Below the pieces are notes generated by a model. That model saw nothing but the letters and a program-made list of their open reading frames with translations, was not told where the DNA came from and did not search any database. From Oopsacas minuta (Eukaryota > Animalia > Porifera), in contig JAKMXF010000310.1 of assembly GCA_024704765.1 (NCBI GenBank), positions 782,400 to 846,399 of the forward strand: a DNA stretch of 64,000 bases, given 5' to 3'. Made by a program: the position numbers and the translations under genes. This document shows, piece after piece, positions 1-64,000 of this stretch. Each line of letters opens with the position of its first letter. Position 1 is the first letter of the stretch.

Positions 1-885
1 GTGAGTTCACCATTTGGGCGGTCTGCTCGTGCACACACTAGTCTCAAAAACATCTCCTCAATGCCTCAGAAAATCCTCCCAAAGATATTCGTTGCTATCG
101 AAAAGTACAATGCGCAGGATGAATCATGTGTATCCTTCAAGGATGGAGACAATGCTACACTGATTGAGAAAAGTCAGGATGGATTGTGGTCATTCGTACG
201 TGTGAATGCAAAGGAGGGGTGGTCACCTTCTGATCACTGGAAGCCTATAGCTTTGAAGAAACCTGGAATAGCACCACCACCAAACATTAAACCGACTAGA
301 CTCACCAAGACAGTTGCTACTTCTGTTGAGACTCCTTCTCCAGCTTCAAGGAGACTAAGTAGTTACGAGAAGAGACCACTCCCTGTCCCTCCAGCAAGGA
401 ATCATAACAAGACAACAGATTTCAATTCGACTGCACCAGCTAGCTCCAGACTAGGATTGGATCTCCCTGATATACCTCATCGTACCAAATCTCCTAAGAC
501 CTTAGTAACACAATTGCAGCCTCTCTCAAGAGATGTAAGTAAATCACAGCATAAGGATAATCACGATCAGTATCTGTGGGGTAAAATGACACGTAAAGCC
601 TGTGAGGACCTTCTCCTACAGCGTGCTAAACAGGGGGAGTTCATATTCCGAGAGAGTCCCAATCGAGAGGGAGAGTTGGTGCTCTCAATGCGCTACCATT
701 ACAGAGTTCATCATTTCAATATTAAGCAGGAAGACAGCTGGTTCTGTATAGGTGAGAATTTCCGCGTGAAATCCCTCACCGAAATAATCTCACATTTCCA
801 GAAAACTCCAATCGCTTCTTACAAAGAACACGGTGATAAATTAATTGACGTATTCTTATCTCGACCACTTGATAAGAATAACTAG
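1..885 (+). CDS. SH3-proline-rich-SH2 adaptor protein (Nck-like SH2); probably 5'-truncated by window edge
   Basis: SH3 (FVAIEKYNAQDESCVSFKDGD...GLWSFVRVNAKEGWSPSDH), PxxP-rich linker, C-terminal SH2 (WGKMTRKACEDLL...GEFIFRES...VHHFNI...LTEIISHF) retaining the FLVRES-type Arg. ORF is open from base 1. Confidence 0.8.
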   Translation: MSSPFGRSARAHTSLKNISSMPQKILPKIFVAIEKYNAQDESCVSFKDGDNATLIEKSQDGLWSFVRVNAKEGWSPSDHWKPIALKKPGIAPPPNIKPTRLTKTVATSVETPSPASRRLSSYEKRPLPVPPARNHNKTTDFNSTAPASSRLGLDLPDIPHRTKSPKTLVTQLQPLSRDVSKSQHKDNHDQYLWGKMTRKACEDLLLQRAKQGEFIFRESPNREGELVLSMRYHYRVHHFNIKQEDSWFCIGENFRVKSLTEIISHFQKTPIASYKEHGDKLIDVFLSRPLDKNN

Positions 886-3524
886 ATCCAGTTGTTATTA
901 TGAACTATGTGTATACTGCTTTTATTTATGTATGTATATATTTATGTTGTTTGAAATGATTTTATATATGCTAATTTATGATGTACGTATATGTTAATTT
1001 TATTTGTTTTTTGAGATTAATTGTTTGCACTTGATTTAACGAGTGATTTGAATTTTAACTACCTGTAATTAATAATATGAATTATACCGTATTACAAATA
1101 TTAACTCGGTAATGCCGTGAGAATATTATGTTTACTATAAAGTGTACTTGATGTTCATACTTGTTTTTGTTTGTGTATTCAACTCCTTGCAATAATCCAG
1201 AAATTATTAGTAGCAAACAACAGCGTCACGCGCTTAGGGTTTAATTACGTAATTAATTATTCAAACAGGCTTGATTCTAAGTATTCCACATCTTTTTCTT
1301 GTGGAAAATGCATTTTATCTCTGGATCTAACAGGTTCTGATAAATAAAATGTATAACTGACTGAGTGAAGGTTGGTCCTTTTAATAACTTCTACCATTAA
1401 TTCATCGACTTTTATACTATTGAGTATTGACAGAATGATTCAGTACATATAATTAGGTAATAAACTAAATTGGTTCAATTTTACCCGATAGATCTTGTTT
1501 GGGTGAAAATCTTGCATGAATTCGAAGCAGAAATATAAATCTTCATAATCGGGCATGACAACATCTTTCTCAATCAGATTGGATGTCTGTCTCTAAAATA
1601 TCTCCCATCTATAGTTTGAACTTCTCGATGGACAATAGATAGAAGATATTTTAAGCAAGGTAGATAGATAAACACAACGTATGAATAAATTTTTCGATCT
1701 ATCAACAACGAAAATTATGTTTGAATTATAAAACTTCCAAGTATTCGAAGCTACGTGGCTCATAGTGCTGAGTTCACCGAGGGAGATTTTGCATCACCTC
1801 AGGGTGTGGAATTGTTCCAAGTGTCGAGCCTCGTGAAAGCGCACTAGTACAATATTAACATCATTTGGTTTTTGTTTGTTGGAGTTAATTAGTTCTCGTA
1901 GATCTTGTAATTTTCGTTGTCATAAGATTGTTCGTGGTCTCTATGAAGTGTAAACCACTAGATTAAGCAGCACAATATATTCCTGATCATAGTTATGCAG
2001 TTCGAACAAGAAAGTTATTTCCACGAATAATTATGCACAAAAATTGCAAAATCTACAGTAATTTATTTCATCCGCGGTACACTACTAAAATATTCAGCGA
2101 TTTAACCTGCTGCACCTCTGGATATCATTATACTTTCTTACTCCATATTTAAAGTTAGGAAGGTTGTGATTCCTCTATTACATAGTCCTTCATCTAATCA
2201 TCAGTCTAGATAACTAGCTACACGCTACTCCTATACATTTATGATTTATGCATAAATCTAGTGAAAGTCTACTATTTTTCATAACTCGTCATGAATGATA
2301 CGTATCGATTTCTTAGTAAATTACGTAATTACATTCTTTTCTCCATTTCCTGTTGCACCATATACTTCCTGAGAAAACCTGTTAATGACGTCTGTCATAG
2401 TCACAAGATATGGTAATTTTTAAATACGTATTAAGTAATATAATACATACATCGTCTACTTATATCTCATCAAACTACTACTTAAGTTAGGCCACTCTTC
2501 CATACATGTAATTGTCAAATTTATACTTGTTTTGAATTTATTCGATATTTATTTGGGAGATTTCCATTACCGCTATTATTGCTCAATTCAATCAATGTTA
2601 GTCATCATACTTCATATATTCACTTAATTGATATTTTTTGTTGTAATAAAATTCTTATTAGAAATACGTATCTGTAATTAGAGAATTTGTTCATACCATT
2701 TGAAAGCAGTGTAGTGATGTAAAGGAAGTTTAATTTTGAATGAGATTACAACTTTGCAAGATGGCAGTAATAGATCAAATTATGCAACCTGTTGAAATTT
2801 GCAGTTGTAGTCGGGATCGTTTATATGGAGGCAGTAACAACTGATGTTCCAAGAATTGATAATTGGTCCCTGACCTAATTATCCTGGCTATGTCACTGTG
2901 TCATCTATAATTTGTACATCCCTGCTCTCTATCTTTTATTATGATTGAAACTATAGTATATCTGTATAAGGTAATATACCAGAACATGTTTTGTTGAGCA
3001 TGGGTTCAGTGGAAAATTTTCGAACAAAACGATTCCCATTTTCAGATTATTTCAACTTCAGTAGACCCTCGCTAATCCCAACTGAGCTTGAAGGTTATAC
3101 AAATTTTCTAGATCCTATAGTATTGTTTCCATTTCGCAAATCCGAACGATTTATTTTGCAATTGGAACAGTGCTGTTTGGATTAGCGAGAGTGTCCTGTA
3201 TTTTAACTCAATTTTGTTTTTAAAACTTCAATACTTCTCCAGTTGTTGAGGACTGCGAAGTACAAATCTATTCAACTTCGATCTATAATTCGATGCCATC
3301 ATTTAGAACCCCACACCACTGTCTTGTGATGATCACTTTTCCAACAACATCATAATAATGAATAAATTCGAAATATTATTGGATTATTGAGTAATTGTAT
3401 TGTGTTAGATATCAAGAGAAGATTTACACTAGTGTAATCAACTAATGAGTGAGGAGCGATCTAAACTAATTAGATATTACAAAGTTTCAATTTTGAGAAT
3501 ATTACACACAAGCCGACTTACACA

Positions 3525-6500
3525 ATGAGTACAATCTGTCAACTCATGTCCGATGACTTCGTGTACATCGGTCCTATAGGGGTAGGAACATTTGGTACTG
3601 TAGTCCGTGCTACCTGGAAAACTAAGGAGAAAGAGGTAGCTATAAAACGGTTACCTACTCTCAACCCTGAGAACCGAGAGATCCAGGTCCTCACCTCTCT
3701 CCGACACAAGAACATCATACAATTCTTCGGATTAGTTCGTGACAACAACGGATATGGGATTGTAACAGAATTAGCTGAAAATGGTTCTCTATACGATTTT
3801 CTACGTATAAAAAACAAAGCTAACGAAACACTAGATTATGATCGTGTTATCCTTTGGGCATTGGATATTGCCCGCGGTATGGAGTACCTTCATTTCCAAG
3901 CACCACAGACTGTTATACACAGAGACCTAAAGTCTAAGAACGTTGTTATCAATAGCAAATTCATGTGTAAGCTGTGTGACTTTGGTTCATCAAAGTTCCA
4001 GCAGAATTCCCTTAGAGAGGCTAGCACTTCTATTGCAGGGACTATGGCATGGATGGCTCCTGAAGTAATAAAAGAATCCCTGGTTATTGAGGCATCTGAC
4101 ACCTACTCATTCGCTATTGTTCTATGGGAGTTGCTGACCTGTAGAGTGCCTTATGATAGTCTTGAGAACATACAGGTGGCCTGGCTTGTGGCTATGAAAG
4201 GGGAGAGACCTCACCTCCCAGCTGAAGTACCTCAGAAGTTCAAAATGCTAATTCAGAACTGTTGGAAAGAGGATCACAAAGAGAGACCTAACTTCCAATT
4301 CCTAGTCAAGAACTTGGACAATCTAAAACTGGACCGTGATCTCCAGGAGAAGACCGCTCTCTTCCTGTGTAATCCTGAGAAGTGGCGGCTAGATATCGGA
4401 GATAAGAATGAGAAGCTCATGAAGCAGAGTAACGAGCTAACTGATAAGGAGAAGCAGCTACAGATCTGGGAGAGACAGCTTAACATTAAAGAGAAGAAAT
4501 TATTCAAAAAGGAGCGGCGACAGCAGTCTCAGAACACCTACCAGTCCCTGGAGAAGTGGACACCTAAACGGGTATACGAATGGATACGGGAGTTACGTAA
4601 GGGGGAGGGAGACGAGCTAGAGGATCAGTACGTAGAGCTAGCTAACAGATTCTATGCAGAGAGTATAGACGGTAGAGCTCTGATGTTACTGGGAGAGGAG
4701 GATCTGATTAAAATGAAGATAACAGGACTAGGTATAAGAATAGATCTCTTGGACTCTATCAAGGAGCTACGTGTATCTAACCAGAACCTTATGAACTTCC
4801 CTCCGTTAGCTGTAACGCTACCTACATTCACTCCACAGACCGTACAGAATCAATCTCTCAAGGTTGTAGAGATTATATTAATATTCGGCAGTATATGTAG
4901 AGTTAATACAGATATACCTCGTGAGAACAAATGGAAACTGTACTTAGAATTAGATGGCGATGAGAGTGCTATTCCTACTGTACAGTCAGTTCAATTTGTT
5001 ATTAATGACAAGAACTGGGACATAACTCTAACCAGACCTCCCTTCATTATGAACAGATGGCTGACAGCTGATAAACTAGGTATGACAGAGTGTAGAGTGT
5101 TATATGATGACCTCATAGTAGTTACTCCTGTAGAGAGTACTCATCTATTCACCCCGGACACAAGAGATGTTACAACTGAGGTTAAGATTACCCTTAAAAT
5201 TAAAACCACAAGTATGACACGTATGACGCCACACAACTCTCTTACCACGTCTGAATTATCTGTACCTACCATGGTTACTACCTCCTCTAACCAATTTGAG
5301 TTTTCTAGTGAGCTTAACCGCAGTGGCTCCAGTAATCTAATTGAGTACAAGGGAATAGAGCTTGTAGGTAGTTGGGCTAACCGGAGTCCTGGTAGTCTAG
5401 CCAGGATGATATCAAGTCAGACATGTCCTAAAAGGATCGTTAAGGGCGGTCCTATACCCACGAGCTATAGTACTACTAATCTACATCCTAATTCATCTAC
5501 TCGTTCTCAGTCTAGCATGTCTCATGTGTCTCCTCGTCTTTCTCACGGCTCCAGCAGTCTAGCCTCCTCTCCTTCTAATTCCATTAATATGAGGTTTAGC
5601 TCCCCTAGTCGGTGTTCCTCCAGGACTCCTGTCTCCCAGAGTATGTCACGTTCTGCTACTCAGTCATTCAGTCCAACCCCCATGTCACAAACCCCCCGCG
5701 AAAAGAGACACTCACTTCCCGCCAAGCACCATCAGATCCCCTCCCCTATGGTTAAGAAATCCTTCCGGTACGAGTCTAATTCCAATAGGCTGGAGAGTCC
5801 GGTTGAGAGAGACGACCACATGGTAAACGGGGTGGAGCCTAACAACGGGAGGGAGCACTACACCAAAGATAAAAATACTCAATGGGAGAGGACACATATG
5901 CCTAGCTTAAAATCAGAGGATTCATATCAGAGATATAGCAGTGATACTAGTTCTGTAGATAACTCTAACAGGTCACGAACTGGTACCCCACAGCACAGAG
6001 ATAGGAGACCTGACAGGAGAGCTAATTATCCAAGGAGGAATAATAGGAGAAGAGATGATACCAGGGATTATAAGAGAGATGATACCAGGGATTATAAGAG
6101 AGATGATACCAGGGATTATAAGAGAGATGATACCAGGGATTATAAGAGAGATTATACCAGGGATAATAAGAGAGATGATACCAGGGATATTAAGAGAGAT
6201 GATACTCTGAGGAGGAGAGATGCTCCAAGAGAATATGGTGGGACAGATAAGAAGGGCCAGCATTTTCGGAGAGACGATAGAACTAACAATCGGAAGGATA
6301 GAGATTCCAGGAAGTGGGAGGAGGGTAAGAAAGACAGAGATATATACGATTCCTCACAATATCGCCGCAGTTCTATTCCATACCAAACATCCAACTCACT
6401 CGAAGTTAAAAAGAAACCCCCCGAGACTGAGAACGATTCAGACTCAGAATGGACTGTCGTTGCTAAGAACAAATCCAAAAATAAACCAAATTACTACTGA
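3525..6500 (+). CDS. MAP3K20: ZAK-alpha (MAP3K20/MLTK)-type MAP3K, single exon
   Basis: TKL kinase (GVGTFG, VAIK, HRDLKSKN, CDFG, GTMAWMAPE), coiled coil (LTDKEKQLQIWERQL), SAM domain (WTPKRVYEWI...IDGRALMLL...LGIRIDLL), NFPPL motif, ZAK sensor-like domain (KWKLYLELDGDESAI...LTRPPFIMNRW), long Ser-rich tail ending SEWTVVAKNK. Confidence 0.9.
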   Translation: MSTICQLMSDDFVYIGPIGVGTFGTVVRATWKTKEKEVAIKRLPTLNPENREIQVLTSLRHKNIIQFFGLVRDNNGYGIVTELAENGSLYDFLRIKNKANETLDYDRVILWALDIARGMEYLHFQAPQTVIHRDLKSKNVVINSKFMCKLCDFGSSKFQQNSLREASTSIAGTMAWMAPEVIKESLVIEASDTYSFAIVLWELLTCRVPYDSLENIQVAWLVAMKGERPHLPAEVPQKFKMLIQNCWKEDHKERPNFQFLVKNLDNLKLDRDLQEKTALFLCNPEKWRLDIGDKNEKLMKQSNELTDKEKQLQIWERQLNIKEKKLFKKERRQQSQNTYQSLEKWTPKRVYEWIRELRKGEGDELEDQYVELANRFYAESIDGRALMLLGEEDLIKMKITGLGIRIDLLDSIKELRVSNQNLMNFPPLAVTLPTFTPQTVQNQSLKVVEIILIFGSICRVNTDIPRENKWKLYLELDGDESAIPTVQSVQFVINDKNWDITLTRPPFIMNRWLTADKLGMTECRVLYDDLIVVTPVESTHLFTPDTRDVTTEVKITLKIKTTSMTRMTPHNSLTTSELSVPTMVTTSSNQFEFSSELNRSGSSNLIEYKGIELVGSWANRSPGSLARMISSQTCPKRIVKGGPIPTSYSTTNLHPNSSTRSQSSMSHVSPRLSHGSSSLASSPSNSINMRFSSPSRCSSRTPVSQSMSRSATQSFSPTPMSQTPREKRHSLPAKHHQIPSPMVKKSFRYESNSNRLESPVERDDHMVNGVEPNNGREHYTKDKNTQWERTHMPSLKSEDSYQRYSSDTSSVDNSNRSRTGTPQHRDRRPDRRANYPRRNNRRRDDTRDYKRDDTRDYKRDDTRDYKRDDTRDYKRDYTRDNKRDDTRDIKRDDTLRRRDAPREYGGTDKKGQHFRRDDRTNNRKDRDSRKWEEGKKDRDIYDSSQYRRSSIPYQTSNSLEVKKKPPETENDSDSEWTVVAKNKSKNKPNYY
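6051..6206 (+). repeat. 24-bp coding tandem repeat, about 6.5 copies (RDDTRDYK)n
   Basis: AGAGATGATACCAGGGATTATAAG four times exactly, then two single-substitution copies and a partial copy. Confidence 0.95.
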
Positions 6501-6731
6501 ATAGATCTTACACCACTGCATTGACAATACCCTGCTTTCATTCCGCTTCTAGACACTGTTCTAATTTTTTAGACATAATTTATTAGACATTTTCTTTTTG
6601 ATGTATGTATTGCAATTTATCTCAATTTATTCAGTAATTAACCTGTAACATACCTAGTGCAATAGTTAATTTATTATTAAACTAAAATAGTGTTTATTTG
6701 ACAATTAATTATTTTCACAAGATACTACGTA

Positions 6732-6888
6732 CAGTCAACTCTTGTTAGATAGAAATACCCGCTTATATGGAAGTCTGAAATTGTATAAATATGGTCCCAA
6801 ACTGTCAAAGTAAAATCGAATTAATCGTATTTTGAAGTAATTAATTAACGCTGCTGCCCTTGAGCTTCGATATGAGGAGACTTGACTG
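6732..6888. mobile_element. Tc1/mariner(pogo)-type MITE
   Basis: TA|CAGTCAACTC...GAGACTTGACTG|TA; imperfect TIRs with TA TSD; same family as 60194-60342. Confidence 0.7.
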
Positions 6889-8001
6889 TATATAGTTGTT
6901 TCTACCCGAGGGAGCGAGGCGGAGGCTAAAGAAACTATGTCTTGTTTCAGTATGGATACTGAATAATGACGAGTTTATCGATCTATTTTGGATAGATTGG
7001 AAACATATTAGATATCCTTTATGATTATAGGGTTGCAGGACGTCCGGTTTGGGGAGGAAATTGTCTGGGTTTATTTCTTGTGAAGTACATCCCTAGTTCC
7101 TAAACCCTAGATGAACACATATTTCCCCTAGAAATTTTTCGGGTTAGAGAAAGAATGAAATACTAGTAGGTGGAGAATACAAGCGTTCGGATAACTGAAG
7201 TTCTACTGTCGATTTGAAAATATCAAAATTGGAATCTACATATTCGATTACCCCTGAATTGAAGTTGAAACGATATCTCTAGCATAATTTGAAAGTTATG
7301 CAAAAGGATGTGAAAATATGATTAATCATGTAGATATACCCTGCATGAACGAAAGTATTCAGCCACTGCTAAAATTTCCATACAATTATTTCTAATCTCG
7401 TCTATTCTTGAGGGCAATAAAGTAAAACTGTAAGATTTAGAATATGTCCCATGCCAAATTTGGATTCAGCGTATTTAAATTCCTCAGTATACAGACTTCC
7501 TATTTAGATACTAAAGGGTAATACTGAATATTCACTTTATGCCCTTTACACCCATTATACATTTGCTGATAGGTTTAACTAAGTGATACAAGGTTGGAAA
7601 TTTTCAAACTTATTTGTGAGTATTTGATAGAAATCTTAGAAACTGATTTATCAGAATTGTAGATTGCGAATTTGATATACCAAATATCCTCTGAATAATA
7701 ATATTTTATTGTATTGAAAGTAAAGGCTAGATTCACTATAGTATTATTTGTACCAAAATTATAGATATGGGCCCCCGAATTTATGAAAGATTGAGTATAC
7801 TGTTATTCCTCTTTATCAGCAACCTCCGAGAGATTCAATTTCTAACTGAATTTAGTGTGTTTGTAGATTGTATTTCCACACTCTAACTTCATATGATTAG
7901 AGATACTTTACGCTGTATAACTCGGGTAGGATGAGTAGCTTAATATTTTGTAATTTGTAAACTTACCTACTAAATCCTAAATCCTAAATTCAATCAGGGA
8001 C

Positions 8002-9594
8002 ATGAAGTCTGTAGCTACTTCTTCTACTTCTTGCTCCAGCCACCAACTGAGTGGTTGGTTCAGTGATACTGCTAAGAGACAACCTTTCTCTTTGTCAGCA
8101 TGGAGAGAGATGGGAGGGACAATAGAGGATAATCCACCGCGTGCTAATTACCACTTTATATCATCTAAAAGGAAAAGAGGAGAGATACCCTCTGGCATTC
8201 GTTATGTATTCTCTACAAATATGTTCTATGACAACCAGAAACCAAAGGGAAGAGCGTTATTCTACCATCTACAGGCACCAGAAAGTGACTACAACAATAG
8301 GACTAAGAGTTCAATTGATTTTGAATTATTCCCTCAATCTTCTGTAAAATCTAATGATACTACTATTACAAATGGAGATCTGGATGTGTTCTCTGAATTG
8401 GAAGACATGAAAAATTTCTCAAAAGATGATTTTAGTCCTCCTACACTGATACCTATAACCGAGTCTCAATTTTCCTTCTCACCTCATTCCCTCCATAAAC
8501 AATCAAGTGATGGTGATATACCTGCCAATTTGTCACTGAATACATCCTCAGAGGCTGACATATCTACAACACCTACTTCTGCACATATATCTTCAAGGTT
8601 ACCTTCACAACCTCTTAAATCGCTTGAGGATATGTTCAGCACATCCCAAGACACCCAACAGAATATTACTATATTTAATACACATACGTGTATATCTAGT
8701 AATACAGAGAAATCAATTTCACAGGAGTTCCTTGCTCCAACTCCCTCGCGACCTATTGCCAATCCTATTCACTCCATAGCTGAAGAGGAAGAGATTAATT
8801 ATTCTGAGAAATCTGTAGATATTTCACCGACAGAAGAAATTCTTAATTATTCAAAATCTGAATTCAGTTCGCCTTCACCGTTATCTATGAATGAGTCTCA
8901 ATTCTACTTCTCGTCACCACCCGCTAAACGACAGTGTAGGAATGAATTACCTACAGATCTGTTATTACATACTCCCTCACCATCAGATGATGAGCTAAGA
9001 ACATCAGATCATAGACCCTTATCTCCTACTTCACAACATTCATTACCATTTAATGATATTGATATCTTTAAATCTACTCCATCTGATACACAATTGGATA
9101 CAGATATTATTTGTGATAATAATTTGGATGTTATTGTTAGTTCACGTCAATCTCCAAGGACAGGAAATGTTAGTTCTCAAGAATTCTTTACTCCTAATGT
9201 TCCCCTCTCTGTTAATACAGTCATCCGCTCAATAGTTAAAGAACATGCGACCTCTCCTCTAAGAGAGGATGTAGCCTCTTCAGGATCTCCCCCAGATAAA
9301 GAGTGTCCCCTCTCTCCCTCTGATAAGGGGAATCCCCTCTCTCCCTCTGATAAGGGGAATCCCCTCTCACCATTGCCTACAGATCATATGATTCCAGAGA
9401 AAACACCCTCACCAATTCTATTTATAAATGATAAATGCTCAGATTCTACTACTACTTCAGATATAAGCCTAGAGCTATCTCCCAGTAGTGTTCTATTGAG
9501 TTATCATGATATAGTCTCTGGGAGTATAAAGAGAGCTTTGAGCTACTTCTCAGAGGACGAATTGACATTCCTTAAGAAGTATAATAAATGTTAG
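8002..9594 (+). CDS. Protein with N-terminal BRCT-like domain (TERB2-like) and long Ser/Pro/acidic disordered region
   Basis: GWFSDT...AWREMGGTIEDNPPRANYHF resembles, from memory, the TERB2/BRCT N-terminus (GWF..S.....W..EGGTIS.P..ADFLF). 530-aa single ORF; NLS-like PPAKRQCR. Confidence 0.6.
   Translation: MKSVATSSTSCSSHQLSGWFSDTAKRQPFSLSAWREMGGTIEDNPPRANYHFISSKRKRGEIPSGIRYVFSTNMFYDNQKPKGRALFYHLQAPESDYNNRTKSSIDFELFPQSSVKSNDTTITNGDLDVFSELEDMKNFSKDDFSPPTLIPITESQFSFSPHSLHKQSSDGDIPANLSLNTSSEADISTTPTSAHISSRLPSQPLKSLEDMFSTSQDTQQNITIFNTHTCISSNTEKSISQEFLAPTPSRPIANPIHSIAEEEEINYSEKSVDISPTEEILNYSKSEFSSPSPLSMNESQFYFSSPPAKRQCRNELPTDLLLHTPSPSDDELRTSDHRPLSPTSQHSLPFNDIDIFKSTPSDTQLDTDIICDNNLDVIVSSRQSPRTGNVSSQEFFTPNVPLSVNTVIRSIVKEHATSPLREDVASSGSPPDKECPLSPSDKGNPLSPSDKGNPLSPLPTDHMIPEKTPSPILFINDKCSDSTTTSDISLELSPSSVLLSYHDIVSGSIKRALSYFSEDELTFLKKYNKC
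9307..9368 (+). repeat. 27-bp coding tandem repeat (PLSPSDKGN), 2.3 copies
   Basis: CCCCTCTCTCCCTCTGATAAGGGGAAT twice, plus a partial copy. Confidence 0.9.
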
Positions 9595-10768
9595 TACAGT
9601 ATATCACTTATCTAGTTGATTTATAATATAATCATTTTATCAAATTACAGTAGATCCGTTTAATAACTTGTGACCATGGGCTTATTGCTTTGTATTCGTA
9701 GAATATTTTTCGGAATACATTGAATTTTCTTAACCACAATGTGGAAATTCATTGTAAACAACGAAGATGCCACAATATTTAGTACTTTTTAGCTGAAAAT
9801 CGAAGGACCATAAGCGTTTCCACAACTTGGGAATAAAATGTTGACTATAATGTTGAGCTCTAATTTCTAAACTGAAAAATATAGTTTAATAATCCAAATA
9901 TTTCCATAAAGAAGCACCTTCGCGTTGCTTTAAAGTAACGGAACGGCGTTCCCCTCCGTCCCTCCCAATACACCCCTGGCCCAGTGGCGGATCTCTCAAT
10001 TTTCTAGTATTCTAGTGGGATCGGAACGTAGCCCCGCCCTTAGACAACAATAATTACTACCACATTAACCTTTCTACTGTCACCTAGGTTATCTTGAAAC
10101 AATTTGTCCTAACTGCGTAGTACACATTTTGTTGGAGTGTTTCAGATTGACTTTTGTGCTTGACAGGATACATTTGATCAGGGCAATAGTAATACTCGAA
10201 AATATTACTCCTTAGATCAATACAAAGCTATATCCCTGATATTTTTGTGAGATCACGTAATATTGAGGTTAAAATGCGAGTAACCGAGCCAAAATTTTAG
10301 AGTTTGCAATTTGAGCCAAATATTGCAGTGAATTAATAATATAATATATTAATGATTTAATTCCACAATTATCTTATGTTATGTTTGGCTACTCTGCTGG
10401 GATATCCTTATTCCCAGTTAGCTTGAGTCAGTACAAGAATAGAGATCGAATTTTTCGAATATGGTAGTACAAGTTATGGGTACAAATGTTGGTTAGACCA
10501 GGATTTGGCTATTCACTTGGAGCAGGGTTGATAAAAATCATGATTTTTTTAAAAAAATCAAAAAAATCGGATTTTTTTTATTTAAATCGGATTTTTATTA
10601 ATTTAAATCCGATTTTGTTTGACAGCTGACTGAACCATCCGGCCGTATCACCTGTCCTTGTTATAATAATGTATGCGTATTTATGAATTGTGAAGATTGA
10701 TACATATAAATAAATGAATACATAATTGTGGTCTATCTCGTAGAATATAGTGTAGAAAATAGAATAAT

Positions 10769-12463
10769 TTAATTTTTCATGTTCAATATCCTATAAACGA
10801 ACACCAGTTTAGCCGCCTTCTCAATTCCAAGTCGGTTGCGAGTTTTTGACTGTATATATCCAAATGTAGAAAATATACGTTCAATTCCCGCACTTGAAGC
10901 AATTGCGGTGAGAAGTTGTTCAGCAACTTTAGTAATATCTTTCCCCAACGTTCCATGCATTGATGCCCACCAGCAAGCTGGCGTAATATTATCAACTACA
11001 TCGTCACTAAACATGTAGGATTTGAAAGGATCATATCCTGCTTTGAACTGCAAGACAGTCGCCATTGCATTTGGACAATGCTGATGAATATATTCCATTG
11101 CATCGGTAGCTTCTTTCTCAGTGAGTTTTCTTCCTCTATACCTTGGGTCTATTAAGTTCGCAGAAAAGTGTGCTGGAGAAATAGCTTGGGCAGCTCTTTC
11201 GTCTACTTTTCTTAGTACATGTGCCGGTTGCTGTGAACTTAGAAGATCCTCATAAAGTGTTTTCCATACTTCAACTGTATCGCTAATTATAGCATTTTCC
11301 CTTTGAATTCTATCTAGAGCAACTGAAATTGGTTTTAATCTAATAAAGAGATCTTCAGCGTTACGTTTGATAGAATAATTCTTAACTTTATTACCAATGT
11401 TCGAATTTATCTCATCACGATATTCCTCACAGACCTGTACAAGGATATGCCAGTTAGAAATATAGCTTTTCAAACAGTCCGTCAAAGTATTCCATCTAAT
11501 TTCATGTGGGATAACAAGAGAATTACCACCAGCTTGCTTGTATCTAGCTGCAGGTAGATGTGTATGTCTAAAATATTTGACTATCTGGACAACTTGTTCT
11601 TTTACCCCAGTAATCTGTACATCTTGTGCTAATAGGTTCAACAAATGAGCAGAGCATCCGTATGTCAATATTTCATTCGGTATCCTTTTTTGTAAATCTC
11701 TTCTCATTTTTGCCATATTGGCTGCGTTGTCAGTTACAACGTTACGTACATGACATCTAAAATTTATCTCACAGGAAATAATAGCATCTGCAGCAAGTTC
11801 TGCCAGATATTCTGATGTGTGACTATGTCCAGAGGTATCAATTGTCTCAGTAAGGAAAGTCCCTCCTTTGTCAGTTGTAACACTCACACACACGACAGGT
11901 TCATTATGTACGTTACTCCATCCATCCAGTGATAAGGAGACTGTCTTATCCTCCAGGGTTTTTCTGCATGTATCCAAGAGAGATCCTTGTACATTATTTA
12001 ATAGTTTATTCCCTATATCATGGCGATTTGGTGGTATATAACCTGGCCGTAGCATCTTTATTAGTTTCATAAACTCGGGGTGTTCAACAGCTATAAAAGG
12101 CGTGTTAGTTGCGTAAATATAACGAGCAATTTGGAGATCCAGTAATTCTGCCTCTGATTTCGAAGTCTTCATGACATATTCACCGATATGAGTAATCCTA
12201 GGTCTTTTTTCTTTAGCAAAAAGACTTGTATCAGGCACTTCTCCACATAATGCAGTTGATCTGGCTACTAAATCAATTGATTCATTTTCAGCTATTATGG
12301 GATGGTCTTGCATGCTGCATGAAGAATAATGTTGCTTAAGGCGGTTGACCACCCCCTGCATCTCCTTTTTGCAAAGTTTACACCTTGCTTTCCAGCCAGC
12401 AACTCCTTCTGTCGTATACCGTTCGAAGTGGACCCATATATCATCTTGTTTCCTACCTGCCAT
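10769..12463 (-). CDS. hAT transposase (BED zinc finger, DDE, C-terminal dimerisation domain)
   Basis: IWVHF...ARCKLC...LKQHYSSC (BED); SLDGWSN; VTDNAANM; CSAH; IRWNT; SAGIERIFS; no stops in 564 aa. Confidence 0.93.
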   Translation of the reverse strand: MAGRKQDDIWVHFERYTTEGVAGWKARCKLCKKEMQGVVNRLKQHYSSCSMQDHPIIAENESIDLVARSTALCGEVPDTSLFAKEKRPRITHIGEYVMKTSKSEAELLDLQIARYIYATNTPFIAVEHPEFMKLIKMLRPGYIPPNRHDIGNKLLNNVQGSLLDTCRKTLEDKTVSLSLDGWSNVHNEPVVCVSVTTDKGGTFLTETIDTSGHSHTSEYLAELAADAIISCEINFRCHVRNVVTDNAANMAKMRRDLQKRIPNEILTYGCSAHLLNLLAQDVQITGVKEQVVQIVKYFRHTHLPAARYKQAGGNSLVIPHEIRWNTLTDCLKSYISNWHILVQVCEEYRDEINSNIGNKVKNYSIKRNAEDLFIRLKPISVALDRIQRENAIISDTVEVWKTLYEDLLSSQQPAHVLRKVDERAAQAISPAHFSANLIDPRYRGRKLTEKEATDAMEYIHQHCPNAMATVLQFKAGYDPFKSYMFSDDVVDNITPACWWASMHGTLGKDITKVAEQLLTAIASSAGIERIFSTFGYIQSKTRNRLGIEKAAKLVFVYRILNMKN

Positions 12464-12551
12464 ATCAAGTGTTGTTAAATGCTAAGGATAGTAGTAATCT
12501 AATAGTTATAAATCTTTTGTAAGTGGTTGTTTAAATATATATATATAGACT

Positions 12552-12688
12552 CAGGGTCGCTTATTAATAACCAGCTTAATATGAACATTCGTTCATTATG
12601 AACAACCTCTCAGGTCCCGATTCTTCGGCTTACATAAGATTTGTACTCAGCCAAGTCATTATGAAGGGGTTCACAATAAGCGACCCTG
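12552..12688. mobile_element. 137-bp MITE nested in the hAT element
   Basis: Perfect 14-bp TIR CAGGGTCGCTTATT / AATAAGCGACCCTG, flanked by ACT on both sides (candidate 3-bp TSD). Confidence 0.75.
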
Positions 12689-13607
12689 ACTGTACAAATC
12701 ATTTATTTTTATTTAAATCGAACAACCCTGCCGTCAAATGAATAGATTTTCGATAGGTATAAATTTATAATAGCAAAATGGACATAATCAGCTTGATAAG
12801 ATAATAAAAACATAAAAATATTGAATTGAAAGAAGATATTTTGATAAAACTCGGATTTTTGATTTAAATCATGATTTTTATTAATAAAAATCATTGATTT
12901 AAATCAAACAACCCTGACTTGGAGTGCATGGGAGTAGTTTACCAGGGACAATCCCACTGGCACATATTACCTTTGGGGTGGCATGCCCCGTGCACGAGTT
13001 TACCATGGAGACGTTAATTATTTATTTATTAACTAGATAAACATAAAGCCAGGGGATTTATTGTCTTCTCATACTACTTAACTTACTTAGAGACTGAGGC
13101 CATTACTATTTGACATTAGCATGATGTGATTTTGTAAATATCTTCCCAACTATGTGTAGTCTGTAGTTGAATTATCTAAATGGCACCGCAAGCCATGTAT
13201 GCTAGCTATATGCTATATTGTAGGCTTTGTAGTGGATTGATGTGTATTCCTATTACGTAATTATGGGAATCATAATTTTAAAATTCCCAATTATAGCAAT
13301 GTATTATTTCTACTCAGAAGAATCCTTCTATTATTTTATTGTAACTTCAATTTCTGAGATATAAATATTTTATTTAAATTTTTAATGATTTATTATTTCA
13401 CTAGATTTCCTTATTGAAGTGCTTGACGATATATTCACTTTACAAAACTCAGAACTTTTGCGAATTTGCGAATCGAATATTTCATTTCAACCAAGATCTC
13501 TTTTCTTCGATTTTATAATAAACTTATCGAACGAATTACGAATTTCGAATTGTTTATAAGATCTCTATTGTGTATACTTCGTTCACTAATTACGTCGAAA
13601 TTTGGAA

Positions 13608-15962
13608 ATGAGTGTTTTGGAAGATCAACAATCTTTACCTAACGACAATACTCCTGAGGAGAAAGTGAAGAGAATGGTAGAACCAATAAATCTATTTGAT
13701 CACGAGGAGAGGAACAACAGTCCCTCTCTCCCTCTGCTCACCTGTGAAATAGAGTCTGTACAGTTACTTAGTGTCACGGTAGGATCTGGTGCATTCAGTG
13801 AAATCAGTCAGGTTATATGGTATGGCTCTTATTGCGCTGGAAAACGTATAAACTTGTTTCGTGTATCTCCTAGAGCTGGAAACAGTGATGAAGCATTCCT
13901 ATCATATTGTGAGAGAGCTATGACATTACGTCATCCTAATCTAGTAGAATTCTACGGTGTGTTCAGACCTCGTACAACATGCCCTATCCTTGTCACTGAG
14001 CTGATGTACTGTTCATTACGTCATCGTATAAACGCAGTAGCATATCCCACCCTTACCTTTATAGAGAAGTGTAACATAGCTTACAGTACTATATGTGCAC
14101 TCACTTACCTCCATTCTATCACTCCCCCGCTAAATCACGGTAACCTAACTCCAGATAATATCCTACTCGATCAACAGCTACGTACTAAGGTCTCTGATGC
14201 TGGATTAGCCCGTACTCTAAGTGAGAACCACTCTAACATGCTGGAGTGCTATAAACACGTAGGTATACTAGCATACATGCCTCCGGAAGTAGATACAGAC
14301 TGCTCTACGGCTACTGACGTGTTTAGCTTTGGAGTAGTATTCCTGGAAATGCTGTGTGAGATGTACCCACAGCCTGTAGCAGACCCGGTGATACCAGAAC
14401 CTGACCATCTAAACTCATCAGCTGATCGCACTCAGAACGAGATAGAGAGACGTAGAATGTATCTTAACCTTATACAAGACCGTCCTTTCTGTAGCGAGAT
14501 AATACAGCACTGTCTGTCTGACGAGCCAGAGCAGCGTCCTGTAGCTGACTTCATAGCTAACATATTCAGGAACAAAGGACACGAATGGAAGAACAATGTC
14601 CCTGGGAACAGTGCTAAAATAGAGCTACCTCACTCTTTTATCTTCCCTCCTCCTTCTGACCAGATGCGAGGTAGTGAGATAATGACTCCTACTGAGAAAC
14701 TGATGCTAGGTAACCTGCTAAACAGTCCTAGTCCTGCTGAACCCTCCAAAAGTATGTCTGTTATGTGGAGTGAGGCAAACAAGCATGGAGAGCTCACAGA
14801 TGCAAACAAAATATATTCAAATCCTCTCCCGGGACCCTCCTACTACACGCCAGCTGGTTTTGCTCCATTCCCTATGTCACAACGCGGAAATTTCGGTCCC
14901 TTCATGGGTCCTCACATCCCCATCCCATTTCCCACGGTCCCATCCTACAACTACAATCCCCGTAAGAACCGCATGCCTCTTCAACCTGTACCAGAGATAC
15001 TCTCCAACTACACCCCTGACATGGAAGCACTACGTATAGAAGCTGGGGAGATGTACATAGAACGATTGGAGAGTTCAGCACAGCTAGAACCCATCTCCAC
15101 TGACCACGTGCCTCTCCCCCAGAAGATCGACAGATGTGAAGTAATATCATGTGATAAGATTCTATTCTTATATGACCTACAGGAGGGATTCACGTATGCT
15201 TATGACACTATGGTACAGAAATGGAATGAGGTACCACAGTGTCCTCGTGTAGGTGCTGCTCCTGTATTCTACAAGAACCAGCTAGTAGTTCTTGGAGGTA
15301 AGAAGGACCCTAGCTGTACCTTCATTGGGAAGGAGTTATTCGCGTTGGAATACGACCCCTTACACAGCTCCTGGAGTCAGAAGTATGCCTCTATGCTGAG
15401 ACACAGAAGATTCGCAGTAGCATTCTCTTATCGTGAGTTTATTGTAGTGATAGGAGGTGATTCTGGACTGAATAGTGTAGAAGTATACAGTGGTACCAAG
15501 GATGTATGGTCTCGTGCTGCCAACTTCATTGAAACATCTCGTTTCGTGGATTCTGCTGTTGTTATTAATGACCACGCCTACGTGTTACTGAGCGCTCAGA
15601 CTAAACAGACTCTGAACAAATATTCAGTTGTATACTGGGCTAACTTATCTGTACTGAATGAGGGTAGTGATGATCTAGTATGGTTCCTATTGGATGACAA
15701 GATTGCTCAACCTTCATATGCACTCGCGAAATGGGACAGTTTTCTATTCGCAGTTACCTGTGTTAGACAGTCCTACTCAGAACTTCTTGTATATGATATG
15801 GAGCGTAACCGCTGGGCTTTCCTCTGTAGCCTAAAGGTCAGACACACCCTCTGCGGAACAGGAGTCCTACAGACCGGACATAACTGCGCTCAGATATTTA
15901 TCCTCGGTGGGAATAACAGGGAAGGTGTAGGTGATCTAGTCTCCGTAAAAAGTTTAATTTAA
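13608..15962 (+). CDS. TKL-type (pseudo)kinase fused to C-terminal Kelch repeats
   Basis: GSGAFS, CAGK, LRHPNLVEFYG, HGNLTPDNILL, SDAG, YMPPE, DVFSFG; Pro-rich linker; Kelch blades (LVVLGG, IVVIGG...VEVY...W, IFILGG). First ATG at 13608; the track starts at an upstream TTG. Confidence 0.85.
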   Translation: MSVLEDQQSLPNDNTPEEKVKRMVEPINLFDHEERNNSPSLPLLTCEIESVQLLSVTVGSGAFSEISQVIWYGSYCAGKRINLFRVSPRAGNSDEAFLSYCERAMTLRHPNLVEFYGVFRPRTTCPILVTELMYCSLRHRINAVAYPTLTFIEKCNIAYSTICALTYLHSITPPLNHGNLTPDNILLDQQLRTKVSDAGLARTLSENHSNMLECYKHVGILAYMPPEVDTDCSTATDVFSFGVVFLEMLCEMYPQPVADPVIPEPDHLNSSADRTQNEIERRRMYLNLIQDRPFCSEIIQHCLSDEPEQRPVADFIANIFRNKGHEWKNNVPGNSAKIELPHSFIFPPPSDQMRGSEIMTPTEKLMLGNLLNSPSPAEPSKSMSVMWSEANKHGELTDANKIYSNPLPGPSYYTPAGFAPFPMSQRGNFGPFMGPHIPIPFPTVPSYNYNPRKNRMPLQPVPEILSNYTPDMEALRIEAGEMYIERLESSAQLEPISTDHVPLPQKIDRCEVISCDKILFLYDLQEGFTYAYDTMVQKWNEVPQCPRVGAAPVFYKNQLVVLGGKKDPSCTFIGKELFALEYDPLHSSWSQKYASMLRHRRFAVAFSYREFIVVIGGDSGLNSVEVYSGTKDVWSRAANFIETSRFVDSAVVINDHAYVLLSAQTKQTLNKYSVVYWANLSVLNEGSDDLVWFLLDDKIAQPSYALAKWDSFLFAVTCVRQSYSELLVYDMERNRWAFLCSLKVRHTLCGTGVLQTGHNCAQIFILGGNNREGVGDLVSVKSLI

Positions 15963-16628
15963 TCAGTGTCTTAGACAAATCTCCTACCCTCTCTATCCTC
16001 TTTAAACTATTAACTACTTATTCACTCACGCGCCAGGCCCTAGCGTATATAATTTCGATTTATCTTTCATAATGATTTGACTATTGAGTTCAATTCCGAT
16101 TAGAATGTGTATATAAAAGCTTTATTTGAACTTTACTTGTTCTGTGTCGTATAAATTAGCTTGTTTATTAATGTGATTCATTCGTGATACAAATAATTTC
16201 TCAATTTCGTTCACGATACCAATACGGTAACAGATATTGTTCCTCTTCCAGGCATACCCGAGGGGCTATAAGATTGGTACCAAGGATAGGGAAAAGATAC
16301 AATAAAGATCTATACCTACATTAAATGCATTACTCTCTATTCAGTAACTCTAACATCAAAATAACCATATCCATGATTGAACCTATTGAAATTGAAATCC
16401 TGGGGGCCTGGCGTACACTGTACAATATCTCATATCGTTCTAAAGTAAGATAAATTTATTTGGAATGTGCTCAAAATACTTCTAATTAGGAATTGTTTAA
16501 AGACGCACTGTCATATTACTTTTGCTCGTGTTTCAGTAGGCATATTTGTGATTAATTAGTTTGATATACATCAGTTGTATTGGTGAATTTGTTTTCCTAC
16601 TGTAGTTCCGGTAGTTGATACACTAAAT

Positions 16629-16989
16629 AATCGGTTCCCAACCTAGGGCCCATGGACTCCTTGGTGCACCACCGACTACAGCAAGTGGTCCACAGGATCT
16701 ATTACAGTCTATGGGAAGGTCCACAGAATGCCTTAACATTGGTATAGGAGTCCACTCAGGGTTTCATCCAAGGTTCTCAGTGCCATACGCCTAAAAATGG
16801 ATTCTAATTCATTTCATACGTATACGCCTAGACTATACATTTTGCATTTATGAAATAGCAGCTTCTACCCCTAGAGAGAAATTTTCATACTCCCAGAGAT
16901 ATATTTGCCAAAATTTATGCGTCTGTAGGCCCGCCGCATACGCCTGGATAATACCCTGGGTCCACTGGTGAAAAAATTGGGAAACGCTG
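16629..16989. mobile_element. hAT (Charlie-like) MITE
   Basis: Degenerate termini AATCGGTTCCCAA...TTGGGAAACGCTG; near-identical 8-bp flanks CACTAAAT / CGCTAAAT. Confidence 0.6.
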
Positions 16990-19814
16990 CGCTAAATACA
17001 TATCCATAGTAGTAATACTATTATACAATAAACTTGGGATTTAACGACATCGGCTTTAGCGACAGTTTCTTTGCCCATAAATCCGCAATAGATCTTGTAC
17101 ACGCCATACTTCTTCTACAACGACCTGTTAGATAACTAAATTATTGTAGTTTATATGAAAATACAGTAAACGAATTTCTAACAAGTCCTAGAAACTCGGT
17201 TTTGAGCGGTAAGTTACGATTTTTTAATGTAAAATTGTAAATTATAAGTTAGATTGGTATTGGTAGACTGTATGTAATTGTATTTGCACTGTATTTGGAA
17301 TTATAAATACATCTTGAGAGCTTGATTTGACTAATTCTACAACCCACATCATTCCACACTTTAACAAAAGTAAGTGAATCGATGTTGATTTCCAATACCG
17401 ACTGACGATTATACAAATCAACTTTTGACCAAATCTACATATATTACAGTCATTAATTTAATGAATATAGAATACAAAACAACAGGATATGTTAATTTGA
17501 ATAACATAATATCACAAAAAAATATTTGCAGTATAAAGTTACAAACCAACTAGTACACAATATTACTACTAATGTAAAAGCTAGTAAAACTATTTACTAG
17601 ATTGATTAACCACCACTACATTTAATCATTAACCCCCGTTTGGCAAATATTTCCAAAGGATGCTAGAAATTTCGTCTTAACTGTTAGTTGAGGAGTAATC
17701 GTATGTAGATACCAATTTTCAAATCTATACCTACATGATTTATTATAGATAGATAGAGAGATCATATTTTCACAGCGTTTGGCATGTATTTTAATATGAT
17801 GATAGAAATTCATCTCAACTGTACTTCAGAGGTTGATGCCAATTTATATTGTAGTCAAATATTTAGTGGTTTTCTTGTTAGGGAAAGAATGAAATATTAG
17901 TGGATGGAGAATACATGCGTTTGGTTAACCGACATGCGGATAACTGATGTCTGGATAACTGACGTTCTACTGTATGTATTTAAAGTCACCTGGGAACATG
18001 ATGCAGAGGAAAGAGGCCATATTTACTAAATTTAAGAGGCCATATTCACCCATAGATTTCCTAATATGTTTTTTTTCATTTTGTTGATTTCTTACTTAAA
18101 TATATTGCCTAACTGATAATCCTACTGCGATTCACCTTATCTTACGGGAACCTAGTTCCCAGGATCCTAGAAATACGTATACTGCATACATATACAGTTC
18201 GCTGATTCCGAATTTCGCATTATCAAGTTTCTCATATATATATAGTTATTGTTGTTTTCATGAATATAAAGTAAACAAATACTTGAAATCTCACAATATA
18301 CGTAGAGACTTGCTCTTTCGGCTACAATGGGATAACAAAGTATGCTGAATCCGAATTTCACACATTATATTTTCTCAAATGTAAATTCTCTGTTGTATTA
18401 TGTATATGAAGTAAACAAATTGTTGAAATATTAATTTATTCATTCAATTTTGCCAATTTATACTTTTCTAAATTCGAAGCACGAAGTGCCGAGTCCCATC
18501 CGAACACAAATTGTTCGCAAGCCGCTTCGCTTGCTCGCGCTGCGCGGCTCGTTTCCAATTATAACTCAATATTCGTTATATTAATGACAAATCAGGACTA
18601 ATTTGTAGTACATGTATGAATTCCTATACCTTTATGATACATTTTGTTATATCTCTCACCAATTCCGTAAACGTAATTGTGAATATGCTCAATTGTCCTG
18701 TGGTTGTTTTTAACATTACGTAATAATTTTCAGAGATTTTATATCAATATGGTTACAAGTGTATGGAAGTTGAATATTTACTACAATTGGCTATCCTGAG
18801 TTGACAAAGCTAATGATTATCCCTTGCGACACTTTTTTTCGAATTATTAGCTGAATACTGTCGGGAAAATATGTGATTTTAAGACGTCAAAATGGTGCTA
18901 AAATTTGGTTTTTGATGCGGGAAATGGTTCAAGCGAAGTGGTAAAATTTTTGTGTTCATTTCATTACGGATGTGAAACTTCGGTCGTAATCGGTTAGTAG
19001 CTGAAAGTTTTACTGCTATTCAGTTTTTGTGATCTTTTCAAAAATGCAATATAAATATTCAAAACTCATATATTTTATTTTATTTACTATACAGTTAACA
19101 TCCGGAACGGTTTTTAAAACGCGAGGAAATTGAAATTCTTCGAGATAACGAATGTTGGAGTTAACTGGCATTCGAGTTACCGGATGTTGACTGTAAATGC
19201 TTACTAGACACATTTTTGCTCATTAATGAAAATTTAAAATTCTTATTTCATACATATTACATTCAACAGTTGTATCAACAAATTTCCAATTGTATAGCCT
19301 TAGATTTAGGAAATATATTTGTTATGCATTAACTTCGTATTCTCGAATTCACCAGTATGTTACCATAACTCAATGAAAAGTTATCTAACAATTCTAAGGT
19401 ACCAAAACCTAATTTATTGTGTACATATGGGAACTTACTAATCGTGATATTAAAAGGGCTAATTTCATGAGTTGTCCTTTTCTACTTTTTATTTCTTGAA
19501 AGTTTTGCTATCAACGATCGACCGCTTTACTGCACATCTTCAATTGAGCCTTTTTTTATTTGTTGGCCTTTCCTAAAACGAGAGTACTTCATTTTCGAGT
19601 TCTATTGTATTAATTATTGTACTCGGTTCATGCAGCTTGCTTGAAACTGAGTCGAGCTAATGACAACTTGCAAAATTCGATCTATCAACTACTTATGAAT
19701 TTGACCTAATGCAGCGTCGCCGTTTTGATTCGCAATCCATAGAATGTAAAATTGTAAATTAACGTAACAATAATCAAACAACACTCGAGAGTCGAGAACT
19801 AATAATTATATTAG

Positions 19815-21299
<1,485 letters not shown>

Positions 21300-22904
21300 T
21301 TGTATCTCAATTGTTTCATAATATTGATCACTTCTATTCCGATTTTAGTTTGATTAACAAATGTATCAGAGTATTGTGCGGTCAGTAAGGGTAGTACGTA
21401 ACGTACCTGGTAGGATAAGTTACTTGTATTGTACTTGTAGGTATATTTAAGGAAACATTCCAATACGACTATACTAAAGATAAGGCCTGATCACTACTTT
21501 GGACCAGGGATAAGAGGAAATGGATATATTTTGATGGGAAATTCTATAATCGCCGATAATAAGAAACTGGCAGAGTTGCACCGAATACATGTATTATTGA
21601 TATGTAAGAATTCACAAAAGCCACATTTTTTAAATTTTCAGATCGAAGTGACGTCATCTGTTAGCATTATTGGCAAATATATATTAAAACTGCTCGATCT
21701 TTTATAACATGTTGAACGTTAATTATTAATCTATGCTCAGAATGTTGAAATACCAGATACTCTAAGCTTCCTGCGGCGCTAACGATTTTAATATACATAT
21801 GTCTTAAACGAAAAATGGGCATAAAGGAGAGAAGGCTACTACAGTATCTTTGGCTGACTAGATATATATATAACCCCACAGGAGATTGGGAGACAAATTC
21901 CACTGGGTTCCCTAATTGGGATGGGACAATGCCTCCGACACTGGTTTTCTTCAACCAGATTGGAACATTCAATAGTGGCAACTCATAATACATACATGTT
22001 TGTATTATGTATTTATGTGTATATTTTGGATGTTCTGTGCGGTAGTCATTTATGCGATTTATTCGTGTTTATAATGTGGATACCGACATCTCATTACAGG
22101 ACATTTTGCTGCACCTCTGATGGTTATTTTTAGTGAATACCATATATAGAGATATCCGTACGTCCGTACTGCTGTAGTGCGAAAGTCTGAAATGGGTGCC
22201 TATATGTATTTTCTCATCTAGACATGCACCTGGATATTTATTTGTACGATGTCGGAAATATTCAACTCGAATTAGATGAACTTATTTTAGTATCAAGAAT
22301 TCATTTTTCAGCATTTGCTACGATTTCTATAACAGCTACACTGATATGTTATCTTTGGATACTCTTGAGAACCCTGTTATCTATACTGTTGCTAATGGAT
22401 GTGTTGATAGTACGATTCTTAGCTTTAAGTCAAAACGAGTATACTCGGAAAATATCTGTACATAGAATCTAGTATAAAAGGATCCTTACTGTATTGAGTT
22501 TTTTGAATTTCATTTGTTCACGAGCCTTTGGCTCGTCGCTTCTCGATGAACTCGGCGCATTGCGCCTCGAAATATTCAACGGACAAACAAACAATAATTG
22601 AGATTGATAATATTGATGTTGTTTACAATATTCTAACTCAGTATACTCGATTATACCAGTATAGTCGTTGAAAGTATGATTCTACCTCAATTTTGAAATT
22701 TGTTTACTTTGTATTCATAAAAACAACAATAAATTTACATATGAGAAACTTGAAAATGCGAAATTCGGGATCAGCGTACTTGATTACCCCTATATGTCTG
22801 TTGAGGGCAAGTCTCTAAGTATATTTCGAGATTTCAACTATTTGTTTACTTTATATTCATAACAACAACAATAAATTTACATATGAGAAACTTGAAACTG
22901 CGAC

Positions 22905-23095
22905 CAACCTGCTCAGCCTGCTTAACCGGTTAAACCTGCTAAACCGGTTAAGCCTGCTAAACCGGTTAAACCTGCTAAACCGGTTAAGCCTGCTAAACCG
23001 GTTAAACCTGCTAAACCGGTTAAACCTGCTAAACCGACAAAACCTGTTAAACCTGCTAAACCTGCTAAACCGGTTAAACTTGCTAAACCTGATCT
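22905..23095. repeat. 18-bp minisatellite built of 9-bp subunits (AAACCGGTT/AAACCTGCT)
   Basis: About 10 units; seven exact AACCGGTT palindromes at 22924, 22942, 22960, 22978, 22996, 23014 and 23068. Confidence 0.9.
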
Positions 23096-23206
23096 AGCAT
23101 CATCTAGAAGCCGAATTTATCAGAGAATTGACATACAAATACTTTTAAGGTCTGAGATTGTACTTCGGGTTAGAATTTTTGAATATTTCACACATTTCTA
23201 TTTAAT

Positions 23207-23437
23207 TCCAAAATCATGCTAGAGATTTCGTTTTAATTGCTAGTAAGGGGTAATCAAGTATGTAGATTCCAATTTTGATATTTTCAAATATATAGCTAAA
23301 TGATTTATCATATGATTAATCATATTTCACACCTTTTGGAATATTATTCAAAATCATGCTAGAGATTTCGTTTTAACTGCTAGTAAGGGGTAATCAAGTA
23401 TGTAGATTTCAATTTTGACATTTACAAATATATAGCT
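23207..23437. repeat. 140-bp tandem duplication of a dispersed-repeat segment
   Basis: AAAATCATGCTAGAGATTTCGTTTTAA...TATAGCTA at about 23210 and 23350; related sequence at 17650-17730. Confidence 0.8.
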
Positions 23438-24054
23438 AGATCAGCATTTCTTAGCCCGGGGTGCTAGATAAGGATTCTACTATGTGCTCTATGATGTTTT
23501 TGTTTAGATTCTAGATAATATTTCAGGCTATAAATTAGTTGTATTTAATTTATATTCCTTTCGTGATATCTAAAGTTACATTTTCTTTCTGATTGAGTTG
23601 GATTTTCAATGGAGTAATCTAGGTAAATACAATCAATTATGAATCAGTGCATTACTTGTCTTATTTCATCTTTGTTACAGAGGGGCAGTGTAATACTTGT
23701 AGTTCCATGTAAAGAGTGCTGAATTGCTAAGACTGACTACAGGGGGTGGTGAGGTATGAAAAGGTTAAGAAACGCTGTTCTAAGTAGCTCGAGCGTGCTC
23801 TCAGGGAATTCTAATACCTCATCAAAATATATCTGTCACCGTCCAAATTGTGTATCCGCCAAACTGAGTATTTGGCGCTGCAAAATTGAGTATGTTTATT
23901 CTTATATAATTTGTTACAGGCCTATAGTAGCACTTGTGCTATCACACGACAATTCTGCGCTATTTCTAATAAGTTACTATAAATATGTATTGTACTTATT
24001 ATTGTTTGTTCATTTAGGCAAATAATTGTATTTATTTGTAATTTTTCAAAATAA

Positions 24055-24610
24055 ATTTTCGAAGCAGAGCTTCAAAAGCTCCAGTTACAGTTGGTGAGGA
24101 GAGAGGAGAGAGATGGGATCATAGAGGGTTACAGAAAAGATACTTGTAATACAAACGATCGCAATTGGGGCAGGACCAATACATGCCCAGGCAAGGACTA
24201 TCAGTACATCCTCAACTATCAGGACTGCTTCAGCAAGTTTGTCATCCTCAGGACTCTCAAGCCCAAGCGAGCGGTAGAGGTAGCCGCCACACATCTTGTA
24301 CACGGATAATGGGAGGGAGTTCGTTAACAAGCATCTATTCACTGCCATGCAGAGACTCTGGACAGGTACACACCTTGTGCAGGGGAGGCTAAGACACTGA
24401 CAAGACCAGGGAAGTGTGGATCGAGCTAATGGTGATTTCAAGAAGCGATTATTCGCCCGTCTCATGGATGCGGGTAAAGAGACCAATGAGTGGGAAAGTG
24501 AGTTACAATTTGTTCAGTATAGTAAGAATAACGCATACCACTCGGTTATTAAGGCGACACCCTTCTCTGTACACTTTGAGAGAACGCCACCGGATCTCAG
24601 TGTGGATATG
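24055..24610 (+). mobile_element. Ginger/KRBA2(SCAND3)-type integrase remnant, copy A
   Basis: YQYILNYQDCFSKFVILRTLKPKRAVEVA; HILYTDNGREF; QGSVDRANGDFKKRL; WESELQFVQYSKNNAYHS across frameshifts. Confidence 0.75.
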
Positions 24611-25822
24611 GCTTACACCTTATATTAACATTACCTCCGGCCAGTCCGAGCCGAGTAACTTGTGTTCCGATCAACAGGGGTACAGTAAGGTTATAGGAAT
24701 CGTCATCAAGATCGTCTGCAAACACAGATGAAGTAGGCCTTAGGATCGTTTGGAGATCGTCCGTATCAGTGTCGTCTGCTGGCGTGTCCTCCTGTTCCTG
24801 AGAGGGAGTTAAAGATGGGTAGGTACTGATATCGTGGGGAGAGCAAGGCTGTGGTAGAGCAATATCAGTGAGTGTGGCGCTCGCTGCAGTATCTATTTCA
24901 CCAGTAGGTTCCTGTAGAGAAAGAGAAGAAAATAACATAGGGCTGGGTGGTGGTGTATGCGGAGTATGAGCATACTCGGTAACCTGTCTGGTAGCTAACG
25001 CATGTTCCAGCTGGTCATCATCATCAAGGGTGTTAAGTACCTTGCATGGCAGTAGCATATCCACACTGAGATCCGGTGGTGTTCTCTCAAAGTGTACAAA
25101 GAAGGGTGTCGCCTTAATACCCGAGTGGTATGCGTTATTCTTACTATACTGAACAAATTGTAACTCACTTTCCCACTCATTGGTCTCTTTACCCGCATCC
25201 ATGAGACGGGCGAATAATCGCTTCTTGAAATCACCATTAGCTCGATCCACACTTCCCTGGTCTTGTCAGTGTCTTAGCCTCCCCTGCACAAGGTGTGTAC
25301 CTGTCCAGAGTCTCTGTATGGCAGTGAATAGATGCTTGTTAACGAACTCCCTCCCATTATCCGTGTACAAGATGTGTGGCGGCTACCTCTACCGCTCGCT
25401 ATGATAGGTCTGTGGATGACTTTCAGTGTAGATTACCTGCCCTTATTGGCTTGGTAAATGGCGCAGAGGCGTACGAAGAGGACAATTACTGCACGAAGCA
25501 CGTGATAGTTGTGGCTCATGAGTATATCCTGTCACGTCCCCCATGACTGAGCTCGTGATGTGCGGCCACTAACGTATCCCACAGGTTTTCCTTGCCACTA
25601 CGCGTAACTTGCTTCGTGTAGTCCGCCGGATTTCACCCCTTTCACGTACAGGACATTTACACCCTTAAACTCCTCCACAGAATGGCGCAATTTTGTCCTT
25701 CCCCAATTGGGATCGTTGGTGTTGCAGCCATCCTCTCTGTAGCTCTCTATGATCCATTTCTCTACTCTCTCCCCACCAAATGTAAATAGATTGAGCTACT
25801 AAAGCTCTGCTTCGAAAATTTC
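24597..25822 (-). mobile_element. Ginger/KRBA2-type integrase remnant, copy B (inverted relative to A)
   Basis: ENLWDTLVAAHHELSHGGRDRI (integrase HH motif, about 25520-25590 minus), the same integrase core as copy A, and an acidic C-terminal tail in ORF 24597-25250. Confidence 0.75.
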
Positions 25823-26268
25823 TTTAATATTTGATGAAAGGAAAAGTGCACATATCCACTTCCTCTTATCCAGTTGATTATACGTGTACAGTTTTAAAGT
25901 AATAGATAAGTAAAAACTTAGTTTTTGCTAATTTTGCATTATTTTACTTAAACTTCGCCAATACTTAGTTTTTACCAAGGTTGAAACCGATCGAACCAAA
26001 TATCACTATTCATGAATAGTAACGTAACTATACTAATATTATTCGGTTTGTCCCAACCGAATACAGAATATTGATATTCAGTTACCACCGAATATTGAAC
26101 TAAAATTAAGATTTTACTTAGTTTCGAGTTATTTTAAGTTAAAGTTAAGTATTTTAGTGAATAAGACCCCAGGCATCATCTTTAGTAGCCTATGACTGAG
26201 GTAATAATGGATTTAATTAGGCCCTATAAACTTTTATCAAGATCAAGAGTTTCTCTTCCGAAAATATA

Positions 26269-26512
26269 CACTCCCTGGCCAAAAGTATTGGAACACCAGA
26301 CCACTAATGACACATGTGGCATATGTAACTTTGCGAGGATATATGTATTGAATTTGTCTGTGGATATATCAGAAAAGGCGATTGTAATGATAAAATTATG
26401 GTAGAATTAAGTTCATAAATGTTTGAAACTATCTTTAGCCTATACAACTAAAGTATAATGCATATTTGTGTCAATTGTGACCTAGTGTTCCAATACTTTT
26501 GGCCAGGGAGTG
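26269..26512. mobile_element. Tc1-type MITE
   Basis: Perfect 28-bp TIR CACTCCCTGGCCAAAAGTATTGGAACAC, TA TSD. Confidence 0.9.
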
Positions 26513-26706
26513 TAGGTGTTTGAGATGATTAATATTCAAAGGCCTTGGTGGGTACTGAAATGGTACATCTTATCAGGAATATATTTTAATCGCGTGGGTA
26601 TTACGGGAGTAACAGTGAATAGCTAGAATTATGTCTATGATTCACTCATACATTGTATACCTACTTTCACAGTTCTGCTAATACTATTTTCTACATTTAA
26701 TAGTCA

Positions 26707-27740
26707 ATGTTAGGTTTATCTAACTATCGTAAAGATTTTCTGTACAGAGCATTAAGACCAGATGAAGATCTTTATAAGGATATTGTATGTAAAGATCGTA
26801 ATTCAAATCGCAGTATTGAAGAACATGTGGAAGACGGACTTGAGTTTCCCTCAAGATTTATAACAATAACTGCTAGTTTTACAAAGGCAAAACATTGGTT
26901 AAACAAATCTATCATACTCCAACAACATCTCCTAATCACCCTAGTAGAATTAGAATAATTAAAATCGATGTCAAAATACTCAAGGACAAATATCCCCAAG
27001 TAGTTAATAATGCTTACAACTTTACTAATTACGAGGTTAGAGGCAAGTTTCTTAAATCAATAACACCTCGCACTTTTGCTATGCCCAATCGAGAGGTTGT
27101 CTTTCAGAATTCCATCTCTTATTGTGCCATCTCTGATATCTATGTATTAAGCAATGGATGGATTGGGACTGCTCCTCCGAAGAAACTTCCTGCTCCAATC
27201 CCTACACATGTACCTTCAACTCCAGTAATTAACCCGATCACTATTCCTACAACTGCTACTCTTAATCCTTCTGCTTTGGCCACTACACTCATTTCTATAC
27301 CTGTACCCACAACTCCAGTTATCGACTCAATCATTGTTCCCAAAACTGATTCTCATATTCCTTCTGCTTTGGTCACTATACCCATTTCTATACCTGTATC
27401 CACATCTCCAGTAATCAACCCTCTTATTAATCCTATACCTGATACTCCTGTTATACAGACTACCTCACCTAGCTCTACGCCTGAATCCTTTTATTCCAGT
27501 ATTTCTACAGTAGATAGAACATTTGATTTTCCTACTCATTCAGATTCATTTATCTCCTCACTTGATATTCCAGCTAACACATTTGAGAACACAACTCTTC
27601 CATCTGTTACAGGTTTAGTAGGAGAGACATGGACAGTTAAACGCAGTCTCTTTGATGGAGACGCAGAATCTGAGAATGATGCTAAGCGTATTTGTATAGA
27701 AGAGGATGAATACAAGGTATCCTATTATATGTATTATTAG
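26707..27740 (+). pseudogene. ADP-ribosyltransferase-like paralog 1, frameshifted
   Basis: ORFs 26707-26958 and 26895-27740 together align with 29288-31142: FLYRALRPDED...SIEEHVEDG...RFITIT / NREVVF. About 4 nt (TTCA) are missing at about 26911 relative to paralog 2. Confidence 0.75.
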
Positions 27741-28456
27741 ATCTATATTGTTGTCTGTTTGTCTGTTGTCAACGAAAAGTTATAGCATGTCATTTTAAAT
27801 TCAATTTCGTGTTCCTAATTATCTTGTTGATGGAGTGAGTATAAATTTTAATACCAATTGGCTAAATATGATCCTCAATTATCACATTTTTGGAATACTT
27901 TAACTCAATGGTTTGTTTATTTGTTTGTCTCGATTTGAGTGGCCACAGGCCAACTTACACTTTCGCCTGCTAACAATCCCTTTGCACAGTCTTGGTTAGT
28001 ATTATAATATCGGTAATATAATTGTTGTTTTTATGATATAAAGAATTTATTTAATTATGTTCAACGGAATGCAACGGCTCAAAGACATTAGACATAGTCT
28101 GGTATAATAATACAAGGATTTCAATTGAGGAGCTTATTGTTTTTCTATTTTTAGATCTCATCAGTGGAATCTCCCTATTAATGATAGTTGGATTATTTAG
28201 ATTTTCTATTAACTAATGAGAATGCTGTAAAGTTAACATATATACTTAGACGTATACTACGCTACATTGTACGCCAGGACCTCAGATTCTTTCATTTCTT
28301 TGTTATTCCAGGAAATCACTCAATAATTAGTTTTCTTATTGTATAATTGATCTTCTGAGTTTTGAATCATTTGTTTTTGGTGTGATGTTGTTTTCTATCA
28401 AGATTATCAATCTCTATTTCCTAATATTTGTTAACCAAAGTCCTCACAAGTATCTA

Positions 28457-28607
28457 CAGTGTAACCTGGTTAATAGGAACACGGTCAATACGAATTTCCG
28501 GTTAATGACGAGAAAATATTTACCCAAATTCAGAGATTGGAATTACTCCTGATAAAGCGAACATAATTTAACCGTCTGTTGGTGTTCTTATTAACGAGGT
28601 TGCACTG
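28457..28607. mobile_element. Tc1/pogo-type MITE
   Basis: TA|CAGTGTAACCTGGTTAATAGGAACAC...GTGTTCTTATTAACGAGGTTGCACTG|TA. Confidence 0.75.
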
Positions 28608-29287
28608 TATGTCCATTCAATTGATTTTGACAATAGTTGGTATGCTCTGTAACTGTAAGATTTGAAAAACAAAATTTGACATTATTTTGATGTTTTTAAC
28701 TGTTAACGGAAGATAATTGCCTACTGCTTTTACAATCAAATTATTATTCGGAACAAAATTAATTGAAGCAAAATCGTAAAAATGGATCAACATTTACTGT
28801 ACTAAAGCTATGTACACATTTATTGAATAATAAATAATCCATGCAAATTATGGAACACCGATTTAAAGTAAAGGTTATGTCTAATGCGCGTATACCGTAA
28901 AATTTATTCATTAATTGAACAGAAACAAATAATTAATTAAGGTTCAGAATATAGGTATAATAACTCTCGACAACAGGGTAATGCTGTTAACAGCTACAAT
29001 TTCCGTGTGCCGTTAACGGCAATGCTGATACCACCCCTACTTTTAAGTCAAACTATAATAATGTGTCTAGAGGTATAGTCAGCTAGTCTATGGTAATCTA
29101 GTGACTTTGGATGAAACACATATTAGTGATTCCTTCTGACGGCTAGTAGAGTATTTTGGTCTCGTGTGGGGCTTCACAATAACCGTCCTGACTCATTAAG
29201 ATTAATGTACGTGCCGTTGTCGGCACTGTAGCCACAACCATAATTATACGTATTAATCGATGGCATTTTCTACATTTCATAGTCACC

Positions 29288-31075
29288 ATGTTAGGTTTAT
29301 CTACATTTGACGAAGATTTTCTGTACAGAGCACTAAGACCAGATGAAGATCCTTATAAGGAAATCGTTTGTAAAGATCGTTATTCAAATCGCAGTATAGA
29401 AGAACATGTGGAAGATGGTCTTAAGATTCCCTCAAAATTTATATCAACAACTGCTAGTTTTACTAAGGCAAAAGAATGGTTGAATACATCTTTCAATCAT
29501 ACTCCATCTAAATATTCTCACCATCCACGTAGGACTACTATAATTAAAATCGATGTCGACTATATCAAGAGAGGATTTCCCCATCTTGTTAATTCTGCTT
29601 ACAACTTCACTGATGAAGAGGTTAGAGACAAGTTTCTTAACTTAAATATAACCAAGAATTATGCCAGAGCTTATCAAGAGGTTGTTTTCCAGAGACCTCT
29701 CCCTTTACAGTCTATATGTGATATTTATGTAAATGGCAAGGGATGGATTGGAATTGATCCTCCAAAGAATGATTCTGTTCCAATTCCTTCCATCCATCCC
29801 CCTGTATCTTCAAAACCAGAAATTAAACCTGTGATCGTTCCTATAGCTGCTCTACCTGATACTCCTGTTAATTTTGATATTACGCCAGTCTCTACACCTG
29901 CATTCGCATCTCAAATAATCGACCCTCTCATTAGTCCTAGAACTGCTTATCCTCTTCGTTCTGTTATGCCAACTACACCAATATCTACACCTTCATCCAC
30001 ACCACCAGTACTCAAACCTCTCATTAGTCCTAGAACTGCTTATCCTCTTCGTTCTGTTATGCCAACTACACCAATATCTACACCTTCATCCACACCACCA
30101 GTACTCAAACCTCTCATTAGTCCTAGAACTGCTCATCCTCTTCGTTCTGTTATGCCAACTACACCAATATCTACACCTTCATCCACACCACCAGTACTCA
30201 AACCGCTCATTAGTCCTAGAACTGCTTATCCTCTTCGTTCTGTTATGCCAACTACACCAATATCTACACCTTCATCCACACCACCAGTACTCAAACCTCT
30301 CATTAGTCCTAGAACTGCTCATCCTCTTCGTTCTGTTATGCCAACTACACCAATATCTACACCTTCATCCACACCACCAGTACTCAAACCGCTCATTAGT
30401 CCTAGAACTGCTTATCCTCTTCGTTCTGTTATGCCAACTACACCGATATCTACACCTTCATCCACACCACCAGTACTCAAACCGCTCATTAGTCCTAGAA
30501 CTGCTTATCCTCTTCGTTCTGTTATGCCAACTACACCAATATCTACACCTTCATCCACACCACCAGTACTCAAACCTCTCATTAGTCCTAGAACTGCTTA
30601 TCCTCTTCGTTCTGTTATGCCAACTACACCAATATCTACACCTTCATCCACACCACCAGTACTCAAACCGCTCATTAGTCCTAGAACTGCTTATCCTCTT
30701 CGTTCTGTTATGCCAACTACACCAATATCTACACCTTCATCCACACCACCAGTACTCAAACCTCTCATTAGTCCTAGAACTGCTTATCCTCTTCGTTCTG
30801 TTATGCCAACTACACCAATATCTACACCTTCATCCACACCACCAGTACTCGACCCTCTCATTAGTCCTAGAACTACTAAACATGTTACTGCACCTACCTT
30901 TTCACCTGTATATAGTAATTCCAGTATTTCTCCAGTAGATAGAACATTTGATATTTCTACCGATTCAGATTCATTTGCCTCTTCAGTTTTTATTCCGCCT
31001 AACTCAATTACAGAGAACACAACTTTCCCAGCTACTACAAGGTTTAGTAAGAGAGACAAGGACAGTAAAGCGTAG
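29288..31075 (+). CDS. RSE-clade (cholera/pertussis/pierisin-like) ADP-ribosyltransferase-like domain plus Ser/Thr/Pro-rich repeat stalk, paralog 2
   Basis: LYR (beta1 Arg), EEH (His as in CT/PT), FISTT (STS-type motif), YQEVVF (catalytic Glu) within the first 150 aa; no signal peptide. The conserved tail is shifted out of frame at about 31040 and continues to 31142. Confidence 0.7.
   Translation: MLGLSTFDEDFLYRALRPDEDPYKEIVCKDRYSNRSIEEHVEDGLKIPSKFISTTASFTKAKEWLNTSFNHTPSKYSHHPRRTTIIKIDVDYIKRGFPHLVNSAYNFTDEEVRDKFLNLNITKNYARAYQEVVFQRPLPLQSICDIYVNGKGWIGIDPPKNDSVPIPSIHPPVSSKPEIKPVIVPIAALPDTPVNFDITPVSTPAFASQIIDPLISPRTAYPLRSVMPTTPISTPSSTPPVLKPLISPRTAYPLRSVMPTTPISTPSSTPPVLKPLISPRTAHPLRSVMPTTPISTPSSTPPVLKPLISPRTAYPLRSVMPTTPISTPSSTPPVLKPLISPRTAHPLRSVMPTTPISTPSSTPPVLKPLISPRTAYPLRSVMPTTPISTPSSTPPVLKPLISPRTAYPLRSVMPTTPISTPSSTPPVLKPLISPRTAYPLRSVMPTTPISTPSSTPPVLKPLISPRTAYPLRSVMPTTPISTPSSTPPVLKPLISPRTAYPLRSVMPTTPISTPSSTPPVLDPLISPRTTKHVTAPTFSPVYSNSSISPVDRTFDISTDSDSFASSVFIPPNSITENTTFPATTRFSKRDKDSKA
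29921..30875 (+). repeat. 93-bp coding tandem repeat, 10 copies plus partial (PLISPRTAYPLRSVMPTTPISTPSSTPPVLK)
   Basis: GACCCTCTCATTAG at 29921 recurs at 30851 (930 bp = 10 x 93); copies are nearly identical. Confidence 0.97.
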
Positions 31076-32091
31076 ATTATTTGATGGAAACTCAGAATCT
31101 GAGAATGATGCTAAGCGTAATTGTGTAGAAGAGAATATCTGATATATTGCAAGTAATTTGCAAATAAAACCATTCTTAATTAGAGTAAAACTCTTTAATA
31201 GTTATTATTAATTTTATGTATACAATTTTGAATTCTAATTCTGTTTTTTATACACATTAGTATGTTTTGTTGTTGTTGTTGTTGTTGTTTTACAGTCATC
31301 TTTTATTATATTTCCTTCAAACAATTCATACCAAATCTGTACTCAGAATGTTTATGATAATGTCTCTTGGGTTTTTCAGAATTTTGAATTTGTATAATAA
31401 ACACCTATTTACCTTGGAAATTGAAATGTCAATATTGTTAATTAAAATATGAATCACTTTTGTGCAATTCTCGTGGCTCATCATTGAATGTATTGCACAC
31501 AACGGCATTAACTTGAGACTGTAATCTGATTAGCCGAGAAGTGTACTGAAAATGCTATTATCAGTTTATCACACCTATTTTAAACCATATTTTACACACA
31601 TTTTGAGTGAAATTCAAATTAATGCTACAGAGTTGCTTCCAACGGCTAAACTAGGGTTATATATTTGCTGATTTCAGATTTATCATTATACATGTCTATG
31701 GCCTACTTAATACACGACCGTGTATGTCACCGAGTAGGCGATTTCATTTTACTATTTTAAAACAAAAAACAAATTAAAGCTTTTAACATTTGCTAATTAA
31801 ACTTTCTAGGGATTTCCGTATATGAGGAGTTCATTGAGACTACTTAGCAAGTTCTTACGACTATCTTACATATCGTTTAGTCTATTTTGAAAATTATGAC
31901 ATTAATCTATATTATTAAATTGTTACTTTTGTCTGTCTGTCTATTTGTCCGTTGTCAAGCGAAGGATTTATGGAATGTTGTATAGAATTCGAATTTCTCA
32001 ATTCTGAGATGTCGCATAACTACCAGCATTGCCGTTAAATTTTTGTGATCACCAAGAAAGTAAACATAGTTCAATAAAACTTTACTAAATA

Positions 32092-32258
32092 CAATAGATT
32101 CTCGTTAATACGTACATCAGGGGGACTGCTAAAATTCATACTCCTTATCCGGAGTACTTATTATCCGAACTAATTTACATTGAAAGGGCATCGAAGGGGA
32201 CTGATAAAGTGTACAAATTTGTACTCCTTAACCTGTTCGTATTAACGAGACTCTACTG
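32092..32258. mobile_element. pogo/Tigger-type MITE
   Basis: TA|CAATAGATTCTCGTTAATACGTAC...GTTCGTATTAACGAGACTCTACTG|TA; relatives at about 58290-58372 and 62175-62306. Confidence 0.7.
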
Positions 32259-32635
32259 TATATCGAATATGCTAAATCCAAATGTCACACTTTTGAATTA
32301 ATCATATGTAAATTTATTCATTGTTTTTATGAATATAAAGTAAACAAATAGTTGAAATCACATTTCGTGAATTTAATGATCAACCTAGGACAACAGCTGT
32401 TAGTCTGTTACATTGCTGTAGTTTTCAGAATTCATTCCTCAATTATTTAAAGTTTACACTGATGATTTAATTAATCTATCCAAGATGAGTTGGACGTTTA
32501 TAGTTTTTCCTGTTCCTTATTCAACATGAATAATGGTTAGAGTGATTAGATAATTATCAGTATGGTTAGATGTTTCAAAATTATCTATTTAATGGGTTGG
32601 AAATTCCATTAATTTATTTAGCTGTATTCATCTTG

Positions 32636-33034
32636 ATGGAGACTTTAATCAAGCTATCTAAACCTACCATTCTGATTTCTGGTGTCATGCTATTAGCATA
32701 TGCCAGCATGAAAATAGTAACCCCAACATCAGATTTCACATCTACGATGTCTGTCGAAGAGAAGAGAGCAAGAGAAATACACACTGCACAAATGATGCGG
32801 TATCTCGAGGCGAATGCTAGATCTGATAATCCGATCTGGAAAGTCCCACCTCCACCTAGGATGCCAACTTTTGCTCCTAAAGAAGATGTCCATCCTAAAG
32901 CACAACTAGAATTAAATGAGAGGAATAAAGAACTAAAGAAGCGGAGTGATGAGAGCAAGAAGAGGAGAAGTATTAGACATAGCTCCAGCTCTGATAAAAT
33001 GATGAAAGATATTGAAGCAACCAAATTAGACTGA
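32636..33034 (+). CDS. UQCC3: UQCC3/Cbp4-like complex III assembly factor
   Basis: N-terminal TM segment ending YASMKIVTPT, then helical QMMRYLEANARSDNPIWKV; matches the remembered Cbp4/UQCC3 pattern (Y..TP...SKSD.PIW). Start placed at ATG 32636. Confidence 0.55.
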   Translation: METLIKLSKPTILISGVMLLAYASMKIVTPTSDFTSTMSVEEKRAREIHTAQMMRYLEANARSDNPIWKVPPPPRMPTFAPKEDVHPKAQLELNERNKELKKRSDESKKRRSIRHSSSSDKMMKDIEATKLD

Positions 33035-34129
33035 TTTATATTAAGTTTTCATTGTTATTAAAATATAGTGAATATTAAATGGGAATAATTTTATTAGAAT
33101 TATATGTACTCAAATCCATTATATACAGGAAGTTCGATTGAAGAGAATTGGCGTGTAGTCCTTGTAGGTATAATTATATATTTTTAATTGAAAATTTTTA
33201 TTTGTGCCCCCCACAGGAGGGTACAGTTTTAAATACAACGGAGTCCGTGCCCCTTGGCCCCCTCTTGTCGCCGCCTCTGCTTTCCAAAGTTCAATTGTAC
33301 ACTGGTCATCAAAAGTAACTTGCATATTCTTATGGAATATTAATGAGTTATGTGATGAATCAATTTGTAGCACCATTAGGTTTCTCTTAGATAGTTGTGT
33401 TAATCGAAATAATTGAACTATGATATGTACTGAGTATATTTATCTCAATTTTCATCAAATAGAATAAAATTGAAATTGGATAAAAGTACTTGTACTTGTA
33501 CTTAAGTACTTTCAAAAGTACTTGAACCTAACCTTGGCCCGTAGAAAGCAGTTTCTATTGGTTAGGTTGGCCTATACAAAAATATATAGAGGCACCATTT
33601 CGGTTGAAACCTGACCAAACCGGACCATCTCCTACGGACATGGGAAAGATGAATCATCCAATTTGGTTAGCTTTTTAGAGATCTAATTCTAATTTCACAG
33701 AGAGACAACTATATTCTGAATTATCAAGTTAATGGGAAATTTGTTTCTAGAATATGGAACAGATCAACCCATGGGTTAAATTTAGTAGGCCATAGTTCGT
33801 CTGTTTAAACAGATTAACAGTGGTCCCTTAAATATTGCGAAACAAAAATTATAGCTCAACAAATGTCACGAATCTATGAAATTTTTAGATTAAATTCCAG
33901 ATAATATATTAAGATTACAAATTGCAAAATCGAATCAATAAATTAATATTTCAACCATTTGTTTACTTTATATTCATAAAAACAACAAAGAAATAACATA
34001 AGAGAAACTTGAAATTCGAAATTCGGAATCAGCGTACTTGATTACCCCTATATTGATGGTGGAACAAACTAAGTACGCTGAGTCCGAATATGATATTGGT
34101 CTTACAAAATATTTCAATAGTATATATGC

Positions 34130-34385
34130 CATATAGCATATTTGTGAATTACATTATCCTAAATATATCGATATTATAATACTCAAAGGGGGCGTCAATT
34201 CGGATAATAATGGATACCTCGAGGCGCAATGAGCCAAAGGTTTCCTGGTTTTGAAAGATACTTTTACATTATATTTACTTATATAAGGCTATGTAAAATT
34301 ATACTTGTTTCTTATCCGGAATTATTTCGGAAACTGCCACGGCAGGCGGTATTTTTTTATTTTGTAGGTCAGTTAATATATACAG
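34130..34385. repeat. About 255-bp dispersed repeat, inverted copy at 41287-41541
   Basis: TGTGAATTACATTATCCTAAATATAT...GGATAATAATGGATACCTCGAGGCG...TTATTTCGGAAACTGCCAC is the reverse complement of 41287-41541. Confidence 0.8.
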
Positions 34386-35267
34386 TATTTTTACCATTCG
34401 ATTATCTCGCTACATTCTCTCTGGGCATTAATAATATTGAATTTTTCAACTATACAACTCGTAAAATGTGGATTACACACTCTTTAACCAAAGAATTAGC
34501 CATAAATTGAGAAAAAATACAAATATACTCTTTCTTGTCGGGGATGAGAAACAAGTATATTAACTTGCATGACCTAATGTCGATGTATTTGAAATTTTCA
34601 CTTTTAGCTACAAAACATCATTGAGTGTATTATAGAATACTTGCAGCAGTTAACCAGTTAACCTGTAATATTGGAAAGGTTTTAACTACGCCCTTGATTC
34701 TGTTAACCAACCCATGCCCTGTGCCATTACACAAAATTTTACACTTCCCAAACAGTTGCAAAACTTCGTTTAATTGTTCCCGGAACTTTATCAGTGTCTC
34801 AATGATGCTATATTTCTTATCATACCAGCTCATCGTCATTTAATCCTTTACTAGTAATAACTATCTGATGAACAGTAAAACCTCCATTAGGGAGCACCTC
34901 CGCTTAGGGGACACTTTTTTAAGTCCCGATTTTCTCCTATTCTTTAACATTGATACCTATGGTGAACAGGGAACACTCTTTTGTGTCCCAAATATCACTT
35001 AACCATTGTATATCGATGAAATTTTCAAACCCGATAGACTTAAGGACTCCATGAAAGTTGAATCTACGAAAATGGATACTGTACATTCAATTATCATAAA
35101 TAATATTATGGGATTCAATTACAATTTTTCTAGATTAACGCGAAAACACAAAAAATAATGATTTGAAAATTGGTTATTTTGATTCCACAGTATAAACATC
35201 AGACAACAATTACGATTTTTCTTTGAGTTACATACGTAGTACATAGTCAACTAGCAAACGAATAAGA

Positions 35268-37421
35268 ATGACAGAAAACATCACAAATTCATTTATCTGT
35301 TCGCGAATAATGTTGAAAGATATGAGTGAACTGATCCATATGAGTATTACAGATGCTGGAGATAAGGAATTCACTAAGTTGGTTACCCAACAAATGTCTA
35401 AATATCATCTCCATGAAATGAGAATGGTATTTACAGGTTATTTCTTAGATTTTGAGGATTATGAACTATCACCCTGGTTACTTCTCTTCTCTTCTAAGGA
35501 CTATCTATCAAAGTTGCAAATAGTAATCAATTTGTTTGGGCAACATCTACCTACAAATACCATGGGTATCAATTCGACATATCAGATATTGCACCCTCTT
35601 ATAGTATCATTAACGACTGACTTAAATGTATTATCAGCTGTAATAGACAGAATTCCTATTACAGCTGTTGATATGATAGAACAGTCAGCAGAGTTACTTA
35701 GAGATGCAATAGATTGGAAGTCAAATGAACAAATAATTCCTGTCTTAATCTTTCTCTATAAAAAGAATGTAGATCTGAATGCGAGGAGTTCGGTCAGAGG
35801 AGAATGTGCTCTTAGTTATGCTACTAGAAATGAACGTAAACTCACAGTGTCATGGCTAATTGAGCATCATGTAGATCTCAACATACAAGATAATTATGGA
35901 TTTACAGCTTTGCATTATGCTGCCCTTAGTAAAAGTATACCTTGTGGAGATTTGCTTCAGGCCGGAGCTAATCCTAACATTCAATCTAACAACGGACTTA
36001 CTGCATTAGTACTTCTATTCAATAACAATAGTTTTCTCTTCTACTCCAGTAGAATTCTACCAAAAGAAATATCTAATTACAAAGAAATGAAGTATTCAGT
36101 AGATATCAACATTTTGAAAGAATTTGCCAAATTTGGAGCGAAAATCCTATTTGCAAGTTCAATGGAGGATCCAAATTTCAAACTGACAGCTTTGAATTTA
36201 CAAACTCTAAATAGACTGAACTCACTGAAGACTCTTTCTGATTTGTTTGATATTTCTGTTCCTATCCTACATAACAATTATGATAATTCTGTGAATATAG
36301 CTTCTCGAGAAAGAATGCTTTTTTCGAATAGAATAAGACAAGTTAATATCACTATGCATAGAAAACTACTAGCTTTAACCATTAAGCACGGTTATTTTTA
36401 CGAGGAGTTGAGATACAAAATGATTGATGCAGATTATTCTGACAAATCTGATGATAAAACTACGATAGAATATTTTTTAAGATATTTCCAAAAGCCATAC
36501 ACAGGCTATGTATTTCTTACATTAATTAATATGATAGAGAATTTCGTGGAATCAAGGTCAGGGAAATTAGTCACACAATCGGAATATTTGATAACCAAAA
36601 TTATTGAAGTTGGTAGTAATTCTATTCATTTAGATAATCCAATGTCTCTCTACTACAGTAGTTTATGTTTGATTCTGCAATTGCTTCCTGCGTGTAGTCA
36701 AATACATAAGCCCCTATTGAAGATAATATGTAGATACTTGGAGGTTACAATTGTTCCCTATTGGTACAAGCAGATGCAGGCTACTCAGGGGCATAACGAT
36801 CCAAAAAATTTCTTGTGTGTAAACATTGGTTGCTGGATGAGCTCATTCATGTACATCTGGCACAAGTTAATTGAATCTGATAGAATTGAGCTGGAGAGGT
36901 TCTATATACGGATAAGTAGTATGTGTGAAGAATTCCAGCCTCTTGTTTGTATGACACTATATATAACCGCAAGGTATTATACTTCTGATAGGCAGAGAGA
37001 GTACGTGTCCAACCCAGATAATAGATACCTGGATAGTATTGTTAACAGCTACAATAATTTTATAGAAGAGATAATCTCATTACTCGTGAGCTTGGGAGAA
37101 GACATAAACTCTCCTACTTTCTACCGTAAACAAACAGCTCTCCTTATAGCCGTAGAGTCGAACAGTAACCAGCAGTTTCTAAAGTTTCTACTGAAACAGG
37201 GAGCTTCTCCTTATGCAGTGGACGCATTGGGCTATTCAATTAAAGAATACTGTGAAATAGGTGTAGCCTCAAAGAGTCTACATGCGTGGATAAATCAGAT
37301 CACAGCAAAACCATATCCTCTTCAGATCTTGTGTACTAAGTGTTTGGCAGCTCATCTAATATATGTGGGGAATCTGTTACCACACAAGGGGTTAAGGAAA
37401 TTCTTAATTATTCATACTTAG
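35268..37421 (+). CDS. Ankyrin-repeat protein with FEM1-like layout and C-terminal BC-box-like segment
   Basis: ANK repeats (DNYGFTALHYAA, NPNIQSNNGLTAL, KQTALLIAV...LLKQGASPYAVD); C-terminus PLQILCTKCLAAHL...LLPHKGLRKFLIIH resembles the FEM1 SLxCLAA...LP..L..F...H end. Confidence 0.7.
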   Translation: MTENITNSFICSRIMLKDMSELIHMSITDAGDKEFTKLVTQQMSKYHLHEMRMVFTGYFLDFEDYELSPWLLLFSSKDYLSKLQIVINLFGQHLPTNTMGINSTYQILHPLIVSLTTDLNVLSAVIDRIPITAVDMIEQSAELLRDAIDWKSNEQIIPVLIFLYKKNVDLNARSSVRGECALSYATRNERKLTVSWLIEHHVDLNIQDNYGFTALHYAALSKSIPCGDLLQAGANPNIQSNNGLTALVLLFNNNSFLFYSSRILPKEISNYKEMKYSVDINILKEFAKFGAKILFASSMEDPNFKLTALNLQTLNRLNSLKTLSDLFDISVPILHNNYDNSVNIASRERMLFSNRIRQVNITMHRKLLALTIKHGYFYEELRYKMIDADYSDKSDDKTTIEYFLRYFQKPYTGYVFLTLINMIENFVESRSGKLVTQSEYLITKIIEVGSNSIHLDNPMSLYYSSLCLILQLLPACSQIHKPLLKIICRYLEVTIVPYWYKQMQATQGHNDPKNFLCVNIGCWMSSFMYIWHKLIESDRIELERFYIRISSMCEEFQPLVCMTLYITARYYTSDRQREYVSNPDNRYLDSIVNSYNNFIEEIISLLVSLGEDINSPTFYRKQTALLIAVESNSNQQFLKFLLKQGASPYAVDALGYSIKEYCEIGVASKSLHAWINQITAKPYPLQILCTKCLAAHLIYVGNLLPHKGLRKFLIIHT

Positions 37422-38092
37422 GTATTCCTGGATATACTCTGCTTAGTACAAATCTTCAAGTGTAATTTATGCGATGTATTGTATATTTCAAGATACTAGC
37501 GCACTTAGCTCCACTTGGTAGGGCGCTACGTGACGGGATATGTTCAACACTACGTCCAAAGAAAAAGCTGATATTTTATGAAATTAGTATTAAGAAATTC
37601 TCAATATTTCCAGTCAATTCCCGTTCTATCTTAGCACAAGAATTACTTCAATACATGCATACCTCAGTAAATTAGATATAAACAATGAAATTTATGTTAC
37701 ATTGACTGTTTGGGACATAATTATTTGTATAATTTCATACTTTGATATGAGTGGTATTTCGACATATCCGTGTTTGACATAAAGGGAGTTGACTGCTTTG
37801 AGGCCTGGGGTATCAATTTGTCCTAAGTTGTATTTTTCGCTAATTTTCATGATCAATCGAAATTTCATTACCGTCTATCTAATAATACTAAATTCGGAGA
37901 CTCTTGCAAAGTAGTAGGAACAAGAATTATGTAAATTTAAACGATATGATGTAAGTTAATTTTCAGAAAAATGTAATGTTCTCGCAAAACATAAATCAAG
38001 CATTCCTAACCAAGCCGAATTTAATTTCTATTAACTCTCTGTAAATTAGTCTGATCATTTATGGCAAATTCGGCCGAGAACTTGAGAAACTA

Positions 38093-39307
38093 CAGTAGAA
38101 CTCGGGTAAGACGTACTGTCTCGAATAACCGAAATTTTATCCTATCTAATCCATTATAGATAAGACGTACCAAATTTTTCTTTCCAAAAGGACAAAATGT
38201 AACGACTCATACTTGGATAAGACATACTCAGTGGTGTTTCTAGGGAGGGGCGACTTCTCACAATGTTTTTGCTTGCCTCCCATTTTTTTAAGATATTAAG
38301 ATTTGCTATTTCTTATAAATGGAAATATTATTCCCCAGTTGCACATGTTAGTTAAAAAGGTATGTCAAAAAATATTGGCCAGTGTTGTTTTGGCCCGGCC
38401 GGACCAAATACAGTAGAACCTCTATAAGTAGGGGAAGTCGGGACGGAGAATCTCAGGATAACCCCTATTCCCCATTTATAATTTCAGATGTAAACGTCCT
38501 TTAACCAGAGATTTTTGAGTCAATATGTATAGCCACTTCTTCCAACGAATATCTATTCGATGGCAATATTTGATTGTCATAATATGCCCTAAGGTTGTTG
38601 GTTGATGATAATTCAAGAAAATTTATATTTTTCGAATTTCCCACTTATAGAAGTAAATTTGGCCTTTCCCCCTTGAGCGCCATGATTTTGGGGAACCCAT
38701 TTGAGTTGGCCCACCCCTACTGATGTTGCGACAGTAAGACAATTTCTGGGGTTGGCGTCATATTCCCGTAAATTTATTGCAAAGTTTCGGAGATTGCCAG
38801 ATTCATCAAGAATGAGAATGGAAACATGAATTATGATAAAGGGTCTGGCTTAGAATCAGACTTTAATATATTATAAAACTCAACTATTGTGGGTGTATGT
38901 GTATCGACTTTGTTAGTATAGTAATGAGGGAATACAATCAATGTATAGAATTGAATAACATATCCTTCTGTTGTTGATATTTGTAAAGTAAATAATTACA
39001 TTAGGGTAATCGAGTATGCTGATCCCGAATATTATAGTATAAACAATATATGATAAATATGTTGTTATACGATTAATCATATTTTCACTCCTTTTGAAAG
39101 ATAATTCAATATTATTCACAATATGATTGTTATCTTACCGTTATACATCTGGATAGTACTAAACTTCTATTGGTATTCGTATAATATGTACGTAGAATCA
39201 CAGTGATATTCACAACCTCGGCTAATACGTTCTCGAATAAGACGTACTTCCGTTAATACGTACTTTTTTTGTTTCCCAAGCGAGTACGTCTTCACCGAGT
39301 TCTACTG
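38093..39307. mobile_element. Tigger-like non-autonomous element with nested insertions
   Basis: TA|CAGTAGAACTCGGGTAAGACGTACT...AGTACGTCTTCACCGAGTTCTACTG|TA; internal CAGTGG/CAGTAG-type element ends at about 38229, 38382 and 38411. Confidence 0.7.
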
Positions 39308-39460
39308 TATATTGTATTCATACTATTAAATTGCTCTCTGAAACGGGTATCCCTAAAAGATGCGGCACATTCTTTAGCGAATGTGTAGCTAAATTTTATG
39401 TGATTTTAGGCTACACATATAACGAAAAGTCCATGTAACCAGATCTAACAAATTGTCGTG

Positions 39461-39700
39461 TAACGAAGTGTCCATGTAACGAAGTGACCATCTAGCGAAG
39501 TGTCCATCTAACGAAGTGACCATCTAGCGAAGTGTCCATGTAACGAAGTGACCATCTAACGAAGTGTCCATGTAACGAAGTGACCATCTAGCGAAGTGTC
39601 CATGTAACGAAGTGACCATCTAGCGAAGTGTCCATGTAACGAAGTGACCATCTAACGAAGTGTCCATGTAACGAAGTGACCGTCTAACGAAGTGTCCATG
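39461..39700. repeat. 16-bp minisatellite, 15 units, with 32-bp higher-order alternation
   Basis: TA(A/G)CGAAGTGTCCAT(G/C) strictly alternates with TAACGAAGTGACCATC; 240 bp = 15 x 16. Confidence 0.95.
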
Positions 39701-40439
39701 CAACAAATTTTCAGTATCCTACTAGGAGTGAACTAATTAATAAGCAAAACTGAGTGTTTGAATTCATAACAAAATATATTAAGGCTGATTGACTGGTGTG
39801 GTTTGTTGTAACTTATTATAAAGTGGAGAGTTTAGCCTACAAATATTCAATAAGTAAAGATGCATTCATTTAATTGAAATTTTAATGATAGCATAGAAAA
39901 ATAAGGTTTGGATAAAGTATCTCTGCTATTATTGTTTGGTATCAGTAGGTTATTAATTGAGTATAATAGTTTGATTTGTAGTTTAATTTATTATTCTCAA
40001 CTAGCTATATGTGGTATTATTTCAGTTCCTTAGGTTCTTTATTTAAAGAATAGACTATTTAAGTCAACAATCAATCAATTACATAGATATATATTCAGGG
40101 ATAAGCAAATGTATATCCTGTCTATCATGTTAATTAATCTATTGTTCGTCAAAATACTTACTCAAGTAATAATTAATAAACTATCTTACAGTAACTACGT
40201 TAGGGACCAGTTGTCAATCTGTATTTCTATAAATTGGAGAGAAACAGTTTATTTTCTAAAATCATTCTCACTATTCACTGTTCGCCTACAAAATTTCACA
40301 TTTTGAAATTCTCATAACTATATCGCATTTAGTGACAAAACAAACCGCGATCGCGCGAGATTTATTAAACATCAACACTCAACTTGATAAAGTATGCAAT
40401 TAGCCACAATTTGCAGAATTGAACGATAAAGTAAGTCCT

Positions 40440-41100
40440 TGCCTTAAGATTGGTATATTTGGTAATGAAGGAGGACAGTTTGGAGTTCCATGGGGATTCT
40501 CTGTATTATTATATACAGACAAATCTAAGTGACCTGGAAAACAACAGGATGCAAGTATTCAACAGAGAGGAGACAACTTGTTTATGTTTGGAGACAGTAA
40601 AGGAGTTGGAAAGATGATTCATCCGAGATGTGTAACTATATATGGGAATGTCTATGTTAGTATCTATGGCACTGGAGTAATTTTAGCATTCTAGTTGAAT
40701 GGAAATTTCATCACCAGAATAGAGAATTCTGATCATTAAAGAAAGCAATTCAATCTCTATTATGGCATTACGAACAATGAGTTTCGTGAAGTTATTTTCG
40801 CATGCGATTGCTTCAATGGAAGAATCGAAGTACTTTCGCTCAATTCGGAGAAGGGATTCTCCAATATCCAGTAGACTTGCATTTAGCAAATGAACACATC
40901 TATGTGTACTATGTCAGCGTTCTCCTTACATCTGTAGCTTTGAATACGATATGAAACAAATTCGATCATTCATCTGTGATAATATTTGTAAACATTTCAA
41001 TTCTTCATTTGAATTCTGTATAAATAGATCTAATAGTATCATTGCTTGTATGAACGAGCATAGAGCTGTTTTGAACTGAATGAACACGGTATGTCCTCTA
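40440..41100 (+). pseudogene. Degraded NHL-repeat gene
   Basis: Interrupted frames give GIFGNEGGQFGVPWG, NRMQVFNREG..LFMFG, KMIHPRCVT and other NHL-like pieces, with stops and shifts. Confidence 0.5.
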
Positions 41101-41286
41101 CAAGAACAGTGAAGCATGTTCGATATATTTAGTGAAGTTTTATTGAATTCTATTTACTTCCTTGATAAACACGATAAATACATAGTTATGCAACAATTTC
41201 AAAATTGCATACCGTAAATCCTTTCCTTGACAACGAACAAACAGACAAACAACAATTGAGATTAAATAATATAGATTAACTGGCCT

Positions 41287-41541
41287 AAAAAATAAAAATA
41301 AAATACCGCTCGCTGTGGCAGTTTCCGAAATAATTCTGGCTGAGAAACAAGCAATAATTTTACATGGCCGTATATATGGAATTATAATGTAGTTGTATCT
41401 TACAAAACTGGAACCTTTGGTTTGTCGATTCACAATTAACGCCTCGAGGTATCCATTATTATCCAAATTGTTGCCCCCTTTGAGTATTATAATATAGATA
41501 TATTTAGGATAATGTAATTCACAAATATACTATATGGCATA
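41287..41541. repeat. Inverted partner of 34130-34385, interrupted at its right end by the Tigger element
   Basis: Reverse-complement similarity; ends at the TA target site 41540-41541. Confidence 0.75.
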
Positions 41542-43643
41542 CAGTAAACAGCGGCTTTAACGGCAAATCGCTTATAACGACTCATTTTGCTTGCCCAGAA
41601 TCTCGCAGCATTATTCTGCACACACCATACCTCGAGTATAACGACCTATCAGATAACGACACATTGAATTTAACGACATATTTTCTATGCCTGCTCCATG
41701 CAAATCCAATTCGATATTACGACTTTTGGGTTGTCTATACTGTGGACCTAAGAAAAGTGTACTTGTGAATTATTAAGGGTTTAATAATTGATTTAATTAT
41801 AAAACAATTAAAATCTCCTTTTGAATCAATAGCACCTGGCTTCTTACGAAAACGCTTATTAAAAGCTATTGTACGTACAATGTAATGTTAAAATTTAATC
41901 GTCATGGATTCGAGCGGACTTGGCAAAAGGAAGCGCTTTTCTTTTGCTGAAAAACACAAAATTTTGAAGGAGCTTGATGCAGGAGCTAAGCGACCATTCT
42001 TGGAGCTGAAACATGGCATTTCACATGGGACCCTAGCCGGCTTCTTGAAAGATCGGGCGATGATTGAAACTTCCATCGCAAGTGCATCAAATCTTGATTC
42101 GAAGAGCACAAAGCTGTCTCGATACCCGGAGATAGACACTGCACTGCTTGAGTGGTTTCGTTGTTTGAAGAGCACAGCTCCAGATGAGTCAGTCACCGGT
42201 CCCTTTCTTCTAGAAAAGTCGATATGCATTGCGGAGAAACTGAAAGTACGAAATGTGCCTGGCTACCTCGAACCTGTGTTCCTTGATCTGAACTGGATAG
42301 ATCGTTGGAAGAAGCGCCATAACATCACCAGCCGTCAAATCTCGGGTGAGAGCCAATCAGCAGATCACGCTGGTGCTGACAACTGGATATCAACGTAGCT
42401 GAAACTGATCAGAGAAGAGTTTGAAGACAAGGATATTTTCAATGCTGATGAGACTGGGCTATTCTGGAAGATGACACCAGACAGACTTTGTCTTTCCGAG
42501 GAGACTTGTGCAAAGGAGGCAAGCGCTCCAAGGAACGCCTCACTGTATTGGTAGTAGCTAGTGCGCTTGGGGAGAGGTTTCCGCTACTCGTTATTGGAAA
42601 GAGTAAGCGCCCCCACTGTTTCCGAGGCGTCCTGAATCTTCCAGTGGAGTATGATGCCAATCGAACCGCATGGATGACAAGTGAGATTTTTGAGAAATGG
42701 CTAAGGAAGTTGAACAATTCTATGAGATTTGACGACAGGAAAATCGCCATGATTCTTGACAACGTCTCAGGTCATCCGAACCTTAACTTGTCCCATATCA
42801 AGCTTTTCTTTCTCCCACCCAACACAACGTCTATGACTCAGCCCATGGACGCAGGTATAATCAAGAACCTCAAGCACCACTACCGCCGGTTTCTTATTAG
42901 GAAGCGTTTATTGGCAGTTGATTCTGAAACGGGGTTCAAACTTGACTTGCTCCAGGCCTTGGACTGGCTAAAAATGTCCTGGGATAATGTCACCCCCACG
43001 ACCATCAAGCATTGCTATCAGCATGTTGGGTTCAAGGATTTACCTGCCACTGAAGAAACCTCAGCACCTGACACATCAATTTGGAGCAGTGCTGAAGAAG
43101 CAGGGCTTGTTTCGGATGGCTTATCATTTGAGGACTTTGTTGCTCTGGATGATGGTGTTGCAATTGGACCTGGTGCAAATGGTCTCAAAATTGACGATAT
43201 CCTTAATAGTCTGCACCCTCCAAGTGATGACGATGTTAATATCGAAAATGACGACAATGAATATCCCCCCAATATCCATGTTCTGTAATTCGACACTGTT
43301 GTCTCATGCCTTGACACCGTTATGAAGTTCTTGCGCACCCTCCCATGCTCAGAGAAACAGATTCAGTCTGTCAGCGAACTCCAAAACTTCTTGGCTGAAA
43401 GTCAGCTGAGTCGATTGCAGCAGGCCTCAATAACTAGCTTTTTCAAGTCAAACTAATCATATTCATGACATTATTATGACGATAATACAACAACATAGTA
43501 TACTACATCGTATAACACGAATATATTTGGGTGTCATCCGGTATATAATGCATATATAAAGCTTCCTCGGATTTAGCGACAAATCGGATATAGCGACCTT
43601 TTTTGCCTGCCCAAACGAGTGTCGTTAAATCCAATGTTTACTG
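41542..43643 (+). mobile_element. pogo/Tigger DNA transposon, full length
   Basis: TA|CAGTAAACAGCGGCTTTAACGGCA...TGTCGTTAAATCCAATGTTTACTG|TA; internal CENP-B-type transposase. Confidence 0.9.
41904..43288 (+). pseudogene. pogo/Tigger (CENP-B-like) transposase with one nonsense codon and one frameshift
   Basis: HTH (KRKRFSFAEK...LLEWF...WIDRWKKRHNI), TAG at 42396, IFNADETGLFWK, 1-nt shift at about 42487, then LDNVSGH...LPPNTTSMTQPMDAGII. Confidence 0.9.
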
Positions 43644-44116
43644 TATAAATTCTGAAACCAACAACACACTCGTCAACTTAAAAATAACAGAGCACATGAT
43701 AATATTTTTCATGAGATAGAAGGAGGGATAAAAAATTGTGGGAGATGGATTTAAAATTGCAATTTTACCCCATTACTCTAAAGAATAATGTCGATGGGAA
43801 AATATATACAATTATGCATATATGCAATATACTAATATCCCGAGATGTACGACTGTGTGGTTGGAATAGATAGAAAATACAATTCATTCCTCTCGATACA
43901 TGTAATATAAATGTAATTCGCACTTATACCCATCATAATATCTGTATTTGTTCTGTAATTAGAATAATAATAGAATAATAATGAGAATATACCAATGAAG
44001 AAAAGTAGAAATAATATCAAACAAAAAGAGAATTGGTCAATATAGTTGTATATAGGAAGATAGAAGAGAGTATTAATAAATGTAAATACAAAGCTAACAT
44101 ACAACTATATAGAAGA

Positions 44117-47100
44117 ATGAGAAAATGTATAATACTCATTATTATGTTATTCGTACTGTATTTCATGAAATGTTACAGTGAAGAAAGTAATGGAGTGGCT
44201 TGGAGAGAATGGAAACATATGTTCAATAAGACGTATGATAATAAGAGTAAAGAAAAGAAAAGAAAGGAAATTTGGGAGAAAAATATTTTGAAAATTAATG
44301 AATTCAATGCAAGAAATGGATCTTTTAAACAAGCAGTCAATAAATTCTCAGATATGGTGAGTCTTAGTGCCTAGTACGTATTTCATATCTTCATTAACAT
44401 AATCAGTCAACTTAATTAATTATAACTATGTACTTAAACCACATTCTATAAAACTTGACTAAATCAAGGCTCTCAATCTGAAAACCTTCACAATCGTGAG
44501 ATTCGTCAAAATTCTTATGATTCTATCATGAAAAGTGCAATTTAGTATTAGTTTTCAGTGAAAAGACCAGGGATTCTCTAGTTTATTGTAGACACGAGAT
44601 CGAGCTGCTAAATATATCGAAAAGGTGAATCTGATTTCACAATTTTGAATTAATCCTATGTAAATTTATTTAATATTTATGAATATAAAGTAAGCAATAA
44701 AAGAGCCCGACCATCTAATGCAACTGGACAGGCCATACTAGATTCTACGGCCTCGAAATAGTTGAACTCTCAAAATGTAGGTAGAGACTTGTTCTTAACA
44801 GCTATAATGGGGTAACAAAGTGCGCTTTCAAGTTTCTCATATGTACATTTATCGTTATTTTTATGGATGTAAAGTAAAGAAATAATTGTAATCTTGATAT
44901 AATCATAGAAATGTCACAAATATAAATATACTAATTATCACATATATATTAATACTTGCCACTTTCTCAAAAGTTATCTACGGCCCTGTACTATATTGCA
45001 TAGTCTACCTGATAGACATGCGACATAAAAAGAAAGTAAACATTGTTGTAATCGTTATATACTACGTAAGACCCTCATTAATCCGAACAGAGCCTAAATG
45101 TTCCACAACCTTTGGAAATTTCTAAAAGACACAATTGTATTCTAATCTACCGCGGATAATTCGTAATACGTACGGTCGTACGTACTAACTACTATGTTAC
45201 ACATGTTGATATACTAGTTCTAATTCCTATATTCTTGTTTCAATGCATTTCAGTAATCGGGACGAATTAGTTTGCAAAAAGTACTATTCTGATTAGCGAG
45301 GGTCTACTATTAGTCTATTATCAAGTGATGATACATTGGTCCACGTTAATCAAGTTAGAATTTCTTCTTTTTTGAATTTGAACTTTTCCTAGCGATATTT
45401 CTATGCCGATTCTGAAATGATATCCAATTTGCTCCAACACGTCACAATTTAATAATATTCAACATCAAATACTACGAAATTGCTTCCATATGGGAAAGGA
45501 GTTATCAACAACTTGTAGAAATGTTCAAAGTATAGTGTATTTGTAATTCATAGTAACAAGAATGAGCTCTGTGAGGCCTAACTGATCGTTTCAGAGGCAA
45601 AAATAAACATTTTGTGAAGTCTATATGTAAAATTCTAGGTTTCCTTACTAAAAATGACCAGATTCACCCAAATATATTCTTACCTTTTGAAGTTAAATTA
45701 GAACAACAATTGATCGATAATTTACAAAGGTTGCCCATGAGTACTTCAGTATTCAGTAAATATATCTGATGGTTTCAGCAATTTTGTAATATTTCAAGTC
45801 ACATATCATCAAATTGTGACTTGATGGAGGAAACGGACTATATTTCCGAAATCAGCATAGTTGATAACATAACATAAAACTCTATTCAACACAGAAGAAT
45901 AATCAGCGTTGAACAGTGTAATAATTACATATATTAGACTTCTGAAGAAGTGCTTAGCATTATAGGAGGACTTCACCCTGAGTCAGAAACCACCACAGAA
46001 TCTCTCTATACATCTGCTCTTAATAAAGTAGAAATACCTGACAATATTGATTGGAGAGATAAAAACGTGGTAACACAAGTCAAGAATCAGGTATACTTAT
46101 TAGTAGTATTTAACAGAGGTCTGCCGTACCTAGTGCCAACTATTATGCAGGCATAGGCGTAAAACTTTCCAATTTTCAACAAAGCCGGGGGGTTCCGGAC
46201 CCCCTCAGAATTTACATCTATGTATGCAGGGGATGTTAAATAAGCAAAAAAACTGGCATACATTAATCCAAGTGTTATATATCAGATACTTTAACAAGTA
46301 CGAATAACCTCTAAAATATATAATCCAAATGACAATTTAAACCTTTGACTTCAAATGTGAGGATTTTAGAACTTGACTACCTGTAAAATTTCAATATTAT
46401 TAGTGTCCGTGTATTGTATATAATAATATCTTGCATGATAGGAGTGCTATGGATCATGCTGGGCATTCAGTGCTGCAGGAAGCTTAGAAGGGCAATACGC
46501 CAGGAAAACAGGTAAGTTAGTTTCATTCTCAGAACAACAGCTGATTGATTGCTCATGGAGTTATGGAAACAAAGGCTGTACTGGTGGTCTTATTATTAAC
46601 GCATTCAAATATTGGGAGAAACATGGAGCGGAGAGAGAAAAGGATTACCCATTTATTGGTCGAGTAAGTAGTTACTATAGTATCTGCAACAAGGTTGGGG
46701 ATCGTTCAGAGTTGCACGCGGGCCGAAATTCTAACCGCGGCCAGGCCCGCAGCCCGCGATTAGTCGGCCAGCAAGAACCCCCAAAAAGTCCCGGGGAAAC
46801 AATGGTTCGATTCACTCCTAAGTATTCCCAATTGGTAACTTGTGACAATTCAAAGAAATTGCGGAGTTGTGCTAAGCAGCTTAATGCGGATTATAAGGCC
46901 ACTGTTAGTTGGAAACATGTTTCAGTTCCACCGCCTGTATCCGATTTGGCTACCTCACTAATATTATCATTATTGTCATTATTTCACTATTTACTCAATG
47001 TATTTCAACTACAAGTTGTATAAACTGGATAGAATCAATAGAAGTATCTTTTTCATAGTATAGCATATTCTCATATCAAATTTGACTTTAGTAATTATAA

Positions 47101-47844
47101 TATTTTGTGTGAATGACGTCAATGAACCAATTTTCCAACTGATACCTCACAAAATACTGAGATAATGATAATGAACTGCCCGCCCGCATGCATGTACAGG
47201 TGTATCTAATGTGGAACTGAAACAAGTTTCTCATTAACAATTGCCTAATGGGAGTATTCCCGGCCGGCCCTTAAAAGAGTATTTCGGCACGCATGCAACT
47301 CTGGATTAGTTAACCGAATTGAGGGAATAGTTAAACTTGGTTCAATCAATGTGGTAAATCGGTTAAGTAGTTACTACGTTACAAGTAACGTATGTTGAAG
47401 GCAATTAAAATACTTGTAACATACAATTACAATACAAATTAATTACAAACATTTATTTGTACATACAACATTCAATAGGACCTCCACTGCAAGTACCAAA
47501 GATCTCGAATCGTCTCCAAGTTAAAATCATTCGTACGAATACCTCGAGGAGACTGCACTCAGCTAAGAAGAGCAGTAGCAGAAATAGGACCGGTATCTGT
47601 GGGTATAGATGTAAGTCAAGATAGCTTCCATTCCTACTCGCATGGAGTATACAAAAGTGGCAGATGCTCTTCAACCAAACTTAACCATGGAGTGCTAGTT
47701 GTGGGATATAACATGGAAGGGAGTGGTTATTGGATTGTTAAGAACAGCTGGGGTAAAAGATGGGGTGAAGCAGGCTATTTCAGAATAGATATGCGAGATA
47801 ATATGTGTGGAATCTGTACTTCTGCACTTTATCCAGTAATCTAA
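44117..47844 (+). CDS. CTSL: Cathepsin L-like cysteine protease (papain family C1A), 4 exons
   Basis: Exons 44117-44356, 45938-46090, 46442-46663, 47479-47844; all GT-AG, phase 0. Signal peptide, I29 prodomain (ERFNIN-like, NKFSDM), DWRDK, Q..GSCWAFS, SEQQLIDCS, GCTGG, LNHGVLVVGY, KNSWG. Confidence 0.92.
46707..47303. mobile_element. hAT-type MITE in cathepsin intron 3
   Basis: TIR CAGAGTTGCACGCGGGCCGAAAT versus (reverse complement) CAGAGTTGCATGCGTGCCGAAAT, 21/23; TSD degenerate. Confidence 0.7.
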
Positions 47845-48951
47845 TGGAATATCTAATTCATGTGCTCAGAGTATTTGTTGGTGTAGTATCCAGTTCAATG
47901 GTTTGCTAAAATGTATTAATAAAATGTCGATCTAAAGACATGAGTGCAACTCGACAAAGCTGATTAGCTGTTGAAAATTGGAAACATTTTATGAGTAAAA
48001 ATATTAACATGCATGATAGGTTTGCCATACGTAGTTGTCAACCTGATGGGCCTGAAGTGAGACTCACAGATTCGTGGACAGTCTCACTTTCAATTTCTTC
48101 GACGCAAGGAAGTGATAACAGTGAAATATTCACGAAAAAAAGTATTCCATCATTGTGATAGCTATGAATCGTAATAGTTAGCCTTATTGGTTCTCATCCT
48201 TTCAAAACTAGCCAAATTACAATAATCTTGACCACATCTCACAAATGACAACTATGAACTATGATTAAAATATACTCATACTCTGCGATCTCATATTTAA
48301 ACTGTATAGTGCCTCTGTGCGGAATATTCACTTTAACATCAAACTTTCCAAAGCAAACAAATTACTAGCAAGAGATCTTTGTACAATAATCAGAACAATT
48401 AGAACAACAACGAATATTGAAAGACAGACAATATAAACCAGCAGTTTAGTAGAGTTACATTTAGAACTAATTTGTGAGATTCTTTAAAACTATAAACTTA
48501 TAAGTTACGTGATTGTTTATTTTGACTGTATTTAATTCATGGCCGTAGCTTTGGGTCATTTTTTGTAATAACAATGTTAGCTCTATTACTGATGGGTGCC
48601 TGAGTTGGTTCGGTTATATTAGATGGCCGAATCGGTTGTCCTGAGCTTGCTACGGTGCTAAATGAGAAATGTAAAACATATCCTTCATTCAACTGGGCTA
48701 ACTAAGAGAGTAGGGAATTAAAAATCCTACGCAACACGAACTGTTTGTTCTTATGACAAAAAATTCGAGGCACGAAGTATTCGTAAGCCGTGCAGCGTGA
48801 GCACTTGAAGCTGCTGTTTGATTATTCACAATATAAGATATTGGATTATTAACTAATTGGTCAATCATTCAGTGTATACCTTACTAGAATTGATTGAATT
48901 TATTCTAACTTTCTACAATTTGTAATTTACGACTGAAACAAGATAAAGCAA

Positions 48952-49620
48952 ATGGCTACAGCTAATCCTCCGAGAGGGAAAGAGAATATAGAAGATCATT
49001 TTGTGTTGGAATTGAGTCAAATAAAAGAGAAAATATAAACAACACTGGGGGAAGTAAACATGTTGGGAGAGGTGGTACAGAAAGTGAGAGGAAGTGATAC
49101 TACAAGCAAGAAATATCCTCTAGTGAGTCTTTGTAAGAAAGGAACAGCGGATGAACAACTTAACAGGCCACGAAGTATCACAATAGATAACCAACAGGAA
49201 TATTTATATAGCGATCAATGTAATCAATGCGTTATTGACAGTACTGCTGAGTATTTATTCAATTTCGGAGACAGGAAGGGTAACTGTAAAATGAGGTTAC
49301 CGAATTTTTAGTGATTTGTAGAAATAGAGTTCTTATTTCTCAAGCTAACAAAGTTCTATATCCAGAATTTTCAGCTAAATGGTTAATTTACCTCCAAAGT
49401 TGGTAAACCTGGAAACGGTGAATTAGAGTTTAATTATCCATGGGGTCTAACAATCGATGAATCAAATGTTTACATTTGTAGTCATTATAGAGATACTTTT
49501 AGAAAACCTTCATTACAAGTCCCAATGTGCTAAAGCTATTCTCAAAGGACCCCACGATATCAAACTCAATCAAGACTACATTTTTATACTGGTCTACACA
49601 TTTTCAGCAAAGTATGATTG
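48952..49620 (+). pseudogene. Degraded coiled-coil/NHL-repeat gene
   Basis: MATANPP... with an in-frame stop, then KKGTADEQLNRPRSITID, YLFNFGDRKG, and later GKPGNGELEFNYPWGLTID in a shifted frame. Confidence 0.6.
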
Positions 49621-50649
49621 ATAAATCTATCAATCATACTACAGTATTACTATTATCCGATTTAGCCATTCAATTTTCTACGAAGTCAATTCTTTTTCCT
49701 GTAGCATGAATGCGTCCTTTCTTACCCTCCCGTCCTTATTCGCATGAATAGTCCAATGCATAGTCCATTATTCCCGTTCCATTTCATAATTACAATGCTA
49801 CCAACTTCTTCTATAAGACACGGCTTATCGTATATGTAGCTCAATACATAACTTCTCTAGGCCAAACGTTGTTTGGAGCAAGGAGACAATTTCTATCAAA
49901 CTGTTGTCCGGACTCACTAGGACAGATCACAGCTGTAACTACGCAAAATTCCTTTTTTCATGTCCTTACTGTAACAGTAAGGAAAGCATTAGCCCTTTAT
50001 AACTACATGTAATATTCAACTTTATCAATATGTATTATGCACCCTTATATACTTGATAATTGTCATATACGAAAGCATTAATTATATAGAATTATTCGGA
50101 TAATAGAGTGAGAAATACTGTAGAATTTAGGTCAAAAATAAAATCAACCTCATTACTAGTGTTATAAGCCTTATTTGAGTTATTTCGACGTTCAAATTAT
50201 TACGGTCTATCAAAATAGTCAGAGGTAAACCTGCCGATCAAGATTTCGACCGGTACTCGACTGATCAACCCTGACCAGTGGGGCTCCTTCCCCGATGAAA
50301 AGGACACAAACAAACAACCTTGAGCTGCACTACAAGTCTATCAGCTGGACATTTTTATTTTAATGTATATAGAAATCTCCCCCTCCAACCAAGCGCGCGC
50401 TAGGAGTGCCTCGAAATGTCAAAATCGACTGTCTAATACTGGGGTATATTCGTATCTCGTTTTCGAGGTTTTTTATTGTAATTTACCACTGGTTCAGTAG
50501 CTTTAATATGAAATGTGTTTATCGTGTTGAGTATTAATTACATAATTATTACTATTACTATGCTTCCACCAATCTCCAATGAAAGTTACTATACACGTCT
50601 AATGTGTCTTCATGGTATATTTTGAATACTTTCAAAGCTATTTTACGAC

Positions 50650-51507
50650 ATGACGGATAGGATAGTTTCTAAAAGACTCTTTTCAATAAGATACAAAACT
50701 TCTTTCCTAGAAAACTTAGCAAAAAAGAGATCAATACTATATCGTGATATCACATTATCTGGAGACCTAATAATAATAGCTTGTGTTTCTATCCATGGTT
50801 ATATTTCTGTTATTTCACAATACGGAAAAGAGCTCTATAGAATCGGTACTGGTTCTGTCCGGTCGCCGTATGGTCTATGTGCTAGTTTTGACTTCATCTA
50901 CGTTACAGACATATATTTTCATACTCTAGGGAAGTATTCTCTAAACGGAAGGTTAATCGCTAGAATAGGGAAGCAGGGTGGAAATAATGGAGAGTTTGAC
51001 TTACCTTATGGACTTACAGTAGACAATACTGGTAATATTCTCTATGTTACTGATAATCGGAATCATCGCATACAAGTATTCACATCAGATTTAGAGTTTA
51101 TTACGTCATTCGGTACAAATATATTTAATAGAGTATCTGATGTTAAGAGTTGTGTAGACGGCTCTATTGTGGTTCTAGATAATTCTGGAAGGAGATTACA
51201 CAAACTTAGTCCAGATTTTTACCAAGTACGAACTGTTCACACTCACATACCCCCTGTTAATCTCATTACATTGTACTATCCTCTGTTTTTCTGTGTAGAC
51301 ACATCAGATAATATCTTCATATCCGATCGCTATTCATTCTGTATTCAAGTGTTTGATTCTAATCTAGTGCATTTGAGCTCTTTCATTGGTAATGTTTTGT
51401 CAGATAAAATGAAATTAGATCCGAAGGGAATAGTTTGTGATGACAATGGTGTAATTATGTGCCTCAGTGATTCTGGACCTTTTATAAGAATTTTCAAAGC
51501 TTCTTAA
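50650..51507 (+). CDS. NHL-repeat beta-propeller protein
   Basis: SPYGLC, IGKQGGNNGEFDLPYGLTVD...LYVTDNRNHRIQVF, IFISDRYSFCIQVFD, PKGIVCD. Confidence 0.85.
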   Translation: MTDRIVSKRLFSIRYKTSFLENLAKKRSILYRDITLSGDLIIIACVSIHGYISVISQYGKELYRIGTGSVRSPYGLCASFDFIYVTDIYFHTLGKYSLNGRLIARIGKQGGNNGEFDLPYGLTVDNTGNILYVTDNRNHRIQVFTSDLEFITSFGTNIFNRVSDVKSCVDGSIVVLDNSGRRLHKLSPDFYQVRTVHTHIPPVNLITLYYPLFFCVDTSDNIFISDRYSFCIQVFDSNLVHLSSFIGNVLSDKMKLDPKGIVCDDNGVIMCLSDSGPFIRIFKAS

Positions 51508-52162
51508 TATTGTTTTATTGTTGTATATTTTACAAAGCTTTATGTTATATTTTGCTCAAATCATTAGTATACAAACGCTCTATCCTTCTAAAATCCGCTA
51601 TTATTGTATTCCGAATTAATTGGTACGTACAGTCGATTCTCTTGAACACTAACATGTAATTTTAGTTGTAATGATAATTTGAGGGTGAATAACATATTAT
51701 ATAGGCCCTAGGCATGAAGAATGATGGGACTTGTACTGATGGTAATTTTGCGAGTGATGTGAGCAACCTCTTGTGGGATCCAGGGTGAGAGGGGGTATTG
51801 TATTATTATAAATTATTTATAGTAAATTTCAGGTCGACAGGCCCTGGCACTCTGCCCCCCCGTCAGCACCCCAACGTGACGCCACTGGAGATTACACTTT
51901 TTGACCTCTGAAAAAGCGTGAGAGTTGGAATCTCTGCAGTGGAGGAAAGGTCCGGCTATCTTTCGTGGCAGCGGGTGTCCGGAAGCCCCATGACACCCAC
52001 GGCGGCGCCTGTTACACTTCTGATACCACTCTCCTCCCCTTGTCGCGGTACGCAACGTTTGAACAGCCCCTGTTCTATAATAATTATCATTTCAAACTTA
52101 TCCGTTGTATTTAATTAACGGTAATCTCAATTGTTCTATTCAAACTATACATAGATTGATTA

Positions 52163-52873
52163 ATGGCAACTGACAGTCCTTCTGTAATTGCTACTCACGT
52201 TATATTTGACCTGGACGGTTTACTGTTAGAGACAGAGAGTATCTACACACAAGTTACACAATCTATTATCAATAGATTCGATAAGATCTACACATGGGAG
52301 GTCAAATCTAAGGTAATCGGTAAGCCTCCATTAGAGGCTACTAGAACACTTCTGCATGAACTGGAAATATCCAGTGAGCAGTTGACACCTGAACAGTTCC
52401 TATCTGAGTGTGAGGAAGGATTCAATAAGCTGTTTCCTACCTGTGTGTTGATGCCAGGAGCTGAGTTGTTGATAAGACATTTCCATAAGCTAGGAATACC
52501 TTTAGCATTAGCTACCAGCTCTGGAAAGCGACACTTAGATGTCAAGATATCTCGACATCAAGAAATATTCTCTCTCTTCAAGGTACTGGTTCATGGAGAA
52601 GATCCTGAGATCAAGCTAGGCAAACCTGCTCCTGATATATTCCAGATAGCAGCCAGGCGGTTTCCGATCCCTCCAAAATCTCCATCTGATGTTATAGTAT
52701 TTGAAGATTCATTCAGTGGGATTTTAGCTGCAAAAGCTGCTAATATGAATGCAGTTTGGATACCAGACAGCAACAATAAACCCACTCATGAACAAATTGC
52801 CATAGCTCATCAAGTTGCTACACAATTGGATAAAGTAGACCTATCTATGTTCAGTCTCCCTAATTGTAGTTAA
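52163..52873 (+). CDS. PUDP: Pseudouridine-5'-phosphatase (HAD family, HDHD1/GS1)
   Basis: VIFDLDGLLLETESIYT, LMPGAELLIRH, PLALATSS, GKPAPDIF, VFEDSFSGILAAKAA. Confidence 0.88.
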   Translation: MATDSPSVIATHVIFDLDGLLLETESIYTQVTQSIINRFDKIYTWEVKSKVIGKPPLEATRTLLHELEISSEQLTPEQFLSECEEGFNKLFPTCVLMPGAELLIRHFHKLGIPLALATSSGKRHLDVKISRHQEIFSLFKVLVHGEDPEIKLGKPAPDIFQIAARRFPIPPKSPSDVIVFEDSFSGILAAKAANMNAVWIPDSNNKPTHEQIAIAHQVATQLDKVDLSMFSLPNCS

Positions 52874-52892
52874 TGTTATATCATATTACTTA

Positions 52893-53103
52893 CCGTATTT
52901 CTCCGAATAAGCTCCGGGGGTTTCATATGAACGAAAAAAATAAGCGCCGGTCTATTATAGTTTCCCGTTTTAATAAACGCTAGGGATTGAAATTCATTGA
53001 TCAGTAAAGGTATACGTATATGGCATACCACAAGTTTGAATGAATGAGTAATGTTTACATTATGATTCTATCGATTAAAAAACTGAAAGTCGGCGAAATA
53101 CGG
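52893..53103. mobile_element. pogo-type MITE
   Basis: TA|CCGTATTTCTCCGA...TCGGCGAAATACGG|TA. Confidence 0.75.
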
Positions 53104-53133
53104 TATTCGTTATTACATATTCGAATAAGTACA

Positions 53134-53693
53134 TCATAAAGGCTGCTCCGTTGTAGTTAGCAACACCCTCTCCATTGTGTTCAGCTTGGCCATCCCAAGG
53201 TTGCGTTGTGTCCCGAAGATGAGGAATCTATGTGCATCGTCTTCCCCAGAGTCATAGAGTAGGAACTGTTCCCCCTTGGCTGTCCGCTGGTATTCTGCAG
53301 GTAGAACCAACTCTGCTAGAGCGGTAGGCTCTACTGGAGCTGATAATACACTTGCACGCGGACGCTGGATCGTCCGTTTCAGGCTGTTCAGCTTAGGTAG
53401 TTTAGCAGCAGTACCCTCTGATGCTGTTAGCATGCTCTCACCGATTATGTGGTGTGAGCTATCCTGTGTGTCCCGTGCTCTCTCTTGATGCCTGCCTTTA
53501 TCTCACAGCAGGCCATAGCCTGCATATCAGGTGCATGCAGATGCTCATTCATACGCTTCACTATCTCCATTCCCTTCGTATGAACCCTTGCTTTACACTC
53601 TCCTCTCTGCTCACACTGCCAATGTGTCATTTCTCCAACTCTCCTGTGCACCAAATATAGGTATCCTCCTAGCGGAATACCGACAATTCGCAC
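53134..53693 (-). mobile_element. MULE/FLYWCH transposase remnant
   Basis: GGYLYLVH...HWQCEQRGECKARVHT...EHLH (FLYWCH), then LPKLNSLKRTIQR...GEQFLLYDSG...RFLIFGT; frameshifted and truncated. Confidence 0.75.
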
Positions 53694-54419
53694 CTAATTT
53701 GATTGGTCAATTGATTCCGAATATGATTTTTCGCATCGTATGATCAATTTTTGTTGTTCTTTATGTACATAAACTAAAGAAATTTCAAAAAGTCCGTATA
53801 CTTTTAACGGGTACAGAGGTAATCGAGTGTTCGAATAGCATATCGTGAATATTCGACTTAGAGGTGACTTTCAAAACATACATAGGATACTTAGTAATAC
53901 AAAACACAAATTATCAGTTGATTAGGAGTAACCTAGGCGCCCGAAAGGTGCCTATTGAGGACACTTCGTGTCCCCAACCGCGTACCGCAAGGAAGAGTAG
54001 CTTGTATATGTTGAATTTTCAAAGATACAAGTAGTAAAATATGGATTGCACAATCTGTGACCAAAGAATTTATCCATACATTTGGAAAAAATATAAATAA
54101 AATCATTCCAGATTTATCATAATACATATTAGAGGCTCAGAGGCTCCCTCAATGCCAAAATAGTGTGGGAAACGCTGCCTACAATCTATTTCCCAGATAG
54201 AAATGACGTCATCTAAATGCTTACGAAGCAAATTTGTTGACAAAAATGCTCCAATTTGTAAGCACTGTAGAGGAATTAATCGTCTTGCATATATTTTCTA
54301 TATCCCCTTCTTGACTTCTTCCCATAGCCTGATAATATATTGGTGTCGTATCTCTAAGAATGCTGACGAATCTTGAAAATGAACATATACGTTATAATGA
54401 TTGCGTCGTATACTTGTAG

Positions 54420-54804
54420 GTTCGAAGCAAGTCTCCTACAAGCAGTAGGATCCTCAGACTAAAAGGATACTAACAGCTCATCAGAGAGCAAGTTATATCG
54501 TGTCTACCAGATGGCTGGATTCTCTGATCCTATCTACGCTGAAGCATATATATATATATATGGACATCAGTATGACATCATTCTTGATATCCTGATTGTT
54601 AACCAGACTCCTGATACTCTACAAGGAGTCCTGTTGGAACTAGCTACTCATGGAGATCTGAAACTAGTCGAGAAACCATCTCAGATAAATCTAGCTTCAC
54701 AAGACTTCGCTAATATCAAAGCAGCAGTGAAAGTTTCATCCACCGCAAATGGAGTTATTTTCGGTAATATTGTGTATGATGTAGCCGGCACTGCATCCTC
54801 TTAG
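54420..54804 (+). pseudogene. COPB1: Coatomer beta (COPB1) appendage-domain fragment
   Basis: [11 protein letters not shown]...[19 protein letters not shown]...[14 protein letters not shown]...[27 protein letters not shown]; in-frame TAA at about 54460, ends at a TAG abutting a hAT remnant. Confidence 0.85.
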
Positions 54805-54812
54805 GCTTGTTT

Positions 54813-55500
54813 TTATCTGCAAATTGGCAAACAAATTGCTCTTTGAGATCTGATATAAAATCCGTATACACATGAGCTTATCAATTGATTGATGTGCGTG
54901 GAGTGTAGGAAAATGAACAAAATTTCCTCATTCACTTGAAATTCCCATAATTGCAACTTCATCTCAAAGGCATAAATATGATTATAAAGAACATTGATCA
55001 GTTGATTCTTTGCTTGCAGTTTCAAATTTAGTGGTTACTAATATCCACCAGAAATGTAAATCCGCCGTCCATTTTTTATCATTGACCTCTAGAACTGCCA
55101 TACCCTTTGTCCACAAACCTGGCCAAATCATCTCTCACTTGATATACTCGCTGCAACATAGCACCTCTGCTCAACCAACGCACTTCATCATAGTACAGTA
55201 AATCGTCATATTGATTATCCATCTCTTCTAACAGTTGCTGAAATCGTGGAAGATATAATCCCCTCTGTGCGAACAAAGTTACTAATTTATTAACTGCTCG
55301 CATCACTTCTTGCATTTTTATGGATTTCACGCACAAGGTTTCGAGCTGAATAATTCAGGGTGTTCTAAAGTTGTCTTTCGATCCCACTATTTTGCATCTC
55401 TTTTCCATAAGAGAAACAGCTCCGTTCGCTTTCCAGATCATAGCTGGAGCACCATCTGTTGTTACCCCACAAATATTATTTAGCCTTAACTGCGTCAAAG
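54813..55500 (-). mobile_element. Charlie/SPIN (GTF2IRD2-like) hAT transposase remnant
   Basis: GVTTDGAPAM, DLLYYDEVRWLSRGAMLQRV, KLQAKNQLI...AFEMKLQLWE in broken frames. Confidence 0.8.
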
Positions 55501-56427
55501 TATATCTTTTCAGTTTAGTTTACAATTGAGCCAACTGTTCAATTTGAAGTGTAGTCTCCTCTTTTACTTTTTCCAAGATTTCAGTTTCCTCAATTCCTGA
55601 GAATGCTCTTTAGGAACTTGTTAGTTTCTTCACAAAACTAATTCTTCCTATTGCTTCCAGATATTAGATATTTCTCTCAGGTTAGTTTGTATGTAGCCTT
55701 TCCCAAACAATAAATTCAATACTATTTCATATTTACAACATCTTTTGTCATATTCACATGAATCACCCTCCAATTCCAATGTATAATTCTTCTTTTAGTA
55801 ATTTGACTGTCAGTCTCTCCTACTGTTCATCACCTACTATATATGTCGATTGGTATAGCCATGGAATATCACATGCTAAGGCTAATAATTCGTATGATTT
55901 GATCATACGTTAGCCATTCGGATAACCTATTCGAAGCTCTCAGTTATTTTGTTTCCATTTGAATACAAAGTTAGTCAAGGTTAGGTTGAGTTGTAAGAAC
56001 CGTGTAAGTATCATCATTGAAGCATATTACGTGCATGTAAGGCACTAGTCGATCCTTCTAAGAAGGCTTGTGATCTGACCAGGTGTGTAGTTAGCATTGA
56101 GGCAGAGGAGGTAATTACTTCCTCGCTTTTTCGCCCTTTGCCTAATCTCTCTATGGTAAATCCTAATTTAATGAGGCAAATATACAGCCTTGCCCACTCG
56201 CTCGAGTTAATCTTCGACCAATTTATTTATTTGCTAATTAGATAAACGTAAAACTGAGGTGACCAAAATGTTCACGGTTGGACCAATTTTTCAGGGGGAC
56301 CGAAATATTCGTGACAGTATTAACTCTAATGACTATTATACGTGTTGTTTCAGTGCGTTTTGCAGCTATTTACCTTGTTGTGACAGAATTTTACCTTATT
56401 TATCCTACTCAAATATAGCGCTTGCAC

Positions 56428-56588
56428 TACTCACTTTTTAATACCTCGATTACGTAACATTCACACACTTACTCCTATACTAGTATTTCAAATTATATCA
56501 ATCATTAACTTCAATGACTAATCAGGGTTTGTTGGTACAAAAACGACAAAATGACCTTTGCACCCCCAGTCTGTGGAAATAACCAAAT
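56428..56588. repeat. About 160-bp direct repeat, second copy at 59294-59453
   Basis: TACTCACTTTTTAATACCTCGATTACGTAACAT...CAGGGTTTGTTGGTA...GAAATAACCAA in both. Confidence 0.85.
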
Positions 56589-57336
56589 GTTGTTCTTATG
56601 TGTGCTATTTACTCATTAAAACTTACCGTTCGCGGTTTCCACTATTCGCAGATGATATTTTGTGACTTGCTTTGTTTTTCGCGACTCATTATCTCAACTA
56701 TTCGCGGTTTTCCCTACACACATCAGCAATTTGATAGAATTTCATAGTTTTTCTCAATCTTTTCTATATTGTATATTATCATCATATGTATTGTATTTTC
56801 CGCACCAGCATTATATCATGTAACTCATTACCTCAATATTTGCAGTTTTGATATGTGTTAAGACTAAATAGTTATTTTTTCAAGAAACAAGCTTTACTAT
56901 CCTTTGCACATGGCCAAGTATTGGAACTCTTGATTTTCAACTCATTTTGTAAATAAACCCAATAATTTCACTCATAATTATTATCTATTATTGATTCTGT
57001 TTGTGTTTATTAGCTGTTTATGTGTTGTCCTGAAATCTAGGAACATAACCCAACTATTCTCATATAGCTATAGTCTCGTATTTCGCGAATTTGTCGTCCA
57101 CGGCAATTTACAGGAACGTAATCCCCGCGAATGGCGAGGGATACCTGTATTCTCAAAAGTTATTAGTTAACTTTTTGAGTGCATATTTGGGTCATTATTT
57201 ATATATTTTCACACCTTTATTAGCCGCTAAAATTGTCTATTTGGAGCATGACTTTATATTAGCATTGATTATCTTAGTTGTTGTTTTGTTCTTATTGTGT
57301 AAATATTCTTCATAGCAACTAAGTATTGTGAAAGGA

Positions 57337-59024
57337 ATGTCATTAATTCCACGCGTTACAAAACTCTATCAATCAAACTTGGCTAGCATAGCCTTGTTAG
57401 AATCCCAGCTGGAGGATGTCCAATCAAAACTCGAAATTTCAGAAACGTACAAGCAACTTCTCAAAGAAAACCAAAAGTTGACCGAAGAGAATAATCAATT
57501 GACAAGTCAGCTGATTGAGTTAAAATTATGGCACGGAGAATTGCATGTGTCGCTTCCAGATGATTCATCGCCTAAACCAATTGTATTCCCATTGAAGAGA
57601 GCATGTGAAGCTGGCCAATCGGAATCCGAGCCTTCTCCAAAACTTGACAAGCGAGATTCTATAGAGAAACCAAGACAGTTGCCTCAGCTTATTATAGGTG
57701 GAAAAATAGGCACTCAAGAGACCCAGGGGGTAGATGTACCCAGGGGAACTCAGGGAGGTAAGAGGGCAGATATACCCATGGGTGCTGAGGGTGTTAAGAA
57801 GACAGAAAAGGTCAAAGGAGCAGGTAAGCTGAAGAGTGTCTCCAAACCTCCAGCAGATGATATACCAGATATCAGTAAGATGGATTTTAGAATCGGTAAA
57901 GTTCTTGAGGTAAGACATATTCCTAGCCAATTTATGCTTTACTTACATTATATGAATGAATACCAATGCATTCCTATTACATTCGCAGGTTTCTAAGCAT
58001 CCTAACGCTGATACTCTGTACATTGAAACAATAGACTGTGGTGATGGTGAAGGGAAAGCGAGAACCGTTGTAAGTGGTCTAGTTGGTAAGATAGCCATAC
58101 AGGATATTCAAGATAGAACTATTATAGGTACTATTTATACTTTATCTTTAAGACTAAACTACGAATACAAGGAGACACACTTTTCAGGCCTGACATGTGT
58201 TTTGAATGAGAACCAATCGGACAATTTCGGCACAAGTTTTCATTGACTACTTATTTTACTCCGTAAGAGTGTATAGTATAGTTTGGTTAACATGTACACC
58301 GGGGGATTGCCAAAATTTGTACTCCTTATCCGGAGATACGTCTTAACCGTGTTCGTATTAATGAGACTCTATCTTAGTTAGAATTATGCCATACTTTTCT
58401 TTGGAAAAGTTCTCTCATAAATAATACATACCCCACCCCCCACTTATTATTTCACTACGAATGTTTCTTTAACCAGAGTGTTTCGAGTCAATTTGTATAG
58501 CACTTCCTCTAAAGAGGGTATTTTCAATTTAACAGTAGACCCTGCTTTAATAGGATCACTTCGGGACCAGGTCATTTTGTCACGATAGAGAATCAATATA
58601 TTTGTCTTAATAACAACTATTTAACAACTTTTACATGGTTCTGTTTCTGGCTGAGTGACCCTTTAATTGTATTTATGACACTATTCTATTATTATTTATA
58701 GTTTGCTGTAACCTAAAACCGAGAGATATAAAAGGAGTTATGTCATATGCTATGGTCATGTGCGCGAGTGCTAATGATGAGAAATGTACCACAGAATTCA
58801 TTGATCCTCCTCCAGGCTGCGTGCCAGGAGAACCTATCCTATTCGATGGGTATCCACATAAACCGGAAATACAACTCCATCCAAAAAAGAAAATTCTTGA
58901 TAAAGTCCTGGTCGAGCTGAACACAAATGGAGAAGGTGTTGCTAACTACAAAGGAGCAGCCTTTACAGTAGCGGATAAAGGAATTTGCATGGCTAAAACT
59001 CTCAGAAATACTATCATTAAATGA
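57337..59024 (+). CDS. AIMP1: AIMP1/p43 (EMAP II-like tRNA-binding OB fold), 3 exons
   Basis: Exons 57337-57909, 57989-58127, 58702-59024 (GT-AG; phases 0 and 1). N-terminal coiled coil; DISKMDFRIGKVLEV|SKHPNADTLY...RTVVSGLV...CNLKP...GVMSYAMVMCAS...PPPGCVPGE. Confidence 0.92.
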
Positions 59025-59423
59025 TTTATACCAGATTAGATTCCTGTAGATTAGATTCACTTGTATCTTAAATTTAGAAGATTGTTACTGGAACAACTGA
59101 AACAGACAGAGGGGCACGTGGTCTAGTCAGGGGTCTGGGGCGTTATACTCCTCGTATAGGGTACATGAGCGATCCTGCACATATTCTAGGCTTTGGAATT
59201 GAAGATTCGAGGTCCTCTCTGTCCATATCGAAATGATGATGCTGCATTTATTCGAAAATTTAAACATAACGCGTCTCAAATGCAGCGCATCGTTACTCAC
59301 TTTTTAATACCTCGATTACGTAACATCCACACACTTACTCCTATACTAGTATTTCAATTTATAACAATCGTTTAACTTCAATGACTAATCAGGGTTTGTT
59401 GGTAGAAAATGACAAAATGACCT

Positions 59424-59684
59424 TTGCACTCTCAGTCTGTAGAAATAACCAATGTCCTGTATGTGCTGGATTATACTAACAAACTGAAGTCATTAACTGA
59501 GTTGAACTTCTCTTGTGTAGAACTATTTGTCACAAGATTGCTCTATCTGTGTACAGGACTAGCTTACCATAAGTCTATCAGACGGTTAACTGTATTAGAG
59601 TGTAAACAGACTTCTGTAAGCTGTGAGCCTATAACTAACTTCATCCCTACTCTCCAACGACTGGCGTATCTACATGTATATTAA
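59424..59684 (+). pseudogene. Possible leucine-rich-repeat fragment
   Basis: LKSLTELNFSC...LCTGLAYHKSIRRLTVLEC has RNase-inhibitor-like LRR spacing; short, and starts inside a dispersed repeat. Confidence 0.3.
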
Positions 59685-60193
59685 CGCTAATTTAGCTAGG
59701 GAAATTGTAAGGCCCCCCCCTAATTCATTGGATTGGTTTCCGATATGTTAGCCATTTACGGACCTCAGGGGTCCCCAAAATGCCTGTGTTGTAGGCCCTG
59801 TGTAAACTGGTTTTGGGACCAGGTGATTTAGGGACCCTTGGTTCCCGAAAACACAAGAAAATCCAGCGATCTAGGCCTCATCACCTTTGAAGCTGAGGCG
59901 ACGCCGCGGCTGAGAGTATAGACACGAATGGAGATGTGTGAACTGGTATGTTGTCCACAATTCTTCTGTTTTGACCTAGCTGGTAATATTATAATACGCG
60001 ATACTGATCACCATTCCTTCAAGATATTCACGCAATGAGGAGAATTCATACACTCTTAGGAAGTAAAGGAAAGAAGAGAGGAGAAGTTATCTATCTATAT
60101 TGCCTTGGTATCTTTATATTCATTATATCCAATAATCCTAAATACACATTACAATGTTTTAGCTTATTTATTTATTTATTATTTTACAGTATA

Positions 60194-60342
60194 CAGTCAA
60201 CTCCTGTTATATCAAAGCTCAAGGGATTGCGATAATTACTTCGGTAAAAGTGGAGTTCGATATAACCAATTCAATTTATGTCAATTTTTTTGGGACCAAT
60301 TCGTACTATTTCAGTCCTCGGCGGTATAACGGGAGGTGACTG
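60194..60342. mobile_element. pogo-type MITE
   Basis: TA|CAGTCAACTCCTGTTATA...TATAACGGGAGGTGACTG|TA. Confidence 0.75.
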
Positions 60343-60512
60343 TATGAATCTTTTTTCAGCATTTATTTTATGCACATTTATGCTCTAACTTGATAACTTC
60401 CTCTACCCTCCTGAATTTACTAATTCCAGGAAGTCAAGCTAGTATCTGGTTACAAGATTTATGTATCAGATGAATTACAGACAACTGACAATTGCAGTAC
60501 AGTTTAATTTAG

Positions 60513-62003
60513 ATGCAACCAGAATTGAGCAGCGAAATATGTGAACTGTATCAAGTTTTATTCGAAACTCGCCAGAAGTTAGAATTCCTAAATCAGATCT
60601 ATAAACTGAGAGCTTCTCTGATCGATGAATTACTGCATCCTCAGTACTCAACCTCAACTCGTAGTAGTCATAAGAATGTATCCAAATCAGCTAAATCAGC
60701 TTCCTCTACTGTAACACCAGAATATACACCTGATCCTATAGGTTTAGAATCTATTCATATCTCTAATATTGGTGATATAGATAAGGAGGATACAGATGTG
60801 ACACCTGAAAAGCCTTACGATTTCACTCAATTAGATTTGCTTCTACAAAAGTCTAAAAATGTGAGGAATGATGAGATACCTCAAAAACACAAAAAGGCTC
60901 TCAGAGAAAATAAACCAAATATACCTAGAAAGGAAGAATCAAGTAAATCTTCAGTTATCAATACAAAAAGTGATAAACTCAAACAAACATGTGAAAAGCT
61001 CCGTGTACAGTCCAGTAAGACAAGAAATGTACCAAAGTCTACTTACCAAGCCTCTTACTCGAAGAAACCATTCCTCCAGCACAAACACAAAGAAATGAAG
61101 AGTCAAATATGTTCTCTACCTCAGATAGAATACTCTCCTACACCATCTCGCGAATTATCACAATATAATGTAGAATATAAACAGCAACATAAACAGCCCA
61201 ATATAAGAGAGAATGAACACTTAAATTCTACTACGCATGAACCTACTCTTAAGCTACCTACATTAAGACCTGCTGTTAAGGGCATGCCTCTTACATTCTC
61301 TCCTCCTTACCAACTCCCATCACTCCCTTCTGAATTCGTAGAGGCTTTGAGAGACCTGAAGAGTGCACAAATAGAACTGGCTAGATTGCTCAAAAATGAC
61401 CAAACAAAGATATTCGCTCCAGGTAAAGATTTTATTCGGAAATTTGAGGAACTTTATCGTGGAGATGAAACACCAAGAGATAGACAATTATACGCCTGTA
61501 ACCTCTATAAAGAGATAGAAGATGGATCCATACCTGCAGACATCAAATCATTCTTTCTCAATTCTCTACAGTCTAATATAGCTAGTGAAGAATCTAATAA
61601 GAACAGACATACAGGATTTATATATCCGTGTATACACTGTTCTGATGTGAAGAGATGTTCTGTTGAAGGAATTAAAATGCCAAAATTAATCCTCCTAAAA
61701 GAGTTAAACTTGTGTTCCCTTCTCTCTGAGTGCTACCCAGGGTCTCTTCTCTCCAAAAGCAGTTTGATAACTCGTGATAGACTTCAGTGTAAAGATCTGA
61801 ATCAAGTCCTTGAGCTACAGCTTCTAATTATTGATGTATTCTCTCTCTCCGTTAAGAAGGATATATTATCTGCATGTATGAAAGTAGTACCTAGTCTAGA
61901 CTTAGATAAAACAGAGGATAGGCAAGCTCTTAGGGTTATAGCCCAGATTCTAGATTCTAGCAATATTACATCATTCTATGAATACAGTATACCTGATGAT
62001 TAA
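60513..62003 (+). CDS. Uncharacterised 496-aa protein, possibly TEDC2 (tubulin epsilon/delta complex 2)-like
   Basis: Long clean ORF. N-terminal coiled coil, LDLLLQKSKNVR, LPSEF..A and a helical C-terminus loosely follow the remembered TEDC2 blocks (L..LEKAVRVR; LP..F.KA). Confidence 0.55.
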   Translation: MQPELSSEICELYQVLFETRQKLEFLNQIYKLRASLIDELLHPQYSTSTRSSHKNVSKSAKSASSTVTPEYTPDPIGLESIHISNIGDIDKEDTDVTPEKPYDFTQLDLLLQKSKNVRNDEIPQKHKKALRENKPNIPRKEESSKSSVINTKSDKLKQTCEKLRVQSSKTRNVPKSTYQASYSKKPFLQHKHKEMKSQICSLPQIEYSPTPSRELSQYNVEYKQQHKQPNIRENEHLNSTTHEPTLKLPTLRPAVKGMPLTFSPPYQLPSLPSEFVEALRDLKSAQIELARLLKNDQTKIFAPGKDFIRKFEELYRGDETPRDRQLYACNLYKEIEDGSIPADIKSFFLNSLQSNIASEESNKNRHTGFIYPCIHCSDVKRCSVEGIKMPKLILLKELNLCSLLSECYPGSLLSKSSLITRDRLQCKDLNQVLELQLLIIDVFSLSVKKDILSACMKVVPSLDLDKTEDRQALRVIAQILDSSNITSFYEYSIPDD

Positions 62004-62174
62004 AGCATGTAGCATCAATTCTTAATTATTTTAATTTATAAGTTGTAGTTAACTTTGGATGATGAATAGCTAAGCCGGGGAAATTTCGATTTCAGTTTGA
62101 CTGATACTCACTGTACCAAGCATCCTAGATTTAGCTAGTTGAAACCTGACCAACCTGATCTCCTACGACCCATA

Positions 62175-62306
62175 CAATGGAACTTCGTTAATACGAACAC
62201 AACTCACAATTGTTGGCTCTATCCGTAGTTCGTTAACCGGAGTAATTTCAATTGAATAGTCATAGTAAGGACCAGATTTTAATTCGTATTTAATGAGATT
62301 CTACTG
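62175..62306. mobile_element. pogo/Tigger-type MITE
   Basis: TA|CAATGGAACTTCGTTAATACGAAC...TTCGTATTTAATGAGATTCTACTG|TA. Confidence 0.65.
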
Positions 62307-62583
62307 TAATAACCTTTAGCAGACGTCAGATAGGTAATTTCAAATGGGTAAATTATTTACTGTTAATACGCTTACGAGTTATTTAACCAGTTTTTAATAT
62401 GACACTTTGTCACAGTATGACTATCGTTAGAGTGCAATGTTAGCAAGGCTTTTGCGAGGGCAGATAATTAGATTATCTTTCCTACTGTTTAATCAATATT
62501 TTATTTCACTCGTTCACATAATATCCCTAAATATTCTTTATTTAGATGTCGATGTAATACTTCTTATTTCTGGGGTTGAAAGA

Positions 62584-63225
62584 ATGGCCTCTAAATACCC
62601 TTCAACTGCAAGGACGTTGGTACCAACAATTCCTCACACTAGAATTTGCAAATCACAAATTAGAACAAAATTATTAATTTCATTAAATCAGATGTTAACT
62701 CCATGGCCAGCATTAGTAATGGCTGTAGAGAATTCATTCGGTGGTCCTGACACTAAAGAGAAAGCTGAATGGCTTAAAGAAGTAGTAGTAGATTATATTC
62801 TTAGCAAGAAATTATTGGATATTGATGAGTTAGAGGAATATATTCTAAACATAATGGAGACTGAGTTCAATACATTGGTAGATGATGGTAGTTGTATTAA
62901 ACTTTGTGAGACTATTTTAAGAGTTTATACAGCAATTCAGTTGAATGATACTTTAGAAATAGAACAAATACTCTCTCCATTCAGATTACTGGTCAAGTCT
63001 AATGTTAAAACAGCAAAACCAGTTAAAGAGTCTGTTATTCATGAAGATACAGATGAAAAAACAGAAATTTGTATTGTAACTCAATCAGAACGGGAGACTA
63101 CTGTATTAAATACTGATTTTACTGATAAATGTGATGATGATATGGATGTGAGTGGTGAATGGCAAATTGTAACTAGGTCTAAGAAGAAGAAGAAGAAAGT
63201 TTCTACTTCTATCATGAATATTTGA
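62584..63225 (+). CDS. TSR2: Pre-rRNA-processing protein TSR2 (eS26 escortin)
   Basis: WPALVMAVENSFGGPDTKEKAEWL...ELEEYILNIMETEFNTLVDDGS (WGG domain); acidic tail with EWQIVTRSKKK. Start placed at ATG 62584. Confidence 0.88.
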   Translation: MASKYPSTARTLVPTIPHTRICKSQIRTKLLISLNQMLTPWPALVMAVENSFGGPDTKEKAEWLKEVVVDYILSKKLLDIDELEEYILNIMETEFNTLVDDGSCIKLCETILRVYTAIQLNDTLEIEQILSPFRLLVKSNVKTAKPVKESVIHEDTDEKTEICIVTQSERETTVLNTDFTDKCDDDMDVSGEWQIVTRSKKKKKKVSTSIMNI

Positions 63226-64000
63226 ATTAACTCAATGTGATTATTTATACAACTACGTATACTGATATTAGAATTTGAATTTTATTTTCACATTTAAAAT
63301 ATTTTAACAAATACAGTTAGTTGTAAAAGGATCAACGCTAGTGGTGTCATGCGGTGCAAAATGGGACTCGCCCAAAATATTTTGTCCAAGGGCTACGACT
63401 ATCTACATACCAAGGCACTCTGGTGATACGAATAAATAAATATTCTGGGCCAACTCATACAATCTCTATTAGTCAATACTCAATAGTTATCTACCAGAAT
63501 CCATTTCTGGACGCTATTTGGGGCTTACAAGTTACAACACCACTAGGTCCCCACTTAGGCACTGACCCTCAACTACTGAGTAGAACTTGACCCCAAAGAT
63601 TTCAATATTCCAATCCTCTTATGAAATTCATTGAAGATCCAGTTTCAGATCAAATCATCAAGTAATTCAATACTCCAATAAATTTATAGAGACCCTTAAC
63701 TTTTATTTCTAAATCAGACTTAAATCGTTTGGTATCTAATTCTTATTCATTCAACTCTACTCCTGTTGCAAAAGTCAACGTCCTCTAGTAGGATGGTGGG
63801 TAAGCCCTCTATTCCGAGGTGTGAGCCCATTTATCAATAAAATGAGTCTATAGATTACACAGCCCTGCGGAAAAAAAAATTTTATTTGCTGATTGTTATT
63901 GCAAAACATTCTCTAATCCACATTTTAATACTGATTTTGAATAATTTTGTAAAATATACGTATCACGTCTAGTTTTTTTGCAAAATTATTTTTAAATATT

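Follow-up and report, generated by a model that had tools for sequence, protein, structure and literature searches.

Two tandem paralogs have been found on the + strand of a 64,000-nucleotide stretch of DNA (the window) from the glass sponge Oopsacas minuta, at positions 26707-27740 (copy 1) and 29288-31142 (copy 2). They are read here, with a probability of about 0.6, as a pair of sponge CARP-1/DUF7587 genes predicted to encode intracellular mono-ADP-ribosyltransferases with a cholera-toxin-like R-S-E site. The domain order is an ADP-ribosyltransferase (ART) domain, a long S/T/P repeat linker and a short basic tail, and the catalytic domain is common to the pair and the C-terminal tips of polymorphic toxins of the bacterial Rhs and PT-HINT types. 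Because the source of the window is a glass sponge, both paralogs are animal genes, as a preliminary description of the stretch had proposed. The novelty implied in that description has to be given up. The pair does not make a new family, because it falls in Pfam DUF7587 together with CARP-1. DUF7587 is also present in bacterial Rhs/PT-HINT toxins, in a fungus and, among animals, in an octocoral and bivalves; printed sources already mention CARP-1 homologues of Porifera. The sponge pair enlarges an animal enzyme family that was already known but is little understood. The features of the locus are listed below.

26687-26706, + strand: upstream block of copy 1, pyrimidine-rich, with an AG end right before the ATG (pattern match; first bases of the duplicated unit)
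26707-27740, + strand: copy 1, a CARP-1-family (DUF7587) ADP-ribosyltransferase gene that is broken and likely a pseudogene (frame change in the ART domain; invariant residue substituted)
26707-27206, + strand: ART-domain-homologous stretch of copy 1, split over two frames (homology to copy 2)
27202-27447, + strand: 93-bp tandem repeat of copy 1, S/T/P-rich linker (2.6 copies, 77% matches)
27606-27716, + strand: basic tail of copy 1 (VKRSLFDG...AKR.C...), with a splice-donor-like AG|GT site at its end
29266-29285, + strand: upstream block of copy 2, read in the same way as that of copy 1 (pattern match; Y-rich...AG in relatives)
29288-31142, + strand: copy 2, a predicted CARP-1-family ADP-ribosyltransferase gene (595-codon ORF from the first base, with complete ART domain and repeat linker)
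29288-29752, + strand: ART domain of copy 2 (aa 1-155) with R14, H40, S53-T54-T55 and Y129-x-E131 (invariant columns, AF2 model, Foldseek, profile, BLASTP)
29924-30874, + strand: 93-bp tandem repeat of copy 2, 31-aa S/T/P-rich unit (10.2 copies, 98% matches)
31035-31136, + strand: tail-homologous stretch of copy 2 (VKRRLFDG...AKR.C...), in another frame than the 595-codon ORF

The ADP-ribosyltransferase domain

The shared N-terminal domain of about 150 aa noted earlier is present, and the copies are 79% identical over its first 68 aa and 43-49% over the remainder. An exhaustive search returned 124 homologs at E<=1e-3. Among 87 relatives R14, G44, S53 and E131 are invariant, and R17, E20, H40, I52, T54, I88, V132 and P139 are at least 90% conserved. 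Pfam DUF7587 (PF24494) was matched by 86 of the 87 sequences, together with a few weak NarE and Scabin-like matches; copy 2 alone scored 24.5 bits, under Pfam's 27-bit cut-off. A search of the family profile against the PDB returned 9zdm_B (RhsF-CT) with an E value of 1.2e-15 over the whole domain. The AF2 model of copy 2 has a pLDDT of 91.6 and the canonical strand order, and every one of its top Foldseek matches was an ART toxin (probability 1.00, TM near 0.5); the matches include pertussis S1, EcPltA, typhoid PltA, cholera A1, TreX/TreTu and, lower in the list, Scabin. The ART fold and membership in the CARP-1/DUF7587 family are close to certain. The preliminary description had proposed a toxin-like R-(H)-S-E transferase of the cholera/pertussis/pierisin/Scabin kind, and the invariant residues, Pfam, the profile and the model with Foldseek agree with it; the structure check that it suggested for residues 1-155 found the ART fold and matches to pertussis S1, cholera A1 and Scabin.

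CARP-1 (clam ADP-ribosylating protein; P0228, UniProt Q0KK23) of Meretrix lamarckii carries PF24494. BLASTP aligned the copy 2 domain to it with 32% identity over 144 aa (E 3e-14), hhalign gave 99.55% (E 2.3e-23), and the CARP-1 columns R9, H36, S47, Y126 and E128 are invariant. Like the sponge genes, CARP-1 has the motif order R, H, S-T-T, Y-x-E and is animal-encoded without a signal peptide or receptor-binding domain. The absence of an N-terminal hydrophobic signal-like run in the pair bears out the earlier remark that no signal peptide is present. CARP-1 is a single domain of 182 aa, whereas in the sponge genes the domain is extended by 150-440 aa of S/T/P repeats and the basic tail. The closest solved structure by sequence is RhsF-CT (PDB 9ZDM), the tip of a T6SS Rhs toxin of Chromobacterium violaceum. 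The RhsF paper gives the catalytic site as R1403, S1445, Y1456 and E1497, and R14, S53 and E131 align with R1403, S1445 and E1497; by homology to 9ZDM these three residues would converge on the NAD pocket. RhsF-CT forms the C-terminal end of a secreted Rhs protein and is paired with a cognate immunity protein, whereas the sponge domain is N-terminal and without an Rhs core, and no immunity-like neighbour gene was found in the 64-kb window.

The best structural matches were pertussis toxin S1, EcPltA, typhoid PltA, cholera/LT A1 and CARDS toxin (E 1.6e-5 to 1e-3, probability 1.00), in which the spacing of R, H, S-T-S and E is similar to that of the sponge domain. These are, however, secreted AB toxins that target host proteins, with just 14-20% identity to the sponge domain at a TM of about 0.5, and none matched at the sequence level. 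The guanine-specific transferases pierisin, Scabin and ScARP have the same R-S-E ART fold and the substrate class of CARP-1. Scabin ranked 47 and 49 in the Foldseek list (TM 0.5), and the Pfam Scabin-like family gave no match for the window domain and weak matches in 2 of 87 relatives. Pierisin, Scabin and ScARP have Q-x-E where the sponge family has Y/S-x-E, and pierisin, which enters cells from outside, has ricin-type lectin domains in addition. The vertebrate ecto-ARTs (ARTC1-5) share the R-S-E class with the sponge domain, and all of these enzymes, PARPs included, use NAD+. ARTCs carry signal peptides and are GPI-anchored or secreted, PARPs have H-Y-E, and neither group was returned by any of the homology searches.

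Locus and genomic origin

The duplicated unit comprises 26686-27707 and 29265-31136, with about 74% nucleotide identity; beyond it no similarity between the copies was detected except one 60-nt stretch. The shared upstream block of the earlier account is also present, with two matches of 20 nt in the window against none in 100 shuffles. Comparable Y-rich...AG stretches precede the ATG in five of seven relatives, and the block itself is not conserved in the seven. Judging from its pattern, the block probably serves as the 3' splice acceptor of an intron in the 5' UTR.

The same domain in bacterial Rhs and PT-HINT toxins could point to bacterial or symbiont contamination, or to a very recent unexpressed transfer. 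The locus, however, lies on a 1.35-Mb O. minuta contig among SH2/SH3, TKL-kinase, TIP49, ankyrin, NHL and TSR2 genes, the GC content of the pair is that of the surrounding DNA, and the exon is flanked on both sides by splice-like signals. In addition, a related sponge assembly (L002), diverged enough that TIP49 has a dS of 1.8, contains a syntenic ortholog (P0001) adjoining the same kinase-Kelch and TIP49 genes. Foreign origin of this kind is refuted as far as sequence can go.

State of the two copies

Both copies had been treated as whole genes, which does not hold: in neither are domain, linker and tail in one shared frame, and each has one frame change. These changes are probably real and not assembly errors, because the O. 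minuta assembly combines Illumina and PacBio reads and was Pilon-polished. Copy 1 is very likely a pseudogene, because its frame change falls within the enzyme domain and it has a substitution at one of the four residues that are invariant in the family. In the public annotation its model leaves out the R/H/S motifs, starting from an internal Met that lies downstream of them, and the tail end is spliced onto a 27-nt exon (28155-28181) that is not conserved in copy 2 or L002. In copy 2 one frame change, relative to copy 1 and relatives, puts the tail stretch out of the frame of the 595-codon ORF. The ORF has all invariant and nearly invariant family residues and all ten 93-bp repeats in frame, and the domain is on balance predicted to be catalytically competent. 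Copy 2 would then encode an NAD+-binding enzyme that transfers ADP-ribose, and may be functional without the tail or at the onset of decay.

One frame change per copy relative to the family architecture, with an invariant residue missing from copy 1, also fits a decaying remnant, in which both copies have lost function and are left over from a large birth-and-death gene family, their conserved features reflecting no more than recent duplication from a once-functional gene. The dN/dS between the copies (0.35 and 0.73 for the first and second parts of the domain, 0.56 for the tail), the shortened annotation of copy 1 and the frequent short, broken-looking family fragments in related assemblies (e.g. 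proteins of 105-131 aa) point the same way. The intact 595-codon ORF of copy 2, with its complete residue set and in-frame repeats, argues against such a remnant, as does the dN/dS of 0.27 between the copy 2 domain and the ortholog (TIP49 for comparison: 0.013). Furthermore, the likeness of the two copies ends at exon-like bounds at a dS of merely 0.2-0.5, which fits selection on a coding exon. Decay of the whole locus is considered unlikely, and a working enzyme domain in copy 2 is preferred.

Linker and tail

The long S/T/P-rich region described earlier is a 93-bp (31-aa) tandem repeat in both copies. The copy 2 linker is 53% S/T/P with 46 SP/TP dipeptides. In the model of the ortholog P0001, pLDDT is <50 beyond residue 154 and linker and tail are predicted to be disordered; by analogy the copy 2 repeat linker is probably disordered.

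The conserved tail is likewise present, with 24 of 34 aa identical between the copies. Of 68 N-terminal-ART proteins, 20 have its motif, with two K and one R invariant or nearly so. The proposed bipartite nuclear localization signal has stood in part: the basic tail is NLS-like in the 20 relatives, and bipartite-like in 12 of them. In intact family members the tail may serve as a nuclear import signal, although this is doubtful. Nuclear targeting cannot be claimed for the window locus, because the sole copy with an intact domain has its tail out of frame. Ten related sponge-type proteins have C-terminal hydrophobic Cys-rich tail anchors, which would keep them at membranes and not in the nucleus.

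A nuclear, cyclin-docked and cell-cycle-regulated transferase had also been envisaged, and both window tails do have R-x-L-F after a K-R pair, in addition to the many SP/TP dipeptides of the linker. However, RxL(x)-hydrophobic fits only 3 of the 20 tail-bearing relatives, the syntenic ortholog lacks Leu-Phe at this place, the motif is out of frame in copy 2, and the copy 2 linker contains no full [ST]Px[KR] site. Cyclin docking and cell-cycle regulation are therefore highly improbable.

Substrate and proposed function

The first Glu of an E/Q-x-E motif marks arginine-specific transferases. Two residues ahead of the catalytic Glu, the family has Y or S and never E or Q, as has also been stated for CARP-1 (PMC12945103). 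CARP-1, the sole member with a known substrate, modifies guanine N2 of double-stranded DNA, and its place in the family lends support to the earlier idea of a DNA-guanine target. Within the family, this activity has been demonstrated for CARP-1 only. By analogy with CARP-1 and pierisin/Scabin, the target would more likely be a nucleic-acid base than protein arginine; a nucleic-acid target is put forward tentatively, at somewhat less than even odds. At a pI of 7.8 the ART domain of copy 2 is close to neutral, in contrast to the basic stretch of residues 1-150 in CARP-1 (pI 9.5), a difference that weakens the support for DNA binding. Transfer of the substrate by homology is uncertain, because the distance of the sponge clade to CARP-1 (32% identity) is similar to that to the bacterial Rhs tips (35%).

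The enzyme might instead act in the cytoplasm on proteins, or just hydrolyse NAD+, like pertussis-like toxins, Tre-type Rhs toxins and NADase death effectors. The best fold matches (pertussis S1, EcPltA, typhoid PltA, cholera A1, TreX/TreTu) modify proteins, as does MTX of the pierisin family; RhsF-CT has no known target, the copy 2 domain is not basic, and the ten tail-anchored relatives are in keeping with this reading. The lack of E/Q-x-E and the DNA-guanine activity of CARP-1 stand against it. In another animal assembly, moreover, family genes adjoin a gene for NADAR, and NADAR enzymes strip ADP-ribose off guanine. Action on proteins or NAD+ alone is somewhat unlikely, and a nucleic-acid base is retained as the candidate target. 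The family may be a fast-evolving birth-and-death set for defence or programmed cell killing. By rough clustering the sponge genes form a separate clade of about 60 sequences, against 15 in the CARP-1 clade.

Duplicated unit and genomic setting

Oopsacas minuta is a glass sponge with a compact genome of 61 Mb and about 1.6 introns per gene, which explains the many long uninterrupted ORFs in the window. The two ADP-ribosyltransferase (ART) genes belong to a tandemly duplicated unit with the following parts.

Parts of the duplicated unit (window coordinates)
26686-27707, + strand: duplicated unit, copy 1, about 74% nucleotide identity to 29265-31136
29265-31136, + strand: duplicated unit, copy 2, about 74% nucleotide identity to 26686-27707
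26687-26706, + strand: 20-nt pyrimidine-rich block directly 5' of the ATG, copy 1
29266-29285, + strand: 20-nt pyrimidine-rich block directly 5' of the ATG, copy 2

The 20-nt block has two matches in the window and none in 100 shuffles. In both units an N-terminal domain (about 150 aa) is followed by an S/T/P-rich region, which is built from a 93-bp (31-aa) tandem repeat with 2.6 copies (77%) in copy 1 and 10.2 copies (98%) in copy 2, and by a short basic tail in which 24 of 34 aa are identical between the copies. All four features by which the preliminary description had recognized tandem paralogs, namely the N-terminal domain, the S/T/P-rich region, the tail and the upstream block, are present in both units. 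The term paralogs holds for these shared features, but neither copy has domain, linker and tail in one frame, a point on which that description was silent. Beyond the bounds of the unit nothing alignable was found between the copies except one 60-nt stretch (window:27752-27808 and window:31938-31997; about 77% identity), which lies 3' of both copies at unequal distances from the tails and may be a repeat or a conserved element. Just 3' of copy 2, a (TTG)n microsatellite of small size is present (window:31267-31290).

Contig JAKMXF010000310.1 (assembly GCA_024704765.1) carries the gene for the 595-aa protein of copy 2. Its neighbors in the window are ordinary animal genes and transposons, including an SH3-SH2 protein, a TKL kinase with a SAM domain, a kinase with Kelch repeats, a hAT transposase, TIP49/RuvBL, a retroelement integrase fragment, a pogo-type transposase, and ankyrin, NHL, HAD and TSR2 genes. 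The gene order in L002, a locus from a diverged sponge relative, matches that of the window, with the kinase-Kelch gene and TIP49 followed by a single family member, the syntenic ortholog P0001. TIP49 of the two loci shares 97% protein identity at a synonymous divergence that is saturated at 1.8. From the neighbors and the diverged syntenic locus, it follows that the family genes are resident in the sponge and are not contamination. The synteny anchor consists of TIP49/RuvBL (window:19914-21299, intronless) and the kinase-Kelch gene (window:13602-15962), whose order and orientation are kept in L002. A retroelement integrase-like ORF fragment occurs twice, in inverted arrangement, between TIP49 and copy 1 (window:24085-25404); because the ART gene of L002 directly follows TIP49, an insertion or rearrangement appears to have taken place here in O. 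minuta. The hAT-type transposase ORF (window:10769-12463, - strand) carries DUF659 and a hAT dimerisation domain, and the pogo/Tc5-type transposase (window:41904-43288, + strand) consists of two adjacent ORFs with HTH_Tnp_Tc5 and DDE_1.

Fold and family of the N-terminal domain

When residues 1-170 of copy 2 served as query in an exhaustive HMMER search, 124 relatives were obtained. In an alignment of 87 sequences R14, G44, S53 and E131 (copy 2 numbering) are invariant, and R17, E20, H40, I52, T54, I88, V132 and P139 are at least 90% conserved. Copy 2 carries the order arginine, histidine, serine-threonine, glutamate, with conservation of 100% for R14, 98% for H40, 100% for S53, 91% for T54 and 100% for E131. 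Pfam DUF7587 is matched by 86 of the 87 relatives, and by copy 2 alone at 24.5 bits, under the 27-bit cut-off. Judged by sequence, the window domain belongs to the DUF7587/CARP-1 family. Weak matches to Pfam NarE (PDB 2KXI, which we take to be NarE) were obtained for three relatives. Pfam Scabin-like, the pierisin family in the narrow sense, was matched by 2 of 87 relatives at E about 0.004 and gave no match to the window domain, which lies outside that family. NCBIfam and PADLOC returned nothing for the sponge domain.

A PDB search with the single copy 2 sequence gave a marginal match only (E 0.095), and the family profile found one solved structure over the whole domain, chain B of 9ZDM (E 1.2e-15), which is RhsF-CT, an Rhs toxin tip of Chromobacterium violaceum. 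The RhsF authors have reported that this domain is ADP-ribosyltransferase-like and closest to ScARP and EcPltA, and that its catalytic site (R1403, S1445, Y1456 and E1497) is occluded by the immunity protein. R14, S53 and E131 of copy 2 align onto R1403, S1445 and E1497, and by homology to 9ZDM they would converge on an NAD pocket. An AlphaFold2 model of the copy 2 domain (pLDDT 91.6, pTM 0.85) contains strands at 11-15, 52-55 and 131-134 and a helix at 58-70. Along the chain the elements come in the order expected for an ART: a strand with Y-R, a helix with H40, a strand I-S-T-T that leads into a helix, and then a strand beginning at E131. The top Foldseek matches in the PDB were exclusively ART toxins (E down to 1.6e-5, probability 1.00, TM about 0.5), including pertussis S1, EcPltA, typhoid PltA, cholera and LT A1, CARDS, the Rhs toxins TreX and TreTu, and Scabin. 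The domain is predicted to have the R-S-E (cholera-toxin-like) ART core fold. On the toxin-like R-S-E domain proposed in the preliminary description, the model, Foldseek and the family profile against 9ZDM concur, and pertussis S1, cholera A1 and Scabin, which it had named for comparison, are all among the structural matches.

Relation to CARP-1 and to bacterial toxin tips

Homologues of clam CARP-1 occur mainly in bivalves and also in Cnidaria and Porifera (PMC12945103, 2026). Among nucleotide-modifying ARTs, CARP-1 is exceptional at the second position N-terminal to the catalytic Glu, where it has Y in place of E/Q (PMC12945103). In the 87 sequences this position is occupied by Y in 41, S in 28 and F in 7, and by E/Q in none; copy 2 reads Y129-Q-E131 and lacks the E/Q-x-E motif of the ARTT loop. 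The window family thus shows the feature by which CARP-1 is exceptional.

Profile searches and cluster look-ups from the sponge family did not return CARP-1 by name. A search seeded with P0066, a clam-like match of the window domain, led to P0228, the 'Clam ADP-ribosylating protein CARP-1' of Meretrix lamarckii (Q0KK23, 182 aa), which carries PF24494. By BLASTP, copy 2 is 32% identical to CARP-1 along 144 aa (E 3e-14), and the profiles of the sponge subfamily and the CARP-1 clade align in hhalign with a probability of 99.55% (E 2.3e-23). R9, H36, S47, T48, Y126 and E128 are invariant in the CARP-1 clade, and R14, H40, S53, T54 and E131 of copy 2 correspond to R9, H36, S47, T48 and E128. We take E128 to be the catalytic Glu of CARP-1, consistent with the clade alignment.

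Rough clustering of 208 domains resulted in four groups: a sponge type that includes the window (about 60), a bivalve/octocoral group (about 60), a bacterial Rhs/PT-HINT group (about 43) and CARP-1 (15). The window domain is about equidistant from labelled members of the other three groups (26-38% identity) and, on this comparison, is a member of the family and not an ortholog of CARP-1. Named eukaryotic members are from Ruditapes, Mercenaria, Mytilus, Meretrix, the octocoral Paramuricea and the fungus Actinomortierella.

In the bacterial members, the domain follows Rhs cores, YD repeats or pretoxin-HINT domains and forms the C-terminal tip, whereas the window domain stands at the N-terminus, is preceded by no other module and does not have the layout of a polymorphic-toxin tip. 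The family also differs from vertebrate ARTCs, which have an N-terminal signal peptide and are GPI-anchored or secreted. In a simple scan of 68 proteins with an N-terminal ART domain, none had a hydrophobic run within its first 30 aa, in agreement with the earlier view that a signal peptide is lacking. The 636-aa protein P0059/P0129, from short metagenome contigs, combines a ricin-type lectin with a C-terminal DUF7587; this layout is AB-toxin-like and recalls pierisin and MTX, but in reversed order.

The fold class, the Pfam DUF7587 family and the presence of CARP-1 homologues in Porifera are already on record. As far as the literature was searched, neither an explicit connection, by sequence, of CARP-1/DUF7587 to the solved RhsF-CT tip nor the sponge clade with its layout (a long repeat linker, then a basic tail or a membrane anchor) has been described. 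Pfam lists the CARP-1 family among domains of unknown function; in glass sponges the family forms a separate and greatly enlarged branch, which has its catalytic domain in common with bacterial Rhs toxin tips of recently solved structure. The locus is a record of how an early-branching animal domesticated a bacterial toxin domain.

State of the two copies

In copy 1 (26707-27740) the ART domain is broken by one frame change and one of the four family-invariant residues is substituted, so that this copy does not have the uninterrupted domain with all invariant residues by which DUF7587 members are recognized. The pieces of each copy on either side of its frame change were searched separately. 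Its public annotation covers the 3' part only, begun at an internal Met. Copy 2 has an ORF of 595 codons from 29288 with domain and linker intact; all invariant and nearly invariant residues are kept, all repeats are in frame, and the tail-homologous stretch (to 31142) is in another frame. Both Illumina and PacBio reads went into the assembly, which was polished with Pilon, and the frame changes in both copies are probably real. The copy 2 domain is under purifying selection relative to its ortholog P0001, with a dN/dS of 0.27 (0.013 in the TIP49 comparison). For the second half of the domain, dN/dS between copy 1 and copy 2 is higher and reaches 0.73. Copy 1 is probably a pseudogene. The duplication postdates the split from the L002 species, because synonymous divergence between the copies is only 0.2-0.5.

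Linker, tail and exon bounds

In the intact ortholog P0001, linker and tail are predicted to be disordered, with pLDDT <50 from residue 154 to the end. Tails were compared among 68 related proteins in which the ART domain is N-terminal and 50 or more residues follow it. A terminal motif, consisting of a hydrophobic residue, K-R, a basic residue or Ser, and a second conserved K about 12-15 residues later, was present in 20 of them; within the subfamily, the K-R pair and the second K show little or no variation. The proposed bipartite NLS survives in part at the family level, with these residues conserved and a loose bipartite pattern in 12 of the 20 tail-bearing proteins, but in this window the tail is in frame only in the broken copy 1. 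The second basic cluster of both window tails has two basic residues only. The family-level basic tail is most simply, if tentatively, read as a nuclear import signal. The RxLF cyclin-docking motif also suggested earlier is not supported, since R-x-L-(x)-hydrophobic, present in both window tails, recurs in only 3 of the 20 tail-bearing relatives and is absent in the syntenic ortholog. Another 10 of the 68 proteins (P0010, P0011, P0015, P0016, P0017, P0019, P0020, P0025, P0143 and P0144, from related ENA assemblies) form a sister subfamily with the same N-terminal ART domain but end in hydrophobic, Cys-rich tail-anchor-like segments, which suggests membrane-tethered cytosolic enzymes. The sponge branch layout is an enzyme domain, a long disordered repeat linker, and a nuclear-signal-like tail or a membrane anchor, and the tail types are concrete hints on the intracellular site of action.

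AG|GT occurs directly after the tail, at the same position, in copy 1 and in all four relatives for which DNA was examined. Both the upstream block and the equivalent site in 5 of 7 relatives consist of a run of pyrimidines that closes with AG a few bases 5' of the ATG; the sequence of the block itself is not conserved in relatives. We infer a large coding exon that extends from a 5'-UTR acceptor to a donor site following the tail, and such bounds would explain why the similarity between the copies starts and stops exactly there. No conserved exon downstream of the tail was found between both copies, L002 and L003 (a locus from another relative), and for this reason the annotated 27-nt exon of copy 1 is weak.

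Target and proposed mechanism

To our knowledge, animal enzymes that ADP-ribosylate DNA bases come from two sources only, butterfly pierisins and clam CARP-1. In ARTs the E/Q-x-E motif is associated with arginine-specific protein modification, and its absence argues against such modification by the window family. With the CARP-1-family R-S-E catalytic residues intact, copy 2 would bind NAD+ and transfer ADP-ribose. We favor a nucleic-acid base as its target, by analogy and with a probability of roughly 0.35-0.4, because the sole characterised member, CARP-1, modifies DNA guanine and the family has no E/Q-x-E motif. The same two points stand against the main rival, modification of protein or hydrolysis of NAD+, which is considered only slightly less probable. 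CARP-1 is reported to ADP-ribosylate guanine N2 in DNA, an activity shown within the family for CARP-1 only, to have no receptor-binding domain and to kill cells only after introduction into them. A role in conflict or defence would fit the family, because of its rapid evolution, the paralog clusters on single contigs in related assemblies, the broken copies and the toxin ancestry. It is a long shot that, in glass sponges, a bacterial Rhs-type toxin domain has given rise to a large, self-encoded family of nucleus-directed DNA-base ARTs, acting as endogenous genotoxic effectors against infected or unwanted cells or invading DNA and paired with NADAR in related animals. If true, this would be an animal writer-eraser system for DNA base ADP-ribosylation.

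Neighborhoods in related assemblies

NADAR enzymes have been reported to take ADP-ribose off guanine. At two loci of relatives from ENA sample ERZ25067548 (L004:3001-6672 and L007:2698-12435), a family member and a divergently oriented NADAR-like gene are about 1.5 kb apart. The NADAR-like gene is split between two ORFs, which cover profile positions 2-57 and 97-162 and both fall below threshold, and a DEDDh_C exonuclease-like gene lies downstream. The two loci are 96% identical on the NADAR side and then diverge; because of this identity, the NADAR neighborhood counts as one event in two copies. The ART and NADAR genes of these loci may be an animal writer-eraser pair, and the neighborhood would be the first genomic hint of an animal writer paired with an eraser. 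NADAR or DEDDh_C genes were not found in the window. In two other assemblies (L005:3289-15440 and L006:1373-11800), several ORFs with a DEDDh_C domain flank family members, and in L005 a full-length retrotransposon pol ORF is nearby.
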